Source of the DNA: Acidimicrobiia bacterium
GTDB taxonomy: Bacteria; Actinomycetota; Acidimicrobiia; Spongiisociales; ZC4RG35
Assembly (NCBI GenBank): GCA_965215185.1
Contig: OZ244034.1
Coordinates: 1,888,001 to 1,952,000, forward strand
Reading direction: 5' to 3'
Length of the DNA stretch: 64,000 nt
Positions 1 to 64,000 of the stretch are shown in pieces. Below the pieces are notes generated by a model. It ran no database searches. It was not told where the DNA came from and was given only the letters and a program-made list of their open reading frames with translations. The position numbers and the translations under genes are program-made. Positions within the stretch are counted from its first letter, which is position 1. Every line of letters starts with the position of its first letter.

Positions 1-2
1 TT

Positions 3-824
3 GGGGAGACCCCCGGGGATCTGCTGGTCGGCGCCCAGTACCTGGACAGCGGAACCGACACGAAACTCGCCGAGATCAACAACTACCTCAGCGCTCAGCG
101 AGACCTGGACCGCCATCGGGCCGAAATCGAGGAACTGGGCGCCGAGCTGGCGCACTTGGAGGACCAACGGCAGGACTGGATGCGGCGTCTGTCGGTGGCT
201 GCCCGCGATCAGCACGCCGCCTGGGATGACCTGGACGAACAATGCCAGCAACTGGTCAGACAATGGGAGGCCCAGGAGGCCCGCCGCCGCGCAGAAGAGG
301 CCCGACAGCTCGCAGAAGAGGCCCGCCAGCGCAGGGCGGCCCTGGCCGCGGCGACCCGGCGGCGTGAACAGAATCGCATCCAAGCCATAGCCCGCGCCGC
401 CCAACAGGGCCAGGGCGTGGGGCCCATCTCCGGGCTGGTCTGTCCCTTCCCGGGATCATCGTTCGTGGATTCCTGGGGCGCTCCCCGCTCGGGAGGCAGA
501 ACCCACCGGGGCGTTGACATGTTCGGTCCTCAAAACGCTCGCCTGCTTGCGGTGGCAGGCGGAACCATCACCATCGTCAACGGAGGGCTGGGAGGCAGGG
601 GTATCTGGCTTCATTCGGACAACGGAGTCGACTACTACTACGCTCACCTGAGCGGTTGGGCGGTTAACCAAGGTGACCGTGTGACGGCCGGCCAGGTGGT
701 GGGATACAACGGCGCCAGCGGGAATGCCTATGGGGGACTGCCCCATCTGCACCTGCAACTTCATCCCAACGGGCGGACATCATCCGCATACAACCCATAC
801 CCCACCATCCGAGCGGCTTGTTGA
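3..824 (+). CDS. M23 family metallopeptidase with N-terminal coiled coil (5'-partial)
   Basis: Frame is open from the window start. Coiled-coil region (EARRRAEEARQLAEEAR) followed by M23 motifs HRGVD, YYYAHL and HLH. Confidence 0.9.
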   Translation, partial: GETPGDLLVGAQYLDSGTDTKLAEINNYLSAQRDLDRHRAEIEELGAELAHLEDQRQDWMRRLSVAARDQHAAWDDLDEQCQQLVRQWEAQEARRRAEEARQLAEEARQRRAALAAATRRREQNRIQAIARAAQQGQGVGPISGLVCPFPGSSFVDSWGAPRSGGRTHRGVDMFGPQNARLLAVAGGTITIVNGGLGGRGIWLHSDNGVDYYYAHLSGWAVNQGDRVTAGQVVGYNGASGNAYGGLPHLHLQLHPNGRTSSAYNPYPTIRAAC

Positions 825-828
825 CCTG

Positions 829-1743
829 ATGCGTTCACACCAGGACTGGGACACCACCGCCTTTAACCTGCCCACCGTCGCCCCTCATCTCGGTCCCTTT
901 CCCGGGCGCGACTTTCTGCGGACGCTCACCGACCAGCGCTTCGGGGCCCCCACCCGGGTGGAGTTGGCGGAGACCGACGATGGGCTGCTGGCCTTGGAGT
1001 GGGAGGAACAGACGGTGCGCATGGCGGGTCGAGCCTCTTTGACCGACTATCACAGCCCGCGAGGCGCCTCGGTACCGGCGTTGGTGGCGCAGTGGTGGGA
1101 AAGCCAAGAAAAAGGCACGCATCTGGTTTGGGATTCTCTTCCCCATGCGGCCGCCCGAGCCGTGGAGGCGGGACTGAACCGGGCGGGGGCCAGTGCGGTC
1201 ACCGAGCAGACCGAGGTGGCGGCAGTATTGCATCTGCCCCCCACCTTCACAGAGTATTTGCAGATGGTGACCAAGAAGGAGCGGCACGAGATCCGTCGCA
1301 AAGCCAGACGCTACGACAAGGGTCTGGGAGAGGCGACGCTTCGCACTCGACATGGGCCCGGCTGGGAATTCGAAGAATTCGTTCGACTTCATAAACTGGC
1401 TAGCGGGCCCAAAGGACAGTTCATGGATGAGGAAACGACGCCGCTGTTCCGACAGTTAGTCGATCTTTCCGGTTGGAGGGTCGATGTGTTGGACACCGGG
1501 GACGGGCAAGCCGCCGCCTGTGTGTTCGGCTATTCCGACGAAGACTGCTATTACCTGTACAACTCCTCCTTCGACCCGTCCCACTCCGCCCTCTCTCCCG
1601 GGGTGGTCTTGCTGACTTCTTTAATCGAAAGGGTGATCGGGGAGGGTCTAACCCGTTTCGATTTCCTGAAGGGAGACGAGACCTACAAACGTCGTCTCGG
1701 AGCCGTTTATCGCCCCCTCTACACGGTTACCAGTCGAAAATGA
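829..1743 (+). CDS. GNAT family N-acetyltransferase (CelD/BcsL-like)
   Basis: Motifs KKERHEIRRK, YLYNSSFDP..LSPGVVL and FDFLKGDETYKRRLG. ATG lies 4 nt after the M23 stop. Confidence 0.8.
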   Translation: MRSHQDWDTTAFNLPTVAPHLGPFPGRDFLRTLTDQRFGAPTRVELAETDDGLLALEWEEQTVRMAGRASLTDYHSPRGASVPALVAQWWESQEKGTHLVWDSLPHAAARAVEAGLNRAGASAVTEQTEVAAVLHLPPTFTEYLQMVTKKERHEIRRKARRYDKGLGEATLRTRHGPGWEFEEFVRLHKLASGPKGQFMDEETTPLFRQLVDLSGWRVDVLDTGDGQAAACVFGYSDEDCYYLYNSSFDPSHSALSPGVVLLTSLIERVIGEGLTRFDFLKGDETYKRRLGAVYRPLYTVTSRK

Positions 1744-2960
1744 TCGCCCGGGTTGCCTTCGTCTCCATGCACACCTCCCCCCTTTTGGACCCGGGGGAAG
1801 GCGATGCGGGTGGGATGAACGTCTATCTTCATGAACTGGCGGCCACGATGGCCGCCCAAAGGGTACAGGTCCAGGTTTTCACCCGCAAGGACCATCCCGA
1901 ACTGGCCGAGACAGTGCAGGTCGCCCCGGGCTATCAGGTCCACCACTTGGAAGCCGGACCTCTGCGCCCACTGCCCATCGAAGCCCAGGTCCCGCATCTG
2001 GGGGAGTTCAGCAAGGCGTTGGTGGAGCGACTGGAAGCCGCGGCGGTCCCCCCCGATTTGGTTCACAGTCACTACTGGCTCTCGGGGTGGGCGGCCCTGG
2101 AAGCCAAGGAGCGATTGGGCATCCCGATGGCCAACTCTTTTCACACCCTGGGCAGGGTGAAGGACATTACCCGACGGGCGGATCAATCCCCCTCCGACCC
2201 GGTGCGGATCGCCGCCGAACAGACCCTGATCGCCAGCGCCAACTGTGTGGTGGCCTCCACCCCTTACGAGGCGGACGACCTTATGGATCACTACGGGGCC
2301 GATCCCACCAAGCTGTGCGTCTCCCCGCCAGGAGTGAACCGGACTTATTTCCAGCCCGGAGACCGGTCCGAGGCCCGGTCGAGACTGGGTTTGGGAGAGG
2401 AGCCCCTGGCATTGTTCGTAGGAAGGATCCAGGCCCTGAAAGGACCGGACGTGGCGGTGGCCTCGGTGGCGATGGCCCGCGATAGCCTGGAGAATCTCCG
2501 TCTGTTGATAGTGGGGGGACCGAGCGGACCCGACGGAGAGCGGGAAATGCAGGCCCTGCGCCGGGCCGCTTCTGACCTCGGACCCGACGCCGTCCTTTTC
2601 CACCCTCCGGTCGGACATAGCCGTCTCGCCGACTACTACCAGGCGGCGGATGTGCTGCTGGCCCCGTCCCGCAGCGAGTCCTTCGGACTGGTGGCCGCGG
2701 AAGCCCAAGCCTGCGGACTGCCGGTGGTGGCCGCTCGGAGGGGAGGGCTGCGGTACGTCGTGGAGGACGGAGGCTCGGGACTGCTGGTGGATGGCTGGGA
2801 CCCGCAAGGGTACGCGGCGGCCATCTGCAAGGTGATCGGGGACAACCAACTGCGCGCCTCGATGTCCGGGCGGGCGGTGGAATGGGCGCGCCAGTACTCC
2901 TGGCAGGCCACCTGCGACCGGCTTTTGGAGTTGTACCGAAGCGTGCTCTTCCACAGATGA
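1740..2960 (+). CDS. mshA: D-inositol-3-phosphate glycosyltransferase (mycothiol biosynthesis)
   Basis: SMHTSPL..PG.GDAGGMNVY, HSHYWLSG and SESFGLVAAEAQACGLPVV motifs. ATGA overlap with the upstream gene; followed by a YbjN-like gene as is usual for mshA. Confidence 0.9.
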   Translation: MIARVAFVSMHTSPLLDPGEGDAGGMNVYLHELAATMAAQRVQVQVFTRKDHPELAETVQVAPGYQVHHLEAGPLRPLPIEAQVPHLGEFSKALVERLEAAAVPPDLVHSHYWLSGWAALEAKERLGIPMANSFHTLGRVKDITRRADQSPSDPVRIAAEQTLIASANCVVASTPYEADDLMDHYGADPTKLCVSPPGVNRTYFQPGDRSEARSRLGLGEEPLALFVGRIQALKGPDVAVASVAMARDSLENLRLLIVGGPSGPDGEREMQALRRAASDLGPDAVLFHPPVGHSRLADYYQAADVLLAPSRSESFGLVAAEAQACGLPVVAARRGGLRYVVEDGGSGLLVDGWDPQGYAAAICKVIGDNQLRASMSGRAVEWARQYSWQATCDRLLELYRSVLFHR

Positions 2961-3376
2961 GCCTTCTCGCCACCATCTTGGTTGAGGCCATCTCCTCGTG
3001 GGTGGATGATCCCGAAAGCGATGTCGAGTACTCCGAAAAGGTGGATGATCGCTGGGCGGTACGGATGCGACAGAGCGTCCGCTCGGCCACCACCGTCTGG
3101 TGGACCGTGGGCGACCGAAGCGTCATCGCCGAAGCGTATGTTCTCCCGGCCCCGCCCGCCAACCAGGTCAATGTGTACCGGCTGTGCCTGTTGCGCAACC
3201 ACCGCATGTGGCGATGCCATTTCGCGCTCGACCGGGAGGGAGCGTTGGTGTTGACCGGCCGGCTGGCTGCCGCCGAGGTGAACCCCCACTCATTGGATCT
3301 GCTGTTGGGCGAAATGTACGAGGCCGTGGAACTCAGCTTCCGGCCGCTGGCGATGATGGCCTTTCGCAAAAACTGA
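2957..3376 (+). CDS. YbjN domain-containing protein
   Basis: ATGA overlap with mshA. EAYVLPAP..N...YR..L.RN and LDLLLGE.YE motifs; typical mshA neighbour. Confidence 0.75.
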   Translation: MSLLATILVEAISSWVDDPESDVEYSEKVDDRWAVRMRQSVRSATTVWWTVGDRSVIAEAYVLPAPPANQVNVYRLCLLRNHRMWRCHFALDREGALVLTGRLAAAEVNPHSLDLLLGEMYEAVELSFRPLAMMAFRKN

Positions 3377-3611
3377 CCAAATCTGAGAACCGGGGATAAT
3401 CCACAATCGCGAAAAGAACCCCCGAAAGGCTTGATTAGACCCACCCAGCCGGTCCATCCTGTAAGCGGCCGGGCGGAAACCGGGCGTTTCGTCGAGCGTC
3501 ACCTATAGGGAAGGCGGGATGACACCTAAAATCGCTCGCCCGCTCGGCCGCCAACGCCCCGATCGTGATCGTGATCGTGGGAGGCTTCAACAAGGATTGG
3601 GAAGTTAGACT

Positions 3612-4310
3612 TTGACGCATAAGGCTGAAAAGGAGCAACAACACATAGACCTTGAAGCCATGCAGCGGGAGATGTACCTGCTCCCCGAAGCAGCCCGCCT
3701 GCTTCGCATAAATACCACCACCCTGAAAAGATGGCTGGAAGGAGACGAGCGGCTCCCGCCCGTGATTCGTCCCCAAGCCACAGGATCCGACGCGGTGACC
3801 TGGGGAGAGTTTGTGGAAGCAGGTTTTCTGCGGGAATATCGTAGGTCCTTGAGCCTCCAGAGGATACGTCCCGCTATTGCGAAACTACGGGAAAAATTTG
3901 ATGTGCCTTATCCCTTGGCGCATTACAAGCCCTTTATCGGACCAGGGCGCCATTTGACACTGGAGGCGCAACAGGAGGCACAAGTACCCCCAGATCTGTT
4001 CATCGTCTGGGAGATAGCAACAGGACAGTTGGCGCTCGCTGATTCAGCCTTGGGCTACATCGAGAAAGTCGACTTTGCTGCAGAAGGCAGGCGTTGGGCA
4101 GAGCGTATTCATCCAGCGGGACGGGAATCCCCGGTAGTTATCGATCCCGATTACTCGTTCGGAGCGCCAACCATCCGGGGCATCAAGACCTACATCATCA
4201 CCGAACTCGTGGAAGCGGGTGAATCTCTGGAATTCGTAGCAGAGGGCTACTCGCTTTCGGTGGCTGAAATAGAAGCCGCGGTCGCTTATGAAGGGAAAGC
4301 CGCTGCCTAA
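3612..4310 (+). CDS. DUF433-domain antitoxin (VapB45/Rv2018-like, N-terminal HTH)
   Basis: EAARLLRI..TTLKRW HTH, TWGEFVEAGFL, and C-terminal IDPDYSFGAPTIRG...AGESLE.VAEGY DUF433 region. Confidence 0.8.
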   Translation: MTHKAEKEQQHIDLEAMQREMYLLPEAARLLRINTTTLKRWLEGDERLPPVIRPQATGSDAVTWGEFVEAGFLREYRRSLSLQRIRPAIAKLREKFDVPYPLAHYKPFIGPGRHLTLEAQQEAQVPPDLFIVWEIATGQLALADSALGYIEKVDFAAEGRRWAERIHPAGRESPVVIDPDYSFGAPTIRGIKTYIITELVEAGESLEFVAEGYSLSVAEIEAAVAYEGKAAA

Positions 4311-4752
4311 GAGAAAGCCGTCCACGGTCCGCTTCTATATGGATGCTGACGTACTCGGTCTCGCCAAGGTCATTTCCAAAATCCGGCCTGATGTCACGTA
4401 CCCGGGCGATCCGGGCGGGGAGATCAGAAAGCGGGTACGACCACCCTGCCCGATCACCGATACTGAAACCACGGACCTCATATGGATCCCACAAGTCGCC
4501 CAGCGAGACTGGACCATCATCACCCGAGACCGGAATATTTCACGAAAACCAGCGGAGCGCGATACCGTGATCGCTTACAACGCTAAGCTTTTTGTCTTTA
4601 TTAAGCCCATCAATAAGAACTTTGATCTGTGGTCTCAACTGGAAGTCCTGATGACTCGATGGCGCGACATCGAACGACTCGGCGAAGAATCCGGGCCATT
4701 TATCTATAACGTCCATCGCACCACCGTCAATAGGGTCTGGCCAGCGGTTTAG
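4288..4752 (+). CDS. PIN-like toxin (VapC45-like)
   Basis: RFYMDADV, D..WIP.VA.RDW.IITRD.NI...PAE motifs; overlaps the antitoxin 3' end. Confidence 0.75.
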   Translation: MKGKPLPKRKPSTVRFYMDADVLGLAKVISKIRPDVTYPGDPGGEIRKRVRPPCPITDTETTDLIWIPQVAQRDWTIITRDRNISRKPAERDTVIAYNAKLFVFIKPINKNFDLWSQLEVLMTRWRDIERLGEESGPFIYNVHRTTVNRVWPAV

Positions 4753-4810
4753 GTTATATCTTCGGGTCTCTATTTCTGTCCGGAGGTGGAATGGGCAGTC
4801 AGTACTCCTT

Positions 4811-4896
4811 ATCCCTGAATCCCTGGACCTGCTGGTGGGAGAGATCTACGAGGAGGTGAAGCTCAGCTTAAGGCCCTGACGATGATGGCCTTCCCC
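4811..4896 (+). repeat. Degenerate copy of the ybjN 3' end (3281-3367)
   Basis: Encodes ESLDLLVGEIYEEVKLSLRP/TMMAF versus HSLDLLLGEMYEAVELSFRPLAMMAF in ybjN; one 1-nt deletion. Confidence 0.85.
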
Positions 4897-4989
4897 GATT
4901 CGCGGATAGAGCGCCCCGAATGAGCTTGAACACCCCGTCCAACCGCTGACATCCCGTCATAATCCTTCATCCTCGGCAGAGGCACTTCA

Positions 4990-5240
4990 ACATAAACTCG
5001 GAGGCTAAAGGATGACAGGGAGTAACCCCCATGGATGAGGTAACCGGTAGCGGGGAGGAGACAGCTGTCACTAAGAACGGTCGCCCGGTTTGGCTGGCGC
5101 CTTGCCGCAGAAAACCGGACTCTTTCTTGGGCCGCGACCGGGACAATATTGGCATTCTGGGCGACACCATCAAGCCAGTGAATACGGAATGGGAGGCCGA
5201 GACCAACCCAGGCAGGGTGCTGAATCCTTGATCTTGCTGA
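4990..5240 (+). pseudogene. Decayed Phd/YefM antitoxin plus the first codons of a lost VapC toxin
   Basis: MDEV..SGEE..VTKNGRPV.L.P...LGD.I.P...EWEA is Phd-like, with a disrupted N-terminus. An overlapping TTGA begins MILL, resembling the MILLDTH start of VapC, then similarity ends. Confidence 0.6.
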
Positions 5241-5340
5241 ATCTGGGTAGAGGCGGAGGACAGACCAGGCTTCACCTTTGGGTCGCCCGGGTTCTAGCCT
5301 GTGGAGTCTGCGGCCTTTATCCTGTTGATCAGCCAGACCC

Positions 5341-6183
5341 ATGAGCCTTCCCATCAACTTTCTCTCCGATTTTGGAACCGACGACGAATTCGTTGGCGTA
5401 GTTCACGGCGTTTTAGCCCGGATTGCTCCCCAGTCGCGGGTGATCGACATCAACCATGGGATCGCGGCGGGGAGCGTACGGGCCGGCGCCCTTTCCCTGC
5501 TCCGCGCCGTTCAATACCTTCCCGCCGGAGTGACCCTGGCGGTGGTCGATCCCGGAGTGGGGACCGACCGCCGGGCCTTGGCCGTGGAAACCCTTGAGAT
5601 GACTTTCGTCGGACCTGACAACGGCCTCCTCTCACCCGCGGTGGCCATGATGGGAGGAGCCCTTCAGATGGTCTCGATTGAAAACCCCGACTATCGCCTG
5701 CCGGGCGCCGGCAACACCTTCTGGGGACGGGATGTCTTTGCTCCCGCCGCCGGGTCGTTGGCGGCGGGAGAAGCGCGCCTGGCTGACCTTGGCCCTTCGC
5801 TCGGACCCCATGAAGTCACTCCCCTGCTACTGCCTCTGTCGGAAATAACCGCCGGCCGGGTGAGCGGTGAAGCCTGGTGGGTGGACACCTACGGCAACGT
5901 CCAAACCAACATCTCCCCAGACGACCTGCAGGTCGCCGGCCTGGAGACCTGCTCGGAGCTTGCGGTGCGATTGGGCGCCTCCGTCCACCACATTCGGATG
6001 GCAGAGACCTACGCCCAGGTGGGCAGGGGCGAGATGCTGATCCATGTCGACTCGGCGGGGATGCTGGCCTTGGCGATGAGAGGAGGGCGGGCCTGTGACC
6101 GGCTGAGCCTCACCGAGGGGAGGTCAGTGGTCATGGAGAGAACATCAGTCCCCACAGTTGCACCACCGCCGCCACCACGATGA
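5341..6183 (+). CDS. SAM hydroxide adenosyltransferase / chlorinase-fluorinase family (DUF62)
   Basis: FLSDFG..D.FVG, VVDPGVGTDRR, GPDNGLL, TFWGRD and D.YGN..TNI motifs. Confidence 0.85.
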   Translation: MSLPINFLSDFGTDDEFVGVVHGVLARIAPQSRVIDINHGIAAGSVRAGALSLLRAVQYLPAGVTLAVVDPGVGTDRRALAVETLEMTFVGPDNGLLSPAVAMMGGALQMVSIENPDYRLPGAGNTFWGRDVFAPAAGSLAAGEARLADLGPSLGPHEVTPLLLPLSEITAGRVSGEAWWVDTYGNVQTNISPDDLQVAGLETCSELAVRLGASVHHIRMAETYAQVGRGEMLIHVDSAGMLALAMRGGRACDRLSLTEGRSVVMERTSVPTVAPPPPPR

Positions 6184-6226
6184 TCAAGGCCAGGGCCACT
6201 ATCACTATCGCGGTGCCGGGTCGCAC
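6131..6226 (-). CDS. Putative 31-aa single-TM small protein
   Basis: GTG start preceded by GGAAG; MRPGTAIVIVALALIIVVAAVVQLWGLMFSP is a clean hydrophobic helix. Overlaps only the low-complexity tail of the DUF62 gene. Confidence 0.45.
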   Translation of the reverse strand: MRPGTAIVIVALALIIVVAAVVQLWGLMFSP

Positions 6227-6271
6227 TATGTCACTTCCAAGAACGGGGACGGGAATTACCCAGGATATCCG

Positions 6272-6583
6272 ATGGCAGAGACGGCGGTGAGAAGCCGACG
6301 TCGCTACCTGGTGTTGTACACCCGCCCGCAGTGCCACCTGTGCGCGGTGGCGGAGCCTCGGGTGCGACGGGCCGCGATTCTGATAGGTATGGCGGTGCAA
6401 ACAGTGAACATCGATGACCAGCCTGATCTGGCGGTCGACTACGGACTTAGGATCCCGGTGGTTGAGGGTTCAAACGGGGAGGTGTTGGCCGAGGGGCAGT
6501 TCAGCACTTGGCGGCTGTGGTCGGCGATCCTGCGAAGAAGGTGGGGTCCCAGATCCCGGCAGGCGGGTCCCGAGGCGGGTTGA
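6272..6583 (+). CDS. Glutaredoxin-like protein (DUF836)
   Basis: LYTRPQCHLC, V.ID..P.L...YG.RIPVV motifs. Confidence 0.8.
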   Translation: MAETAVRSRRRYLVLYTRPQCHLCAVAEPRVRRAAILIGMAVQTVNIDDQPDLAVDYGLRIPVVEGSNGEVLAEGQFSTWRLWSAILRRRWGPRSRQAGPEAG

Positions 6584-6602
6584 CCCGCCTCCAATGATCA
6601 GC

Positions 6603-7640
6603 CTATTCCGCCTCGGTCTCTGCGGTTTCGGCCTGGTCGGGCTCCCCGGTCCCCTCTTGCCCTCCTCCTTCACCTGGCGGCTCTTCGCCGACGATCAAGC
6701 CGCACTCCTGCAGAGTCTCATCGGGGTCGGCCCCTCCGAAGCGGATCCGCTCGAAGGCCACCACCGAGGCTATTTCCTCTGCGGTGTTGCTGGTGCCGAA
6801 GGCGGACATGAAGCCGCCTCCACCCACAGGTTTGGCCAGATCGCCATAGGTATCGATTCCCGCGTCCAGAAAACCCCCGGTGGCCAGAGTCACCCACTCT
6901 ATGTGGTCCGAGCAACTGGAGAATGTGGATAGCACGGTGGCGAGCGCCGGCCCCACTCCCCCTTCGCCGTTGGCCCCATGACATCCCGCACAGGTCTCGA
7001 AAATCGCTTCCCCCACCACCAGAAATTCACCCGCCGGGTCTTCCGCCCGACCGGTGAATTCGCTGCCGTCGCAGTTGACCACCGTGGCATTGAGCCGATC
7101 GACCGCCAACTCCACACCTCCATCAACACAACCCGCCCGCGCCGAGTTCCCCGCCAGATACAGCAAACCGATAGTAGGTATCACCAGGAATAGGGCGGCG
7201 AGCCAACGAGGCAGACTGGATGAGGTTCTCTCGGTCAGGTGAGCGGTCGGCACCGACACCACCACCGGGAAAGAAACCGCTTCTTTGAGGGTGACCTCCG
7301 ACGGCGTCGGCGGTGGGGCGGCCACGATGGGGACGGAGGGAACAGGGGCAGCGGTGGGGATCGCCGGGGTAGGCGCCGTGGGAATCGCAACAGGCGGGGG
7401 GGTGGCAGGCGGGGTAGGCGCCATCGCCGCAGTTGCGGTGGGGGCGGCCGCAGTTGGCGCGGCGGGGGTGGGCGCAGAGGCCGGAGCGGAGGCTGCTGGA
7501 GCAGATCCGCCACCTGCCCAAGCCGCCAGAATCTCCTCGACGGGGACCCCGCTTGCGGCCGACCGCGCTTCGGCCGAGCGCTGGACTAAAACCTCCGGGG
7601 CGCCCATGGCTTCAGCCGCTCTGGCCAGATTTTCACTCAT
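6603..7640 (-). CDS. Membrane-anchored monoheme cytochrome c with N-terminal RSAEA module and Ala/Pro linker
   Basis: CAGCH, GEGGVGPAL and distal MSAFG; one TM helix; third gene of a ccoNO-like operon. Confidence 0.85.
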   Translation of the reverse strand: MSENLARAAEAMGAPEVLVQRSAEARSAASGVPVEEILAAWAGGGSAPAASAPASAPTPAAPTAAAPTATAAMAPTPPATPPPVAIPTAPTPAIPTAAPVPSVPIVAAPPPTPSEVTLKEAVSFPVVVSVPTAHLTERTSSSLPRWLAALFLVIPTIGLLYLAGNSARAGCVDGGVELAVDRLNATVVNCDGSEFTGRAEDPAGEFLVVGEAIFETCAGCHGANGEGGVGPALATVLSTFSSCSDHIEWVTLATGGFLDAGIDTYGDLAKPVGGGGFMSAFGTSNTAEEIASVVAFERIRFGGADPDETLQECGLIVGEEPPGEGGGQEGTGEPDQAETAETEAE

Positions 7641-8463
7641 CGGATCCGCCGTCGGTCAAGACTCGGGACTCCACCAGGTAAGCCACCAAAGAATCCATCG
7701 AACTGCCCCCGTAGGACAAATGCCCACCCTCACCCGAGAGCACCGCTTGGATGTCGTCGGGCGCCATCCGGTTCCCTACATTGGCCAAGTCCGGGCCATA
7801 ACGCTGCCGCCCGATCACTTGGTTGGAGTCGGACAGCGTCACCCCGCCCTGTCCCGCCAAGGCGGCCAATTGGGCGTCGGCAATTATGGGGCGGACCATT
7901 TGGGTATGGCAGGCCGCACACCCCTCCGCCAGATACTCGCCCTGACCCTGCAGAGCCATCTCACTATAGGGGATCTCGGAGTGGAGCACTCCCCTACCCA
8001 AACCCGAGATCGTGGGGACCACCAAGGTGATGGCCAGGCACAGGACCAACAGGGCGGCTGCGCCGAAGAAATACCGCAAAGGCCGATCCACCCGACCCGT
8101 CAAGATCGGGGGCGGTCCCTCGACCGTCGGGGCATAGACCACTACCGGTCTCTGAGGAGGAGAGGATACCGTAGCCGCGACGGCGGCAGGAGCGGCTGCC
8201 GGGGCCTCAGAGGGTGCGGGAGTGGCAGCAGGTACGGGCGCAGGGCGTGCAACGGCAGGCTCGAGTTCGGCGCGGGCAGGCGACGGTGCGGGGGCGGCGG
8301 CAGGCGGTGCTTCAGGGGCGGGTTCCGGTCCCTGTCCCGCCCAAGCTCTCAGGATTTCTTCGACAGAGACGCCACTGGCGCTGGCCCGGGCTTCTGCGGA
8401 GCGTTGCACCAACTCGGTGGGAGCTCCCACGACCTGCGCGGCGGCCTCCAACAGCTCGCTCAT
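7633..8463 (-). CDS. CcoO/FixO-like monoheme cytochrome c (cbb3 subunit II homolog)
   Basis: EGCAACHTQMVRP and G.QRYGPDLANVG match the CcoO pattern; N-terminal RSAEA module, linker and TM helix. Confidence 0.8.
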   Translation of the reverse strand: MSELLEAAAQVVGAPTELVQRSAEARASASGVSVEEILRAWAGQGPEPAPEAPPAAAPAPSPARAELEPAVARPAPVPAATPAPSEAPAAAPAAVAATVSSPPQRPVVVYAPTVEGPPPILTGRVDRPLRYFFGAAALLVLCLAITLVVPTISGLGRGVLHSEIPYSEMALQGQGEYLAEGCAACHTQMVRPIIADAQLAALAGQGGVTLSDSNQVIGRQRYGPDLANVGNRMAPDDIQAVLSGEGGHLSYGGSSMDSLVAYLVESRVLTDGGSDE

Positions 8464-9866
8464 TCTTCTTCCTCTTCCCGCATCTGAGATTCCGACGGTT
8501 CCGATCTGCCGGAATCGGCAGGTTCCTGGTCAGCGGCCAAGGCGAGAATCTCCTGGGCGGCCGGTCGTCCAGAGGTGAAGGTCCTCAACACCGCCAAACA
8601 GAAGGAGAGCTGACCTACCAGCGTCAGCAGACCCGACAGTATGGACAATCCCACCAGCAACGAGGCCATACCCACCAGACTCTCCCAACCATCCCCGGTG
8701 GGGCTGACACCGGTATAGGACCCTCCCGTCCAACCGTAACCCGACATCAGTCCGGCGCCCACCAACAGGGCGGAAGTCAAGCCCACCCCCCAGAAGGTGA
8801 AGCGCAGATGAAGCTGGGCAAGCCCCACTCCGGCCATCTTCCGGCCAGTGATCGACGGAAGCGCCTGATACGACCAAGCCGCCACCAGCAGCCCGCCGGC
8901 TCCGAACAGGGCAGCGTAGAGCACACCGTCCCAAAACGGCGTGAGACCCACCACCGCCGCCGCGGAACGGACGGCGCCGAAGCTGGTCAAAGCCGCGGTC
9001 ATCAAAGCGAAAAAGACACCCGCCAAGGCGGCCGCCACCACGGGACGCGTTCTTCGCTCCGCCCAGAACTGATCGGCGGTCAAGGCGAAGTTGGCGGCGT
9101 TGGCCAAAGCAGACACGGGAAGGGCGAGGGTCATCAGGAATGCCACCGCTTCCAACCAACCGGGAACCGGGCCGAAAACCAAGGGGGCGACTCCCGACCA
9201 TGCCGACGCGAAAGCCAGCGACCAGAAACCCACTCTGGCCAACTGCCGGCTGGCGAGAGGGTTTCCCGTCTCCTTCACCAAGGCGTAGTAGGCAAGCCCG
9301 ATTCCCATTCCCACCACCCACAGGTTGGCGAGTCCAAACAGAGCGACCGACTCGGATAGGGCTCCACCCATCGCCGAGGACGCGGGAAGCGCCCCCACCA
9401 GATACAGCAACGGAAGCCACACCACCCCACCCATGGCATACCACAAAGAAACATAGATATTGGGTTCTTGCCGATGCCGGACCGTAGAGATGGTGACCAA
9501 CATCGGCGTCAGCAGGGTCAGGAACAACGGAAGGGCGACCCACCAGGGAAGAGAGAAAGGACCCGTCCCATCTCCCCAACCCAACAACACCACTACCGCG
9601 CCCACCACGGTCACCAGGGCCGTGGCCACTCCCCCCGCCAATGCCAATCCTTCGCCGCGCAGGCGGGCGCCGGTGAGCCTGGGCAGCAAATAGTAGATTC
9701 CACCGACCAGCGACAGGGTCAACCAGCCCATCACGGCCAGCAGCAGGGCGATCGGGCGGATGCGACCGTAGGAGAAGGGCCCGGTCAGCGTCCCCGGGAA
9801 CCGCAGTTCCACCATCGCCGCCACCCACACGACCCCGGCCAGGGCCAAAAAGGCGGTGGAGATCAC
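8460..9866 (-). CDS. CcoN-like polytopic membrane protein lacking heme/Cu ligands (cbb3 subunit I homolog)
   Basis: About 12 TM helices with SYGRIRP, YYLLPRLTG, IYVSLWY and GFWSL scaffold motifs of CcoN; only two His in the protein. Start codon uncertain. Confidence 0.75.
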   Translation of the reverse strand: MISTAFLALAGVVWVAAMVELRFPGTLTGPFSYGRIRPIALLLAVMGWLTLSLVGGIYYLLPRLTGARLRGEGLALAGGVATALVTVVGAVVVLLGWGDGTGPFSLPWWVALPLFLTLLTPMLVTISTVRHRQEPNIYVSLWYAMGGVVWLPLLYLVGALPASSAMGGALSESVALFGLANLWVVGMGIGLAYYALVKETGNPLASRQLARVGFWSLAFASAWSGVAPLVFGPVPGWLEAVAFLMTLALPVSALANAANFALTADQFWAERRTRPVVAAALAGVFFALMTAALTSFGAVRSAAAVVGLTPFWDGVLYAALFGAGGLLVAAWSYQALPSITGRKMAGVGLAQLHLRFTFWGVGLTSALLVGAGLMSGYGWTGGSYTGVSPTGDGWESLVGMASLLVGLSILSGLLTLVGQLSFCLAVLRTFTSGRPAAQEILALAADQEPADSGRSEPSESQMREEEEE

Positions 9867-10181
9867 GATGTGCCATTTGGCAGCGGTATCAGAACCTAAG
9901 GTGTCCGACCACCCAGCGTAAGGCGCGACTCGCTTTTGCGGATGTCCGACTTGATTATTCTTTGTCGTATTCAGAGCGCTACCCCCGGTGGCTCCGGAAA
10001 TGAAAGGTTAGCCATGCTCGCCGCTCCAAAAGATAGCAAGAAAGAAACCCCACCGGGCGCAAGCGGCGCCGAGGGGCGTCAGGGCGGCCTTGGGATGAAA
10101 AAGGGTGCTAAGACTTTGTTTGAAGCACGTTCCGGTGTAAAAATAGAAGTGCTTCGACCCCGGAAGGCCATCTGGTAAGAG

Positions 10182-10811
10182 ATGCACCGCCTCGCTTCTA
10201 TAAGCTACCGAACAAGAATTCTCGTCGGTTGGTCGTCGCTATTGCTGGGAACAGGCCTCCTGGCGGTCGCCGTGCTGTGGATCCACTACTCGAAGCTGCC
10301 GCAGACCGAGATTGTCAACGGAGTGTCGACGGCGGTGGTGGTTGACTACTTCAACTGGATACCCCGAGGCTGGTTCTGGAAAAGCCTCGGTTATCTGGCC
10401 GCCCTGAGCGCCTCCCAGATGATGTTGGTGGGAGCGGCCTTCCTCTGGGTGCTTAACCAAAAGATGACCTGGGCGAGAGCGGCGTTTGCCGCCTTTTTGA
10501 TCTGGATCGAGCTGGTGATGGTGTTCGGGATCGTTCCATCCGAGTGGCTGAACCTCTCTCAGACCGACCTGGACTGGTCGGGACAGCGGATCGCGTTACG
10601 GATCCCTCCGGCCTTGATGCTGGGCAACGAGGTCTCGATTAGTTGGGCGGCCATCAAAGACTCCATTTCAGGCGCCTACAACGTGGGAACGCTGGCCGCC
10701 GCCGGCGTCTTTGCCTACCTGCTCCAGCAGGTCTACAAGCCGCCCAAGAAGCAGGCCGCCAAGGTCAAAGTGTCACCCTATGGGCGGCCGCTGGTGAAGG
10801 GAGATCGTTGA
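10182..10811 (+). CDS. Conserved membrane protein heading the Rieske/cytochrome b operon
   Basis: About 4 TM segments, FGIVPSEWL and C-terminal SPYGRPL; 1 nt from the ferredoxin gene. Confidence 0.7.
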   Translation: MHRLASISYRTRILVGWSSLLLGTGLLAVAVLWIHYSKLPQTEIVNGVSTAVVVDYFNWIPRGWFWKSLGYLAALSASQMMLVGAAFLWVLNQKMTWARAAFAAFLIWIELVMVFGIVPSEWLNLSQTDLDWSGQRIALRIPPALMLGNEVSISWAAIKDSISGAYNVGTLAAAGVFAYLLQQVYKPPKKQAAKVKVSPYGRPLVKGDR

Positions 10812-10812
10812 G

Positions 10813-11262
10813 ATGCCCCGCGGTGTTGTGGACGAGACCCCGCCCTTTCGCGACGATTACCAGCTCACCCTGGTCGACAACAACTTCTATAACGGAAAGA
10901 TCCGTCCCAAACAGTTTCTCCACATCGATCAGTCCGAATGCATCCTTTGCGAGGGCTGTGTGGACATCTGCCCGTGGAAATGCATCTTTTATCTCTCCAT
11001 GGAGGCCATCGACGAAGCGGTCAATGTCGACGATCCCCGCGAGGACCTCACCAACTATGGTTTCTTCGTTGTCGACGAGAACGAGTGCACCCGTTGCGCC
11101 CTGTGCATCGACCGCTGTCCCACCGGCGTCATCTCACTCGGCAAATTCGAAGGTTCTCTGGCCGCCCAGGCTGAAGAAATGGGGCTCAACTCGTCGCCCT
11201 GGGAGGTGGATACCGGCCAGAGGGACTTCAAACATGGCTATACCTATGGAATGCGCTGGTAA
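10813..11262 (+). CDS. 2x[4Fe-4S] dicluster ferredoxin
   Basis: CILCEGCVDICP and CTRCALCIDRCP; no signal peptide. Confidence 0.9.
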   Translation: MPRGVVDETPPFRDDYQLTLVDNNFYNGKIRPKQFLHIDQSECILCEGCVDICPWKCIFYLSMEAIDEAVNVDDPREDLTNYGFFVVDENECTRCALCIDRCPTGVISLGKFEGSLAAQAEEMGLNSSPWEVDTGQRDFKHGYTYGMRW

Positions 11263-11272
11263 GGAGTGAAGC

Positions 11273-12061
11273 GTGAGTAGACAAAACGGCAAACAGGGCC
11301 TTTTGACCAAAGCCCGTACCCATGCGACCGGTTTGATGGGACGGGTCTGGTCCGGCCAGTTCATGGACTCGGTTCTGCGCCCCGGCTCCCCCTTCAAGAA
11401 GGGATACACCGACACTCCTCGTAACCGCTCCTATGTGATCATGAACAACGTGCTGTATCACCTCCATCCGGTGAAGGTGAAACGACACGGTGTGAAGCTC
11501 TCCTACACCCTGTGCCTGGGGGGGATGAGCTTTTTCCTGTTCATTCTCCTGACCATCACCGGCATTTTCCTCATGTTCTATTACGCCCCCACCGCCGAGC
11601 GGGCCTACATAGATGTGCAGGCGCTGTCCACCGACATCGCGTTCGGCTCCCTGATGAGGAACATGCACCGATGGGGCGCCCATCTGATGGTGCTGACCGT
11701 GTTCCTCCACATGTCGAGAGTGTTTTACCACGGGGCTTACAAGCCGCCCCGCGAGTTCAACTGGATAGTGGGAGTCATCCTGTTGCTGTTGACCCTCCTC
11801 CTCTCCTTTACCGGGTATCTGCTTCCCTGGGACCAGTTGGCGCTGTGGGCCGTGACGGTGGGCAGCAACATGGCCGGCTTCGTTCCTGTCATAGGCGCGC
11901 AGGTGAAATTTGCCCTTTTGGGCGGAGTGGAGGTAACCGCGGGAACGCTTTTGCGATGGTATGTGCTCCACGTTCTCTTCCTGCCCTTCATCATCGTGAT
12001 CTTCCTGGCAGTCCATTTCTGGAGAGTCCGCAAAGACGGCGGCATCTCCGGCCCTCTCTAA
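11273..12061 (+). CDS. qcrB: Cytochrome b6-type subunit of a Rieske/cytb complex
   Basis: Four His ligands (HRWGAH...LH; LH-x14-H), CLGG heme-ci cysteine, [16 protein letters not shown], and a GISGPL C-terminus as in cytochrome b6. Confidence 0.9.
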
Positions 12062-12080
12062 CCATGCAAGGTATGCGCTA

Positions 12081-13028
12081 GTGCCACAAATCCCTGAAGA
12101 ACTGCTGAGACGCTCCGCCGAGGCGAAGGCCAAAGCGCTGGGTTTGCCGGTGGAACAGGTGCTGGCCGAGATGCGAGGGGAAGCTCCGGTCACCGAGATA
12201 GCCGCCGAGTCGGTGTCGGTGCCCGCTCCCCGCTTCGTTCCCACCACAGCCCGCATCCCTGTTTCCGAGATGCCCCCCGACCCGCAGCCGCCCGACCCCG
12301 CCTCGGCGCCGCCGCCCGCCATCACGGCAGTGGACGAGGTGGAAGAAGCCCAAGCCGAAGTAGCCGAGACTCCCGCCGCTGAAGCCCCCACCGCTTCGGA
12401 ACCGGGCGCGCCGGCCGGGGAGAACAGCGCCGGGAACGGACGGCTGGCGGCGGTCGTGTCGGTTCGACCCTCGGTGCCGCCCACCGACCTGCCCAAAGGC
12501 GTACGCCATCAACGACTGCTCACGGTGGTCAAAGCCCGAGCCATCCAACAGGTAAAGGCCGATCCCACCGACAAGGTGAACACCTGGCCGCATCTGATGA
12601 TCACCGAGTTCACCGCCCTCTTGGCGATGACCGCCTTTCTCCTGGTGCTCTCGGTCATCCTTCAGGCGCCTCTCCTGGAGTCGGCCAACTTCAACTCCAC
12701 CCCCAACCCGTCCAAGGCGCCCTGGTACTTCTTGGGCCTGCAAGAGATGCTCTCCTACTTCGATCCGCAGATCGCCGGGGTGACCGTGCCGACGGTGATC
12801 GGGTTAGTGGGATTCATGATGATTCCCTACATAGACCGCAATCCCTCCACCCGCCCGTCGGACCGCAAACTGGCCATCATGCTTTACACCATCTTCCTGG
12901 CCGGGTCGGCGACCCTCACCATCCTGGGGGTGCTGTTCCGTGGCCCCGGGTTCAACTTCGTCTACCCATGGGTTGATGGGGTGTTCTTCGATGACCTGAA
13001 AGACTGGGTTGATTTTGGTGGGCACTGA
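12081..13028 (+). CDS. Subunit IV-like (cytochrome b C-terminal half) with N-terminal RSAEA module
   Basis: WPHL, TPNPSKAPWYFLGLQE (PEWY equivalent) and PYIDRNP; N-terminal module plus Pro/Ala/Glu linker. Confidence 0.85.
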   Translation: MPQIPEELLRRSAEAKAKALGLPVEQVLAEMRGEAPVTEIAAESVSVPAPRFVPTTARIPVSEMPPDPQPPDPASAPPPAITAVDEVEEAQAEVAETPAAEAPTASEPGAPAGENSAGNGRLAAVVSVRPSVPPTDLPKGVRHQRLLTVVKARAIQQVKADPTDKVNTWPHLMITEFTALLAMTAFLLVLSVILQAPLLESANFNSTPNPSKAPWYFLGLQEMLSYFDPQIAGVTVPTVIGLVGFMMIPYIDRNPSTRPSDRKLAIMLYTIFLAGSATLTILGVLFRGPGFNFVYPWVDGVFFDDLKDWVDFGGH

Positions 13029-13056
13029 TGGCCGTTAACTGGATTCGGACGGCCTG

Positions 13057-13920
13057 ATGGGCGGCGTCGAACTGATCATCATCGGTGTGGCGGCGGTCGC
13101 CATCGCCGCCGCGGTGGGTGCCTTCACCATCGCCTTCCGCCGCGCCGAACCCGACCCCGCTTCTCTGTGGCCCAAGAAGCTGGAGCGTGGCGCCCGGAAA
13201 GCGGACCGTTCCACCTCCACCATGGAACTGGTGCTTACCACCGAGGCGGATGCTGTGGACGAGGACGAGGAAGTCGATGCACCAGAATACGAAGCCCCGG
13301 CCCCGGTGGCAGAGCGCTTGGCGCCCATCACCGAATCCCAGGTAATCGTTGAGGCGTCTGCAGAGGAGGTGGGGGTAACCCGCCGACAGTTCTTCAACCG
13401 GTCCCTGGCCGCCATGTCGGTGGCCTGGTTCGGGATCATGGGAATCGAGATCCTGGCCTTCCTGTGGCCCAAGATCACCGGAGGATTCGGAAGCGACGTC
13501 GACGCCGGGAGCGCCGCCGACCTGGTTCCCGAGATGACCGACACCGCGGGCCTGGTAACTCCGGCTTTCATCCCCGACGCCCGCGCCTACGTGGTACCGG
13601 CGCCCGTTGAGATGAGTCAGCAATTCGCTGGCAGAGATGTGGCGGCCGGAGGGCTGATGGCGCTCTACCAGCGGTGCGTCCACCTGGGATGCCGGGTGCC
13701 CTGGTGCGACGACTCCCAGGGCTTCGAATGTCCCTGCCACGGCTCCAAATACAACTCGGTCGGAGAGTATTTTGCTGGCCCCGCACCCCGAAATCTGGAC
13801 CGTTTCTCGGTCCACGTCACCGACGATGGGCGTCTGATAATCAGGACCGGGGTTATAGTGGAAACCCCCCGGGCTAACGCTCAGTCTGTGTCATATCCGC
13901 AAGGCCCCTCCTGCATATAG
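13057..13920 (+). CDS. qcrA: Rieske 2Fe-2S subunit
   Basis: [24 protein letters not shown]; Tat-like TRRQFF before the TM helix; additional N-terminal TM. Confidence 0.9.
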
Positions 13921-13930
13921 GGGAGATATT

Positions 13931-15637
13931 GTGGATTCCTCGCTAGTAATAACCCTGGTGGTGGTGGGAGCCGTAATCTGGCTCTCCTTTTTGGGAGTGG
14001 CCGCCCTGCGCTCCCGACGGCGGGAAGGAATCCCTCCCAACCAGGCGCCGGGCGTCACCGACGACGCTTTGGAAACCCGCCGCCTGGAACGTATCCAACA
14101 GGCCGCCGTCCTGCTGTCGGCCTTCCTGGCGGTGGGGCTGGCTGTTTACTACCTGAGCGAAACCGATCGACAGGAAAGCTTCGTGGACCAGTTCCACGAG
14201 GAGTCGGTGGAACGCGGCGCCGAACTGGTCGGGCCCGACGAGGCCGACTGCTGGAGTTGTCACGGCCCCAGCGGAGTGGGAGGTGTGGCCAGCTATGTGG
14301 AGAAGCGCACCGGGGTGAACGTGTCATGGTCGGCGCCTTCACTCGATGACATCTTCTTGCGTTATGACCGTGACATAATCACCTATTGGGTGACCTATGG
14401 GCGAGGCAACTCCCCCATGCCGCCGTGGGGCACGGTGGGAGGCGGTCCCATGAACGAACAACAGGTTTTCGACATCGTCAACTACCTGGAAAGTATCCAA
14501 CTCTCTCAGCAGAACATCCTCCGCAAGGCCGACACCATCGTGGTGGGTCAGCTGAGTGTTCTGGAGAATGCCGACCAGGCCCTGGAAAAGGCCATTATCG
14601 AACAGCGCCAACTGATCGCCGACATCGAGGCGGCGCCCCGGTACGCCGAGATGATGGCCAATCTGGTAGCGCTCGCCCGCCAGAGCCTGAATGGCTCGGA
14701 CCGGGGGATCGATCGCGACGGTGACAACTTGTCGGACGTTTCAGAAGTGACGATCTCCCAACTGACCGCTGCCGCAGCGGCCCTGTTCGACATCAATCAG
14801 ATCGAGGCTCTGACATTCGATCCGCAGAATCCCGCCACTGACGGCCGTCCCGACGCAGATGTAGCCGACCATGCCATCTCCCATCTGCAGGAGGTGGTGC
14901 CCCAGGTGCCGATTCTCGAGTTGCGCGTGCAGTCCATCAGAACGGCGCTGCTGGCCGAGGACGAGGAGGACTCCGACGGTGACCAACTCTCCGATCGGGC
15001 GGAAAGAGTGCTAACCGCCGAACTGGCCATCGCCAGGACGGCGCTTCGCCCTAATACCTTGACAGTGGTGAACCTCGACCCGGAGCGTGCTTCTTCGGGT
15101 GGGGGAGTCAACGATGATCAAACCGCCGCCACCGCCGTCTCGGGTATGGAGGCCGCCGCCGTAAACCTGGCGGTACGAACCGAAAACGGCGAGCGGCTGC
15201 TCGGTCCGGCCCGGGCGGGACTGGAAGAGTTACTGGCCGCCCAGGAGCAGCGGAAATGGGAGATAGACCTGGAAGGCGTGGCCGCGGCCGCCTTCTTTGG
15301 AAATTCGGAGCAGGCCTCCCGGGCGGTCGGTGTGTTCACCGGGTATTGCGCGCGCTGCCACACTTCCGGCTGGTCGGCGGGGACCCCCTACGCTGCTCAA
15401 CCCGGCTCGGGGGGATTCGGGCCGGCGCTTTGGAAGGGCCGACCGCATGTTCAGTTCCTAAACAAGGAGAAACTGCGCTCCTTCCTGTTGGTGGGAGCGG
15501 TTGCGGACCGGCCTTACGGAGTGAACGGATTCGGAAATGGCCAGATGCCCGCCTTCGGGACGGTGCTCTCATCCGACGACCTGGACCTGCTGGTGGAGTA
15601 CTTGTGGGCAGGGAATCTTAACGGCAAGGGAACCTAA
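13931..15637 (+). CDS. Membrane-anchored diheme cytochrome c with a large insert
   Basis: CWSCH...MPPWG and CARCH...MPAFG; two N-terminal TMs; two DxDGDxLSD motifs in the insert. Confidence 0.85.
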   Translation: MDSSLVITLVVVGAVIWLSFLGVAALRSRRREGIPPNQAPGVTDDALETRRLERIQQAAVLLSAFLAVGLAVYYLSETDRQESFVDQFHEESVERGAELVGPDEADCWSCHGPSGVGGVASYVEKRTGVNVSWSAPSLDDIFLRYDRDIITYWVTYGRGNSPMPPWGTVGGGPMNEQQVFDIVNYLESIQLSQQNILRKADTIVVGQLSVLENADQALEKAIIEQRQLIADIEAAPRYAEMMANLVALARQSLNGSDRGIDRDGDNLSDVSEVTISQLTAAAAALFDINQIEALTFDPQNPATDGRPDADVADHAISHLQEVVPQVPILELRVQSIRTALLAEDEEDSDGDQLSDRAERVLTAELAIARTALRPNTLTVVNLDPERASSGGGVNDDQTAATAVSGMEAAAVNLAVRTENGERLLGPARAGLEELLAAQEQRKWEIDLEGVAAAAFFGNSEQASRAVGVFTGYCARCHTSGWSAGTPYAAQPGSGGFGPALWKGRPHVQFLNKEKLRSFLLVGAVADRPYGVNGFGNGQMPAFGTVLSSDDLDLLVEYLWAGNLNGKGT

Positions 15638-15640
15638 GTA

Positions 15641-16000
15641 ATGCGTGAACTGTTTCGCTCGCTGCTATCGGCCAACCTGTTCGTCACCGGGATCATCCTG
15701 CTGGTGACGGCGATCTTGGTCTTCTACGGCACCGTCTACCTTCTCAACTACACCAACCTAGGAAAGAAGCTGGCGTTCCTGGTGACCGGGGCCGGGATCT
15801 CGGCCTGGATGACCATAGGCAGCATGCTCTTCGTCCTCTACGCTCCCCGCGGCCCCCGCCCGGCCAACATCGAGGGACTCAACGCCTTCGAAGTGCGGAT
15901 CATCCCCATCACTTTCACAGTGGTCTCGGCCGTTCTTTTCATCGGATTCCTGGTAGCCCTCCACCAATACGAAGAAGCCCGAGAAAAAGCCGACCTTTAA
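15641..16000 (+). CDS. Small 3-TM membrane protein, last gene of the operon
   Basis: Three hydrophobic segments; 3 nt after the cytochrome c stop. Confidence 0.7.
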   Translation: MRELFRSLLSANLFVTGIILLVTAILVFYGTVYLLNYTNLGKKLAFLVTGAGISAWMTIGSMLFVLYAPRGPRPANIEGLNAFEVRIIPITFTVVSAVLFIGFLVALHQYEEAREKADL

Positions 16001-16118
16001 GGCCCCGGCATTAAGCCGACCCAAGGGGCATCCCTGATCGCAAAGCCTCAAACGGCCCCTCTTTCACATTAAGCTCTGGCGAATGGTCTCTGCTAGACGG
16101 TCCTTTCGTGCCCGGCGC

Positions 16119-17429
16119 ATGGGACGCGCATCGCACGGCAGACTGCTGATCGCCTTGGCGCTATTCGGACTGCTGACCGCTTCCTGTAGCGGGTCCGCGC
16201 CAACCGAGCACCTCGGTGACGGCTCCCTGGGATTCGTGGAGGTGGAGCGGGGTGAGACCATCCAAATTCGATCCGTATACACCAATCCCGGAGATATCGC
16301 CCTGTTGGGCAACTCCGCGGAGAAGGCGATCGTGTTCGCCGTGGAGGACTACGGCCCCATCCGCGGGTACGATGTTGACCTCGGCGTGGGACTCGATGAC
16401 ATGTGTTCCCCCGAAGGAGGAATGATTACCGGCTCACTGGTCATCGCCGAGGGGAACGTGCTGGGCGTGATCGGCACCAACTGTTCGGCGGCGGCCGCCG
16501 AGGCGGCGCCGCTCATCACCAGTGCGGGCATGGTCTTGATCTCCCCATCCAACACCGCCCCGTCACTCACTTCGGATCTGGCCGGCAACGAGGGCAGCAG
16601 TCACTTCCCCGGCTACTACCGAACCGCCCACAACGATCTGATTCAAGGCGAATCCGTGGCGCATTTCCTGTTCGGAGAGGGTGTCTCTACCGCGGCCGTC
16701 GTTCACGACGGCGGCCCCTATACGATGGGGTTGGCTTCGGCCTTCTCCAACGCATTCGAGGAACACGGCGGCGCCATCACCGGTACTTGGGAAGTGGACC
16801 GCAGAGAGCAGGATCTGGTCCCGGTTCTCACCGAGATAGCCGCCGGTGAGCCAGAAGCCCTGTTCTTCCCGCTTTTCTTCCCGACCGGCGGTTTCTTGGT
16901 GAAGCAGGCAGCTGAGATGCCTGCCTTTTCGGAGACGGTGTTCGCCGCCGCCGACGGTCTGCTCAACGATGATTTTCTATCGGTGCCCGAAACCGAGGGC
17001 ATGTTTATCTCCGGTCCCGATACCCGTTTCGGAGACAACTACAACCAAAGCACCGGACAGAGCGCCGCCGACCTGCTGGCACGCTATCAGGAGACGGTGG
17101 GCTCGGCTCCCACCGGCACATTCTGGGGCCACGCCTACGACGCCACCACCCTGCTCTTGGACGCCATTAACGCCTCCTCTTACCTGCGCTCCGGAGGCAA
17201 CACCCTGGTGATAGATCGGGCCGGACTACGCCAATACCTCGACAACCTGTCCGGCTTCCAAGGAGTGACCGGGATTCTCAGCTGCGACCAATTCGGAGAC
17301 TGCGGCACCTCCCGGGTGGTGATCCACGAACACCTGGATTCCACCAATATCGAAGCCACCAGGCAGAGCGTGGTCTTCGAAGTCGGACCCGACGGTCAAC
17401 AGACACCGGCTTCGCTCACCGGACACTAA
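16119..17429 (+). CDS. Branched-chain amino acid-type ABC substrate-binding lipoprotein
   Basis: Lipobox LTASC; DDMCSPEGG, GTNCS, ISPSNTAP, YYRTAHND and HAYDAT motifs. Alternative start at 16083. Confidence 0.85.
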   Translation: MGRASHGRLLIALALFGLLTASCSGSAPTEHLGDGSLGFVEVERGETIQIRSVYTNPGDIALLGNSAEKAIVFAVEDYGPIRGYDVDLGVGLDDMCSPEGGMITGSLVIAEGNVLGVIGTNCSAAAAEAAPLITSAGMVLISPSNTAPSLTSDLAGNEGSSHFPGYYRTAHNDLIQGESVAHFLFGEGVSTAAVVHDGGPYTMGLASAFSNAFEEHGGAITGTWEVDRREQDLVPVLTEIAAGEPEALFFPLFFPTGGFLVKQAAEMPAFSETVFAAADGLLNDDFLSVPETEGMFISGPDTRFGDNYNQSTGQSAADLLARYQETVGSAPTGTFWGHAYDATTLLLDAINASSYLRSGGNTLVIDRAGLRQYLDNLSGFQGVTGILSCDQFGDCGTSRVVIHEHLDSTNIEATRQSVVFEVGPDGQQTPASLTGH

Positions 17430-17504
17430 ATCGGACCACCGCACGCTGCACGGGAGGAGACAACTGGCGGCCTTCGCCAAGGTATCTCCATCTCGGCAAA
17501 CCCT

Positions 17505-17611
17505 TACCTCAAGACGAGCCAACCCCTGAGGATGGTCTTGAGGTAGGCCTACCTCTCGCCCTCAAGTAGGCCTACCCTTCGTCCTCAAATAGGTCTACCC
17601 CTCGTCCTCCG
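17505..17611. repeat. 11-bp inverted repeat plus three tandem ~23-bp units containing GTAGGCCTAC-type palindromes
   Basis: tacctcaagac/gtcttgaggta at 17505-17545; units at 17543-17565, 17566-17588 and 17589-17611, the last containing the flotillin stop codon. Confidence 0.75.
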
Positions 17612-18893
17612 GCGAGTCTTGGGAACTGCGGCGTAGCGAGTCGAGGATGTCGACGCCGGTAACAGCGTCTATCTGTTCGGTTAGGGCCACCAAAGCAGCG
17701 GGGAGTTGGGCAACCAGGCCGGGGATCCCTCCTCCACCGCTGCCCCGGTCGCTGTTGGTGTCCACCACGGCCACCCGGTCGATGTTGACCCCCTGCACGG
17801 TGGCGACGATCTTGTCTATGAGTTCGGGAAGCATGTTCAACACCAGCACGTGATGCCCGTCCTGGCCCGCCGCCTGGTATTGGTCGGTCAGGAGTTTGAA
17901 CACTTCCACTTGGGCTCTACCGTCTTCAATGATGCTCGCCGCTTCGGCCCGGGCTCGTAGCTGTTGGGCTTCCAAGTCGGCTCGGGCGGGAACCACCACC
18001 GCCGCCTCCACGCGTCGTGTCTCCAGCTCGATGCGCTGGCCTTCCAACTCCTGACTGGCCACGACTCTGGCGACATCTCCCGCCACCAGAGCTTCCGCCT
18101 CACGTGCGTTAGAGACGGCCTCCAGTTCGGCGGTACGTACCCGCAGGCCGTTGTTTTCCACCACGATCGCCCTGTCCGCCTCAAGGCCAGCGACCTGTCC
18201 CACTTGCCGGGAGGCAGCCTCGGCCTGTTCCGCTTCGGCTTTGCGTTCTGCTTCCACCACCCGGGCATTTCGAATCACCTCGGCGGTGAGAAGGCGCCCC
18301 ACCGATGTCAGATAATGGACATCGTCGGTGACGTTCTGGATCTTGAGGACATCCAGTTCCAGGCCCAAGGTCTTGATGTCGTCGTCGGCCTCGTCGATCA
18401 ACTGATGGGAGAATTTGAGCCGATCTTCGTTCACCTCTTCCGGCGACAGGGTGGCTAGGACGCCCCTCAGGTTGGCTTCCAGGGTCTCCTTGGCGATCTG
18501 ACCGATCTGGGCGCTGGAACGCCCCAGGAATCTCTCGGCAGCGTTCTCCAGCAGCCCTTCTCGGCTCGAAACCTTGACGTTGGCAATGCCCGCCACATTG
18601 AGAGGAATAGTCCCCCGCGAATAGGCGTTGGTCACCGCAACCTCCAACGGAATGGTGTTCAGACTCATCCACTGAACATTCTCGATGAGGGGAATCCGGA
18701 TCGTCCGTCCTCCCTGCAGCAGGCGGTATCCCACCTTTCGCCCATCACTCAGCGCCCGTTTCCGTCCGGAAATGACCGCTACCCGGTTGGGTGGGCAAAT
18801 AATTATCAACGACTTAATGATGAAGATCAGGATCAACAACACCACGGCCAGGCCGACACCGGCTAACACCGGTAAACTTAAGTTATCACTCAT
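17595..18893 (-). CDS. Flotillin (SPFH domain) protein
   Basis: N-terminal TM, PPN...ISGR, AAERFLG, TLEANLRGVLA.LSPEEVNEDR and AEA-rich coiled coil. Confidence 0.9.
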   Translation of the reverse strand: MSDNLSLPVLAGVGLAVVLLILIFIIKSLIIICPPNRVAVISGRKRALSDGRKVGYRLLQGGRTIRIPLIENVQWMSLNTIPLEVAVTNAYSRGTIPLNVAGIANVKVSSREGLLENAAERFLGRSSAQIGQIAKETLEANLRGVLATLSPEEVNEDRLKFSHQLIDEADDDIKTLGLELDVLKIQNVTDDVHYLTSVGRLLTAEVIRNARVVEAERKAEAEQAEAASRQVGQVAGLEADRAIVVENNGLRVRTAELEAVSNAREAEALVAGDVARVVASQELEGQRIELETRRVEAAVVVPARADLEAQQLRARAEAASIIEDGRAQVEVFKLLTDQYQAAGQDGHHVLVLNMLPELIDKIVATVQGVNIDRVAVVDTNSDRGSGGGGIPGLVAQLPAALVALTEQIDAVTGVDILDSLRRSSQDSPEDEG

Positions 18894-19396
18894 TAACTAC
18901 TTCCTCTTTCTTTTTCTTGCCTTGCGACGAGAGCCACCGCGCCGTCCACCTCCACGATGGTGACCCTCTCGCCTTTCTTAATCAGATCCTCCCGGTTGGC
19001 GGGTGAGGCGCTGATCCTATGGCGCGCCCCGGCCGCGTCGACAACTACCTGCCCCCTGTGTTCGGTGGACACTCCCAACACCACTACGGCTGTTGACCCC
19101 TCAAGATCTGCATTGGTAACCTCGCTGGACGCTTCGGTGCGGCGCAGCCAACCAAACAGAGCGTTGTGGAAAGATGCTCCCAGAACACCCACTCCGGCGG
19201 CGATCAATCCCCCGGAAAGAGCGGAAAGGCTCACCCAGACCGTGATAAGACCCGCTAAACCAAAAAACGCCGCTCCAAAAGAGACAGCGCTGAACGAGAT
19301 CCATGAAAAGAAACCTCCACCCGAACCGGTATCAGAATCCCCCCCCAATTCGCCTCCGAAGGCAAAAATCAGCAACAACGGCAAACCGACCGCCAT
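18893..19396 (-). CDS. NfeD-like membrane protein (flotillin partner)
   Basis: TM segments followed by an OB-fold region (G..A.V...GQV...I.KGERV.IVEV); translationally coupled to flotillin. Confidence 0.75.
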   Translation of the reverse strand: MAVGLPLLLIFAFGGELGGDSDTGSGGGFFSWISFSAVSFGAAFFGLAGLITVWVSLSALSGGLIAAGVGVLGASFHNALFGWLRRTEASSEVTNADLEGSTAVVVLGVSTEHRGQVVVDAAGARHRISASPANREDLIKKGERVTIVEVDGAVALVARQEKERGSS

Positions 19397-19462
19397 CGCG
19401 AAAATATATAAGAAAAGTACGGCCGCTCCCTACCTAGCTTCAGCCTTAACCCAGACTAGTCG

Positions 19463-19601
19463 TCCACCCGTGGTTAGGTCTAATAGACGGGCGAATCGTT
19501 TGCCGGCGATGACCAGGGCCATCAGCGTCACCACCAACGGGGCGTCTATGAAAACCACGGGGAAGCCGTCGCACTGGCAGCAACACCCGGCACTCGGCTA
19601 G
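19463..19601 (-). pseudogene. Degenerate copy of the 3' end of the ABC permease gene (20639-20785)
   Basis: Encodes GFPVVFIDA-PLVVTLMALVIAGKRFARLLDLTTG versus GLPVQITDALPFVVTLLALVVARKRFARLLDLSTAG. Confidence 0.85.
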
Positions 19602-19603
19602 GG

Positions 19604-20440
19604 CTAAAAGACCGGCTTACCGCGATCCTCCAAACAACGCGCACCATCGTCGTTGGTGTCCAACGCCACATCCCGTGCCACGTCTACAATGAACGCTTCC
19701 TGGCGTGTGACGTCCTCCAGTGCGAACTTGGTCATCACCGCTATGGCATAGGGTCGGTTCCTCAGAAACACAATTCCAGCATCGCAGCGGACCCGTTCCA
19801 TGCCGCCCGATTTGTTCGCAACTACCAAGTCGGACGGTACCGCCCGATTCAACGGCGCCGATTTGGGCTTGCCGATGATACGCAGGACCTGCTCCGCCAC
19901 TTTGGATGACGGCTTACCTTGATACAGCATCTCCAGCATCGTGACAAGTTCGTTCGGCGTCGAAACATTCTCGTCACCCCTGTGTATAGCCTCGCTGTCC
20001 ATCATCTTGCGCCGCAACTTTGTGGCTGTCAGCCCCATATCACCCAACAACCTGTTGGTTGCCTCCATGCCGGCCCAATCTATGCACATGTTCGTTGCAG
20101 TGTTGTCCGACACAACGATCATCAGGATGGCGATATCCAGCACTGACAACTCGGGCTCACCCTCCATATAGTGGATTACGCCACTACCTGTTCCGCACAT
20201 CTGCGGCTTGATTCTGACGCGCTCATTGAGGTCAATCTCACCCCTCTCGCCACGGCTCAATAGCTGTGTCAAGATGTGTATTTTGATAGTGGATGCGGTG
20301 GGGAACTCCTCGCTACCACGTACGGACACTGCGTCTCCACGTTTCAGATCCAGCACCGAAATACCCGCTACTCCCGCGAACTTCTCAATCTTGTGAGTTA
20401 ACCGTTCCTCCAAACGCTCCCAAAGCCTCCTGTTGCTCAT
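19604..20440 (-). CDS. Serine hydrolase, class A beta-lactamase-like (C-terminus possibly damaged)
   Basis: ASTIK (SxxK), SDNTATN and KSG motifs; AAGGAG RBS; no signal peptide. Confidence 0.8.
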   Translation of the reverse strand: MSNRRLWERLEERLTHKIEKFAGVAGISVLDLKRGDAVSVRGSEEFPTASTIKIHILTQLLSRGERGEIDLNERVRIKPQMCGTGSGVIHYMEGEPELSVLDIAILMIVVSDNTATNMCIDWAGMEATNRLLGDMGLTATKLRRKMMDSEAIHRGDENVSTPNELVTMLEMLYQGKPSSKVAEQVLRIIGKPKSAPLNRAVPSDLVVANKSGGMERVRCDAGIVFLRNRPYAIAVMTKFALEDVTRQEAFIVDVARDVALDTNDDGARCLEDRGKPVF

Positions 20441-20638
20441 TCCACTGCTCCTTAGGTTCTCAACTCGGTGAAGTATCCCATTTGAAATCCTCTGTATTCA
20501 CGTTGCGCATGTTAAGACTTTCAGAATTACGAACCTCGACAGAATCGGGGTCAGCGTATTGTTCACTCGCACCTAAGCCAAACCCCCCGTTTCTCCCCGC
20601 CTTGCGATGAGGCAGACGCCGACCAAACCGCAACCTAA

Positions 20639-21556
20639 TCAACCGGCGGTAGACAGGTCGAGCAGGCGGGCGAATCGCTTGCGGGCGACCACCAGAGCCA
20701 GCAGGGTCACCACGAAGGGAAGGGCGTCGGTTATTTGCACCGGCAGACCGTTGCCCTGGAAGCGGAAACCAAGCGCCTCGGCCAGAGCGAACAGGGCGCA
20801 GGCGCCAACCACACCCGCGGGATGGGCCCGGCCCAGCATCACCGCCACCACCGCTACCCAACCCCGGCCGCTCGACATGTTCTCCGCGAACTGCACCACG
20901 TTGCCCAATGAGAGTTGAGCCCCGGCCATCCCGGCCAGGGCGCCGGACGCCAGAACCGCTCCGTACTTGTAGACGGTGGGACTCACCCCGAGAGTCTCCG
21001 CAGCCAAGGGCCGCTCACCCACCCCCCGGAGACGCAAGCCGATCGGAGTGCGGAAAAAGAAAACCCACAGCGCTGGCACCAGCAACAAAGCGAGAAAGGT
21101 GAGAACCGTGTTGTCAAAGAGCACCGGCCCGACCCAGGGGATCTGCGACAGTCCTGGAATGGCGATCCTGTCCAATCTATCTATCCGGGGATGCTGGAAT
21201 ACCCCGCGAACGTCGAAGATTTGCGGAAGCAGGAAACCGGTAAGACCCATGGCTAGCAGGTTGAGCGAGATTCCCAATACGATCGGATCACCCCGACGAG
21301 TAACCGTGCCATAGGCCAACGCCAGGGAGACCGCCATCCCGGCCAGTATCCCGAAGGCTATCCCCACGGTGGAACTCAGAGCCAGATAGGAGCCGGCCAC
21401 CGCCGCGAAGGCGCCAGCCAGCATTATCCCCTCCAAGGCGATCTGAAAAACCCCGGCCCGCTCGCAGATCATGCCACCCAGCGCCGCCAACAGGATGGGA
21501 ACCATCGCCCGGGTGGCCGAGTCGAACAAGGCTGTGTCGAAAAGCTGCTCGAACAT
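20639..21556 (-). CDS. Nucleoside/simple-sugar ABC transporter permease
   Basis: ERAGVFQIALEG, GLRLRGVGE.P.AAETLG and GRGWVAV motifs. Confidence 0.9.
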   Translation of the reverse strand: MFEQLFDTALFDSATRAMVPILLAALGGMICERAGVFQIALEGIMLAGAFAAVAGSYLALSSTVGIAFGILAGMAVSLALAYGTVTRRGDPIVLGISLNLLAMGLTGFLLPQIFDVRGVFQHPRIDRLDRIAIPGLSQIPWVGPVLFDNTVLTFLALLLVPALWVFFFRTPIGLRLRGVGERPLAAETLGVSPTVYKYGAVLASGALAGMAGAQLSLGNVVQFAENMSSGRGWVAVVAVMLGRAHPAGVVGACALFALAEALGFRFQGNGLPVQITDALPFVVTLLALVVARKRFARLLDLSTAG

Positions 21557-22650
21557 CAGACCTCCCCCACCACCACAGCCTCGGTCTCACCCGCCTCGGG
21601 CGGTGGTCGCTCTCCCCGCCGAATGGCAAGCCGGCAAGCCACCGCCACGATTACCACCGCCTGCAACACCTGCGAAAGGCGCCACGACACGCCCGCGTTC
21701 CGCTGCATAGCAAGACCGCCGATCTGAAGACCCGAAAAGAAGAGCCCCGTAACGAAAATGGGAATCGGCCGGTTCACCGCCAAGAGGGCGACCAGGAGAC
21801 CGGTCCAGGCAAAGCCGCTCAGCACCAACTCGCCGTCGATGTAACGAATTGCCTCACCGACAATGAGATGGGTCCCGATCAGTCCCCCGATCGCCCCGCC
21901 CACCACCATTACCTGTACTGTCCTCCCCTCCACATCGATGCCCCCATAGCGGGCGGAGCGCATGTTGAAACCCGCCATTTGCGTCTCGTAGCCGGCCACG
22001 GTGCGGGTGTACACCATCCAGAGAATCACCACCAGCAATATGACGAGAATCAGCGACAGGCTGACACCTCCGAAGACCGGCATCTTGGGCATGCGGGCGG
22101 AATCAGGAACCCGGCGGGTGGTCGCCAGAGTGACCGAAACGTCCGCCAGCGGGAACCGCACCAGGTATCCGGTGATGGCGCGGGCCACGTAATTGAGGAG
22201 GAGGCTGGTGATAAGAATGGGAAGACGAAGCCGGGTCTGCCCGTAGGCGGGTAAAAGCGCCCACAGGGCGCCCACCACAGCTCCCGTAAGCATCGCCAAG
22301 GGAATTATCAGCGTCCCCGGACCCGGCACGTAAATGGCCACGATCGTCCCTGCCAGCCCGCCGATCACCATCTGACCCTCTCCCCCCAGATTGATGATTC
22401 CCGATCGAAAGGCGATAGAGACCGCCAAGGCCATACCCACTATCGGGATCGCTCGGCCCAGGGTGTTGCGCAGCCCGGAACCGGTTACCGCTCCGGTGAA
22501 CATCTCCTCCCCTGCCGCCAGGGGATCGCCACCGGTGACCGCCACAATGGCAGCGGCCAGAGCAAAGGCAAAGAGCAACGAGAAGGTCACCGGACTCACC
22601 AGCGCCCGTTGGCTGATACTGCGGAGCTCGTCCAGAAACCTCTTAAGCAA
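21556..22650 (-). CDS. Nucleoside ABC transporter permease
   Basis: FRSGIINLGGEGQ, TSLLLNY and G.N..SARYGGI motifs. Confidence 0.9.
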   Translation of the reverse strand: MLKRFLDELRSISQRALVSPVTFSLLFAFALAAAIVAVTGGDPLAAGEEMFTGAVTGSGLRNTLGRAIPIVGMALAVSIAFRSGIINLGGEGQMVIGGLAGTIVAIYVPGPGTLIIPLAMLTGAVVGALWALLPAYGQTRLRLPILITSLLLNYVARAITGYLVRFPLADVSVTLATTRRVPDSARMPKMPVFGGVSLSLILVILLVVILWMVYTRTVAGYETQMAGFNMRSARYGGIDVEGRTVQVMVVGGAIGGLIGTHLIVGEAIRYIDGELVLSGFAWTGLLVALLAVNRPIPIFVTGLFFSGLQIGGLAMQRNAGVSWRLSQVLQAVVIVAVACRLAIRRGERPPPEAGETEAVVVGEV

Positions 22651-24166
22651 CCGACGCCTCCAAGTGCGCTCCGGTCATGTACAGGCCGATCTCGGGTTCG
22701 GCGACGCTTCGGGGATCAAGACTTGCCACGATGCGCCCCTCGAACATCACCAGGATGCGGGTGCTCAACGCCAAGATCTCCGACAATTCGGCCGACACCA
22801 TCAGCACCGCTCCGCCCTGGTCGCGGTAATCCACTAACTGGCTGTGAACGAACTCGATGGCGCCGATGTCGAGTCCGCGGGTGGGCTGCTCGGCGATGAG
22901 GAGCGGCGTGCCGTATTCCATCTCTCGAGCCACCACCACCTTCTGCAGGTTCCCGCCCGAGAGCGTGGAAACCGGATCTGACACCGAACCCACCTTGATC
23001 CCGAACACCTCCACCAGCCGTCGGGTGAGTTCGGTCACCGCGCCGCGGTCGAACCAGCCCTTACGCTGGACTTTCGTTCCCCGGTGATGGCCCATCAGAA
23101 GGTTCTCGGAGACCGATGCCTGACGGGTGGTACCCACCCCGTAGCGATCCTCGGGTATGTATGCCAGTCCGGCATCCCGCCGTCCGGCCACATTGACACT
23201 GGTGATGTCCTTACCCGATAGGGTCACCGAGCCAAAGGCCGCCTCCCGCAGCCCGCAGAGCGCCTCAATCAGCTCGCTCTGGCCGTTTCCTGCCACCCCG
23301 GCTATTCCCACTATCTCCCCCGATCTCACCTCGAAGGTGGCGTCCTCCACTACCGCCCGCTCGTGGCCGCCCAGCACGGTGAGACCCTCCACCTTGAGCA
23401 CAACCCGGTCGGGTTGGTGTTCAGGAGCCCTCCGACCCAAGTCGACCGCCCGGCCGGTCATGTGCAAAGTGATCTCGGTCGGGTTGGTCTCGGCGGTCAC
23501 CAGGTCGGCCACCGACCGACCGTTGCGGAGTACGGTCACCCGGTCGGAGATCGCCATCACCTCCCCCAGCTTGTGGGTGATGAAGAGAATCGTTCGCCCC
23601 GCATCACGCAGTCTCCGGATAACCTCGAACAGCTGGTCCCGTTCCTGGGGGGTAAGCACCGCCGTGGGCTCATCCAGAATGAGGACCTGAGCGTCCCGGT
23701 AGAGGGCCTTCAGGATCTCCACCCGCTGCAGCACTCCCACCGGGAGATCCTCCACCGCTGCCTCGGGGTCCACTGCCAAGCCATACCGGTCGGCCAGATC
23801 CCGGACCCGGGCGGCGCTGGCCGCCCGGTCGATAAGCCCGCCACGGGTGGGTTCCTGGCGGAACACCACATTTTCAGCCACGCTTAGGGTGGGAAAGAGC
23901 CTGAAGGACTGGTGCACCATCCCAAGACCAGCCGCGATGGCGTCCAGAGCCGAGGAGAACTGCACCGCTTCACCCCGGATGAAGATCTCCCCTTCGTCGG
24001 GGGGGAAAAGCCCATAGAGCAGGGACATCAGGGTGGTCTTCCCAGCCCCGTTTTCCCCCACGATGGCGTGGATCTCCGCGGGACGGACGGTCAGGTCCAC
24101 GGCGTCATTGGCAAGGACGCCGGGGTACCGCTTCGTTATCCCGCGGAGTTCCAGCTCAAATGTCAA
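22643..24166 (-). CDS. Nucleoside ABC transporter ATP-binding protein (two ABC domains)
   Basis: GENGAGKTT, LDEPTAVL, GVAGNGQSEL and LSGGNLQK motifs. Confidence 0.92.
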   Translation of the reverse strand: MTFELELRGITKRYPGVLANDAVDLTVRPAEIHAIVGENGAGKTTLMSLLYGLFPPDEGEIFIRGEAVQFSSALDAIAAGLGMVHQSFRLFPTLSVAENVVFRQEPTRGGLIDRAASAARVRDLADRYGLAVDPEAAVEDLPVGVLQRVEILKALYRDAQVLILDEPTAVLTPQERDQLFEVIRRLRDAGRTILFITHKLGEVMAISDRVTVLRNGRSVADLVTAETNPTEITLHMTGRAVDLGRRAPEHQPDRVVLKVEGLTVLGGHERAVVEDATFEVRSGEIVGIAGVAGNGQSELIEALCGLREAAFGSVTLSGKDITSVNVAGRRDAGLAYIPEDRYGVGTTRQASVSENLLMGHHRGTKVQRKGWFDRGAVTELTRRLVEVFGIKVGSVSDPVSTLSGGNLQKVVVAREMEYGTPLLIAEQPTRGLDIGAIEFVHSQLVDYRDQGGAVLMVSAELSEILALSTRILVMFEGRIVASLDPRSVAEPEIGLYMTGAHLEASVA

Positions 24167-24170
24167 GTAA

Positions 24171-25205
24171 TCAACCGAACAGGGGATCGGGGACTACGAT
24201 GTCGCCGGCCACGATGCCGTCCCGGGCCGCGCGGACCTCGGCCACGATGTCGGGATGATCGGCAATCACACATTGGCTTGCGGCCAGTTCCTCATCAGAG
24301 GCCAGAGCCACCACCCCGGTGCCGCCCTCGGCCAGACCGAAGGCCACTATCTGGCCGGCTGTTCCGTCCAGCACCTGCTTCGCCAACTGTTCGACCAAAA
24401 CATCCACCAACTTCAGGTTGTTGTCAACGATGCTTCCCGGGGCGTCCGGGCACTGGTTGATATCCACACCGTAGCTCAGGAATCCCTCTTGCACGGCAGC
24501 TTCGAACGTGCCTCCGTTGGATCCTGCGCCCACTGCGAAGATGTGATCGGCGCCTCGCGCCGCCACCGCCAGGGCCTGCTCTTTGGCCCGGGCCGGATCG
24601 GAGAAGGGATTGTCGCCACCGATGAACACTTGCGTGTCGGTGATGGAGGGATCGATGCTCTGGGCGCCTAGAGCGAAGCTGTCGGACCAGCGGTGCAGGA
24701 AGGGGATGTCCAGCGCCACGATCGAGCCGACCTGCTTGGTCTGGCTGAGACGGCCTGCCATGATGCCCAGCAGATAGGCGCCTTCATGTTCGCGGAAGAC
24801 TCCGCAGTGCAGGTTGGCGGCGGGCGCGTCGGGGCAGGCGTCGATCAGGATGAACTGCTGATCGGGATTGGCCTTGGAGACTTCGTCAGCCAACTCGACC
24901 AGGGTAAAAGTGGTGAGAACCACGACATCGGGCGCCTCGTCGATGGCCGCCTCGATGTTGGCGCGCCGATCAGAATCATTGGTCGACTCGAAAGTCTTCC
25001 AAGACCCGCCTAATTCTTCGGCCACCCGCTGCGTACCCACCTGACCTAACTCCAGGAACTTGTTCACGCCAATCGGGTTGGGGGTGACATAGATCAAACT
25101 CGGGCCTTCGGGCGCCGCTTCTTCGTCCTCACCGCCGCATGCCGACGCCAGCAGAGCCAGCGCCGTCAACACCGCCACGGCGAGAAATGTCTTCTTGGTC
25201 TTCAT
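24171..25205 (-). CDS. BMP family ABC substrate-binding lipoprotein
   Basis: Lipobox LASAC; FREHEGAYLLG, FSDPARAKE and GVD.NQC motifs; AAGGAGG RBS. Confidence 0.9.
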   Translation of the reverse strand: MKTKKTFLAVAVLTALALLASACGGEDEEAAPEGPSLIYVTPNPIGVNKFLELGQVGTQRVAEELGGSWKTFESTNDSDRRANIEAAIDEAPDVVVLTTFTLVELADEVSKANPDQQFILIDACPDAPAANLHCGVFREHEGAYLLGIMAGRLSQTKQVGSIVALDIPFLHRWSDSFALGAQSIDPSITDTQVFIGGDNPFSDPARAKEQALAVAARGADHIFAVGAGSNGGTFEAAVQEGFLSYGVDINQCPDAPGSIVDNNLKLVDVLVEQLAKQVLDGTAGQIVAFGLAEGGTGVVALASDEELAASQCVIADHPDIVAEVRAARDGIVAGDIVVPDPLFG

Positions 25206-25236
25206 TGCCTTTACCTCCTTGGTAAAAGTTGTTCTA

Positions 25237-26292
25237 TCACGTGCAAACTTTCAGTTCTCCAAAGGGTACGTTGGCGGGAGTTTGGCCCCGGTCGGGTCTG
25301 ATTATCCGGCGGTCGGTAACGATGGCGGTGATGAACTCCGCCGGGGTGATGTCGAAAGCGGGATTCAGGGCCTGGGAGCCGGGCGGGGCAACATCCACTC
25401 CTCCCAGGGACACCACTTCCTCCGAACCCCGGTCCTCGATGTCTATGTCGGCGCCCGAGGGAGTTTCAAGGTCGATCGTCGACTCGGGCGCCACCACTAT
25501 GAATGGAACGCCGGCGTGGCGGGAAGCCAGCGCCAGGCTGAAGGTCCCGATCTTGTTGGCTACATCGCCGTTTGCGGCGACCCGGTCGGCCCCAGCAAAA
25601 ACCAGGTTCGCCTCTCCCCGGGCCAATAGAAACGGCCCGGCCCCGTCCACCAGCAAACGGAAAGGCGCTCCCATCCTGGCCAACTCCCAGGTGGTGAGGC
25701 GTCCGCCCTGCAGAAGAGGCCGAGTTTCCACGGGAAGCGCCATCTCCAAGCGGCCCCGTTCATGAAGTGTTTGGATCACGGCCAGCGCAGTCCCCCTGGC
25801 GACCGTCGCTAAACCGCCCGTATTGCAGATGGTCATGGTCCGCGCCGCCGCTTCGCCGATCAGTTCCTCGGCCAGGTCCGCCCCGTACTCGCCCATGGAT
25901 ATGGAGGCGGCCAACTCCTCGTCACGGATCTGGTGGGCTTCGTCCAGGACCCTTTCCAAGCCTTGCGACACCAGCGCAGCGGTCCGATCCACCATCTTTG
26001 CCAGGTTGACGGCAGTTGGACGGGCCGCGCGGAGGCTGGCGATCGCCTTCTCCAAGCCCGGCCCCTCGGTCCCGTACAGGTGGACCGCCAAGGCCACACC
26101 GTAAGCGCCGGCTACTCCGATAGCGGGAGCGCCCCGCACCGACAGCCGCTGAATCGCAGCCACCAGGGAAGGGATGTTGAGAATGTTGAGAATGACTAAA
26201 TCTTGGGGAAGACGGGTCTGGTCGATCATCTTCACAACCCCGTCATCCCATTCCACTGTTTCGAACGAGGTGCGTTCGCCATTGCGTTCCAT
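25237..26292 (-). CDS. mtnA: S-methyl-5-thioribose-1-phosphate isomerase
   Basis: IDQTRLP, VRGAPAIG, RPTAVNL, CNTGGLAT, ETRPLLQG.RLT.WEL, GADRVAANGDVANKIGT and NPAFDITP motifs. Confidence 0.92.
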   Translation of the reverse strand: MERNGERTSFETVEWDDGVVKMIDQTRLPQDLVILNILNIPSLVAAIQRLSVRGAPAIGVAGAYGVALAVHLYGTEGPGLEKAIASLRAARPTAVNLAKMVDRTAALVSQGLERVLDEAHQIRDEELAASISMGEYGADLAEELIGEAAARTMTICNTGGLATVARGTALAVIQTLHERGRLEMALPVETRPLLQGGRLTTWELARMGAPFRLLVDGAGPFLLARGEANLVFAGADRVAANGDVANKIGTFSLALASRHAGVPFIVVAPESTIDLETPSGADIDIEDRGSEEVVSLGGVDVAPPGSQALNPAFDITPAEFITAIVTDRRIIRPDRGQTPANVPFGELKVCT

Positions 26293-26302
26293 GACAAGCC
26301 TC

Positions 26303-26309
26303 TAGCCTA
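26303..26309. promoter_or_regulatory. Putative bidirectional -10 element between mtnA and the deaminase gene
   Basis: 24-bp intergenic gap containing TAGCCT on + (26303-26308) overlapping TAGGCT on - (26309-26304). Confidence 0.5.
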
Positions 26310-26316
26310 AAGGAAT

Positions 26317-27636
26317 ATGACCAAGACATATCGATATCTGGCCGATCATCTGATCCCCATGGACGACGAGGGATCCATCCACTCACCGGGCGTGGTGGAG
26401 GTGGAAGATGGAGCGGTGGTTTGGGCGGGAACGGTTGACAACGCGCCGTCGCAGCGGGAAGAGACGGTCATTGAGAAGGTGGAGGGAGTGCTGCTTCCCG
26501 GCATGGTCAACATCCACTGCCACACTCCCATGGTGCTGCTGCGGGGCGCCGGCGAGAACCTTCCGGTGGACCGGTGGCTGCACGAGGTCATGTGGCCGCG
26601 TGAGGCCCGTCTCACCCCCGAGGACGTGGAAATGGGAATGATGGCCGGCGCTGCGGAACTGCTGGCCGGTGGGATAACCACTTCGTTGGAGATGTATTTC
26701 CATGGAGAGGCAGTGGCTTCGGGAGCGGCCCGGGCCGGATTGCGCTGCGTGGTAACCGCTCCCCTCATCGAAGACGCCCAACTGAGCGGGTTCGGTACCT
26801 GGCAGGACCAGTTGGATCAGATGACCCAAATGGCCAAGGATTGGGAGGAAAGCGACCTCATCCAGATAGGAATCGGCCCCCACGCCGTGTATTCGCTCTC
26901 GCAGCAGTGCTTACAGCGGGTGGCCGAGGCGGCGGCCGCCAACGGAATGTTGATCCACACCCATGTCGACGAACAGGAATGGGAGGTGGAGGCGGTGAGG
27001 AAGCAGACCGGAATGTCGGCGACCGCCTACCTGGCGAAGATGGGCATTCTGGACTCACCGACGATGGTGGCCCATGCGGTGTGGGTCTCACCCGACGACA
27101 TCGCCATCCTGGCCGAGACGGGAACGGGAGTGGCCCACTGTCCCTGCTCCAACGGCAAGCATGCCTCGGGCATCGCCCCGGTGGCCGAGATGCGAGCAGC
27201 CGGCATTCCGGTGGGCATTGCCACCGACGGACCGGCCTCGCATCATCGCTTGGATCTGTTCGAGGAGATGCGGATGGCCCTGCGCCTGGCCCGGATACGG
27301 GCGGGTGACGCTGGCGCCCTGCTGCCCCATGACGCCCTGACGATGGTCACCAGGGAGGCGGCCGACGCCATAGGCCGGCCCGACCTGGGCAGGCTTTCCC
27401 CCGGGAATCCGGCCGACATGATCGCCGTATCCACCACCGATCCCGCCTTCGGGCCGGTGATCCCCGAAGAGGACGATCTCCTCTCCCGCCTGGTCTGGTC
27501 GGGTTCTCCGGCCGCAGTCCACTCCTCGTGGGTGGGGGGAAAGCGGGTGATGTCGAAAGGCAAGGTGCTGACAGTGGACATGGAAACGTCCCGGGCAGAT
27601 GTCTCCCGGATCGCCGCCCGCCTGGCGACAGGATGA
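26317..27636 (+). CDS. MTA/SAH deaminase-like amidohydrolase
   Basis: PGMVNIHCH, GPHAVYS, HTHVDE, AHAVW, HCPCSN.K.ASG and TDGPAS motifs (MtaD-type). Confidence 0.8.
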   Translation: MTKTYRYLADHLIPMDDEGSIHSPGVVEVEDGAVVWAGTVDNAPSQREETVIEKVEGVLLPGMVNIHCHTPMVLLRGAGENLPVDRWLHEVMWPREARLTPEDVEMGMMAGAAELLAGGITTSLEMYFHGEAVASGAARAGLRCVVTAPLIEDAQLSGFGTWQDQLDQMTQMAKDWEESDLIQIGIGPHAVYSLSQQCLQRVAEAAAANGMLIHTHVDEQEWEVEAVRKQTGMSATAYLAKMGILDSPTMVAHAVWVSPDDIAILAETGTGVAHCPCSNGKHASGIAPVAEMRAAGIPVGIATDGPASHHRLDLFEEMRMALRLARIRAGDAGALLPHDALTMVTREAADAIGRPDLGRLSPGNPADMIAVSTTDPAFGPVIPEEDDLLSRLVWSGSPAAVHSSWVGGKRVMSKGKVLTVDMETSRADVSRIAARLATG

Positions 27637-28082
27637 ACGCCGACCAAATCATCACTTTATTGGGCCTGGAACCCATGCCGCAAGAGGGTGGCATGTGGGC
27701 TCAGACCTGGCTTGACGACCACGGAAGCGCCATCTACTTCCTGATGCGGCCCGGCGATTTCTCCGCCATGCACCAGCTGGACGCGCCGGAGATCTGGCAT
27801 CACTACCAGGGTGCGCCAGCGAGCATGCTGCTGCTCTTCCCCGACGGATCGATCACCCAACCCTGCCTGGGCCAAGAGTTGACGCAAGGTCAGCGGCCTT
27901 GCGTGCCGGTGCCTCAAGGAGCGTGGATGGGCGCCTCAACCTTGGGAGAGTGGAGCCTGGTGGGAACCACCATGGCTCCTGCCTTCAATCCCGACGGATT
28001 CCAGTTGGCAGAACGATCCTTACTGGCGGGCCAATACCCCGAGGCCTGCGACCGAATCGCCGAACTCACCCGCCAGCACTGA
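27633..28082 (+). CDS. Cupin_5 (DUF985) protein
   Basis: LGLEP.PQEGG, SAIYFL, FSAMH...EIWHHY.G and VGTTMAPAF motifs. Confidence 0.85.
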   Translation: MNADQIITLLGLEPMPQEGGMWAQTWLDDHGSAIYFLMRPGDFSAMHQLDAPEIWHHYQGAPASMLLLFPDGSITQPCLGQELTQGQRPCVPVPQGAWMGASTLGEWSLVGTTMAPAFNPDGFQLAERSLLAGQYPEACDRIAELTRQH

Positions 28083-28852
28083 TGGCCCTCCCTTCACCCT
28101 CTGCCATGCTCGACCTTTCCGGGATGGTGGTGGCCGTCACCGGAGCGGGAGGGGGAATCGGCCAGGGTATAGCCCGCCGATTCTCCGAGGCCGGCGCATC
28201 GGTCGTGGCCCACACCCGCACCACCGAACTCGAGTCGCTGCTCGACTGCCTGCCCGGCCCGGCGACCGAAGTCACCGCCGACCTGCGCCATCGCGACGGA
28301 CCCGGCCAGGTGGTGGAGGCCGCAGTCGCTTTTTTCGGCAAACTGGATGCGTTGGTTAACAACGCCGCGGTGCAAACCCTGGCCGGGATGGCGGAGATGG
28401 ACGACCGGGAGTGGCAGGCAATGGTTGACACCAACCTGACCGCGTTGCATCGCCTCACCCAGGCAGTGGCAGCTCATCTCATCTCTCGGCAGTCTCCGGG
28501 CTCGGTGATCCACATTTCCTCCATCGAGGGCAGCCAACCTGCGCCTTTCCATGGCCACTATGCGGTTACCAAGGCCGGGGTGATCATGCACGCCCGGGCC
28601 GCGGCGCTGGAGTACGGGCCCCATGGAATCCGGGTCAACTCGGTCTCGCCGGGACTGATTTACCGATCCGGGCTCGAAGAGCAGTGGCCGGAAGGGGTGG
28701 CCCGATGGAAGGCCGCCGCGCCTCTGACCAGGCTCGGAACGCCCGAGGACGTGGCAGATGCCTGCCTGTTCCTGGCATCACCCCTGGCCCGGTGGATAAC
28801 CGGCGCCAATCTGGTGGTGGACGGGGGCGTCTTGGCTCACCCCACCTGGTAA
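28082..28852 (+). CDS. SDR family oxidoreductase
   Basis: TGAGGGIG, NNAA, YAVTK and ITG.NLVVDGG motifs. Confidence 0.9.
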   Translation: MALPSPSAMLDLSGMVVAVTGAGGGIGQGIARRFSEAGASVVAHTRTTELESLLDCLPGPATEVTADLRHRDGPGQVVEAAVAFFGKLDALVNNAAVQTLAGMAEMDDREWQAMVDTNLTALHRLTQAVAAHLISRQSPGSVIHISSIEGSQPAPFHGHYAVTKAGVIMHARAAALEYGPHGIRVNSVSPGLIYRSGLEEQWPEGVARWKAAAPLTRLGTPEDVADACLFLASPLARWITGANLVVDGGVLAHPTW

Positions 28853-28862
28853 GGAGTATCCA

Positions 28863-29636
28863 ATGATGAGATTGGCAGATCGTGTGTACGTCGTTACCGG
28901 CGCCGGAGGAGGGATCGGGCAGGGCATCACCCAGGCTCTGCTGGAGGACGGCGCCCGCGGCGTGGCCATGGTGGACCTGGCTGCTCCGACGGAGGCGGCG
29001 GCCGAGGTCGATCCCGGCCAGGACCGCACGCTGGCCTTGGCAGCCGACGTCACCTCCAAAAACGACGCGCAGCGGGTGGTGGCCGAGACCGTGGAGCGCT
29101 TCCAGCGCCTGGACGGCCTGGTGAACTGCGCGGGGGTGGTGTTTCTCGACACCGCCTGGGACGCCTCCGCATCGGACTGGAATCGCCAGTTGGAGGTGAA
29201 CGTCACCGGCTCCTTCGTCTCCACCCAGGCGGTCGGCGTCCATCTTCGGGAACACGGCGGCGGGGCGGTGGTCAATGTGAGTTCCAACTGCGGGAAGGCC
29301 GGATATCCGAACATGGCCGGCTACAACGCCTCCAAGGCGGCGGTGCTGGGACTCACCCGCTCGCTTTCCATGGAATGGGCCGAAGATCACATCAACGTAA
29401 ACGCGGTATGCCCGGGAGGGGTGGACACACCCATGCTGAGCGGGGTGGCGGAGTGGCTTTCGCCCCGGCTCGGATTGCCCGCCGACGAGTTGTTGGGGCA
29501 GATGGGACCCGCCCAGTTGGGCCGGAAGATCAAACCGGTGGAGGTGGGCCGGGTGATAGCCTTCCTGCTCTCCGACGACGCTCTGATCATCCGAGGCCAG
29601 TCGATCAGCATCGACGGCGGAGATACTCCCTACTAG
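28863..29636 (+). CDS. SDR family oxidoreductase
   Basis: TGAGGGIG, NCAG, YNASK and CPGGVDTPM motifs. Confidence 0.9.
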   Translation: MMRLADRVYVVTGAGGGIGQGITQALLEDGARGVAMVDLAAPTEAAAEVDPGQDRTLALAADVTSKNDAQRVVAETVERFQRLDGLVNCAGVVFLDTAWDASASDWNRQLEVNVTGSFVSTQAVGVHLREHGGGAVVNVSSNCGKAGYPNMAGYNASKAAVLGLTRSLSMEWAEDHINVNAVCPGGVDTPMLSGVAEWLSPRLGLPADELLGQMGPAQLGRKIKPVEVGRVIAFLLSDDALIIRGQSISIDGGDTPY

Positions 29637-29653
29637 GACCGAGGAGACGGGTG

Positions 29654-31621
29654 ATGGAAGACCTTTGGAACGACGATGTAGCCCCAAGCCCTTCCGATCC
29701 CCTCGCCGAGTGCGTTTACGGATCGCGGCTGCTGGGGTCCGATCCGTCCCTGGTGCTGCATGGTGGGGGCAATTCCTCGGTGAAAGCACCATTTCGGGAT
29801 ATCACCGGCGGCCAGGTGGAGGCCTTATGGGTGAAGGGTTCGGGATGGGATATGGCCAGCATCAAGGCGGCAGGTTTCACTCCCCTACCGCGGCATCGTC
29901 TTCACCAACTGCTGGAGCTGGAAAGCCTTTCCGACCGGGACATGATGCGGGAACTGTCGGCGGCGCGCCTGGACCCCGCCTCCCCCCAACCGTCGGTGGA
30001 GTGCCTACTCCACGCCCTCATTCCCCACCGAGCGGTCTTCCACAGCCACGCCGATGTGATCGTCACTCTCACCAACCTCTCCGACGGCGCCGACCGGGTG
30101 CGAGAGGTGTTTGGAGACGAGATGATGATCGTGCCCTATGTGATGCCCGGTTTTGACCTGGCCGGGACAGTGCGGGACATGTGGCCCGACGGTGGCGATG
30201 ATTCAACCGGCATGGTGCTGATGAATCACGGTTTGTTCACCTACGGCGCCACCGCCAGACAGGCCTACCGACGTCATATGGCGCTCATCCAACGGGCGGC
30301 CCGGTGGCTGGACACTCATGCTCCCCACGCAGGTGCGGGCGAGCAACCATTGGACAGGGTGGACTCCTTGGAGTTGGCCCGGGTGCGAGCTGACATCTCC
30401 CGAGCGGCGGGGCGACCAATGATCTCGGTTCGTTATGCCACCGGGGAGGTGGCGCGCTTTGTGAGCCGCCGCGACCTGGCCTCCCTGGCCACCCGGGGAC
30501 CACTCACCCCCGATCACATCATCCGGACCAAGCGCACCCCGATGGTGGGCCGTAATGTGGCCGACTACGCCGAGGAGTACCGCCGCTACTACCGGCGCAA
30601 CCGGGAACGCGCCCGAGGAGAGACCACCATGCTGGATCCGGCTCCCCGGGTGGTGTTGGATCCCGAACTGGGCATGCTGGCCATTGGCGCCACCGCGTCG
30701 GCGGCGCACATAGCTTCAGATATCTATTACCACACCATGACTGCCCTGATCCGGGCCGAGGATCACCTGGGAGGGTACGAGGCCCTGCCGGAAGGAGACC
30801 TGTTCGAAGTGGAGTACTGGGAGCTGGAGCAGGCCAAGCTGCGGCGCCAAGGCTCACCCCCCGAGATGACCGGAATGGCGGCGCTGGTAACGGGAGCGGG
30901 ATCGGGCATCGGAAGGGCGTGTGCAGAAGAACTGTTGAGACGGGGAGCGGCGGTGACCGGCCTGGATATCTCTGCGGGAGTGGTCGACGCCTTCGACTCT
31001 CCATCCTGGTTGGGCATCACCTGCGATGTGACCGACCCGGCCGCCCAGGCAGCAGCGTTGGAACGATCCGTGGAACGCTTTGGGGGAATTGACATTGTGG
31101 TGGTCTGCGCCGGGATATTCGTGGGGTCCGCCCCGATTGCCGAACTGGACCGCTCCGCCTGGCGGCAGTCCATGGCAGTCAATGTGGATGCAGCAGCGGA
31201 CCTGCTCACCGGAGTCCATCCTCTCCTTCGCCTGTCTCCGGCCGGTGGCCGGGTGGTGGTGGTCTCCACCAGGAATGTGGCGGCGCCGGGTCCGGGCGCG
31301 GCTGCCTACTCCTCTTCCAAGGCAGCTCTCACCCAGTTGGCGAGGGTGGCCGCCTTGGAGTGGGCCTCGGATGGAATCAGGGTCAACATCGTCAATCCCG
31401 ACGCCGTGTTCGATACGGGCATTTGGAACGAAGAACTGTTGGCTGCCCGTGCCGCGCAGTACAACATGGATGTGGATTCTTACAAACGACGGAACCTGTT
31501 GGGTACCGCGGTCACTTCCCGGCAGGTGGCGGCCGTGGTGGCCGAGTTGGTGAGCGACCGGTTCGCCGCCACCACCGGCGCGCAAATACCCATAGACGGT
31601 GGAAATGAAAGGGTGGTGTGA
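29654..31621 (+). CDS. Bifunctional class II aldolase / short-chain dehydrogenase
   Basis: LVLHGGGNSSVK, VKGSGWD, PSVE.LLH..HSHAD, NHGL, TPDH, EYWELEQAKL, then an SDR domain (TGAGSGIG, YSSSK). Confidence 0.88.
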   Translation: MEDLWNDDVAPSPSDPLAECVYGSRLLGSDPSLVLHGGGNSSVKAPFRDITGGQVEALWVKGSGWDMASIKAAGFTPLPRHRLHQLLELESLSDRDMMRELSAARLDPASPQPSVECLLHALIPHRAVFHSHADVIVTLTNLSDGADRVREVFGDEMMIVPYVMPGFDLAGTVRDMWPDGGDDSTGMVLMNHGLFTYGATARQAYRRHMALIQRAARWLDTHAPHAGAGEQPLDRVDSLELARVRADISRAAGRPMISVRYATGEVARFVSRRDLASLATRGPLTPDHIIRTKRTPMVGRNVADYAEEYRRYYRRNRERARGETTMLDPAPRVVLDPELGMLAIGATASAAHIASDIYYHTMTALIRAEDHLGGYEALPEGDLFEVEYWELEQAKLRRQGSPPEMTGMAALVTGAGSGIGRACAEELLRRGAAVTGLDISAGVVDAFDSPSWLGITCDVTDPAAQAAALERSVERFGGIDIVVVCAGIFVGSAPIAELDRSAWRQSMAVNVDAAADLLTGVHPLLRLSPAGGRVVVVSTRNVAAPGPGAAAYSSSKAALTQLARVAALEWASDGIRVNIVNPDAVFDTGIWNEELLAARAAQYNMDVDSYKRRNLLGTAVTSRQVAAVVAELVSDRFAATTGAQIPIDGGNERVV

Positions 31622-31623
31622 GG

Positions 31624-32355
31624 ATGTTTCTTCCCCTGTTGAACATTGCTGCTAAGGAAATCCCTGAACGAGTAATGGTGGTCGGTGACCCCGATCGCGC
31701 CCGCCGGGCGTCCGCCTATCTTGACGATTCTGTCGAGGTGGGAAACAACCGGGAGTACGTAACCCTGGTTGGCCGTCATCGGGGAGTCAAAGTGGGGGTG
31801 GTGTCCCACGGAGTGGGATCGGCGGGAGCGGCGGTGTGCTTCGACGAGCTTCTCAGGGCAGGGGCGCAGCGTTTAATCCGGGCGGGGAGCTGTGGGGGTA
31901 TGCAGGACAACGTCATCGACGGCCATCTGGTGATAGTCACCGGGGCAGTACGCAACGAGGGTTTCACCTCCCAGATTGTGCCGGATGGATATCCGGCATT
32001 GGCCTCTGCGGATGTGATCGCCGCCCTGCGCCGGGCCTCGCGAGGCGCGGCTGACATCCACGAGGGCTTGACCCTGACCAGCGCCGTGTTCTACTCACAT
32101 GACATTCTGGGTTCCGACTTGACCCTTTGGCAGAAGACCGGAGTGAGGGCGGTCGAGATGGAATGTGCGGTGCTGTTTGTGCTGGCCGGACTGGCAGGAA
32201 GGGAAAGCGGGGCCATTTTGGCGGTGGACGGGAACCCCCTGGCGGAACGGGATGAAGAGTTGGCCGGCTACAACCCCCATCGGGAGGTGGTCAGAGAGGC
32301 GGTGGGCCGAATGATTGAAATAACGCTGGACGCCTTGGTTGACGATCATTGTTGA
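31624..32355 (+). CDS. Nucleoside phosphorylase (UDP/PNP family), copy 1
   Basis: VGDPDRA, REY, SHGVGS.GA, RAGSCG and VEMECA motifs. Confidence 0.88.
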   Translation: MFLPLLNIAAKEIPERVMVVGDPDRARRASAYLDDSVEVGNNREYVTLVGRHRGVKVGVVSHGVGSAGAAVCFDELLRAGAQRLIRAGSCGGMQDNVIDGHLVIVTGAVRNEGFTSQIVPDGYPALASADVIAALRRASRGAADIHEGLTLTSAVFYSHDILGSDLTLWQKTGVRAVEMECAVLFVLAGLAGRESGAILAVDGNPLAERDEELAGYNPHREVVREAVGRMIEITLDALVDDHC

Positions 32356-32379
32356 GTCTCGATAGAAGGCGACGGTTCA

Positions 32380-32467
32380 CTGGTTGCGGAGCTCCTCGGA
32401 GACCGCTTCCGGGCAACCGTCGGCGCTCAAGTACCCATTGACAGAGGAAAACGAAAGGGTGGTATGA
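32380..32467 (+). pseudogene. Degenerate copy of the aldolase/SDR 3' end (31535-31621)
   Basis: LVAELLGDRFRATVGAQVPIDRG/NERVV* versus VVAELVSDRFAATTGAQIPIDGGNERVV*; one +1 frameshift. Confidence 0.85.
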
Positions 32468-32471
32468 GAGA

Positions 32472-33203
32472 ATGCATCTTCCTGTTTTGAACGTTGCAGC
32501 CGCGGACATCCCCGAACGGATGCTGGTGGTGGGCGATCCCGACCGCGCTGTGCGGGTGGCCGCCCGATTCGACGACGGGGTCGAGATCGGCCGTTTTCGG
32601 GAGTACGTCACCTTGGTAGGCCGGCATCGGGGAGTCAAGGTGGGAGTGGTCTCCCATGGGGTCGGCTCGTCGGGTGCGGCGGTGGCTTTTGATGAACTGT
32701 TCCGAGCCGGAGTCAAGCGTGTGATACGGGCGGGTACCTGTGGCGGAATGCAGAAACATGTCCTTGACGGCCACCTGGTGATAGTGACCGGAGCGGTCCG
32801 CTGTGACGGTCTCACCCCCCAGTTGGTGCCCGATGGTTACCCCGCCTTGGCCTCACCCGACGTGGTCTTCGCTCTCCGTCGGGCGGCGCAGGGCGGCGAG
32901 AACATCCATGAGGGCATCACCCTCACCAACGCCATTTTCTACGCCCAGGAGATCCTCGGCTCCAATCTGTCCCTCTGGCATGAAGCGGGTGTGAAAGCGA
33001 TCGAGATGGAATGCGCGGCGCTGTTCGTGATGGCCGGCCTGGCGGGGAGGGAAGCCGGCGCCATTATCACCGTAGACGGCAACGCTTTTGTGGATGGGGA
33101 CTTTGCAATGACCGAGTACAACCCCCATCGAGACCTCGTGGACCAAGCGGTGGGCCGGATGATCGGAATCGCTCTCGACGCCCTGGTCGACGATCACTCT
33201 TAA
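32472..33203 (+). CDS. Nucleoside phosphorylase (UDP/PNP family), copy 2
   Basis: Colinear, closely similar paralog of 31624-32355 with the same motifs. Confidence 0.88.
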   Translation: MHLPVLNVAAADIPERMLVVGDPDRAVRVAARFDDGVEIGRFREYVTLVGRHRGVKVGVVSHGVGSSGAAVAFDELFRAGVKRVIRAGTCGGMQKHVLDGHLVIVTGAVRCDGLTPQLVPDGYPALASPDVVFALRRAAQGGENIHEGITLTNAIFYAQEILGSNLSLWHEAGVKAIEMECAALFVMAGLAGREAGAIITVDGNAFVDGDFAMTEYNPHRDLVDQAVGRMIGIALDALVDDHS

Positions 33204-33723
33204 GCCGCGAGGCGCCCTTGGCCGAAGCCAGCCCAACAATCCTGACCGGACGGGGCGCAGGGGAACCGGTTTGTGTTCAAACGTGGCGTCTTCGAATCAA
33301 GAAGTCTGCAAAACCGACCTCACTGTTTCACCAAAAAGTCGCGATTTCTCTAGCTAACCTGTGACAATCACGGTAGCCCTTGGGGCCCCTCCCCCGCCGC
33401 CACCATGCCATGAGTTGCAGAAGCCCCGGCCAGGCTTGAAAGGGTTGTTGGCAGAACCAGAGCCAAGGCGCGCCTTGTGGGACGATTTGATCCCCCGACG
33501 AGGTTCGAACGACGCCGGAACGAACCGTCTTGGTGTTTGGCTTATGTCAATATGAATACTTCCTGGGACCAAGTCAACCGCTGAACCGCGCTTTTTCTTG
33601 ACAGCCTCGTGACGCGACGCAAAAGGCGGCGTCGGCGCAACACCGCCTCTGAACAGTTTTGGGGATAAGCACACCGCCTCAAGTCGCTTTGAACCAACCT
33701 TGGCAACGGCGCCCGCCGACCTC

Positions 33724-34830
33724 TCAGCCGGAGATTTCCAACACCGGGTCGCCTAGCACTTCGAAGCGCGGGGCGATCCCGAGTCCCGGTCGGCTGGGGG
33801 CGCTCATCCTGCCTGACGCCCGTTGGGGAGCCCCGCTGGCGGTCGAGACCGTCACATAGGAATTGAAGTCGGTGGCGGCGAAGGTGAATTCCTCGGGTGT
33901 CGATTGCGCCAGGTGAGCCACCGCCGCGGTGGTGATATCGGATCCCCACGGGTCCTCGATGATCATCGGTATTCCCGATTCGACACAGATGTCACGCATG
34001 ATCCGCGCTTTGGTCAACCCGCCCACCTTGGAGATCTTGAGATTGATGACATCCATCGCATCCTCCGCCAACCCTCGGAGCAGAGTTTCCATGCTATCGA
34101 TAGTCTCATCTAGCACAAAGGGTCGGGCAGTGCGCCTTCGAATCGAGAGGCACTCTGCAAAGGTCCGGCAGGGCTGTTCGATGTACACGTCCAGATCCGC
34201 CACCGCATTGACAACCCGGGCGGCTTCATGCCGAGCCCAGCCGGTATTGGCATCGGCGACCAGTACGTCACTGTCAGGAAGAACCTCCCGGGCCGCGCGA
34301 ATGCGGGCAATGTCATGGTTTGCGTCCCCTCCGACCTTCAATTGGAACCTGCGGTAACCCTCCTGGCGGTATCTGGCCACATTGGCCGCCATCTGGTCCG
34401 GAGGTTGCTGGGAAATCGCACGATAGAGCACGACGTCCTCCTGTGCCCGGCCTCCCAGAAGGGTGAACACCGGAAGGCCGGTTGCCTTGCCGACAATGTC
34501 CCAGCAGGCGATGTCCAGAGGCGCTTTGGCATGTGGGTGGCCGAGCAAGGAGCTGTCCATGATCCTGTTGATCTCGTTGAGCCTTCGAGGGTCCTTGCCT
34601 ATGAGATGAGGGGCAAGTTCCGCAATGCCCGACCGCACGCCCTTGGCGTGGGCCGGCAAATAGGCGGGACCCAGGGGGCAGCTTTCGGCATATCCCCGAA
34701 TCCCGGCATTGGTTTCGATTTCCACCACCGTATTGTCGAAAACCTCAACGAACCGACCGTCGGACCAGGTATACCGTCCCTCGACCAGAGGAAGGTCGAC
34801 ACGCCAGGCGCGAATGGCCGTAATCTTCAT
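33724..34830 (-). CDS. Enolase superfamily (MR/MLE) enzyme, cis-3-hydroxy-L-proline dehydratase / hydroxyproline-betaine epimerase-like
   Basis: [37 protein letters not shown] and EDPWG motifs. Confidence 0.8.
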
Positions 34831-34844
34831 GGGCCTCGCCTACC

Positions 34845-35480
34845 TCATGCCGTTTGGCTCAAATTGGACTGGTGAAAGCCAAGGATCAAAAGCTCGGTGG
34901 CGACATCCACCCTACGGAGGGTGACGCCCTCGGGAACTCGCAAGACCACCGGGGCAAAGTTGAGAATGGAGGTGACCCCCACTCTTACCAGAAGGTCGGC
35001 CACTCTCTGCGCGGCCACCGCGGGAGTGGCGATGATGCTGATCGAAACCTTCTTCTCGGCCCGATCTTCGACCAGTTGATCGGGGTGGCGAATAGCAATC
35101 TCCCCCACCTGTTCTCCGATCTTGCCGGGATCGGTGTCATACAAACCAACCAAAGCCAGCCCGCGATCTGCGAATCCCTGGTAGTGGGCAAGGGCCATAC
35201 CGAGGTTTCCCATTCCCACGATGACGATGTTGAGCGGGACATTGATTCCCAGCGCCACCCCGATCTGGGATATCAGAGCCTGAACATCATATCCCACGCC
35301 CCGGCGGCCCTCGCATTCCAGATACCACAGGTCCTTTCGAACCTGGGCGGCCTTGATGTTAAGGTGCTCGGCGATCTCATCAGAGGAAATCGTCTCCCGC
35401 CGGGCTGGGAGCTGGTCCAGGCACCGCAAATACAGAGGCAATCGCGAAACGGTGGTATGAGGTATATCCCCCCTGGCCAT
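34845..35480 (-). CDS. rex: Redox-sensing transcriptional repressor Rex
   Basis: IP..TV.RLPLY.R.L, AQVRKDL, G.RGVGY, G.GNLG.AL and ILNFAP motifs. Confidence 0.92.
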   Translation of the reverse strand: MARGDIPHTTVSRLPLYLRCLDQLPARRETISSDEIAEHLNIKAAQVRKDLWYLECEGRRGVGYDVQALISQIGVALGINVPLNIVIVGMGNLGMALAHYQGFADRGLALVGLYDTDPGKIGEQVGEIAIRHPDQLVEDRAEKKVSISIIATPAVAAQRVADLLVRVGVTSILNFAPVVLRVPEGVTLRRVDVATELLILGFHQSNLSQTA

Positions 35481-35487
35481 ATAGAAA

Positions 35488-35493
35488 ATCCTA
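35488..35493 (-). promoter_or_regulatory. Putative -10 (TAGGAT) of a leaderless rex transcript
   Basis: TAGGAT lies 7 nt before the rex ATG; no Shine-Dalgarno sequence. Confidence 0.45.
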
Positions 35494-35590
35494 CACCCCG
35501 AGATCCGGCCCGAATCCGCCAGGCGCGGCGTGACCCAGGAGCGGTCCAGGCGGCGGGCGGGAAGCCTTCGGGGGGTGGCTATCTTTGGAG

Positions 35591-36832
35591 ATGATGAGCG
35601 GCGCTGACGTGTTGGTGGTGGGAGGAGGCCCCGCCGGAGCGGCCGCCGCCTACTGGCTGGGCAGGGACGGCCATGCCGTGACCCTGGTGGAGCGCAAATC
35701 CTTTCCCCGCGACAAGACCTGCGGAGATGGTCTGACCCCCCGCGCCATCTATCAACTCGCCGAGATGGGTTTCGACTTCTCGGTGCCCGGATTCCATCGC
35801 ATAACCGGACTGCGCTCCTACGCCGGGGACAAGGTGATGTTGGAGATGCCCTGGCCCGACCATTCCCGCTTTCCCGACTGGGGGGGAGTGATCCGCCGCC
35901 GAGACCTTGACCAGCAGGTGGCGGATCTGGCCCGAAGCCAAGGAGTGGCCGTCCGGGAGAAAACGGAAGCCCGACCCCTGGTCCAGGACGGGTCCCTGGA
36001 AGGCGTCGAATTGAGAGCCAATGGCTCGGTGGAGACGGTGCGGCCGAAGGTGGTGATCGTGGCCGACGGCGCTCTGAACCGCTTCGGGCGACATTTGGGG
36101 GTGATCCGTCGCAAGGACTACCCCTTGGGTTTGGCCGCCCGCGGCTACTACCAGAGCCCCCGGTCGACCGACTCCTTTTTGGAAAGCCAGTTGGATATCC
36201 GCGACAGTACGGGGGCCACCATGCCTGGCTATGGCTGGGTGTTCCCGCTGGGAGATGGCACAGTCAATGTGGGAGTGGGGCTGCTTTCCACCTTCAAGCG
36301 GTGGAAGCAGGCCAACACCACCAAGATGATGGCGGACTGGGCCGACGCTGCTCCCGACTACTGGGGTCTTTCCGAGGACACCCGGCTCACCGATCCGGTG
36401 GGCGGCGCCCTGCAGATGTCGTTTTCCCGCTCTCCTCTGGCAGGGCCGAACTGGCTGGTGATCGGCGATGCGGCGGCGGCGATCAACCCATGGAACGGTG
36501 AAGGCATCGCCTACGCATATGAGACGGGGCGAATCGCCGCCGGGTTGGTGGGTGAGGCAATGGCGGGTAACAAGCCCGATGTTCTGCTGCGATATCCCCA
36601 ACTCCTGGACGGGGAGTACGGCCTCTATTACCGGACGGCCCGGATCTTCGTGAAACTCATCGGCCGCCCGGCCGTGATGCGAACTCTGGCCCATACCGGC
36701 CTGCGCAACCGCCCCCTTATGGAGTGGACCCTGAAAGTGATGTCCAATCTGCTGGACGACGACGAACGCGGCATTGGCGAACAGGTCTACCGGGCACTGC
36801 AAGGACTCGCGAGAGGTATCCCCGTTGCGTAA
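35591..36832 (+). CDS. Geranylgeranyl reductase family protein (MenJ-like)
   Basis: GGGPAG, FPRDKTCGDGLTPRA, GYGWVFP and GDAA..INP.NGEGI.YA.ETG motifs. Confidence 0.85.
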   Translation: MMSGADVLVVGGGPAGAAAAYWLGRDGHAVTLVERKSFPRDKTCGDGLTPRAIYQLAEMGFDFSVPGFHRITGLRSYAGDKVMLEMPWPDHSRFPDWGGVIRRRDLDQQVADLARSQGVAVREKTEARPLVQDGSLEGVELRANGSVETVRPKVVIVADGALNRFGRHLGVIRRKDYPLGLAARGYYQSPRSTDSFLESQLDIRDSTGATMPGYGWVFPLGDGTVNVGVGLLSTFKRWKQANTTKMMADWADAAPDYWGLSEDTRLTDPVGGALQMSFSRSPLAGPNWLVIGDAAAAINPWNGEGIAYAYETGRIAAGLVGEAMAGNKPDVLLRYPQLLDGEYGLYYRTARIFVKLIGRPAVMRTLAHTGLRNRPLMEWTLKVMSNLLDDDERGIGEQVYRALQGLARGIPVA

Positions 36833-36951
36833 GAAGAGTATTTCGCTATTGGAAACAGCGATATAGGGGTGAAGTATGCTTGTGGAGTCACGGATGACAA
36901 GAGCCACACCATCCTGGCTCCGCTTCAAAGCCAAGCCACCGGCGCGGGGGC

Positions 36952-37539
36952 GTGCAAGAGAAAAAGCGTCTTTCTACCAAGGTAAGGAAGGGAACTATTT
37001 CTAAAAAGTATCGATTGAAGCCGGAAGAAGGTGGTTTGTACCGGCTGATCGCTAATCGAGATTTCGCCACCTCCCACGTCGTCAGCGTGGTGGTCAAAAA
37101 GGGTGACCGTGGTGGGCTGGTCTCTGGGCCATACAACTTATCCCAACGGGGGCGGTGCTGGGTGGAAGAGGGTGCCAAAGTGCTCGACCAGGCCAAAGTG
37201 AGCAAGGATGGTCTGGTTATGGAAAGGGCCACCGTGAAAGACCGCGCGGTGGTCACCGACACGTCGTGGGTGGGGGGAGAAGCTCTGGTCTGCAACAATG
37301 CCCAAGTCCGGGAAGGTGGTGTGGTGCTGGACCAGGCAATAGTGCGAGATGGCGCCACCGTAAGGTCCGCCGGGGTGGTGGGCGGTCATGCCATTGTGGA
37401 ACACCGCGCAGTAGTCGAGGACGGCGCCATGGTGGGAGATAAGACAAGAGTGGCAGGAGTAGCAGTGATCCGCGGCCGCGATACGGTTATTTCAGGCGAT
37501 GGCCACATCTTCAAAGGCGTCCAAGACACCTCCCAGTAA
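36952..37539 (+). CDS. Hexapeptide-repeat (left-handed beta-helix) protein, phage-associated type
   Basis: LYRLIA.RDF..VKKGDRGG...NLSQ.G.CWV followed by about 15 hexapeptide repeats (A.V.D.). Confidence 0.7.
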   Translation: MQEKKRLSTKVRKGTISKKYRLKPEEGGLYRLIANRDFATSHVVSVVVKKGDRGGLVSGPYNLSQRGRCWVEEGAKVLDQAKVSKDGLVMERATVKDRAVVTDTSWVGGEALVCNNAQVREGGVVLDQAIVRDGATVRSAGVVGGHAIVEHRAVVEDGAMVGDKTRVAGVAVIRGRDTVISGDGHIFKGVQDTSQ

Positions 37540-38060
37540 GGACCAGCCCGGGTTTTGCCGTGGTAGCTTCCCGCCAGCGAATCGTAGGCGCCCTGCGGTG
37601 TGGGTATTCCAAGTCCTTCCCGAAACGGTGCCTTGCTTTTGTTGCCACTGACGGCGGTACTCGGGCCCTCTCCATGCGGTAGCCCACGCGGGGTTCGGTA
37701 ATGATGTAGGTGGGGTTCTTGGCGTCGTCACCCAACTTGCGCCGCAGATTCTTCACGATGGTACGCACCATTCGCGGATCGCCCGGTTTCTTCAGCCCCC
37801 AGACCCGTTGCAGCAGGTGATCGGAACTCAGCACCCGGCCGGCATTGATGGAAAGCTCAATGAGCAGGTGATACTCGGTAGCCGTGAGTCGGATAGAGCG
37901 ATCGGCCAAGGTCACCCTGTGTTCCACAGATTCGATCAACAGATCTCCCCGTACAAATGAACCGAGGGAAGCGGCGTCGTCGGGCGCTTTGCGTTTACGC
38001 AGGGCCACCCCGATTCTGGCCACAAGTTCGGTCGGCGAGAACGGTTTGACCACATAATCG
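37511..38060 (-). pseudogene. Truncated OmpR/KdpE-type response regulator (receiver tail plus wHTH)
   Basis: Begins at DYVVKPFSPTELVARI with no phospho-Asp region; LTATEY.LL, LRRKLGDDA.NP.YI.TEPRVGYRM. Confidence 0.75.
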
Positions 38061-38177
38061 GTTGGGACCAGTCTCTTCAAGGACCGAGGCCAACCCCACC
38101 TCCCGATGAGCCGTTGGCGGGCAGATACAGTGACGGCTGACTTGGAGCGTCAGGTTTTGAAGAACGGGAAGAGCGCT

Positions 38178-38408
38178 TTAGGACACCAACTCCGCAAGGC
38201 GCCTTTGGACCGTGGCTTGGTCGTCGGGCTCAACCGGGTTGGGAAGCTCTTTTAGCTGCGGCACGATCAACCCACGGAGAGCCTGAGCCTCCTGGGGAGT
38301 GAGGTCTGAGCCCGCCACGACATCCTCGGTGCCCCACATGACAGCCAGACGGAATCCATAGTCGGCCACCGCCCGGTTGATGATCTCCAAAAGAGCCTGC
38401 TGGGACAT
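38178..38408 (-). CDS. Small protein resembling Os1348/NHLP-clan leader-like family
   Basis: MSQQALLEIINRAVAD..FR......DLT.QE..AL pattern; GAAGGAG-type RBS; follows an SDR gene. Confidence 0.55.
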   Translation of the reverse strand: MSQQALLEIINRAVADYGFRLAVMWGTEDVVAGSDLTPQEAQALRGLIVPQLKELPNPVEPDDQATVQRRLAELVS

Positions 38409-38438
38409 AATTCCTTCTCCTTCTCCCTCTTCGTCGTC

Positions 38439-39188
38439 CTACAGCCGACCGCCGTCGATCTTGAAAGCAGCGCCTGTGATGTAGGAGGACTCTTCGGAGG
38501 CCAGAAACAGCATGAGGTTGGCGATGTCCTGGGGAGTCCCCACCCGCCCCAGGGCGTTGCGTGAAGAGATCCGCTCAAACTCCTCGGAGCTGCCGGTACT
38601 GCCCCATGCCTGGGGGGTGTCGACGGACCCCGGGACGATGACGTTGCAGCGTACTCCCTGGGGAGCGTACTGGGCGCTGGTGGTCAGGGTGATCTGGATT
38701 ACGCCCGCCTTACTAACGCCGTAGGGGACGGCATGGGGGGTGGGGTTCAACCCGGCGCCCGAGGAGACGTTGACTATGGCGCCCCCGCTCCCAATCATGT
38801 GAGGGATGGCATATTTGGTGCACAGAAACACCCCCCGTAGGTTGGTGTTGAGGGTCAGGTCCCAGACCAACTCCGAAACCTCTGCCAGTGGCGGCGTCCG
38901 GATGAGGACCCCGGCGTTGTTCACCAGCACATCCAGCTTCCCAAACCGCTGGACCGTCTGCTCCACCATGTTGCTCACCTGGGCTGCCTTGGAGACGTCA
39001 GTTTCGACGAAAAAGGCATCACCGCCCATCTCGTTCACCATCGCCACCGTTTTCCGGCTCTCCGGCGCGTTGCGATCAGCTACCGCCACCTGGGCGCCTT
39101 GGCGAGCAAAGAGGAGAGAGGCAGCCCGGCCTATGCCAGTGGCGCCACCGGTGATAATCGCTACTTTGTCTTGGAGACGGCCTGTCAT
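38439..39188 (-). CDS. SDR family oxidoreductase
   Basis: TGGATGIG, NNAG, YGVSK and IDGG motifs; AAGGAGG RBS before the ATG at 39188. Confidence 0.9.
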   Translation of the reverse strand: MTGRLQDKVAIITGGATGIGRAASLLFARQGAQVAVADRNAPESRKTVAMVNEMGGDAFFVETDVSKAAQVSNMVEQTVQRFGKLDVLVNNAGVLIRTPPLAEVSELVWDLTLNTNLRGVFLCTKYAIPHMIGSGGAIVNVSSGAGLNPTPHAVPYGVSKAGVIQITLTTSAQYAPQGVRCNVIVPGSVDTPQAWGSTGSSEEFERISSRNALGRVGTPQDIANLMLFLASEESSYITGAAFKIDGGRL

Positions 39189-39567
39189 CGCTCCTCCTTG
39201 AGGCGCTCCCAATATACCCGTTGCACCGCATTGCACCCTGCGTGCTCCCCTATTACTTCCCAAACTGTCCTACCGAGAATCGGAGGATCAGACCAGGACC
39301 AAGAAATCTGGATTTGGATCTGTTTTTTCGCAGTGACATTTGCGGGCATTCACAAACCGGGGATTATGGCCTTTTCTGCCCTGTCGTCGGCGGGAGAGAT
39401 CATGCGCTTTGTGACCGGGAGCACCATCAAGGGAAATCGGGACACGATAGGCATCCTTCCCATTAACCTGGATAATCCTTGAGGCAGGCTCGACGCATGA
39501 GTTGAGGCGGCGCCAACCACTCACTATGCTCAAAAAACAAGTATGGCCAGCTTATGAGGGAAGGCAG

Positions 39568-40302
39568 ATGATTTCAACGGCCCAGAACAGGATAGGGGGA
39601 CTGCTGCTGATCATCGGCGCAATTCTGGTGGTTGGAACATCACTTCTAACACCCGGATTGGCGTTGATCGACTTTGTGGACGCGGAGGACTACATCGGTC
39701 TGGCCCAGGTTGTACGGGAAAACATCGCGCTTAGTTTCCTCACCTCGATGCTGGGAGTACTCGGTTTAGTGTTACAACTTTGCGGCCTGTCGGCTCTGCG
39801 CCGAGTGGTAATGGGAGAAGACGCCACCGATACCATCACCAGATTCGGGTCCTTAGCCCTCGGCGTGGGAATTGTTGTCTCCCTCGTCGACAGGGCAGCG
39901 GTGTACACGGCTGCCCACACTTTGAATTACGGTATCGGCGCCGGCACCGGACCCGATCAGACGCAACTGTTGGACTTTGTTGCCGTGATTCTCCTGAAAA
40001 TGCAGGGGGGACTGAGCCTGGTGGGGTTTTATGCCTTCCTATTGGGGTCCATAGGTTTGGGTATGGGTCTTATGTCGAGAATGCGCGCCACCTCTTATAG
40101 AGTTGTCGCGGTCCTCATGATGATTTCCTGTTTGGTGTCACTGGTGTTCCTGTCCGTAATCAGCCCCGTCTACGGCTTGGCCGGTTCTCTCTTCGCGGTT
40201 TTCGCCCTAGCCGTCATGCTGGGAAACGCCTGGCTCGTCATGCTAGGGATGGGTCTCTACAAGGGAATGCCGGAACTTACAAAGACTGCTGGATCGGTTT
40301 AG
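39568..40302 (+). CDS. Hypothetical ~6-TM membrane protein
   Basis: Multiple hydrophobic helices; purine-rich RBS. Confidence 0.7.
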   Translation: MISTAQNRIGGLLLIIGAILVVGTSLLTPGLALIDFVDAEDYIGLAQVVRENIALSFLTSMLGVLGLVLQLCGLSALRRVVMGEDATDTITRFGSLALGVGIVVSLVDRAAVYTAAHTLNYGIGAGTGPDQTQLLDFVAVILLKMQGGLSLVGFYAFLLGSIGLGMGLMSRMRATSYRVVAVLMMISCLVSLVFLSVISPVYGLAGSLFAVFALAVMLGNAWLVMLGMGLYKGMPELTKTAGSV

Positions 40303-40420
40303 AGAGCAAAGCCGCAGACCAGGGTTGTATCTTGGCTTCCATGGAGATTCCCGCGGACATCACCCCGCCTGTTTGGCGTCTTCCCCCATGTTGTGGGACT
40401 TGCCGTGAGGGCAACCGCCG

Positions 40421-40945
40421 ATGAGGACGCCATCGGCATACCCTGTTGCTCCCGAGTTAGCCATTTCCCGCTGGTTCAATACTGCCGACAATCCGACTCT
40501 GGCCGATCTCAGGGGCGAGGTTGTGGTGATGGAGGCGTTCCAGATGCTCTGTCCAGGTTGCGTCTCCCACGGATTACCTCAGGCAACGCGTATCCAACAC
40601 ACCTTCGGCGACGCCGTCACCATGCTTGGGCTCCACTGCGTGTTTGAACACCACGCCGCTATGACCCCAGTCTCACTCGAAGCATTCCTTTACGAGTACC
40701 GCATCACCTTCCCGGTCGGCGTCGACGCCCACGACGACCGGGCCGCCCTTCCCATCACGATGGGCCGATACCAACTGCGGGGTACCCCGAGCCTCGTGGT
40801 CATCGACCGGGCCGGACACATCCGCCTCAACGCGTTCGGCCAGATCGACGACCTTATCGTCGGTGCTACTCTCGCCCGCCTCATCGACGAACCGCAGCCA
40901 GCGGCCGACTGCGACCCCGACATGGGATGTCCCGCCCCCCTTTAG
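40421..40945 (+). CDS. Redoxin (AhpC/TSA/TlpA-like) protein
   Basis: AFQMLCPGCVSHGLPQA, GLH.VFEHH and GTPS..VIDR.G motifs. Confidence 0.85.
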   Translation: MRTPSAYPVAPELAISRWFNTADNPTLADLRGEVVVMEAFQMLCPGCVSHGLPQATRIQHTFGDAVTMLGLHCVFEHHAAMTPVSLEAFLYEYRITFPVGVDAHDDRAALPITMGRYQLRGTPSLVVIDRAGHIRLNAFGQIDDLIVGATLARLIDEPQPAADCDPDMGCPAPL

Positions 40946-40969
40946 GAATGGGACCGCGCCCCGGGTGCG

Positions 40970-41010
40970 GCCTGTGCCTCCCTTCGGCTGGGAGGGGACA
41001 GGCATCTTTT
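40970..41010 (+). terminator. Intrinsic terminator after the redoxin gene
   Basis: GC-rich hairpin gcctgt-gcctccc...gggagg-acaggc followed by atctttt. Confidence 0.6.
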
Positions 41011-41451
41011 GGCTTTGTGGATGGCGGTAGGCTCGGGACCAATTCAAAGACATGACGATATCATTTGGTCGTGGTCAAACAAACAACCGGGAGACTCCCT
41101 GACAACTTCGCCCACGACGCCCGGGCACTGGCCCGACTTCAAGGCACAAGCGCAAACTAGTTCACTGTGCAGTCGCTAAGCGTCGAGATCGGCCCCGCCG
41201 GGACAGACCAAGAGTTCCCTTCGCAGATCCACAGGCTGCTACCGCGAGAGCGAGCATTGGAACGCTTGGCAAAGTGACCAGGTGTCTCAACCTTGCAGAG
41301 CACCTCGGGCTAGCCGACCGGGCCTCGCGACCGGGCGGAGCGGATGGTCTTGAGGTCGGGGACGGCCTCATCTACACGCGGCCCGCCCAAGGGACGCCAA
41401 CAAGACCGCTGATTTCCAAGGCTGGCGACGCCCTATGACGATGTCGACGAC

Positions 41452-42603
41452 ATGAGCATCTCGACTACTGCAGGTGGTGGCTTGGCGGGTAATCGTGTGA
41501 TGCCGCCGCTGGTGAGAGCCGGGCTGGTGGTGGGTTTGATCTATGTTTTTCTTGTCGGCGTGTCGTCACTGGAGTCCGGCATCAAACTCCTGGGGGCCGA
41601 TGCCCAGGAGATACTTTTCTCCAGCGTGAAGAACCCGCTCGCTGGGCTCTTCGTAGGGCTTCTCGGAACGGTGCTGGTCCAATCGTCATCGGCCAGCACA
41701 TCGGTCATAGTCGGCCTTGTGGCCTCCGGGGTGCTGGGTTTCGACCATGCCGTGCCAATGGTTATGGGTGCCAACATCGGCACGACGGTGACCAATACGC
41801 TCGTATCGCTTGGCCATGTGAGGCGGCCTGTCGAGTTCAAGCGGGCCTTCGCCGCGGCCACGGTGCACGATTTCTTCAACGTTGCGCTCGTCGCAATCAT
41901 GTTGCCGCTGGAGTTGCTCACCGGTGCCATTTCAGGCCTTGCCAAACGAATCAGCGAACCCCTGGTCGGTGCGGCCGGCACCGAGTGGAATAGTCCGATA
42001 AAGGCGTTGGTGAAAAAACCGGTCGGCTGGCTTGAGGATCTGTGGAACAGCTTCGGGGCAGACGGCACCACGCTCGGCACACTGCTCGTCGTCTGTGGGA
42101 TCCTGAGCGTGTTGGTAGCGCTCGCATTCGTAACCAAGAACATGCGCCGTCTTGTGGCCGAGCGGGTGGAGCGGTCCCTGAACATAGCTCTCGGCAGAGG
42201 CAGCGGCATGGTGGCCCTGCTGGCGGGGCTGGTGATCACCATCTCGGTGCAGTCGTCGAGCATCACCACTTCGTTGCTGATCCCGTTGTCCGCCGCTGGG
42301 GTCTTGACGCTGCGCAACGCTTACCCGGTCACCCTGGGCGCCAATGTCGGAACCACCATCACGGCCTTGCTGGCGGCTCTGGCGACGAGTCGACCCGAAG
42401 CGCTTACCATCGCGCTGGTCCACACCCTGTTCAACATCGGCGGGATCCTGCTGCTCTACCCGATCACCGCCCTCCGGGAGATCCCCATCCGAGGGGCTGA
42501 AATCCTCGCCAAGGTGGCAGTTGAACGCCGCTCGCTAGCCGTGGCCTATGTGATGGGATTGTTCATCGTCATGCCGCTGGTTGGCGTCGTTCTGCTTCGC
42601 TGA
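41452..42603 (+). CDS. Na+/phosphate symporter (NptA/NaPi-II family)
   Basis: Two QSSS repeats, two GAN(I/V)GTT motifs and AATVHDFFN. Confidence 0.9.
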   Translation: MSISTTAGGGLAGNRVMPPLVRAGLVVGLIYVFLVGVSSLESGIKLLGADAQEILFSSVKNPLAGLFVGLLGTVLVQSSSASTSVIVGLVASGVLGFDHAVPMVMGANIGTTVTNTLVSLGHVRRPVEFKRAFAAATVHDFFNVALVAIMLPLELLTGAISGLAKRISEPLVGAAGTEWNSPIKALVKKPVGWLEDLWNSFGADGTTLGTLLVVCGILSVLVALAFVTKNMRRLVAERVERSLNIALGRGSGMVALLAGLVITISVQSSSITTSLLIPLSAAGVLTLRNAYPVTLGANVGTTITALLAALATSRPEALTIALVHTLFNIGGILLLYPITALREIPIRGAEILAKVAVERRSLAVAYVMGLFIVMPLVGVVLLR

Positions 42604-42684
42604 AGATTTGCGCCCCCGCACCAAGTTGGAGCCGGTCCGCTAACCAGTGCACATCGGGCCCGGGAACTGCGTTATACGATGGTC

Positions 42685-43062
42685 TCATGCGGTGACATAT
42701 GTGTGGGTAATGACCTCCCAGACGTGCCCGTTCTCGCATTCGAAGTAGAACCCGCGTCCCCGGTGCTTGTGGTTAATTTTGCCGTCTGTCCGAGAGTTGG
42801 GGCCGCTCCCGAAGGGGATGCCCTCGTCCTTGACACGCCGGAGCACCGCATCGAACTCTTCGTCCGAAGCCAGGAAGGCGTAGTGGTTGGATTGTGGGTC
42901 GTTTGAGTCGTCGAAGTCCAGCGTCAGGGTGTCGTTGACCTTGACAGGGGCAAAATGCCCCCAGGTCCCTTTGTATTCCAATCCGAAGACGCGGGCGATG
43001 AACTTCGCTGACTTCACCTTGTCGTGGGCGGGTACGATTGTATGGTCTAGCTGCAAAGCCAT
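42685..43062 (-). CDS. VOC (glyoxalase/bleomycin resistance) family protein
   Basis: LDHTIV, HYAF and GRGFYF...GH.WEVIT motifs; AGAGGAGG RBS. Confidence 0.85.
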   Translation of the reverse strand: MALQLDHTIVPAHDKVKSAKFIARVFGLEYKGTWGHFAPVKVNDTLTLDFDDSNDPQSNHYAFLASDEEFDAVLRRVKDEGIPFGSGPNSRTDGKINHKHRGRGFYFECENGHVWEVITHTYVTA

Positions 43063-43188
43063 GCCGCACCTCCTCTATGACACTCTACCCCCAGCCGGAG
43101 CGCCAATCCAGGGCGTTGCCTTGAGCGCACGTCGACCGCGCGCATCGGCCACCAGACAGTCCCCGCTGGCTTAGCTCGGGAGGAAACC

Positions 43189-44451
43189 GTGGGCAAAGTG
43201 CAGACGGTTATCCGGGCCAAAGCCCTCTTTGATGGCACAGGGACTCCACCCGTCCCCAACGCCATCGTTATCTTGGAAGGGTCCCGCATTGTGGCCGCGG
43301 GCCCCGAAAGCGCCATCGAGACGCCCCGGGGACCGCAGGTGCGGGCACTGGACTTTCCCGACGGGTACCTGCTTCCCGGTCTCATCGATGCCCACACCCA
43401 TCTCATGTTCGGTTCCGGGGACGCCACGTACGAGGAGGTAATCGAGCGGGACTCCGACCAGCTGATGCTGCTGCGCGCCGCCCGCAACGCCCACATCCAC
43501 CTCAACGCCGGGGTCACCACCCTGCGGGACTGCGGCGCCCGCAACCAGGTGACCTTCGACCTGCGCCGGGGCGTCCGGCAGGGGCTGGCGCTGGCGCCCC
43601 GGCTGCTTCTGAGCGGCCGCCCGGTGACGACCACCGGAGGCCACTTCTGGTGGTGCAACCAGGAGGCTGACGGGGTGGAGGGCGTTCGGAAAGCCGTGCG
43701 CCAGCTGGTGCGGGACGGCGCCGACTTCATCAAAATCATGGCGTCGGGCGGGGGCACCGCCGGAACCGACAACCGCCGGCCGTCCTACAGCGTGGAGGAG
43801 CTGCGGGCCATTGTGGACGAGGCCCACAATCTGGGCAAGCCGACCACGGCCCACTGCATAGCCACTCAGAGCATCGTCAATGCTCTGGACGCAGGCGTCG
43901 ATTCCATCGAGCACGCCACCTTCATAGAGCCTGACGGCTCCTACCGCTTCAACCCGCGGATCGCCGAGCGCATTGCCCGGCAGGGGGTGCTGGTCAGCCC
44001 AACGGTGCAGACGGGCTACCGGAAACGAGAGATGCTGCTGGCGCGGCGAGCACAGGGACATGCCCTGACTCCGGAGGAGAAGCGGCGCCTGGAAGACCTA
44101 CAGGTCAAGTGCGAGCGTCAGGTGGAGTTCCTGGGCAGGCTCTGGTCTGAATGGGAGGTCTCCATCGTGGCCGGCACCGACGCTATTCAGACCTTCGGTG
44201 ACTATTGCCTGGGGTTGGAGCTGCAGGTCCAGGCGGGCATGAGCCCCGCGGATGTCATCTGCTCTGCAACTTCGGTGGCGGCGCGCGCCGTTGGTGTGGG
44301 CCATCTGGTCGGGACCATCGAGCCGGGCAAGGAGGCGGACCTCATCGTGGTGGATCAGGACCCCCTCCAGGACATCCGGGCCCTGCGGTCCATGCGGATG
44401 GTGATGCAGGGGGGAACTGTCATGCCGCCGCCGGTGGTCATGGGAATCTAA
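43189..44451 (+). CDS. Amidohydrolase family protein (prolidase-like)
   Basis: PGLIDAHTH, GVTT.RD.G, GADFIKIMASGG, AH, SIEH, GTD and G.IEPGK.ADL motifs. Confidence 0.88.
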   Translation: MGKVQTVIRAKALFDGTGTPPVPNAIVILEGSRIVAAGPESAIETPRGPQVRALDFPDGYLLPGLIDAHTHLMFGSGDATYEEVIERDSDQLMLLRAARNAHIHLNAGVTTLRDCGARNQVTFDLRRGVRQGLALAPRLLLSGRPVTTTGGHFWWCNQEADGVEGVRKAVRQLVRDGADFIKIMASGGGTAGTDNRRPSYSVEELRAIVDEAHNLGKPTTAHCIATQSIVNALDAGVDSIEHATFIEPDGSYRFNPRIAERIARQGVLVSPTVQTGYRKREMLLARRAQGHALTPEEKRRLEDLQVKCERQVEFLGRLWSEWEVSIVAGTDAIQTFGDYCLGLELQVQAGMSPADVICSATSVAARAVGVGHLVGTIEPGKEADLIVVDQDPLQDIRALRSMRMVMQGGTVMPPPVVMGI

Positions 44452-44549
44452 CAGAGAAGGAGTTTCCACATCCCCATGAGTGACGGGGATCAGGACAACT
44501 CGGGCCGCCGCCCACCCCCGGCAGTCAGGAACTTCCGATGACTTGCGGC

Positions 44550-45962
44550 TCACCCAGCCGGAAACAGGTCGGGAGGATGGCGCTCATGCCAGTCGGTGAG
44601 CGACTGGTAGGCGCGGGCCACCGTCAAGATGGTGTTCTCCTCATAAGCTCTGCCCATGAACTGTATTCCCGTGGGCAGGCCCTCTGGTGAAAAGCCGCTC
44701 GGCACCGATATTGCTGGAATTCCGGCCAGGTTTCCGACCAACAGCATTGTGTGTATCGCTGAGTGCGGGGCCACGCTGCGGAAATCCCGGTCGAGCGGGG
44801 CTGCATTACCATCCCGTGAGGGACCGACCAGGGCATCGAACGGCGACATCACCTGGTCGGCGTTCTCCGCCAGGAGCTTTCTGAGGCGCATCGCCTTGAT
44901 GTAGTCCTTCGCCAGCACCGCCACCCGGGGATAGAAACCGTAACGGTCTTCCGGCGCGGTTAGGTCCGCCAGCATCCCGCTGTCCACGATCTCCTCAAAT
45001 GCGCTCGATGCCTCCGCGAACCAGATCGTCTGGACGATTTCCTCGTGCGGAAGGTCGGAGAACTGCACCTCCTCTATGTCTGCCACTTCTCCCAGCGTAT
45101 GAAGCGCCCGTTCGAAGTTGGAGCGCGTCGTTTCGTCCGAGTGGTCGGCGACGTTCTTCACAACACCGAGCCGCATTCGCCTCGACGCCACGTCGGAGTC
45201 GTCGTAACGGAAGGTGCGATTGGTCGTTGTCGGATCCTTCGGGTCCGGGCCGGCGATCGCCTCCAGCACCAGGCCGCAGTCGTCCGCGGTCAGGCACAAC
45301 GGCCCCAGTTTGTCCAGCGTCCAGGAAAGGGCCATCGCTCCGTAGCGGCTTACCCGCCCGTAGGTGGGGCGCAGGCCGGCCACTCCGCAATTGGTGGCGG
45401 GGGTGATGATGGAACCTACCGTCTCGGAGCCGATGGTGAACGGCGCCAGACCGGCCGCCGTCGCCGAGCCGGATCCGCTGGACGATCCGCCGCTCCATCT
45501 CGTCTTGTCCCAGGGGGTGATGCCCGGGCCGGTGAACGAGGCGTTGGGTTGCTGGTAGCCCGCCCCGCCCGCCAGCTCCACCATGGCCAGCTTGGCTGCC
45601 AGCACCGCTCCCGCGGCCTCGAGCCTCAGAATCACGGTGGCGTCGTAGTCGAAGGTCTGGTTGCGCAGCGGCGCCGCGCCCCATGTTGTCGGAATGCCGT
45701 CGGACGTGGCCAGCAGGTCCTTTGCGCCGTAGGGAATGCCGTGCAGCGGGCCTCGGTACCCCCCGGACGCAATCTCCTGCTCAGCGCGTCTCGCCTGCAT
45801 CATCGCTCGCTCCCGGGTGACGGTGACCACTGCGTTGTAGTCCGGTCCCAGCGTCTCCAATCGATCCAGGAAGTACTCGGCAAGCTCCACCGGCGACACC
45901 TCTCGGTCTCTAACCAGGTCGCCCAATTGGCGTACGGTCATGAAGGCGAAGTTGTCCGGCAA
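44550..45962 (-). CDS. Amidase signature family enzyme (GatA-like)
   Basis: GPLHGIPYGAKD, GGSSSGS and GSET.GSI (Lys-cisSer-Ser triad). TTG start inferred. Confidence 0.88.
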   Translation of the reverse strand: MPDNFAFMTVRQLGDLVRDREVSPVELAEYFLDRLETLGPDYNAVVTVTRERAMMQARRAEQEIASGGYRGPLHGIPYGAKDLLATSDGIPTTWGAAPLRNQTFDYDATVILRLEAAGAVLAAKLAMVELAGGAGYQQPNASFTGPGITPWDKTRWSGGSSSGSGSATAAGLAPFTIGSETVGSIITPATNCGVAGLRPTYGRVSRYGAMALSWTLDKLGPLCLTADDCGLVLEAIAGPDPKDPTTTNRTFRYDDSDVASRRMRLGVVKNVADHSDETTRSNFERALHTLGEVADIEEVQFSDLPHEEIVQTIWFAEASSAFEEIVDSGMLADLTAPEDRYGFYPRVAVLAKDYIKAMRLRKLLAENADQVMSPFDALVGPSRDGNAAPLDRDFRSVAPHSAIHTMLLVGNLAGIPAISVPSGFSPEGLPTGIQFMGRAYEENTILTVARAYQSLTDWHERHPPDLFPAG

Positions 45963-45966
45963 GACG

Positions 45967-46176
45967 TCAGCCCTCTGCCCGGTAGGGTGTGAACACCGAG
46001 TACGGCTCATCGCTATTTTCGAGCCTGACAGCTCTCAGGGTCTGTGACGCGGCGACAATGTCCTCGATGCCCTGGCGTACCGCTTCCAATTGCTCATCGT
46101 CCAGGCGGTCCCCGTAGAGGCCCTTCACCATTTTGAATCGTTCTTCCACTTCCCGTTCGGTAGCTTCCCCGTTCAA
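45967..46176 (-). CDS. Small GatC/AtzG-like amidase partner
   Basis: 69-aa helical protein ending L.NSDEP..VF.P directly upstream of the amidase; GGAGGAG RBS. Confidence 0.6.
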   Translation of the reverse strand: MNGEATEREVEERFKMVKGLYGDRLDDEQLEAVRQGIEDIVAASQTLRAVRLENSDEPYSVFTPYRAEG

Positions 46177-46371
46177 GATGCTCCTCCGCTGCCTCTCGCC
46201 TGCGTGATATGCCCCACTTTCAGTCCTCCCCCAGACCTACGGATGGTGGGTCGGTAAGTCTAGTTAGGGGGTCCCAGGGTGTGCTGGCAGGGCGGTGAGG
46301 GGTTCTCGGCGAACCTACAATGTGGCCAGAGCCAACAGCAAGCGTCCCCCCACCCCGGAATAGGACTATTA

Positions 46372-47733
46372 GTGCGCAACTTCGATCTGATGATCATCGG
46401 TACCGGATCCGGCAATTCGGTGATCGGAACTGAGCACGACAACTGGGAGATTGCCGTCGTGGAGCGAGGACGCTTCGGCGGCACCTGTCTAAATGTCGGC
46501 TGCATACCCTCGAAGATGTTCGTTTACGCCGCCGAGATGGCGGAACTGGCCGCCGACAGCCCGCGCCTAGGGGTCCGCACTCGCTTCGACGGCGCTGACT
46601 GGCCCTCCATACGCGATCGCATATTCGGCCGGATCGACCCGATCGCCGAAGGGGGCCTCACTTACCGGGAGGAACTGCCCAACGTCACCGTCTATGCCGG
46701 TGCCGGGCGGTTCGTCGGAATGAAGCAAGTGTCCATCGGTGACGAAGTGATCACCGCCGACCGGATCGTGATAGCCGCAGGTGGACGGCCCACTGTGCCC
46801 CCGGTGCCGGGCCTGGCCGATTGTGGATACCACACGTCGGACACGATCATGCGCCTCGACGACCTACCCGAGCGACTGCTGGTGATGGGCGCCGGCTACA
46901 TAGCAGCCGAGTTGGGCGGCGTCATGGGAGCGTTCGGCTCGAAGGTGACCTTCCTGCTGCGGGGCGACACCTTCCTGCGCCGGGAGGACCACGACATCAG
47001 CAGCCGGTTCACCGCCGCCTACGCCCGCCGGTTCGACGTGCGCACCCACACCCGGCTCCTCGAGGCCCGTCGAGACGGCGGCGAAGTGGTGATCCGCATG
47101 GCCGGCACCGATGGCACCCCTTTCGAGGTGAGGGGCGATGAGTTGCTGGTGGCGACCGGCCGAAGACCGAACACCGACCAGCTCGACGTGGAGGCGGGAG
47201 GGATCGCCGTCGACAACCAAGGGTTCGTGATCACCGACGAGCAACTGCGCACCAACGTGGAGGGTGTCTGGGCCCTGGGCGATATCACCAACCCGGTGCA
47301 GTTGAAGCATGTCGCCAACCACGAGGCTCGGGTGGTGCGCCACAACCTCACCAACCCCGACAACCCGGCCACCGTCGACCACCGGTTCATCCCTCACGCG
47401 GTGTTCGGATATCCCCAAATCGCCAGCGTCGGTCTCACCGAGCAGGAATGCCGCAGGCAGGACATTCCCTACGTCAGCCACGTCCAACCCTACGCGGCTG
47501 CCGCCTATGGCTGGGCGATGGAGGACACTGACAGCGTTGCGAAAGTCATCGCCCATGCCGAGACCCGCCGCCTCCTCGGAGCCCACATCATCGGCCCGCA
47601 GGCGCCCACCCTCATCCAGCAACTCATCCAGGGCATGCACTTCGATCTGACCGTCGACCAGATGGCCCACGGGCAGTACTACATCCACCCCGCCTTGCCG
47701 GAAGTTGTCGAGCAGGCCCTCCTGGAACTCTAA
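46372..47733 (+). CDS. mtr: Mycothione reductase
   Basis: IIGTGSGNS, GGTCLNVGCIPSKMFVY, QLKHVANHE, AYGWAMED and YYIHPALPEVVE motifs. Confidence 0.9.
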   Translation: MRNFDLMIIGTGSGNSVIGTEHDNWEIAVVERGRFGGTCLNVGCIPSKMFVYAAEMAELAADSPRLGVRTRFDGADWPSIRDRIFGRIDPIAEGGLTYREELPNVTVYAGAGRFVGMKQVSIGDEVITADRIVIAAGGRPTVPPVPGLADCGYHTSDTIMRLDDLPERLLVMGAGYIAAELGGVMGAFGSKVTFLLRGDTFLRREDHDISSRFTAAYARRFDVRTHTRLLEARRDGGEVVIRMAGTDGTPFEVRGDELLVATGRRPNTDQLDVEAGGIAVDNQGFVITDEQLRTNVEGVWALGDITNPVQLKHVANHEARVVRHNLTNPDNPATVDHRFIPHAVFGYPQIASVGLTEQECRRQDIPYVSHVQPYAAAAYGWAMEDTDSVAKVIAHAETRRLLGAHIIGPQAPTLIQQLIQGMHFDLTVDQMAHGQYYIHPALPEVVEQALLEL

Positions 47734-47875
47734 AACCAGTTCCGGGGGTGTACGCGCCGGCATGGAGCCTACGTTTGGCGAGGACTGCAACCTGAAGGTC
47801 TCCCAGAAGGTGATAGCGTGCGGAAAGTACCGTCTGACCCCAGGATTAGGTAGTGTTACCTTGTCATAAGGTTTC

Positions 47876-48881
47876 TTGGTGGCTGTTAACCGAAACTCTT
47901 TCCCTGTTGCCCTCCTACTGACAATTGTTCTTGTCTCCTCCCCTGCCCTCAGGAAAGGCCAACAGCATCACCGCCTTCCAATCGGCCCAAGGAGAGGAAT
48001 TTGCGACCGTGTGGTCGGCAGTGCTGACTCCCGGAGAGACAACAGAACCCGGGCCCAACGGTTTTTGCAGGGCAGCAGACAGTGGCCTCTGCATCAAGAA
48101 GCACCAACATGGTTGGCACGATCCCTATGGTTCTTTGACCGATGGCACCGTCGAAATCGACCAGACAATCCACATAGTCCAGAGTCTCAGATATGGCGCC
48201 GCCAACCAGGATGGCAAACTGCACCTCACTTTGGATCCGCCGCTTTCTCCCGATGACAAGGCGAGGCTGGTTCTGGAAATAGGAAACAGGTCCTTCTCTC
48301 TGTCGTCCGCTTTCACCGAATTTTTGGACATAGGAGGAAACTACGTCTGGATCGGTTTCGAGGAACCCTGAGAGGTTGGTAATCCGATCCAAGTGAGCTT
48401 GAAGAAGCCACCGGTTGGATACGCCGGGCACACACCCGGTACTGCCAACACAGATTTGGGGTTGGGAGTCTCTATGCTGAGCCGGCTGGAAACCGCCGAT
48501 GATCGTGATTGGTACCGGGTGGATCTGGAAATTGCGGTCTCATACCTCTTCCAGGTCCGCGGCCCGAGGCCGGCAGACACCCATCTTGATTGGTATCAAC
48601 TGGATCTGGACACCAGCGGTTCTTCTCACCTGGTCACGCGCGGCCCTCAGAACGATGCGGGAAGTCTGCGGATCGTCCTGTATGACGACATGGGGGAGGC
48701 AGTCTGGCGCGACGGCTCCCCGGTTGCAGAAGACAGTAAGACGGGTGAGTACCGCGCGGGGTTGTACTACCAACCAACATCTGGAGGCGCTCACTATCTT
48801 GAGGTGACCAGTCCCTCGGATCGACCGCTGACCTGGTACATGGTCGGTTACTGGGAAAGGGAACCTGGCAACCAACCCTGA
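47876..48881 (+). pseudogene. Disrupted secreted protein (signal peptide, beta-rich domain, PPC-like domain)
   Basis: Signal-like segment is out of frame with the body; in-frame TGA at 48369-48371 separates two same-frame ORFs; ETADDRDWYRVDL is PPC-like. Confidence 0.65.
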
Positions 48882-49197
48882 TCCTCCCCGTGGGGCCGCT
48901 TCCCCACAACCCCTGCTGGGCTTAGGTTTCCCAGGCAATTGGCGACCGTCCATGCTCGGGGCCCCCAGGCGCCAGTCCCGACTACACCGGCACGGGATCG
49001 GAGACCGTACTACGGCTTTCAGACAGCCCTGATTGGCTGATATTCCTTCTCCGGGGCCCTCAACAAAATGGCTGACTCTCAAAGCCCCGAACCTCGGCTG
49101 GATCGACCGGTTTGCTTGGTGGGGTGAGGGTTGGGGTCCAAGGAAAAGGTCTGCGGAAGGTGCTATCGCTTACCTTTTTCGTTTAGCATCGGTTGGC

Positions 49198-49719
49198 ATG
49201 ACGGAAACCGATACAACAGATCCGAGCGCGTTGGACAAACAGCTTCTCCGCCGAGCCATCGAACTTTCGGCCAGTGCAGCCGCCAAAGGGAATATGGCGT
49301 TCGGCGCCCTCCTTGCAGACCCCGAAGGCAACGTCCTCCTCGAAGCGGAGAACACGACGTTCACCGAACGGAACCCCCTCAACCACGCCGAGATCAACCT
49401 GATTAACCTGGCGGTCGCCACCCTCAATCCCGAGCAGATCGCCACCGCCACCCTCTACACCAGCTGCGAACCCTGTGCCATGTGCAGCGGCGCCATGTAT
49501 TGGGGTGAAATAAACCGGATGGTGTATGCGATGTCCGAACACGACCTGCTGAGAATCACCGGAGTCAACGACCACTGCCCGACCATGCGGGGAGTCGGCT
49601 GCCGCAACATCCTTACCAGCGGCCAGCGTCACATCGAGGTGATCGGACCCCACCTGGTTGAGGAGGCCTGCGCAGTCCAAATCGACTACTTTGCGGCCCG
49701 GCCACCCGAGAGTTCATAG
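49198..49719 (+). CDS. Nucleoside/guanine deaminase (CDA-like zinc fold)
   Basis: FGALL, HAE and LYTSCEPCAMC.GA.YW motifs. Confidence 0.88.
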   Translation: MTETDTTDPSALDKQLLRRAIELSASAAAKGNMAFGALLADPEGNVLLEAENTTFTERNPLNHAEINLINLAVATLNPEQIATATLYTSCEPCAMCSGAMYWGEINRMVYAMSEHDLLRITGVNDHCPTMRGVGCRNILTSGQRHIEVIGPHLVEEACAVQIDYFAARPPESS

Positions 49720-49848
49720 AAACGGGTAGGGCTTAGCCTCCTGTCACCTAGATGGCCTGGGGGTGGTGCCCACCCCGCCGTGTCAGGACGCTGTTGACCT
49801 CAAATAGAAACTGGTGGTTCTGGAATCAGCTCACCTGGATCGGTGGCT

Positions 49849-50694
49849 TCACGAACCGTGGGCTTCCTCCCACGAGACGATGGGGTTGCGGAGCACACCG
49901 ATACGTTCGATTTCGGCTTCCATGACATCACCCGGCCGCAGATACAAAGACTCAGCATCCTCGCTGAAACCAGCAACCCCGGACACCGTACCAGTGGAGA
50001 CAATGTCGCCAGCGCTGTAGCCCATCGGGGAATAGTGGGACACGATCTCCTGAAGTGTCACCGACATGTTCCCCGTGTTTGAAACCTGGCGCCTCTCACC
50101 GTTCACTCGAAGTTCCACATTGAGAGAATGCGGATCTCCGACCTCGTCGGGTGTCACAATCCAAGGCCCAATCGGGCAGAAGGTGTCGATCCCCTTGCAG
50201 AAAGAGAAAACACCGGACGCCATCTCTCTACGCTGGATATCCCGGGCGGTGATGTCGTTGAAGATCAGATAGCCCGCTATGTACTCATCCGCCTCTTCCG
50301 GCGAGAAGAACTTGCCCGCTTTGCCGATGACCACGGCGAGTTCGAGTTCGTAGTCGAGTTCACTTGTTAATTGGTGGGGATATACGATGGCGTCGTCCGG
50401 TCCAATAATGGCGTCAATATTCTGGAAGAAGACGATCCAAGGAAGAACCGGGTGTGACCAGTTGACCCTGAGCGACTCCTCGTGGTGTTCTCGGTAATTG
50501 CCGGCCGTGTGGAAGAACTTCTTGGGTACGATCGGCGCCTCCAGTTTGACCGTAGCCAGGTCGTAATCGGCCCCGCTCTCATCCACATCGCCGCCGCGCT
50601 CGAAATACTCACGCATCGTGGCAACGTCGAGTTCGACCATCCGGTCACCCTCAATACGGCCGACTTTCCCACCATTGAATGTGGCTAACTTCAT
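49849..50694 (-). CDS. Fumarylacetoacetate hydrolase family protein
   Basis: DYELELAVVIGK, NDITARD.Q, KG.DTFCP.GP and TGT motifs. Confidence 0.9.
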   Translation of the reverse strand: MKLATFNGGKVGRIEGDRMVELDVATMREYFERGGDVDESGADYDLATVKLEAPIVPKKFFHTAGNYREHHEESLRVNWSHPVLPWIVFFQNIDAIIGPDDAIVYPHQLTSELDYELELAVVIGKAGKFFSPEEADEYIAGYLIFNDITARDIQRREMASGVFSFCKGIDTFCPIGPWIVTPDEVGDPHSLNVELRVNGERRQVSNTGNMSVTLQEIVSHYSPMGYSAGDIVSTGTVSGVAGFSEDAESLYLRPGDVMEAEIERIGVLRNPIVSWEEAHGS

Positions 50695-50761
50695 TGATCA
50701 CCCATGGTCTGTTGATTTGACATTCGATAGAGGCTAGCAATCCGTCAAAGACGGGAACTGC

Positions 50762-51976
50762 TCAGGCCATACCAGCGTTGCCCACAGGATCACGGCTCGA
50801 GGTGACGGCTTCGACCATCTCGACGAACAGTTCGTTGGAGACCAGTCCTCCGTCTCGTATCCCACGCTGCTTGACCCGCTCCAGCAAGGTGGCGTGGAAC
50901 TCCTCAGGAATATCGAGGTCGAGTTCCGCAGCCTTGACCTTGATACTGGCCAATCCGCTCTTCTTGCCCAATACCAATCCTCGCTCGGCGCCCACCAACG
51001 TTGAGGAATAGGGCTCGATAGCGGTCGGATCGTGGAATTGCGATGCCACCGCTCCACTTTCCCTAATGAACAGATTCCGGCCTGTGACGGGTTTCCACGG
51101 CGCCAGTTGATAACCGGACAGTCTTTGGACGGTTTCAGCCACCTCGGCGATGTGCTGCAGTTGCATGGAGGTTTCGCCCCGATATACGGCCTCCAAGGCA
51201 ATCGCGAACTCGGCGAGGTCCATATTCCCGGCTCGCTCCCCCATACCGTTGATGGTGCCCTGAACCCAGTCCGCTCCGGCGCGCACCGCCTCGATGGCGC
51301 CGGCTGTGGCCAAGCCGAAGTCATCATGGCCATGCCAATGGATCGGAATATCATCTCCGACCCACGAGCGAGCTTGGGTCACCATATCCGCGGCTGCCTC
51401 AGGCGCGGCGATGCCCAAAGTGTCCACCAATGCGATCTCGCCCGCCCCGGCTTCGATCGCTTTGGCATAGATCTCCTCCAGAAACGCGAAATCGGCTCTG
51501 CTGCCGTCGACCCCGAAAAAACAGACGTGAATACCGTTGTCTACTGCAAAACGTGTCGAATCGACCACCCGCTGAACGACGACTTCACGAGTCAATCCAT
51601 AGGCCGAGAGCTTGCCGTCACTTACCGGCGTTTCGATGACCGCCGACTCCACCCCGAGTTCGACCAACTGCTCCACATCGGCTTTGACGGCCCTGGAGAA
51701 TCCCCAGATCTCGGCGTTGAGCCCGGCAGCGAGTATCAGGCGAAAGGCCTCCACATCATCTTCGGAGACGCGGGGAAAACCCGCTTCTATCCGATCCACT
51801 CCCAGACGATCCAAGGCGTAAGCTATCTCTAGCTTCGCTTCCGGGCCTAGCGATACGCCAACTGTCTGCTCTCCGTCGCGGAGAGTTGTGTCATAGATTC
51901 CAATCCTTCGTTCCAAAGCGCTATCAGAAGCGACATCATTAAACGACCCTGTCCATACCAAATCGCGATCAAGCAT
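50762..51976 (-). CDS. DRE-TIM metallolyase, homocitrate/isopropylmalate synthase-like
   Basis: DTTLRDGEQ, EAGFP, HGHDDFGLA and GMGERAGN motifs; no LeuA regulatory domain. Alternative start at 52048. Confidence 0.82.
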   Translation of the reverse strand: MLDRDLVWTGSFNDVASDSALERRIGIYDTTLRDGEQTVGVSLGPEAKLEIAYALDRLGVDRIEAGFPRVSEDDVEAFRLILAAGLNAEIWGFSRAVKADVEQLVELGVESAVIETPVSDGKLSAYGLTREVVVQRVVDSTRFAVDNGIHVCFFGVDGSRADFAFLEEIYAKAIEAGAGEIALVDTLGIAAPEAAADMVTQARSWVGDDIPIHWHGHDDFGLATAGAIEAVRAGADWVQGTINGMGERAGNMDLAEFAIALEAVYRGETSMQLQHIAEVAETVQRLSGYQLAPWKPVTGRNLFIRESGAVASQFHDPTAIEPYSSTLVGAERGLVLGKKSGLASIKVKAAELDLDIPEEFHATLLERVKQRGIRDGGLVSNELFVEMVEAVTSSRDPVGNAGMA

Positions 51977-52034
51977 CAATCCTCGCAGTCTCGAAAAGCC
52001 CGCCGAATTATATCCATTTGCAGGTTTCGCCACC

Positions 52035-53015
52035 CTATCGGACCGCAAGAGTGTGGAGGTGGCATCTCACGGTGTGTGCCGCACCTACCTCGATGCTCTC
52101 TGGTGTGGTAGCGCAAACTTCCATGACATGGGGGCAGCGGGTTCTGAACCGGCAACCGGAAGGGGGATCGAGCGGGCTGGGCAACTCCCCCATGATCTTC
52201 AGTCGAGGTCGACGGTCTCGGGGATGAGCGGGCAAGTCGGCAGCCAGCAGTCCCTGGGTGTATGGATGTTGCGGTGACTCGAATATCTGGTCGGTACTCC
52301 CCTGCTCGATGATCCGACCCATATACATGACCGCCACTTCGTCGGCCACGTACTGCACTGTGGCCAGGTCGTGAGCGATCATCAGGAAGGTCGTGTTGAA
52401 ATCCCGCTGAATGTCCTTGAGGAGATTCAGCACCTGGGCCTGCACCGAGACGTCGAGGGCTGACACCGGCTCGTCGAGCACCAGGAGTCTGGGATCGGTG
52501 ACCAGGGCGCTGGCTAGAGCGATTCGCTGGCGCTGGCCTCCGCTGAACTCGTGGGGAAAGAGATCACCGTGCCACCTTTCCATGCCGACCTTCTCAAGAG
52601 TCTCTCCTACGCGTTCTCTCACTTCATCTTTGGAGACTCTTCGATTGACGACCAGGGCCTCGCCCACAATGCTCCGCACTCGCATGCGCGGGCTAAGTGA
52701 GGCCCACGGATCCTGGAACACGGCTTGCACGTTGGTGCGGAACCACCTCAACTCGGAGCGTCTCAAACGGTGGATGTCTCTTCCGTCCAGTGTTGCTGAT
52801 CCGCTCGTGGGCTGGGCCAGTCTCAAGATGAGTCGGGCCGTTGTGGTCTTTCCACATCCAGACTCGCCCACGAGAGCGAGAGTCTTTCCCTCCTCAATGG
52901 AGAAGCTGACTCCATCAACGGCGCGGATGTGCCCGACGACCCGACCGCCGTACTGGCCGGACGACACTGCGAAATGCTTGACCAGGTTGTCAACGACCAT
53001 CACCCGGTTTGTCAC
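52035..53015 (-). CDS. Oligopeptide-type ABC ATP-binding protein (OppF-like)
   Basis: GESGCGKTT, SGGQRQR and GCRFRTRCP motifs. Confidence 0.92.
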   Translation of the reverse strand: MTNRVMVVDNLVKHFAVSSGQYGGRVVGHIRAVDGVSFSIEEGKTLALVGESGCGKTTTARLILRLAQPTSGSATLDGRDIHRLRRSELRWFRTNVQAVFQDPWASLSPRMRVRSIVGEALVVNRRVSKDEVRERVGETLEKVGMERWHGDLFPHEFSGGQRQRIALASALVTDPRLLVLDEPVSALDVSVQAQVLNLLKDIQRDFNTTFLMIAHDLATVQYVADEVAVMYMGRIIEQGSTDQIFESPQHPYTQGLLAADLPAHPRDRRPRLKIMGELPSPLDPPSGCRFRTRCPHVMEVCATTPESIEVGAAHTVRCHLHTLAVR

Positions 53016-54028
53016 GACATCTCCTCAGCCAGCCAGCAGGCCGCTACATGGTTGTCGCCGATTTCGAACGATGGCGGGTACTGCTGGTCACAGCGGGTAA
53101 CTGCATGAGCACATCTTGGAGCGAATGCGCAACCGGACGGCAGTTCGATGAGTGAGGGAGGTTGTCCCTCGATGGAAGGCAGCCGTTCGGCCTTCTGTCC
53201 TCGTCGAGGGCGAGCCGCGAGCAACGCTTGCGTATAGGGATGCCGGGGATCGTCGAAAATCTCTGTGACCGGTCCTTGCTCGACGATGCGTCCGGCGTAC
53301 ATCACGGCTACTCGATCACATGATTCGGCAATCACGCCGAAGTCATGGGTGATCAGGATGATGGCGACCGAGGTCTGTTCTCGTAGATCGTCGAGGAGTC
53401 GCAGATACTGGGCTTGGATGGTGACATCCAGCGCCGTCGTCGGTTCGTCCGCGATGAGAACCGACGGCTGGCAGGCTATCGCCATGGCGCCTACTACTCG
53501 TTGCTTCATCCCGCCGCTCATCTGATGTGGAAAATTGCGCAGCCGTCGCTCCGGAGCCGACACCCGAACACTCTGAAGCGCCGTTATCGACCGCTCGCGC
53601 ACATCACCCGAAGAGGCCGCCGTGTTATGCAGGCGGATGGTCTCGGCGAGCTGGTTTCCTATCGAATACACCGGATTCAATGACTGCTGCGGATCTTGGA
53701 GGATCATCGAAATCTCCCGCCCCCTGATCCTGCGCATTTGTTTCTCGCTGAGCGACAGGAGGTCTCGCCCGTTGAGCAACACCTGGCCACTCAGAATACG
53801 GCCGACCGGCTCCGGCGTCAGCCGAACCAACGAAAGGGCAAGCATGCTCTTGCCGCTTCCGGATTCGCCCACGATGCCGAGCATCTCACCAGCATGAAGC
53901 TGGAGGGAAACGCCATCCACCGCCTTGGTCACCCCCCAGCGCGTGTAGAGATAAGTGACCAGGTCCCTGACCTCCAGAACCGGATCGGCTGCCAACCCGA
54001 GGGTCTCATAGGTAGCGGTCCCGGTCAT
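53012..54028 (-). CDS. Oligopeptide-type ABC ATP-binding protein (OppD-like)
   Basis: [18 protein letters not shown] and [14 protein letters not shown] motifs; ATGA overlap with the permease gene. Confidence 0.92.
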
Positions 54029-54972
54029 CGCCGCTGGCGCATTTTCGGATCGAGAAAGTCCCGCAGCCAGTCTCCCAGGAGATTCAGCGAAAGCACCACC
54101 AAGAGAATCGCCAGTCCGGGAAACAGCGACATCCACCAGGCGATCAGAATCTGATCTCTGCCATCGGCCACCATAACACCCCAGCTTGGGTTCGGTCTTG
54201 GGATGCCGGCGCCGATGAAGCTCAGCGACGACTCCTCCAAGATCACTACTCCCACCTGCAAGGTGGTGAGAACGATCAGGGTGTTGGCAATATTTGGCAA
54301 CACGTGTTGCAAGAGGATCCGCGCTGGGCGGGAACCGGCGACCTTGGACCTGGCAACGTATTCGGCTTCGCGCACCGCCAGCGTGTCGCCTCTCACCTGT
54401 CTGGCGAAACTGGCCCACATGGTGATGGCAATGATCGTCACGATCGTAACGAACGACGGTCCGATTGCCGCCACGATGACAAGCGCAAGAAGCACGATCG
54501 GAAGGCTCAGGAAAGTGTCGATGAGCCAACTGACCACACGGTCGATCCAACCGCCGAAATACCCGGCCACCAGTCCCAGGGTGGTGCCTATCGAGGCGCC
54601 GACGAAGATCGTGAGCGAGGCCACCGTCAGCGAGATTCGGGCGCCGTAGATGATCCTGGTGAGGATGTCGCGTCCCAGTTTGTCGGTACCCAGGGGATAG
54701 GTCCATGACCCCCCATCCAGCCAGGCCGGTGGGGTCAAACGCTCTGCCAAGTTCCCACGAAGTGGATTGTGAACGGTGATCACATCCGCCAGGAGCGCCG
54801 GAAGGAGCAACACGAACACGACGATGCAGATGGGAATCCACGGCACCCTGTCGGTACGGGTCCTGAACCAGGGGATCCGCAGGTATCGACCTGGGAATGT
54901 TCCGCGGTGTTGTCCGGCAGAGGGAGCGGGCGCTTGGCGCTCACCGGTGGAGGATGTCCTGCGAATCGGCAT
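54025..54972 (-). CDS. Oligopeptide-type ABC permease (OppC-like)
   Basis: LGTD.LGRD, ESSLSF.G.G and NLLGDWLRD..DP motifs. Confidence 0.92.
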   Translation of the reverse strand: MPIRRTSSTGERQAPAPSAGQHRGTFPGRYLRIPWFRTRTDRVPWIPICIVVFVLLLPALLADVITVHNPLRGNLAERLTPPAWLDGGSWTYPLGTDKLGRDILTRIIYGARISLTVASLTIFVGASIGTTLGLVAGYFGGWIDRVVSWLIDTFLSLPIVLLALVIVAAIGPSFVTIVTIIAITMWASFARQVRGDTLAVREAEYVARSKVAGSRPARILLQHVLPNIANTLIVLTTLQVGVVILEESSLSFIGAGIPRPNPSWGVMVADGRDQILIAWWMSLFPGLAILLVVLSLNLLGDWLRDFLDPKMRQRR

Positions 54973-55907
54973 CAGGAGAACGACCTTTGTCCGAGTCTCA
55001 CCCTCGGATCGAGGTAGGCGTAGGTAATGTCCACCAGAAGGTTCATGACGACGATCACCGTGGCGGTGAAGAGGGCGAGTGCTTGAACCACCGGAAAGTC
55101 ACGGGCGTTGGCCGACTCGAAAGCAAGCAAACCGACGCCGGGCCAGGAGAAGACGATCTCCACCACAGTCGCTCCGGTCAGCATTCGAACCGCCACGCCC
55201 CCGAAGAATGTCAATGGCCCAATCGACGCCGGCTTGAGAGCGTGTTTCATGATGACGATGAACTCGGACAATCCTTTGAGCCGCGCCAACTTGACGTATT
55301 CGGTTCCAAGGGTCTCGAGCATGGCCGATCGGAACAGCCGCAGGAGGGCGGCGATGCCGAAGATCGCTATAACGAAACTCGGCAAGATGTAGCTACGCCA
55401 GTTTCCGATTCCTGAGGTGGGGATGAATTTCCACGGCACCGCAATCAGCCAAATGAGCATGATCGCCAGCCAGAATTCGGGAACCGACTGACCGAACAAC
55501 GCCATGCCTTTGGCAATCCTGTCCGCCATGGAGCCGCGCTTGACCGCCGAGAGGATCCCTAGGGGTACGCCGATGACCACCACCAGTACAGTGGCCACGA
55601 GGCCCAATTTGATAGAAGCGGGGAGTCTGCCGGCAATGATCGACCCGGCTCTCTCGGTGGGATAGAGAAAAGAGGGACCGAAATCGCCTTGGAGAGCGTT
55701 CCCCACGAAGGAGAAATACTGCTGCGGCAGAGGTTTATCAAGTCCCCACTGCTCCCTCAAGGCTTGCTCATCCTCTCGGCCCATGTCGACCGGCGCCAAG
55801 ACGTCCAGCGGATCACCGGTGAGACGCGCCAGGAAGAAGACGATGAATGAAACAGCGATAATGGTGAGCACCCCCCGAACGCTGTTGATAACGATGTAGC
55901 GGGCCAT
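54972..55907 (-). CDS. Oligopeptide-type ABC permease (OppB-like)
   Basis: GLDKPL..QY, GDFG.S, ARLKGL, RDFPVVQ and YAYLDPR motifs. Confidence 0.92.
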   Translation of the reverse strand: MARYIVINSVRGVLTIIAVSFIVFFLARLTGDPLDVLAPVDMGREDEQALREQWGLDKPLPQQYFSFVGNALQGDFGPSFLYPTERAGSIIAGRLPASIKLGLVATVLVVVIGVPLGILSAVKRGSMADRIAKGMALFGQSVPEFWLAIMLIWLIAVPWKFIPTSGIGNWRSYILPSFVIAIFGIAALLRLFRSAMLETLGTEYVKLARLKGLSEFIVIMKHALKPASIGPLTFFGGVAVRMLTGATVVEIVFSWPGVGLLAFESANARDFPVVQALALFTATVIVVMNLLVDITYAYLDPRVRLGQRSFS

Positions 55908-55938
55908 CAGGCCAGACCCTCCAGACCGGCCTGGGGTC

Positions 55939-57120
55939 TCATAGCCTCGGATCGACTACGTACAGGCCATCGCCGAATCGATCGCTGACATACACCAGCC
56001 CGTCTTCTGTGGCGTAGACGTCGTTGAACTGAATCGAGTCCCGACCGGCCGGGGCCGGGGGCACCAAGTGGGCGACTTCGACAGGATTGCTGGCGTCGGA
56101 TAGGTCGTAGGCGCGCAGCCCGCCGGCGAAATAGGTGAGGTATACCAGATTGGGGTCTACGAAGGAGCCCGGCCGCATCTCATGGAGATTATGGGGTCCC
56201 CATCGAATGTTCTCGTCATGCCGGGCGCCCGGCGGAACGGGAAAACGTGCAATCACCCTCGGATTGGCCTCGTCGGCGATGTCAACCACCCAGACATGAC
56301 GCTGGACTCCGATGAAGCGGGTGATCAGTTCATCGGTGACGAGGAGGATGTCCCGTCCGGGAAGGCGGAGAGGAGTGTGGGTATTGCGGCTTTCGGGCCC
56401 GAACTCAAGGTGACTGATCAATTGGGGACTGGTGGGGTCGCTGATATCCAGAATCATGAGGCCTCCGTCCCAATACCCGCCATAGGCGCGGTCACCGTAC
56501 GGGAGGGCATGGTGGAGGTTGTAGTGGCGGTCCTCGTGTTCCAGGTCGGGACCATCGGCTGCGCCCCAGGTTGACTGCTCGCCGCCTGCCACGTGCTGGC
56601 CGGGATACCACCAGCGCCCTAGTTCCGTGGGCGAAGTGGGGTCGGACAGGTCAACTATCTCCAGGATGCGCCCGGTGTAACCATCTTCGCCAGCAGAAAC
56701 GAGGGCATGGTCGCCTTCCCACCACGCCATGCGGTGGATCCCGGTACCGGTGACCGGGTAGAAACCGATCTGCTGCGGAGTAGCGGGGTCGGAGACATCG
56801 TAAACAGCCATCCCGGCGCTCCACTCCATCGCCGGCGGATCCTCGAACCGGTTTCGTTCGTGATTGACCAGAAGAAGAGAATCCTTCACTTGGACCTTAT
56901 GACTGTGGGTACCCGCAGGTCTGGGGATCTGAGTGATCAGCTGCGGTCGGGAAGGGTTGGAGACATCGATTATCGAAGTGCCCAGATCGTTGTATCCCAT
57001 GTGGCCGGCATAAGCCACGCCGTCGACGACATTGACATGCATCAGATCGCCCTTACCGTCGAGGTCGATGTGACCGATGACGGACATCCGGTGAGCGTCG
57101 GTCCGGTCAGCTTGGCTCAT
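55939..57120 (-). CDS. LVIVD-repeat beta-propeller protein A
   Basis: Repeated (I/V)(Y/L)DVSDP..P units; HSHK, GIHR, HHAL, HT and GPHNLHE motifs. Confidence 0.8.
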   Translation of the reverse strand: MSQADRTDAHRMSVIGHIDLDGKGDLMHVNVVDGVAYAGHMGYNDLGTSIIDVSNPSRPQLITQIPRPAGTHSHKVQVKDSLLLVNHERNRFEDPPAMEWSAGMAVYDVSDPATPQQIGFYPVTGTGIHRMAWWEGDHALVSAGEDGYTGRILEIVDLSDPTSPTELGRWWYPGQHVAGGEQSTWGAADGPDLEHEDRHYNLHHALPYGDRAYGGYWDGGLMILDISDPTSPQLISHLEFGPESRNTHTPLRLPGRDILLVTDELITRFIGVQRHVWVVDIADEANPRVIARFPVPPGARHDENIRWGPHNLHEMRPGSFVDPNLVYLTYFAGGLRAYDLSDASNPVEVAHLVPPAPAGRDSIQFNDVYATEDGLVYVSDRFGDGLYVVDPRL

Positions 57121-58121
57121 CGGCGTATCCCTTCGAGTATCCGGGAAATATTGCTATGGAGAATCATCTCCCGGGCATCGCTGGTCAGATTGGGGACCGA
57201 ATCGATGAAGGCAACGGGAGCCAGCTCATGCATGGGGTACGGGTAGTCGGTGCCAACCACCACCTGGGTCGGCCCAACGAGATCCAAGAGGAACGAGAGC
57301 GCCTCCGGAATATGAACGAGAGTGTCGAAATAAAGGCGCTTGACGAATTCGAGCGGTGATCTGCTGATGTTCTCGGCTGTGAGGTGGGGGACCACCTTGT
57401 AGCCCTTCTCCCAGCGACCCATCTGATACGGCATGTATCCGCCCCCGTGGACCATGCAGAGAACCAGATCCGGATATCGCTCGAGAACGCCACCGAAGAG
57501 CAGGTGACCCATGGCAATCGTGGATTCGGCAGGTCTGCCGAAGATGTTCGAGAGGAAATACCTGCTCAGGTCATATCCCCCTAGTGGGTCGTAGGGGTGT
57601 ATCAACACCAGACAGCGCAGTTCGTTTGCGACCTTCCAGAAAGGGTCTAGCCCGGCGTCGACCAGGTGCACCCCATCGACGGTGGTGGCTATCTCCACTC
57701 CAGCCATCCCGAGTTCACCTACGATGTATGACAGTTCGTCGGCCGCTTTACCGGGAGATTGGAGAGGAACGGTACCCAGAGCGACGAGCCGGTCCGGGTA
57801 CCCGGAAACCTCTCGGGCGAGGATCCGGTTGAAGTCGCGGGCATATCTGGCCCCAGCTTCGGGCTCGAGGGCGTAAGCGCTGAAGTCGGTGCGATGAGAC
57901 ACCACTTGGACATCGACGCCACCCTTCTCCATGGCCTGGAACCGGGCATCGAGGTCGTAGAGCTCTTGGGGAAAGGGGCCGATCACCTTGGCGCCCGCCA
58001 AACGCAGCAGCTCCTCGCCAGAATCGTCATGGAGCACCTCGATGCCATAATCGGCGCCCCGGGCTCTGAGCAACTCCATCAACTCGATAGGCACGATGTG
58101 GGCGTGGACATCGTAAGTCAT
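57117..58121 (-). CDS. Amidohydrolase_2 family (ACMSD-like decarboxylase/hydratase)
   Basis: DVHAH, LIHP, HGGG and GTDYP motifs; ATGA overlap with the upstream gene. Confidence 0.85.
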   Translation of the reverse strand: MTYDVHAHIVPIELMELLRARGADYGIEVLHDDSGEELLRLAGAKVIGPFPQELYDLDARFQAMEKGGVDVQVVSHRTDFSAYALEPEAGARYARDFNRILAREVSGYPDRLVALGTVPLQSPGKAADELSYIVGELGMAGVEIATTVDGVHLVDAGLDPFWKVANELRCLVLIHPYDPLGGYDLSRYFLSNIFGRPAESTIAMGHLLFGGVLERYPDLVLCMVHGGGYMPYQMGRWEKGYKVVPHLTAENISRSPLEFVKRLYFDTLVHIPEALSFLLDLVGPTQVVVGTDYPYPMHELAPVAFIDSVPNLTSDAREMILHSNISRILEGIRR

Positions 58122-60403
58122 GCTGAATCCCCTTTCTTTTGCACCGCCTGAATGGCCTCCCAAACCCTGGTAGGGGTCAGGGGAAAATCGATCGATGTGA
58201 CTCCTAGCGGCCGCAATGCGTCGCAGACCGCGTTGTGGATGGCGGGCGGCACACCGATGCAACCCGCCTCACCTGTCCCCTTGGCGCCGAGGGGATTCGA
58301 CGGCGCCGGATGGGTCAGACGCCGGGTCTCCAGCGGCATGGGTTGGGTGGCGCTGGGGATCAGGTAGCCCATTAGGTTGGTCGTAAGAGGCTGGCCATCT
58401 GCGTCATAGACAATCTCCTCCAGCAGTGCCGAGCCGATTCCCTGCATGATCGAACCATGCACTTGGCCCTCCACCACCATCGGGTTGATCACGTTTCCAC
58501 AGTCGTCAACGGCGACCAACTGAAGCAGGTTCACGAACCCGGTCTCAAGTTCAACCTCGACCACGGCCACGTAGGCGCCATAAGGGTAGGTCAGGGCATT
58601 GGGGGTGAACATCTCTTCCGCCGACAAATCCACCCCTTGAGACTGCGCCTCCATGGCTATGGCTGCTAGCGAAATCTCGGGTTGAGGAGAGCCGACGACT
58701 CTTACCTTGCCGTCACTGCACTCAAGGTCGTGCGGAGCAGCCTCCAGCATGCCCGCGGCCAGATCCAAGGCCACCTCCCTGACCTTGCGTGCGCAGCGGA
58801 GCACCGCCGAGCCACCCAGCTGCAGGGATCGGCTGGAAAAGCTACCTACGCTCTTCGGAATCTCCGCAGTGTCGCCGGCGTGAAACACGATCCGGTCATG
58901 GGGGACGTCGAACACCGAGGCGGCGATCTGGGACCACACGGTTTGGTGGGCTTGACCGGCCGATGTTGAGCCGGTGCGGACCTCCAACGATCCGTCGGGC
59001 ATCACCTCGACTTTCCCCCACTCCCATGAACCCACCGCGCCGCCTGCCCGCTCGATGAACGAGGCGATTCCTATCCCGATGGGATCTCCAGCGAGGCGGC
59101 TTCTCTCCTCCTGTCGTGCGCGCCATTTCTCAACATCCACTGTCTCCAGCGCCAGATCAAGGGCCGCCAGGTAGTCACCCGAGTCGTATATCGAACCGGT
59201 ATGAGTGGTGAAGGGGAGTTGGTCGGAGCGGATGAAGTTCTTGCGCCGCACGTCCTCGGGCCTCATCCCGACCTCGGCTGCGAAGGCGTCCACCGCGCAT
59301 TCGATGCCTATGGCGGCCTCGGGACGCCCAGCACCCCGGTACGGTCCCGTGGGCGCCTTGTTGGTCACCGCAGCGATGGCGTGAACCTCAAGATGGTCTA
59401 TGTCGTAGACGCCCTGCGTCATGAACTGGGAGAAAAAGGGGATGCGAGACCCGGTACTGGGATAGGCACCCACGTCACCGAGCATCTCCGACTTCACATA
59501 CCGCATGCGGCCTGACCGGTCACCGCCGACCGACACCTTCACCTCTTGACCCCGGCCGTGGGTACCGGATCGCAACTGTTCCCCCCGCCGCTCGATCCAT
59601 GCCACGGCCCTATTGAGCCGATGAGCTGCCACTGCCACAACCACGTACTCGGCGTAGAACTGTCCCTTGGTGCCGAAGGCGCCACCGACATCGGGTACCC
59701 GCGCCCGGATTTGTTCCGGGGGCAGGCCGACGAAGGGAGAAAGCTGTCGGGGAAGACGGCTTGGGGACTGGTGTCCACACCACACCTCGAGGGTCCCGTC
59801 GATCGGACGGACGAGGATGGCCAGCGGTTCGATGGTCACCGGCGAGATTCGTGGAATGCCCACCTTGACGGAGGCCTCGACTTCTGCTTCCGGGCGTTCA
59901 CCCCTGGTGGCCAACGTCTTTTGGTGCACGAGGTTCGTTCCGGTTTCCGGAAAGAGGAGCACGTCCCCTTCCAGAGACGTCTTCGCATCGGTCACGGCGG
60001 GGAGGGGATCGATGTCGACCCACAGCATTTCGGCAGCGTCGACCGCCTGGGATGGGGTCTCGGCAATGACTACGGCGATCGGCTCGCCAACATAGCGAAC
60101 ACGTTGGCGGGCAAGGGCCGGCTGGCCCATTCCGGTGGCCTCCGGCGCCCCCCGCCCGGGGGTGGAGGGAAGATCGGGAATGTTGAGGGTCTGTGCATCA
60201 AATGCCGCCACGACGCCGGGCATGTCCAGGATCTCGTCCAAGTCAGGCGGTTCGAGTGTTCCATGGGCGTCGGGGCTGCGCACGAAGGCGCAGTGCAACG
60301 TGTCTTTGTCGACCAGGTCACCCACATATGCCCCTTCTCCGGTGACAAGTGGATAATCTTCCAGTCTGCGAACCGAGTCGCCGATGCCTGCGTTCTTACT
60401 CAC
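58118..60403 (-). CDS. Xanthine dehydrogenase family molybdopterin-binding subunit (CoxL/CutL-like)
   Basis: RRLED, VGGAFGTK, PYRGAGRPE, GQ.H.T..SQ, GQVHG..MQG and GAKGTGEAG motifs. Alternative start at 60418. Confidence 0.9.
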   Translation of the reverse strand: MSKNAGIGDSVRRLEDYPLVTGEGAYVGDLVDKDTLHCAFVRSPDAHGTLEPPDLDEILDMPGVVAAFDAQTLNIPDLPSTPGRGAPEATGMGQPALARQRVRYVGEPIAVVIAETPSQAVDAAEMLWVDIDPLPAVTDAKTSLEGDVLLFPETGTNLVHQKTLATRGERPEAEVEASVKVGIPRISPVTIEPLAILVRPIDGTLEVWCGHQSPSRLPRQLSPFVGLPPEQIRARVPDVGGAFGTKGQFYAEYVVVAVAAHRLNRAVAWIERRGEQLRSGTHGRGQEVKVSVGGDRSGRMRYVKSEMLGDVGAYPSTGSRIPFFSQFMTQGVYDIDHLEVHAIAAVTNKAPTGPYRGAGRPEAAIGIECAVDAFAAEVGMRPEDVRRKNFIRSDQLPFTTHTGSIYDSGDYLAALDLALETVDVEKWRARQEERSRLAGDPIGIGIASFIERAGGAVGSWEWGKVEVMPDGSLEVRTGSTSAGQAHQTVWSQIAASVFDVPHDRIVFHAGDTAEIPKSVGSFSSRSLQLGGSAVLRCARKVREVALDLAAGMLEAAPHDLECSDGKVRVVGSPQPEISLAAIAMEAQSQGVDLSAEEMFTPNALTYPYGAYVAVVEVELETGFVNLLQLVAVDDCGNVINPMVVEGQVHGSIMQGIGSALLEEIVYDADGQPLTTNLMGYLIPSATQPMPLETRRLTHPAPSNPLGAKGTGEAGCIGVPPAIHNAVCDALRPLGVTSIDFPLTPTRVWEAIQAVQKKGDSA

Positions 60404-60460
60404 GGAGCGTGGACTCAATCGTAATCGGTGTTCTTTTCACGTTTATTTGCCCGGATCGGC

Positions 60461-61777
60461 TCATGTTTCCTCAAGGATCCATATACCCTCGTTGAGCCCA
60501 CTCAGGTAGATGTAGCCACGAGGGTCGACAATCACATCTTGTGAGGACACGTCGCGCACCCCACTGTGGATCACATCGAAGATTCGCATGTATGGACGGG
60601 GGTCAATGAGATGCGTGGGCGATGGGGGGAGGAAGGACGCCGTTTCGGTCGGATTCCGTGGATCCGAGACGTCAAACACCCGCAAGCCGGCGTTCATGTA
60701 GGCGTTATAAATTTTGTCGGCTACCTGCTTCGATCCTTGATGATTCTCGTGGAGATTGTGCGGACCGAACCGTTCCCCCTTTTGGTAGTAAGTCTCGTAC
60801 GGTTCCCCTTCAGTGGGTTCGGGGATCGGGAGCGTCGAGAGTTCGGTCGGGTTGGTCTCGTCGGAGATATCCCAAAGCCGGATGTTCTTTGGACCTTCCA
60901 AACCGAAGTTGGCCAATGGCTCCTCGACAACTGCCAGGATGTCACGGCCGGGAAGTGGAACGCAAGAATGAGTCTGACCGTCCGTCAGTTCGGGGAATGT
61001 TCGAACGTGACTCACCAGCGTCGGGTTCTCGACGTCGGAAACGTCCACGATGGCGAATCCGCCATCAGAGTAGGCGATGTAGGCGCGGTCTGCTTCGACG
61101 AGAGGAAAATGCACCCCGAAGGTTTCGTCCTCCAGCGGAGGTTGACCCTCCCCCAGCTGTACGGGGTGCCAAAAGTCGGTCACTCTCTTGGGTGACTCGG
61201 GGTCGGACACGTCGAGAATCGTCATCACCCGTGCGCGGTCAAGGCGCCAGTGATATCGCACACCGGGTGCTTCAATCATGTTCGACAGATAAGCGTACCG
61301 GCCTCCGTTCCACCAGCTGCGATGGATCCCATACCCTCGGGGACCAGTTTCGTCCCAGTGGGACAACTCTCGGGGCGCGGTGGGGTCGGAGACGTCGAAG
61401 AAGCGCACTCCTTTCCACGCTTGGGTTGGGTCGGTAGCGGGGTTGTAGAAAGCCGGCTCACAGGAGGCCATGAGAATGTTGTCGGCCACCTGGATCTTGA
61501 TGTGCCAGGTGTGCTCGTTCGGCGCTGCAATAAAGGAAACGACTCCCGGGTCACTGGGTGAGGTGACATCGAGCACGCTTATCCCACCCGACCATGGGTG
61601 GCCGACGTAGAGATAGGTGTGCCGGCCCACTGTTTGGAGTTGGAGTTGCTGTCCGTCCAATTTCCCGTCAAGGTCGCTGAACCCGACTATGTCGATGTTG
61701 GTTGCGATGGGCTCTTTGACCGGCTTGGCGGCCATCTTGCGGATGGATCGTTTCCAATCAGGTTCCATGGCCGCCAT
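60461..61777 (-). CDS. LVIVD-repeat beta-propeller protein B
   Basis: Repeated DVSDP..P units; WHIK, GIHR, HFP, HS and RFGPHNLHE motifs. Confidence 0.8.
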   Translation of the reverse strand: MAAMEPDWKRSIRKMAAKPVKEPIATNIDIVGFSDLDGKLDGQQLQLQTVGRHTYLYVGHPWSGGISVLDVTSPSDPGVVSFIAAPNEHTWHIKIQVADNILMASCEPAFYNPATDPTQAWKGVRFFDVSDPTAPRELSHWDETGPRGYGIHRSWWNGGRYAYLSNMIEAPGVRYHWRLDRARVMTILDVSDPESPKRVTDFWHPVQLGEGQPPLEDETFGVHFPLVEADRAYIAYSDGGFAIVDVSDVENPTLVSHVRTFPELTDGQTHSCVPLPGRDILAVVEEPLANFGLEGPKNIRLWDISDETNPTELSTLPIPEPTEGEPYETYYQKGERFGPHNLHENHQGSKQVADKIYNAYMNAGLRVFDVSDPRNPTETASFLPPSPTHLIDPRPYMRIFDVIHSGVRDVSSQDVIVDPRGYIYLSGLNEGIWILEET

Positions 61778-61842
61778 CTATGTATCTCCCAGTAGGTGCG
61801 AGCAGAGCTTTACCGCTCGTTCGATTCGATTTTGAGATTGGT

Positions 61843-61890
61843 TAGATGGGCGCCCCCAAAGGCATGTTGAGCCTGGGGGCACCCGATCTA
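61843..61890 (-). terminator. Stem-loop downstream of the binding-protein gene (terminator or mRNA-stabilising)
   Basis: Inverted repeat tagat-gggcgccccca...tgggggcaccc-gatcta. Confidence 0.55.
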
Positions 61891-61896
61891 CTTGTT

Positions 61897-63633
61897 TCAG
61901 CAGGACTCGATGTATTCCACAAAGCTGAAGGGTGCGCTCATGTTGGCACCGGGGTAGCTGTAACCGCAGACGACATTGGGATCGACGACGGTCTCCGAGA
62001 AGGTCCGCAGCAACGGGATGTGCGGGGCGTTCTCAAAGACGACGTCCCCGAAGTCACGCCACAAGGCGGCCTGTTTAACCGTGTCCAACTCAATGAGGAT
62101 CGCTTCGTACTCGGTGTCCCAGTCGAGCATGCAGACTGGTCGGGCGGAATCCTGGTTGCAGTATCCCGCCGGTTCGAAACCGGTCACGTTTTCTGAGGCG
62201 GTGTCGTCGAATTCGACCATGCGATCGAACTCGCGGGCCTCACGTGCTGCCGAGTACTGCCCACCGTCCATCGACACGAGTTCTACGTCGAACCCGGCAT
62301 CCGCCAGCATGGTGCCGACGGCCTCGCTGAGGTCATTCTTGGCGATGACCTGGATACTGACCGGTCCGCCGAGCCCGTCCAGAATTGCGCGGGCGCCATC
62401 GGGATCGTAGCCGATATGCTCGCCGAAACGGGCTTCCCAGTCGGGGTTCCAGGAGTCGGTCTGCTCCGGCAGCCAGTACCACATGATGGCGGTCTCGGCC
62501 TCGCCTCCGTAGAAGGCGTCGTTCAGCGCCTGGCGGTCGATCGCCTTGTTGGCGGCAATACGGATGTCCTTGTTACACCATGGGCTGTCTGGATACAGGC
62601 GTTCGCCGCTGGTGAACACATCCGCGGACTTCTCTCCGGGGATTGATGGCTCCAGGTAGTAGCAACCCACGAGGGCCAAGCCATAACGACGTCCGGGGAG
62701 AGCCGACTTGATCACCTGCATGCCTTGCGCCTCGGCTTCGTCGCCGAGTTCCTGAGACAGCGAGGTCATTTGAACTTCACCCGCCAGCATTGAAGAGATC
62801 CTGGTGGCCTCCTCACCGATGAAGCGGTATTCGATCTCGTCGAAATCGCCGTTCTGACGCCAGTGGTCATACGGCACCTTCTCGAACACGACGTTCTGAC
62901 CAGGGTTCCGCTCCAGGAATTGGTACGGCCCGGTTCCGGCAAGTGGGGCCTCATCCAGACCTGGGGAGGCAGGCGAGCCTCCTCCTCGGGAGTCCCAGTC
63001 GGCCTTACTCTTGATGACCGCTCCCGCGGCGCCGTAACTGATGCCTTCGAAGAATGCGAAGGAGAGGTTATCGGTGACGTGGAAGATGACGGTGTAGTCG
63101 TCCACGATCTCGAACTCCCCTACAGCGTTGCGCACCGCTTCTGCCACACCGGAGACAGCTCCGGGTGGATCGATTAGGTCGGTGAGGGAAAACACAACGT
63201 CTTCCGCGGTCATCTCACCGAAACCGTTGTGGAACTGGACTCCCTGCCGAAGGCGGAAGGTAAGTTGGTCCCCAGCGTCGTTGAGTCCCCAACTCTCAGC
63301 AAGCATCGGGATCCACGCAGCGGTCAACGGGTCCACGCCGACCAGGTTCTCGTACATCGGTTTGAGCTGGTACTCATCGTTGGGTTGTATGTCGCGGTTG
63401 GGGTTATTCGACTCGCCCTGTTCGGGAGGCGGAACGGCGAATACCAGTCTGGTTGGTTCTGGTTCCGGCGCAGCCGTGGTTGCGGGTGGGGCAGCGGTAG
63501 TGGTGGGGGCGACCGTGGCTGCGGTGGTGGGTGCTTCATCACCTGCGTCGTCGCCGCATGCCGCGGCAACTATTGCAAGGCAAGCCAGCAACGCCACAAG
63601 GGTCCTTAATCGCCAAAAATTGCCTGATTTCAA
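61897..63633 (-). CDS. Family 5 (peptide/nickel) ABC substrate-binding lipoprotein
   Basis: Lipobox AAAC with Thr/Ala/Pro linker; LAESW, LRQGV.FH, GTGPY and IR.AANKAIDR motifs. Confidence 0.9.
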   Translation of the reverse strand: MKSGNFWRLRTLVALLACLAIVAAACGDDAGDEAPTTAATVAPTTTAAPPATTAAPEPEPTRLVFAVPPPEQGESNNPNRDIQPNDEYQLKPMYENLVGVDPLTAAWIPMLAESWGLNDAGDQLTFRLRQGVQFHNGFGEMTAEDVVFSLTDLIDPPGAVSGVAEAVRNAVGEFEIVDDYTVIFHVTDNLSFAFFEGISYGAAGAVIKSKADWDSRGGGSPASPGLDEAPLAGTGPYQFLERNPGQNVVFEKVPYDHWRQNGDFDEIEYRFIGEEATRISSMLAGEVQMTSLSQELGDEAEAQGMQVIKSALPGRRYGLALVGCYYLEPSIPGEKSADVFTSGERLYPDSPWCNKDIRIAANKAIDRQALNDAFYGGEAETAIMWYWLPEQTDSWNPDWEARFGEHIGYDPDGARAILDGLGGPVSIQVIAKNDLSEAVGTMLADAGFDVELVSMDGGQYSAAREAREFDRMVEFDDTASENVTGFEPAGYCNQDSARPVCMLDWDTEYEAILIELDTVKQAALWRDFGDVVFENAPHIPLLRTFSETVVDPNVVCGYSYPGANMSAPFSFVEYIESC

Positions 63634-63657
63634 GATGAACCTCTTTCTGCAATCGGA

Positions 63658-63673
63658 TTTGGTTTAAACCAAA
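63658..63673. promoter_or_regulatory. Perfect 16-bp palindrome (candidate operator)
   Basis: TTTGGTTTAAACCAAA in the AT-rich divergent intergenic region. Confidence 0.55.
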
Positions 63674-63809
63674 CAGTATCAATAGAATCCAGCCGTTTCA
63701 TCATAAACATCAAGTTAAAGTGTGGGGTCGCAACTAAAAGGCATCGCAACTAACATCGATGGGCAGCAGGGCTGGGGAATCAAGTCCTTACACAGAAGAG
63801 AGGTAACCG

Positions 63810-64000
63810 ATGACAAGCCAACCCGAAATCTTCAAGCGATTCGTCGGTAAAAGGGTTCTAGTCACCGGCGCCGGCACCGGATTCGGTAGTGCGATCGCTC
63901 GTAGGGCAGGCCTAGAAGGGGCACGGGTCGCCGTCCATTACTACAGTTCCACGGCCGGCGCAGAACGGACCACCGAACAGATACGCCAGATGGGCTCGGC
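63810..64000 (+). CDS. SDR family oxidoreductase (3'-partial)
   Basis: AGAGGT RBS, then MTSQ...VLVTGAGTGFGSAIA...GARVAVHY; runs off the window end. Confidence 0.85.
   Translation, partial: MTSQPEIFKRFVGKRVLVTGAGTGFGSAIARRAGLEGARVAVHYYSSTAGAERTTEQIRQMGS

Follow-up and report, generated by a model that had tools for sequence, protein, structure and literature searches.

Why should an actinobacterial genome keep, back to back with a b6-type cytochrome operon, a cbb3-like oxidase operon whose catalytic subunit has lost its metal ligands? The question arises from positions 6603-16000 of a 64,000-nucleotide stretch of the chromosome of an Acidimicrobiia bacterium (contig OZ244034.1), referred to below as the window. 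As the preliminary description had it, ten genes are arranged there as two divergent operons; all ten open reading frames were found where it had placed them, and profile searches agree with its family assignments for eight of the ten. In both operons neighbouring genes either overlap or are separated by 1-29 bp.

The minus-strand operon starts with a COX1/CcoN-like gene (8460-9866, with a GTG start at 9866; PF00115, 89.6 bits), which databases name 'cbb3-type cytochrome c oxidase subunit I'. The preliminary description had labelled it a pseudo-CcoN, and rightly so. When aligned to Rhodobacter capsulatus CcoN (6xkw_n), the six ligand-His positions read A40, a deletion, A227, P228, V315 and Y317, and the whole protein contains two His in total. 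The five alignable ligand positions are free of His in 39 of the 40 homologues from the class, the exception (L018) having a single His at the position of A227, while the sixth falls in the deleted stretch. The Tyr that forms the cross-link, six residues before the HH pair, is also absent, S221 being aligned to the Tyr of the His-complete actinobacterial CcoN. Compared with the cbb3 oxidases, the protein thus lacks the ligands for the low-spin haem, the high-spin haem and CuB as well as the cross-link Tyr. It scored 106 bits against the NCBIfam equivalog TIGR00780, below the cut-off of 583.15.

The fold nevertheless is that of a cbb3 subunit I. The AF2 model (pLDDT 80) has the 12-helix haem-copper oxidase fold, and the top seven Foldseek matches were all cbb3 CcoN (E 1e-17 to 4e-16, TM 0.83-0.85). 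Identity as a NO reductase was considered and rejected, as the NOR structures 4xyd and 3o0r matched far less well (TM ~0.70) than cbb3 and the metal ligands are missing. In 10 close pairs the dN/dS of the CcoN-like gene was 0.03-0.28, with similar values for the Rieske gene of the same pairs; judged by these ratios, the gene is under purifying selection. Other actinobacterial lineages have kept CcoN versions that are His-complete or half-degenerate. In a quick CcoN tree the groups match taxonomy, and the branching of His-complete against His-less forms is an open polytomy, so that the number of ligand losses is not fixed by this tree.

The two partners of this subunit have kept their haem sites. 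The CcoO-like protein (7633-8463, minus strand; PF02433, 46.9 bits) consists of an N-terminal domain (NTD, residues 1-45), a linker, a transmembrane helix and a single haem motif, CAACH. The product of 6603-7640 (minus strand; PF00034, 27 bits; PF13442, 24.1 bits) occupies the CcoP position and is a membrane-anchored monohaem cytochrome c with an NTD (residues 1-45), a Pro/Ala linker, a transmembrane helix and a c domain with CAGCH. CxxCH is kept in all homologues found of both proteins (35/35 and 35/35), and in several of them CcoN and CcoO are fused. The module therefore has the gene order of cbb3 CcoNOP (Pseudomonas stutzeri 3MK7; bc1-cbb3 supercomplexes 6XKW and 8SMR), N-O-(P-like), with CcoO-like and CBB3-type cytochrome c partners that bear CxxCH, and differs from it in a P-like subunit that is monohaem, in an NTD on the cytoplasmic side of both cytochromes and in an altered CcoO Met motif. 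In the alignment the motif carrying the sixth ligand in CcoO, S-x-M-P-x-Y, reads GGHLSY, and the Met is replaced by His throughout family f1; the CcoO-like protein scored 42.5 bits against TIGR00781 (cut-off 200.65). Judged from this alignment, the CcoO-like haem of family f1 is probably His/His-ligated, which would lower its potential and hence make it a less obvious donor to a caa3 oxidase. With the ligand His lost and both CxxCH motifs kept, the proposal of a non-catalytic module that retains its c haems stands.

The plus-strand operon encodes a complex of the b6 type. Its cytochrome b6 (11273-12061; PF00033, 163.9 bits) is the sole cytochrome b of the genome. Its best solved relatives are the cyanobacterial and chloroplast b6 proteins (E 2e-48), and in the alignment to 1vf5_A (E 2.4e-48) C81, the Cys for haem cn, falls on Cys35 and all four haem-b His are aligned. 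The protein carries about 70 additional N-terminal residues and the GISGPL C-terminus. Subunit IV (PetD-like) is encoded by a separate gene (12081-13028; PF00032, 32.1 bits) and has a shortened NTD (residues 1-35) followed by a long linker. Next comes the Rieske [2Fe-2S] subunit (13057-13920; PF00355, CVHLGC...CPCHGS), in which CxHxGC...CxCH is intact in each of the 38 loci that yielded the gene, and then a membrane-anchored dihaem cytochrome c (13931-15637; PF13442 and PF00034) with the haem motifs CWSCH and CARCH. The split cytochrome b, its b6-type His spacing and haem cn Cys, its C-terminus, the PetD-like subunit and the Rieske protein are shared with b6f and the firmicute-type b6c complexes, in which, however, cytochrome f or a fused monohaem takes the place of the dihaem c.

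Three further genes and the NTD on subunit IV set the operon apart from b6f and b6c. The first gene (10182-10811) encodes a 209-residue membrane protein without a Pfam or NCBIfam match, for which the ESM Atlas returned actinobacterial hypothetical proteins only; by tblastn it was found in 38/40 loci that carry the cbb3-like operon and 12/20 that lack it. The second (10813-11262; PF00037 and related families) encodes a cytoplasmic 2x[4Fe-4S] ferredoxin-like protein, present in 39/40 and 20/20 of these loci; wherever the complete gene could be read, it has two CxxCxxCxxxCP motifs. The last (15641-16000) encodes a 119-residue membrane protein (37/40 and 12/20) that likewise has no Pfam or NCBIfam match. 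Of the two models for the cytochrome b of selenite/tellurite reduction (ext) operons, ExtP scored 305.2, above its cut-off of 290, and ExtQ 59.9, below its cut-off of 150; the neighbouring Rieske and dihaem c genes speak for a b6c complex.

The known complex III of the phylum, QcrCAB of the bcc-aa3 supercomplexes of Mycobacterium and Corynebacterium (6ADQ, 7QHO), also has a dihaem c as exit route and passes electrons to an aa3-type oxidase, as is likely here, and a supercomplex is our working model for the present system too. The preliminary description had held that the b6f-like architecture differs from it, and this proved correct. Cytochrome b is split and b6-like instead of one long QcrB, the oxidase is a caa3 and there is an additional cbb3-derived module; the scores against the QcrCAB models, QcrB included, were all below cut-off (NF050120, 114 against 500; NF050121, QcrA, 34.4 against 275; NF050122, QcrC, 17.8 against 200).

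To what extent do the two operons belong together? They had been expected to be linked and co-distributed in related genomes, and the first part of this held: in 38 of 40 related loci the cbb3-like operon is divergent to the b6 operon and less than 1 kb from it, and in the other two the distance is 3.7-4.5 kb. Given this recurrence, the arrangement is far beyond chance. Co-distribution was one-sided. The b6 operon is class-wide (242/251 genomes), while the cbb3-like query matched 109/251, and in 20/20 loci checked the b6 operon occurs on its own. The module is therefore an accessory of the complex and not an obligate partner, and since the b6 operon works without it in many families, any relay that it provides is dispensable for complex III as such. 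In families f13 and f16 and in two other classes the two operons are separated by further genes; where these were identified, in one locus of f52 and one of f54, they serve cytochrome c maturation. Four sequencing runs, all from one study, contain the DNA of the locus, and no RNA run was listed for it.

Both promoters presumably lie in the divergent spacer (9867-10181, at most 315 bp), where a promoter scan gave no match to the sigma-70 consensus. The divergent region is as first described, but its size of about 315 bp is probably an overestimate. Upstream, the CcoN frame runs on without a stop beyond the GTG at 9866 and is conserved there, which suggests that the true start is a rare codon near 9974-10001; with a start at the ATT at 10001 the spacer would be nearer 180 bp.

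The preliminary description had left the terminal acceptor unnamed, and the genome offers an obvious candidate. A caa3 oxidase, whose operon includes a CtaC with a cytochrome c domain, holds the sole His-complete COX1; neither a bd oxidase nor NirK was found in the genome. As the only intact haem-copper oxidase, caa3 is the likely acceptor. Other small c-type cytochromes of the genome could also serve it.

A link between the modules is suggested by the NTD, a cytoplasmic domain of about 45 residues that is common to subunit IV, the two cytochromes of the cbb3-like operon and a membrane protein, P0121, encoded beside the caa3 operon. An HMM of the domain gave E values of 7e-27 for the cytochrome c, 3e-28 for the CcoO-like protein and 3e-17 for subunit IV. 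The genome has exactly four copies at E <1e-14, the fourth being that of P0121, and the next match has E 0.29. Homologues of P0121 adjoin caa3 in 13 of 14 loci. The NTD occurs in 38/40 loci with the cbb3-like operon and in 0/20 without it, and the two cytochromes of a given genome often have the same NTD sequence. Among 1.84 billion protein representatives, 455 proteins carry it (E up to 0.001). In the longest 56 of these, 33 have a Cytochrom_C/CBB3 (19), FixO (8) or Cytochrom_B_C (6) match; the same 56 show no other family save two MIF matches, which are barely over cut-off and have no separate matched stretch. By these profile matches, NTD proteins from this set of 1.84 billion are such respiratory subunits in every case where Pfam recognises a family.

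In a confident AF2 model (pLDDT 88) the NTD consists of three helices. Foldseek found no match in the PDB (best E 3.4), and with VIA-align the best scores were Z 5.1, for designed helical repeats, and Z ~4, for ANTAR-type domains; as modelled, it is a generic three-helix arrangement. Pfam searches with single NTDs returned nothing and those with tandem NTDs sub-threshold HTH-like matches only. From its distribution over the three modules we infer that the NTD may tether b6, cbb3-like module and caa3 to each other, or bring them to one common partner.

These observations suggest that the minus-strand operon probably serves as an electron-relay scaffold and not as an O2-reducing enzyme. Free of low-spin haem, high-spin haem and CuB, the CcoN-like subunit would be a membrane scaffold of 12 helices that holds the two c-type cytochromes. 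Quinol would be oxidized at the b6 complex, and electrons would leave through the Rieske protein and then the dihaem c, pass onto the CcoO-like and CcoP-like haems on the scaffold and go from there to caa3, by way of its cytochrome c domain. In this scheme the plus-strand operon encodes the sole quinol:cytochrome c oxidoreductase of the genome, of the b6c type, with a ferredoxin-like and two small membrane subunits, and the minus-strand operon is a vertically inherited cbb3 oxidase relic in the order ccoN-ccoO-ccoP, NTD-linked to the complex and relaying to caa3. As a whole we hold this explanation to have a somewhat better than even chance of being right. The direction of electron flow, the physical association and the part played by the NTD are its conjectural elements; synteny and the shared NTD are what bears on a possible supercomplex. 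According to the titles of the structure entries, proteobacterial cbb3 docks onto complex III. A bolder version, which we put forward tentatively and think rather less likely to be true than not, sees the NTD as a cytoplasmic 'velcro' that would join three parts in one respirasome by homotypic or common-partner binding: b6c, caa3 and the cbb3 shell, free of cofactors itself but bearing two cytochromes. On this view a dead oxidase would have persisted over hundreds of millions of years with no other task than to connect complexes III and IV, both structurally and as an electron relay; it would be the remnant of an ancestral supercomplex of b6c and cbb3, now wired to another terminal oxidase.

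The large insert of the dihaem c leads to the first alternative. The two haem motifs of this protein have 366 residues between them here, and the insert carries two DxDGDxLSD motifs and could dock something else. Together with the low potential suggested by the probable Met-to-His change, unusual for an oxidase donor, this would fit a separate entry or exit branch, in which the c cytochromes trade electrons with a periplasmic or extracellular partner, such as a metal or a sulfur compound, and build no bridge from b6 to caa3. An acceptor of another kind, as in the preliminary description, would be possible on this reading. The conserved locus, however, holds no candidate partner enzyme; the solute-binding protein gene next to it has a counterpart in 0 of the 74 loci compared. 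The NTD moreover ties the module to subunit IV and the caa3-adjacent protein, and the retention of the module in the streamlined genomes of about 1 Mb of family f12 speaks for a core function, not a facultative one. We regard a separate branch as improbable. A point against the relay scaffold itself is that the NTD, the dihaem c insert and the direct adjacency of the operons are all found in the same related lineages; a single ancestral event, instead of co-evolution that recurred, may account for this.

Slightly less probable still is a role in the biogenesis of cytochrome c or b6c, as a haem-handling or assembly chaperone and not a stable subunit. Such a role would be in keeping with two related loci: in the one locus examined of family f52, the b6 and cbb3-like operons are separated by CcmF, CcmE, a CcmC-like gene and CcmB, and in the one examined of f54, ResB and a CcsA-like gene directly precede the cbb3-like operon on the same strand. 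In the source genome, however, about 1.4 Mb separates the locus from the Ccm genes (CcmE at 518 kb), and a search for ResB found nothing. The partners of the CcoN-like protein are haem c proteins in their own right, their sites conserved, and the scaffold has lost its haem-binding residues.

That the CcoN-like protein is still catalytic or ion-translocating, with non-His ligands or no metal, we consider very improbable: polar residues (R35, R63, T65, D99, R132, E134, R207 and R342) are strongly conserved across 17 homologues and selection has acted on the gene, but the six ligand positions and the Tyr are all deleted or replaced, by Ala, Pro, Val, Tyr or Ser, and are unconserved among homologues. 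We know of no haem-copper oxidase chemistry that proceeds without these metal ligands. The haem-copper oxidase variants described in the available part of Murali et al. 2024 (PMC11214002) all keep them.

If the relay scaffold is the correct reading, the CcoN-like protein would clearly exemplify a haem-copper oxidase that became a pseudoenzyme and stayed under selection, with living relatives, His-complete, low-spin-haem-only and empty, as intermediates of ligand loss. The class-wide b6-type complex with its built-in ferredoxin and the NTD specific to respiratory subunits are undescribed features of actinobacterial respiration. A literature search found no paper on the b6 operon of Acidimicrobiia, on the NTD or on a CcoN that lacks its ligands; new here are the NTD on four proteins and its confinement to respiratory subunits, the relatives that are His-complete or half-degenerate, and the dihaem c insert. 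There is also a consequence for annotation. In its available part, metagenome paper PMC8357290 credits cbb3 oxidases to seven of its Acidimicrobiia MAGs, and if these calls rest on the gene described here, the inferences of high-affinity, low-oxygen respiration in Acidimicrobiia would be wrong. The class is widespread, and the family with genomes of about 1 Mb that carries the module belongs to it.

The genome around the window is complete, on a single contig of 3.12 Mb, and the source names of its protein relatives are Acidimicrobiia bacterium or Actinomycetia bacterium. All ten ORFs of the preliminary description are present at 6603-16000, close-packed in two divergent operons. The minus-strand operon encodes a COX1/CcoN homologue (8460-9866; 468 aa; PF00115, 89.6 bits), a CcoO-like cytochrome c (276 aa; haem motif CAACH; PF02433, 46.9 bits) and a cytochrome c (345 aa; CAGCH). 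The plus-strand (b6) operon encodes a membrane protein of no family (209 aa), a 2x[4Fe-4S] ferredoxin, cytochrome b6 (11273-12061), subunit IV, a Rieske protein, a dihaem cytochrome c (13931-15637; 568 aa) and a membrane protein of 119 aa. A divergent spacer exists, but it is probably shorter than the ~315 bp first proposed. The CcoN frame stays open 5' of its GTG, the first ATG/GTG/TTG, across 9867-10010 (minus strand), and the peptide encoded there, ALNTTKNNQVGHP...KWHIV, is conserved in homologues. The true start is therefore probably a rare codon further 5', ATT at 10001-9999 or CTG at 9974-9972, which would bring the spacer closer to 180 bp than to 315 bp.

The CcoN homologue merits the label "pseudo" that it had been given. 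Aligned with Rhodobacter capsulatus CcoN (6xkw_n), its six metal-ligand His positions read A40, a deletion, A227, P228, V315 and Y317, and the cross-link Tyr position is S221. The whole protein contains two histidines. Of 40 homologues extracted from the class, 39 have no His at any of the five alignable ligand positions, and one (locus L018) has a single one. The fold is nevertheless that of CcoN: the AF2 model has a pLDDT of 80, and its top seven structure matches are all cbb3 CcoN chains (TM 0.83-0.85). Structures of NO reductases and A/B-family oxidases match less well than cbb3 CcoN, and an identity as NO reductase was rejected. The gene for this relic is not decaying. Its dN/dS in ten close pairs is 0.03-0.28, the same range as for the Rieske and 209-aa proteins; many dS values are saturated, and the least saturated pair gives 0.107. 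Both cytochrome partners keep CxxCH (35/35 homologues each), and CcoN and CcoO are fused into a single reading frame in several lineages. In the window's own family the Met-ligand motif of CcoO, S-x-M-P-x-Y, reads H-(P/L), which suggests His/His ligation of the CcoO-like haem.

The cytochrome b belongs to the b6 type: among solved structures it comes closest to the b6 of cyanobacteria and chloroplasts (1vf5_A, E 2.4e-48), Cys81 corresponds to the haem cn Cys35 of 1vf5_A, and all four haem-b histidines align. Actinobacterial QcrB structures, in contrast, match at merely ~1e-22, and the window proteins fall far under the NCBIfam cut-offs for QcrB, QcrA and QcrC, so that the proposed departure from the QcrCAB architecture holds. 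Since this b6 is the only cytochrome b gene in the genome, the b6 complex serves as complex III of this cell. Across the class, 242 of 251 sampled genomes have the b6 gene, a tally that counts the unpublished genome G212. Cytochrome b6 also clears the NCBIfam equivalog cut-off for "ExtP selenite/tellurite reduction" (305.2 vs 290) in what is a Rieske/b6 context; this match probably gives rise to wrong names.

Relic matches were found in 109 of 251 class genomes (single-protein query), and neighbourhoods were compared in 40 of these. In 38 of 40 loci the relic and the 209-aa gene are divergently oriented, with 246-788 bp between match ends; the other two loci (families f13 and f16) have the relic and the b6 operon in the same orientation, 3.7-4.5 kb apart. 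Unlinked operons were not seen among these 40 loci. Co-distribution stands in one direction only: a b6 operon is near the relic in 40/40 loci, but 20 loci from families without a relic match carry the operon (ferredoxin and b6 20/20; subunit IV, Rieske and dihaem c 19/20 each) with no relic nearby (0/20; profile HMM, E < 1e-3), nor did the single-protein query match anywhere in the genomes of those families. The dependence is thus one-sided. A SAM hydroxide adenosyltransferase (SAM_HAT) gene (5341-6183) neighbours the relic operon in 34/40 loci, with no evident functional link.

Outside the class, 30 of 301 genomes match (counting the unpublished genome G327), and 14 loci were examined. In four (families f46, f66 and f68) CcoN is His-complete, with YGHN, Y-x5-HH and HAH, and these are candidates for real cbb3. 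Six, all of f52 (L068 in genome G314, L069-L072 and L079), have a partly degenerate CcoN; that of L068 retains just the two His for low-spin haem b and is a possible intermediate between an oxidase and an empty shell. The four f54 loci have a His-less CcoN. Where the contig extends far enough, in 6/10 of the f52 and f54 loci, 5-7 kb separate the relic from a b6 operon. In one annotated locus of each family (L069 3528-8323; L076 4589-9180) the intervening genes are for cytochrome c maturation, either Ccm system I or ResB/CcsA with DsbD and a thioredoxin-like protein. Groups in a quick CcoN tree track taxonomy; the branching order of His-complete, degenerate and His-less groups is not given by it.

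Subunit IV and the two relic cytochromes start with a similar stretch of ~45 residues (consensus L.AAA.alG.PE.LV.RSAEARA.A.G..VE.VLA.WAGG), after which come a linker rich in Pro and Ala and a TM helix. As the haem domains are necessarily periplasmic and PetD has its N-terminus on the n-side, this N-terminal domain (NTD) is cytoplasmic. It is predicted confidently as a three-helix unit, for which structure comparison gave no significant solved relative. An HMM of the three NTDs found exactly one further copy in the genome (E 1.6e-15; next match E 0.29), at the N-terminus of P0121, a multi-TM protein of 394 aa and no family that adjoins the caa3 operon ctaC (with a cytochrome c domain)-ctaD-ctaE-ctaF-ctaG. 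P0121 homologues occur in families f1 (13/13), f4 (5/5), f5 (1/1) and f12 (26/27), with one short N-terminal match in f2 (1/5); the P0121 query found none in other families. They are next to caa3 in 13/14 loci. At G000:C1:2756174-2758914 (L065 3174-5914) a second no-family membrane protein, of 443 aa, adjoins the caa3 operon along with the NTD-bearing 394-aa one, and is conserved there in 3/14 loci (tblastn).

NTDs are present in 38/40 relic loci and in 0/20 loci without the relic; they are frequently tandem, and frequently identical between both cytochromes of a genome. A search of 1.84 billion representative proteins at E <= 0.001 gave only 455 with an NTD, with as many as 7 repeats. Of the 56 longest, 19 contain Cytochrom_C/CBB3, 8 FixO and 6 Cytochrom_B_C domains; four have only marginal matches (two under the curated cut-off, and two to MIF that only just pass it and lack a distinct matched segment), and 19 match nothing. 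Between the two haem domains of the dihaem c lies a helical insert of ~270 residues. It contains two DxDGDxLSD motifs that resemble calcium-binding ones. The inter-haem stretch of this cytochrome is 276-436 residues in NTD-bearing lineages (36/36 with two haem motifs) and 111-256 in the 19 class loci without NTD. The long insert is confined to NTD-bearing lineages. Because these traits occur in shared lineages, they may go back to a single ancestor.

In this genome caa3 is the one haem-copper oxidase that is intact, and neither bd oxidase nor NirK was found. Most simply, the relic can be read as a membrane platform, which would keep two c-type cytochromes beside the b6c complex and pass electrons on to caa3; the NTD could tether the modules or recruit them to a common partner. 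A separate electron branch serving another partner remains an alternative. So does a role in cytochrome c biogenesis, as would fit the Ccm/ResB genes neighbouring the relic in other classes, although in the window's genome the Ccm genes are ~1.4 Mb from the locus. Residual catalysis by the CcoN homologue is very unlikely.

No published description of the locus was found in the literature searched. As far as its consulted parts go, a survey of haem-copper oxidases (PMC11214002) describes solely ligand-bearing variants, and a metagenome paper (PMC8357290) assigns cbb3 oxidases to seven of its Acidimicrobiia MAGs. Elsewhere in the window, DUF433 and PIN_10 domain genes lie side by side at 3612-4752, in the layout of a toxin-antitoxin pair and where G+C is lower (0.55-0.59), and 17595-20440 holds a SPFH/Band 7 protein (432 aa), a 167-aa gene downstream and then a Beta-lactamase2 family gene.

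Follow-up and report, generated by a model that had tools for sequence, protein, structure and literature searches.

The heme-copper oxidase superfamily is defined by six histidines, of which two bind the low-spin heme, one binds the high-spin heme and three hold CuB or FeB. In subunit I of the cbb3 oxidases (CcoN) a tyrosine of helix VII is in addition cross-linked to a CuB histidine. The closest described systems for the locus presented here are the cbb3 oxidases themselves (CcoNOP), with structures from P. stutzeri (3MK7/5DJQ), R. capsulatus (6XKW) and P. aeruginosa (8SMR). The locus has in common with them the 12-TM fold of subunit I, the order of an N-like gene, an O-like gene and a further cytochrome c, all with overlapping genes, and a CcoO/FixO domain with a CXXCH motif. 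The motifs GRxRP, MxYY/AYY, FW.L, W.G and the EP.IYV loop of CcoN are shared as well. It differs in that its CcoN-like protein lacks the six histidines and the helix-VII tyrosine and its third subunit carries a single heme. Furthermore, the CcoO-like protein matches the FixO profile only in part and has a cytoplasmic N-terminal domain. A CcoN without these histidines is not described in the literature that we searched, which covered the main text of articles and few subscription journals.

The gene cluster and its reading frames

The window is the whole stretch of 64,000 nucleotides of contig OZ244034.1 that was analysed. The features discussed below are listed in Table 1; two operons diverge from a common intergenic region.

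Table 1. Features of the CcoN-like locus, with positions counted from the first nucleotide of the window
Feature	Position	Strand	Remarks
Second membrane-anchored monoheme cytochrome c, 345 aa	6603..7640	-	CAGCH at residue 217
Tethered domain at the N-terminus (NTD) of the 345-aa cytochrome c	7506..7640	-	
CcoO/FixO-like monoheme cytochrome c, 276 aa	7633..8463	-	CAACH at residue 182
NTD, copy on the CcoO-like protein	8329..8463	-	
CcoN-like 12-TM protein, heme-copper-oxidase fold, without heme/Cu ligands	8460..9866	-	468 aa from GTG
Intergenic region from which the ccoN-like and the Rieske/cytochrome b operons diverge	9867..10181		
Conserved 4-TM protein, 209 aa	10182..10811	+	First gene of the divergent operon
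2x[4Fe-4S] ferredoxin-like protein, 149 aa	10813..11262	+	Without TM helix
Cytochrome b6-type subunit (N-terminal half)	11273..12061	+	Sole cytochrome b of the genome
Subunit IV-like protein (C-terminal half of cytochrome b)	12081..13028	+	NTD at 12081-12194; long linker
Rieske 2Fe-2S subunit	13057..13920	+	
Membrane-anchored diheme cytochrome c, 568 aa	13931..15637	+	CWSCH at 107, CARCH at 473

For the CcoN-like gene the frame given in the earlier note was recovered with the same location and length and without interruption. It begins with GTG, and we can add the strand, which that note did not give and which is minus. The coupling to the ccoO-like gene was also seen in the coordinates: the ATG of ccoO-like (8463) lies over the stop of ccoN-like (8460-8462), forming ATGA, and the gene that follows overlaps ccoO-like by 8 nt. 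The start of the protein is less clear. A segment that is conserved at the N-terminus of the family, GSDTAAKWHI, lies upstream of the GTG. At the position where a 99%-identical relative has its initial M the window has TTA, so that the true start is uncertain, and the GTG is found 11 codons downstream of this orthologous start position. Conservation of the N-terminal part probably reaches as far as about 9899-9902, where a canonical start codon is lacking. This affects the number of histidines, which had been put at two. Counted from the GTG the number is correct (H131 in VRHR and H353 in QLHL), but with a start further upstream the protein may carry a third, N-terminal histidine away from the ligand sites. 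This residue of GSDTAAKWHI is the only semi-conserved histidine of the family and stands in a column before TM1. Of 104 aligned rows 88 have a residue in that column, which is His in 74 and Tyr in 10.

We also looked at positions 6000-16000 in sequencing runs. For the metatranscriptome X20 we observed contigs at 10137-11361, covering the genes of the 4-TM protein and the ferredoxin, together with small conserved pieces of cytochrome b. None fell on the ccoN-like gene, though contigs of one RNA run cannot show absence. The DNA run X1 spans the whole stretch.

Fold, ligand positions and selection

The CcoN-like protein has a true heme-copper-oxidase subunit I fold, with homology far beyond chance. 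Its match to Pfam COX1 (PF00115) scores 90.2 bits against a gathering cut-off of 34.8 and covers profile positions 9-415 of 436; with HMMER it aligns to the solved CcoN 6xkw_n at E 4.6e-18. For the AF2 model (pLDDT 91.7, pTM 0.90) the best Foldseek matches are seven cbb3 CcoN chains with TM values of 0.84-0.86, the E-value being 1e-19 for a chain at TM 0.86, and matches to ba3 and aa3 reach TM 0.7. Profile alignment and superposition on cbb3, which the earlier note had named as checks, thus agree, the second of them for a predicted structure. The equivalog model ccoN of NCBIfam (TIGR00780) gives 105.9 bits, which is far below its cut-off of 583.15.

The sequence motifs on which the loss of the ligands had been based are all present: GRIRPIA at 34-40, ALFGLAN at 175-181, WSGVAP at 223-228 and FWDGVLY at 311-317. 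In the HMMER alignment to 6xkw_n GRIRPIA is placed under GRLRPLH, WSGVAP under WAGPHH and WDGVLY under TIGHVH. In a MAFFT alignment with canonical relatives F177 is placed under the helix-VI histidine of FYGHN. From both placements it follows that none of the six ligand positions is a histidine (A40, F177, A227, P228, V315 and Y317), exactly as claimed. The column of the helix-VII tyrosine (Y of LYIWAGPHH) has S221 in the window and Ser in 30, Ala in 72 and Gly in 19 of 121 rows. We then have to ask whether the window is exceptional in this respect, and it is not. Across the 121 family members, with identities of 39-99%, 117 rows have no histidine in any of the six ligand columns and the other four have one each; the 10 distant fused forms have none at the five ligand columns checked. 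Close and distant orthologs are therefore alike in having lost the ligands. Among the columns of Met, Cys, Lys, Tyr or His with a conservation of at least 80% there are only tyrosines and one lysine, and some of these (Y193, Y194 and K198) are the same residue in the solved CcoN.

The protein accordingly has neither the six histidines of functional heme-copper oxidases nor the cNOR/qNOR set, in which histidines bind heme b and heme b3 and three His and a Glu hold FeB. It is very probable that the gene encodes a descendant of CcoN, the catalytic subunit of the cbb3-type (C-family) oxidases, which has kept the 12-helix fold, can ligate neither heme b and heme b3 nor CuB, and is unable to reduce O2 or NO. 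The statement that the protein cannot reduce either gas is upheld because these ligands are missing and follows from established chemistry of the superfamily. The actual protein would presumably be free of these cofactors.

Loss of every catalytic ligand, combined with the lack of a canonical start at the orthologous start position of the window, could suggest a decaying pseudogene of a dead cbb3 oxidase. The data on selection and conservation contradict this and leave it hardly any probability. The frame is uninterrupted, with a GTG 11 codons downstream. For 105 pairs from 15 close orthologs we computed dN/dS (Nei-Gojobori), another check that had been proposed, and for the 25 pairs of lowest dS the values were 0.05-0.28, which indicates purifying selection. 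There are 25 invariant columns across 104 sequences (39-99% identity). The CcoN-like family occurs in 187 species genomes. It is carried by 41 of the 42 genomes of the window's own taxonomic family and by most sister families of the order. It is even kept in genomes of 1.1 Mb: a streamlined relative of this size (G005) has the whole cluster in the same order, and its CcoN-like frame has a single histidine. By all these comparisons the gene is kept under purifying selection and is not decaying.

An unrooted tree (FastTree, 115 rows) contains a branch of support 99 that splits off 68 rows, 66 of which have none of five histidines, and all 25 canonical CcoN rows are on the opposite side. The protein of the window falls into a clade of 20 rows that are all His-less. 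The larger His-less clade also takes in CcoN-CcoO and CcoN-cupredoxin fusions, and at the distant loci 9 of 10 are CcoN-CcoO fusions in which the CXXCH is kept. In this tree the His-less CcoN-like proteins are one large clade, apart from all canonical CcoN.

Partner cytochromes, tethered domains and complex III

The CcoO-like protein consists of the N-terminal tethered domain, a Pro/Ala linker, one TM helix and a heme c domain. Its match to FixO (PF02433) scores 46.9 bits and is restricted to profile positions 19-114 of 219, so an adjacent monoheme CcoO (FixO) subunit is present with a partial match. The 345-aa cytochrome c begins with the same kind of domain and linker. It occupies the position of CcoP with one heme in place of two and is thus no diheme CcoP. 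The CXXCH was retained in 71 of 71 orthologs of the CcoO-like protein and in 67 of 67 orthologs of the second cytochrome, where it is the only such motif in 66. For the orthologs of the CcoO-like protein we observed that His248 is conserved, while no Met is conserved at 90% or above; its heme could be of a bis-His, low-potential type. The CcoN-CcoO fusions that occur naturally in the same His-less clade support binding of CcoO by the CcoN-like protein. Together with the CXXCH motifs in all orthologs they make a scaffold that holds two c-type cytochromes, one of the roles suggested before, the best-supported reading.

The NTD was found in exactly four frames of the genome: the CcoO-like protein, the second cytochrome c, subunit IV and a membrane protein beside caa3, this last frame adjoining CtaG, COX3, COX1 and COX2-cytochrome c. 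In a search of the genome these four passed the inclusion threshold with E-values of 8e-26 to 2e-13, followed by a next hit at E 0.2. All 80 loci (80 of 80) carry the NTD, and within the class it was seen in 106 of 301 genomes. Against Pfam it gave no match at E up to 10, E3_binding included, save a chance-level one to MIF (E 0.11), and the hits of a word-based search with residues 1-45 were limited to 33 close proteins of the CcoO-like or cytochrome c kind. The copies in the window are not linked by any long DNA repeat, so recent gene conversion is not seen there. We think that this small cytoplasmic domain on its long Pro/Ala tethers probably ties its carriers together or to a common partner.

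The operon on the other strand encodes a complex III. Its first product, the 4-TM protein, has no Pfam family and matches only hypothetical actinobacterial clusters in the Atlas; its AF2 model (pLDDT 88.1) had no Foldseek match at E up to 0.001. The gene is a constant neighbour. It was found divergently upstream of ccoN-like in 76 of 80 loci, the remaining 4 having less than 430 bases of upstream flank, and beyond it, in every locus with a long enough flank, come ferredoxin, cytochrome b, Rieske and cytochrome c. The association with the bc operon is kept in 9 of 10 distant loci, and at four loci (L091, L092, L099 and L100) the bc cluster is 4-7 kb distant. A separate intact oxidase, for which the earlier note had advised a search, is encoded elsewhere in the genome by a caa3 operon with CtaG, COX3, COX1 and COX2 fused to a cytochrome c domain, and this is the sole working oxidase. 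A 394-aa membrane protein adjoining it has no Pfam family, and its best Atlas score (0.85) is to a hypothetical cluster.

Possible roles and comparison with known systems

In databases these proteins go under the name 'cbb3-type cytochrome c oxidase subunit I'. As every residue that holds heme or copper has been lost, the CcoN-like protein cannot be this oxidase and is most likely a membrane platform for two cytochromes c. The shell together with the CcoO-like heme c and the second anchored monoheme cytochrome c would form a module that contains c hemes only, in which the shell itself is redox-dead. The unusual complex III of the lineage, with which the module is inherited, comprises the ferredoxin, the split cytochrome b6/subunit IV, the Rieske protein and the diheme cytochrome c. 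The module would dock on or near this complex and pass electrons along the outer membrane face, from the Rieske/diheme-c side over both c hemes of the module and on to the cytochrome c domain of caa3. We lean slightly towards such docking and relay. Its association with complex III is suggested by synteny only, and the physical contact as well as the direction and role of electron flow are our inference from the gene content.

There are several observations that count against the relay. The bc operon has its own diheme cytochrome c and caa3 its own fused c domain, which leaves no evident need for two further c hemes, and a bis-His low-potential CcoO-like heme would suit a link to caa3 poorly. 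Furthermore, one locus (L090) lacks the bc cluster within 9 kb, at the four loci named above it is 4-7 kb away, and the N-terminus in the window has no canonical start. The first two of these points also speak for a platform that serves another purpose, such as taking up electrons from a donor outside or handing them to another acceptor in the periplasm, as do the cupredoxin-fused variants. The divergent synteny with the sole complex III is, however, strict across the class, the NTD is common to subunit IV and the protein beside caa3, and the module is kept in very small marine genomes that have few accessory pathways, which makes another purpose rather unlikely. If the protein were an assembly factor, regulator or sensor of respiratory complexes instead of a stoichiometric subunit, the genomic linkage would look the same, and the tethered domains could recruit assembly partners. 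The assembly factors CcoH and CcoS are single-TM proteins. The CcoN-like module is larger than such factors of this system usually are, two covalent heme c sites are kept and the full 12-TM body is under selection; we regard this role as quite improbable.

Two other explanations place a function inside the shell. It could now serve as a conduit for ions or protons, or as a transporter, its link with the cytochromes being secondary. This would fit the buried acidic residue of FW(D/E)G that is conserved within the close family in the former heme b3 region (Asp in 70 and Glu in 42 of 121 rows), the Gln at a CuB histidine position in 92 of 121, and the cytoplasmic R132-x-E134 and PLASRQLAR, which are invariant or nearly so. 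Across the wider His-less clade these polar residues are not conserved, whereas an attached c-type cytochrome or cupredoxin domain is the clade-wide constant, and we consider a conduit unlikely. The shell could also bind a redox cofactor through unconventional ligands and have a catalytic or electron-transfer role of its own. Candidates would be Tyr317, at one heme b ligand position, where 93 of 121 rows have Tyr, and the N-terminal His/Tyr column described above; a partly liganded relative (L106) keeps both heme b histidines and none of the other four. Yet all 118 rows with a residue at the opposite axial position have Ala, Ser, Thr or Gly there, 23 rows have V, T, A, M, F, L, I or R in place of Tyr317, one member of the family is without any histidine and the distant fused forms carry unrelated residues at these columns. 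Unconventional ligands are thus very unlikely.

An extension of the platform reading, which we put forward tentatively as a possibility, is that the former oxidase, together with its two c hemes, has become an obligatory structural subunit, present in stoichiometric amount in an undescribed respiratory supercomplex of Acidimicrobiia. The three parts of this supercomplex would be the Rieske/b6 complex with its ferredoxin, the pseudo-cbb3 module and caa3, and the NTD, a new tethered cytoplasmic domain common to subunits of all three, would partly hold them together. If true, this would be a bacterial respiratory enzyme that was made an adaptor of a supercomplex and has been kept from a time before several actinobacterial classes split.

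Independently of this extension, a large and old clade has kept the fold and its c-type partners after the loss of all six histidines that define the superfamily. This, with its retention even in 1.1-Mb genomes, shows that the scaffold has its own function apart from catalysis, and the module adjoins an undescribed variant of complex III with a ferredoxin and a split cytochrome b. The class is widespread and mostly uncultured, and includes abundant marine, soil and sponge-associated lineages. In at least one metagenome paper (PMC8357290) Acidimicrobiales MAGs are stated to use 'caa3- and cbb3-type' oxidases; if those genes belong to the His-less family, a low-oxygen, high-affinity respiration of Acidimicrobiia deduced from the gene would be wrong.

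Among known systems the next-best match of the fold after cbb3 is cNOR (4xyd and 3o0r, TM 0.72-0.76), and the NORs likewise no longer reduce O2. According to the part of Murali et al. 2024 (PMC11214002) that deals with these families, they keep a high-spin heme and a metal on three histidines, or two His and Asp in gNOR, and lack only the tyrosine. They have thus kept their ligands as described there, whereas the CcoN-like family has none.

For the NTD the comparison leads outside respiration, to the peripheral-subunit-binding domain on the Ala/Pro-rich swinging arms of 2-oxoacid dehydrogenase E2, which it may resemble. Both are small and two-helix-like, have 35-45 residues and Pro/Ala-rich linkers, and are at times found in tandem; the NTD differs in having no E3_binding match and in its N-terminal place on membrane respiratory subunits.

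The physical arrangement that we propose has its nearest parallel in the bc1-cbb3 supercomplexes (6XKW, 8SMR and 9G83). In these structures, which are the top Foldseek matches of the CcoN-like protein, a CcoN fold and c-type cytochromes lie physically beside Rieske and cytochrome b. There CcoN is a working oxidase, whereas here it would be redox-dead and electrons would leave to a separate caa3; the association is seen in the structures but here deduced solely from synteny. The actinobacterial bcc-aa3 supercomplex (QcrCAB-CtaCDEF, for example 7QHO) resembles the present system, which is likewise an actinobacterial chain. In both there is no soluble cytochrome c step, the operon of complex III encodes a diheme cytochrome c, and the Rieske protein has TM helices at its N-terminus. 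In the system described here, by contrast, cytochrome b is split into b6 and subunit IV, the operon includes a ferredoxin and a 4-TM protein, the oxidase is of the caa3 type with a fused cytochrome c, and an extra CcoN module without cofactors is present.

The ligand columns of a CcoN homolog

The earlier note had described an open reading frame of 468 aa encoding a CcoN (cbb3 oxidase subunit I) homolog. We recovered this frame from a putative GTG start on the minus strand, found all four motifs quoted there and identified H131 and H353 as the sole His residues. The homology to CcoN is genuine. Over positions 9-415 of its 436, the Pfam COX1 profile matched with 90.2 bits (cut-off 34.8), and the NCBIfam ccoN equivalog model matched with 105.9 bits, well under its cut-off of 583. 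A phmmer search against the PDB sequences returned only chains of cbb3 CcoN or 'cytochrome-c oxidase', five of them distinct (best 6xkw_n, E 4.6e-18). The AF2 model, with 104 relatives as input, reached a mean pLDDT of 91.7 and a pTM of 0.90. When it was compared to the PDB with Foldseek the top seven matches were cbb3 CcoN chains (E about 1e-19 to 4e-18, TM 0.84-0.86, 19-22% identity), followed by cNOR (TM 0.72-0.76) and then by ba3 and aa3, so the heme-copper-oxidase-like fold presupposed in the earlier note holds.

In the HMMER alignment to a solved CcoN we observed GRIRPIA under GRLRPLH, WSGVAP under WAGPHH and WDGVLY under TIGHVH. F177 fell under the helix-VI His when canonical relatives were aligned with MAFFT. 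In a word-indexed search 125 relatives passed an E limit of 0.001, 120 of them listed (39-99% identity); the named sources among the matches listed were Acidimicrobiia, Actinomycetia or simply 'bacterium' MAGs. We aligned the query and these 120 relatives with MAFFT and counted His in the six ligand columns: 117 of the 121 rows had none and the other four had one each (one at column 228, three at 317). The loss is thus found in the relatives and not just in the copy of the window. The column of the helix-VII Tyr, which in CcoN cross-links to a CuB His, holds S, A or G in this alignment. Among all His, Met, Cys, Lys and Tyr columns of a 104-row alignment only five Tyr and one Lys were conserved at a level of at least 80%, none of them at a ligand site; Y193, Y194 and K198 align to the identical residue in the solved CcoN. 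Within the close family D/E313 is conserved and buried, and Gln is frequent at position 228.

Heme-copper oxidases hold heme b, heme b3 and CuB with six His. As all six are absent, the ccoN-like protein is very probably unable to hold any of these cofactors and hence to reduce O2 or NO, which supports what the earlier note had said about its chemistry.

The family has a conserved N-terminus, GSDTAAKWHI, whose codons in the window precede the first canonical start (GTG 9866). At the position of the initial M of a 99%-identical relative the window reads TTA, and it reads ACC where other orthologs have M; a DNA run matches the window sequence across this stretch. In one column just before TM1, 88 of the 104 rows have a residue, which is His in 74 and Tyr in 10; the corresponding His of the window (KWHI) sits upstream of the GTG.

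Selection, retention and the wider clade

Fifteen close orthologs gave 105 pairs for dN/dS (Nei-Gojobori). In the 25 of these pairs that have the lowest dS the ratio was 0.05-0.28, mostly 0.12-0.16, and the ortholog comparison proposed in the earlier note thus detected selection. In the 104-row alignment 25 columns are invariant, and the mean column identity is 50%. When one genome per species was scanned, 187 stretches proved to encode a relative. At E up to 1e-30, a threshold that misses divergent copies, 82 of 301 genomes of the class (Acidimicrobiia) that are at least 90% complete had a match, a tally that takes in the unpublished genome G202. These include 41 of 42 genomes of the window's family (own genome left out of the count) and, for sister families in its order, 8/12, 18/22, 6/7, 2/3, 2/2 and 2/2; two more lie outside that order. 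No match at E 1e-30 occurred in the 12 genomes of f12, a family of small genomes (0.9-1.1 Mb). Even so, G005 and G054 each had a second COX1 match (39.6 and 37.5 bits); the G005 frame has 469 aa and a single His, with none at the five ligand columns checked, and lies in the gene order of the window. Judged from these sequence comparisons, the gene is under selection and has long been retained.

When 1.84 billion cluster representatives were searched with a profile, 1707 matched at E up to 0.001, and for 227 of these E was 1e-30 or lower. We aligned the best 146 representatives with the query and dropped rows covering fewer than 380 of the first 445 query columns, which left 115. Of five ligand columns, 72 rows had no His, 25 had all five and 18 were partial. 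In the midpoint-rooted tree, computed with FastTree only and with many forks unsupported, a branch with local support 99 splits 68 rows (66 with no His, two with one) from 47 rows, which include all 25 canonical ones and also a few further His losses. The window sits in a clade of 20 rows, every one His-less, whose sister consists of 30 rows, mostly proteins of 610-750 aa. Ten of the longer forms were scanned with Pfam: eight were COX1+FixO fusions and two COX1+cupredoxin fusions. Ten distant loci of the class (25-33% identity) all lacked His at the five columns checked, and in nine a fused CcoO-like domain carries CXXCH.

In a sample of the phylum 26 of 401 genomes (including the unpublished G364) matched at E up to 1e-15. 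We examined 8 of the 19 out-of-class matches: three were canonical with 6/6 His, three had 0/6, one had 1/6 and one had the heme b pair only. The last, L106 from another actinobacterial class (G303:C5:12001-31000; match 8766-10082 (-)), has His at both heme b axial positions and at none of the four for heme b3 and CuB; from its residues it may be an intermediate, heme-b-only form. A further locus, L098 (G002:C1:258001-272000), contains a second COX1-like frame of 557 aa with 6 His, which matches Pfam COX1 with 146 bits and lies some 3 kb away from the genome's true COX1; it showed no ligand-column His in a rough, possibly unreliable alignment to C-family sequences.

Partner cytochromes, a shared domain and the bc operon

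The CcoO-like ATG overlaps the ccoN-like stop as ATGA on the same strand and the second cytochrome c gene overlaps the CcoO-like gene by 8 nt; the three genes are therefore translationally coupled, in line with the coupling claimed previously. Both partners have one predicted TM helix. The CcoO-like protein (276 aa) contains CAACH and matched the FixO profile in positions 19-114 of its 219, with 46.9 bits, and the second cytochrome c (345 aa) has a single CAGCH. All 71 loci with a CcoO-like domain match had exactly one CXXCH in it; the second cytochrome c had the motif in 67/67 loci, once in 66 and twice in one. As H248 of the CcoO-like subunit is conserved at a level of at least 90% while no Met is, its heme may be bis-His ligated. 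Met278 is conserved in the second cytochrome c. A few kb downstream of the cluster lies a DUF433 and PIN-like gene pair, likely a toxin-antitoxin-type module.

Features of the ccoN-like region and copies of the shared domain (window positions; the fourth copy by genome and contig handle)
Feature	Position	Strand	Remark
DUF433 + PIN-like gene pair	3612-4752	+	
Second cytochrome c gene	6603..7640	-	
Domain copy on second cytochrome c	7506-7640	-	shared segment
CcoO-like gene	7633..8463	-	
Domain copy on CcoO-like protein	8329-8463	-	shared segment
ccoN-like gene	8460..9866	-	
Conserved family N-terminus	9867-9902	-	
4-TM protein, family without Pfam name	10182-10811	+	first gene of bc operon
2x[4Fe-4S] ferredoxin	10813-11262	+	second in bc operon, directly before cytochrome b6
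Domain copy on subunit IV-like protein	12081-12194	+	shared segment
Diheme cytochrome c, 568 aa	13931-15637	+	last of bc operon
Fourth domain copy, 394-aa polytopic membrane protein	G000:C1:2757739-2757873	+	HMM E 2.1e-13

Three proteins start with a shared segment of 35-45 residues (consensus PEELVxRSAEARAxALGVPVEEVL): both partner cytochromes and the subunit IV-like protein. In each, a long linker rich in Pro/Ala and then a TM helix come next. We built an HMM from these three copies and ran it over the ORFs from all six frames of the genome. It found its sources and one more copy, with the next match at E 0.2; the fourth protein is convergent with CtaG at the caa3 operon. The domain occurred in 80/80 loci and in 106/301 genomes of the class, and five complete or near-complete relatives have 2-5 copies each, including three to four in tandem on single ORFs. 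It is without a Pfam model, and we regard it as an undescribed N-terminal, cytoplasmic domain. Its distribution provides genomic evidence for a functional unit that would join the ccoN-like operon with complex III and the caa3 locus.

After the ferredoxin the divergent bc operon encodes a cytochrome b6-type subunit (the genome's only cytochrome b), the subunit IV-like protein, a Rieske protein and the diheme cytochrome c. The heme motifs of the latter are about 365 residues apart with a long acidic, probably helical insert between them. The 4-TM protein has 17 invariant columns over 51 orthologs, and we found neither a Pfam family nor a fold match in the PDB for it. The soluble ferredoxin gene is conserved across the class and was not detected in one locus, L094; given its place within the Rieske/cytochrome b operon, the ferredoxin may be a redox partner of complex III on the cytoplasmic side. 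A tblastn search with the window's proteins on 80 related loci recovered this arrangement throughout, with the 4-TM gene divergently upstream in 76 and less than 430 bases of flank in the other four. The association with the bc cluster is kept in 9/10 distant loci and in the 1.1-Mb genome G005. For two loci of another class (L099 and L100) the ferredoxin and cytochrome b genes are about 6.7 kb away. The separate oxidase that the earlier note had asked about exists: besides the ccoN-like gene the genome has one COX1 match, at 517 bits, which belongs to a caa3 operon together with COX2 (carrying a fused cytochrome c), COX3 and CtaG.

Proposed role and relation to known oxidases

The shell, a c-type (or cupredoxin) partner and the place beside complex III are preserved by selection, from which we infer that the ccoN-like protein would be a redox-dead platform in the membrane that supports a relay of cytochromes c. 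Such a relay on the CcoN-like shell would attach to the Rieske/b6 complex, with caa3 as its probable recipient.

Database labels call the relatives cbb3 oxidase subunits. Acidimicrobiales MAGs are credited with cbb3-type oxidases in PMC8357290. Our literature search found no description of a His-less CcoN. A 2024 survey of new HCO families (PMC11214002) describes members without the Tyr yet with metal ligands, whereas the ccoN-like family has lost the ligands as well.
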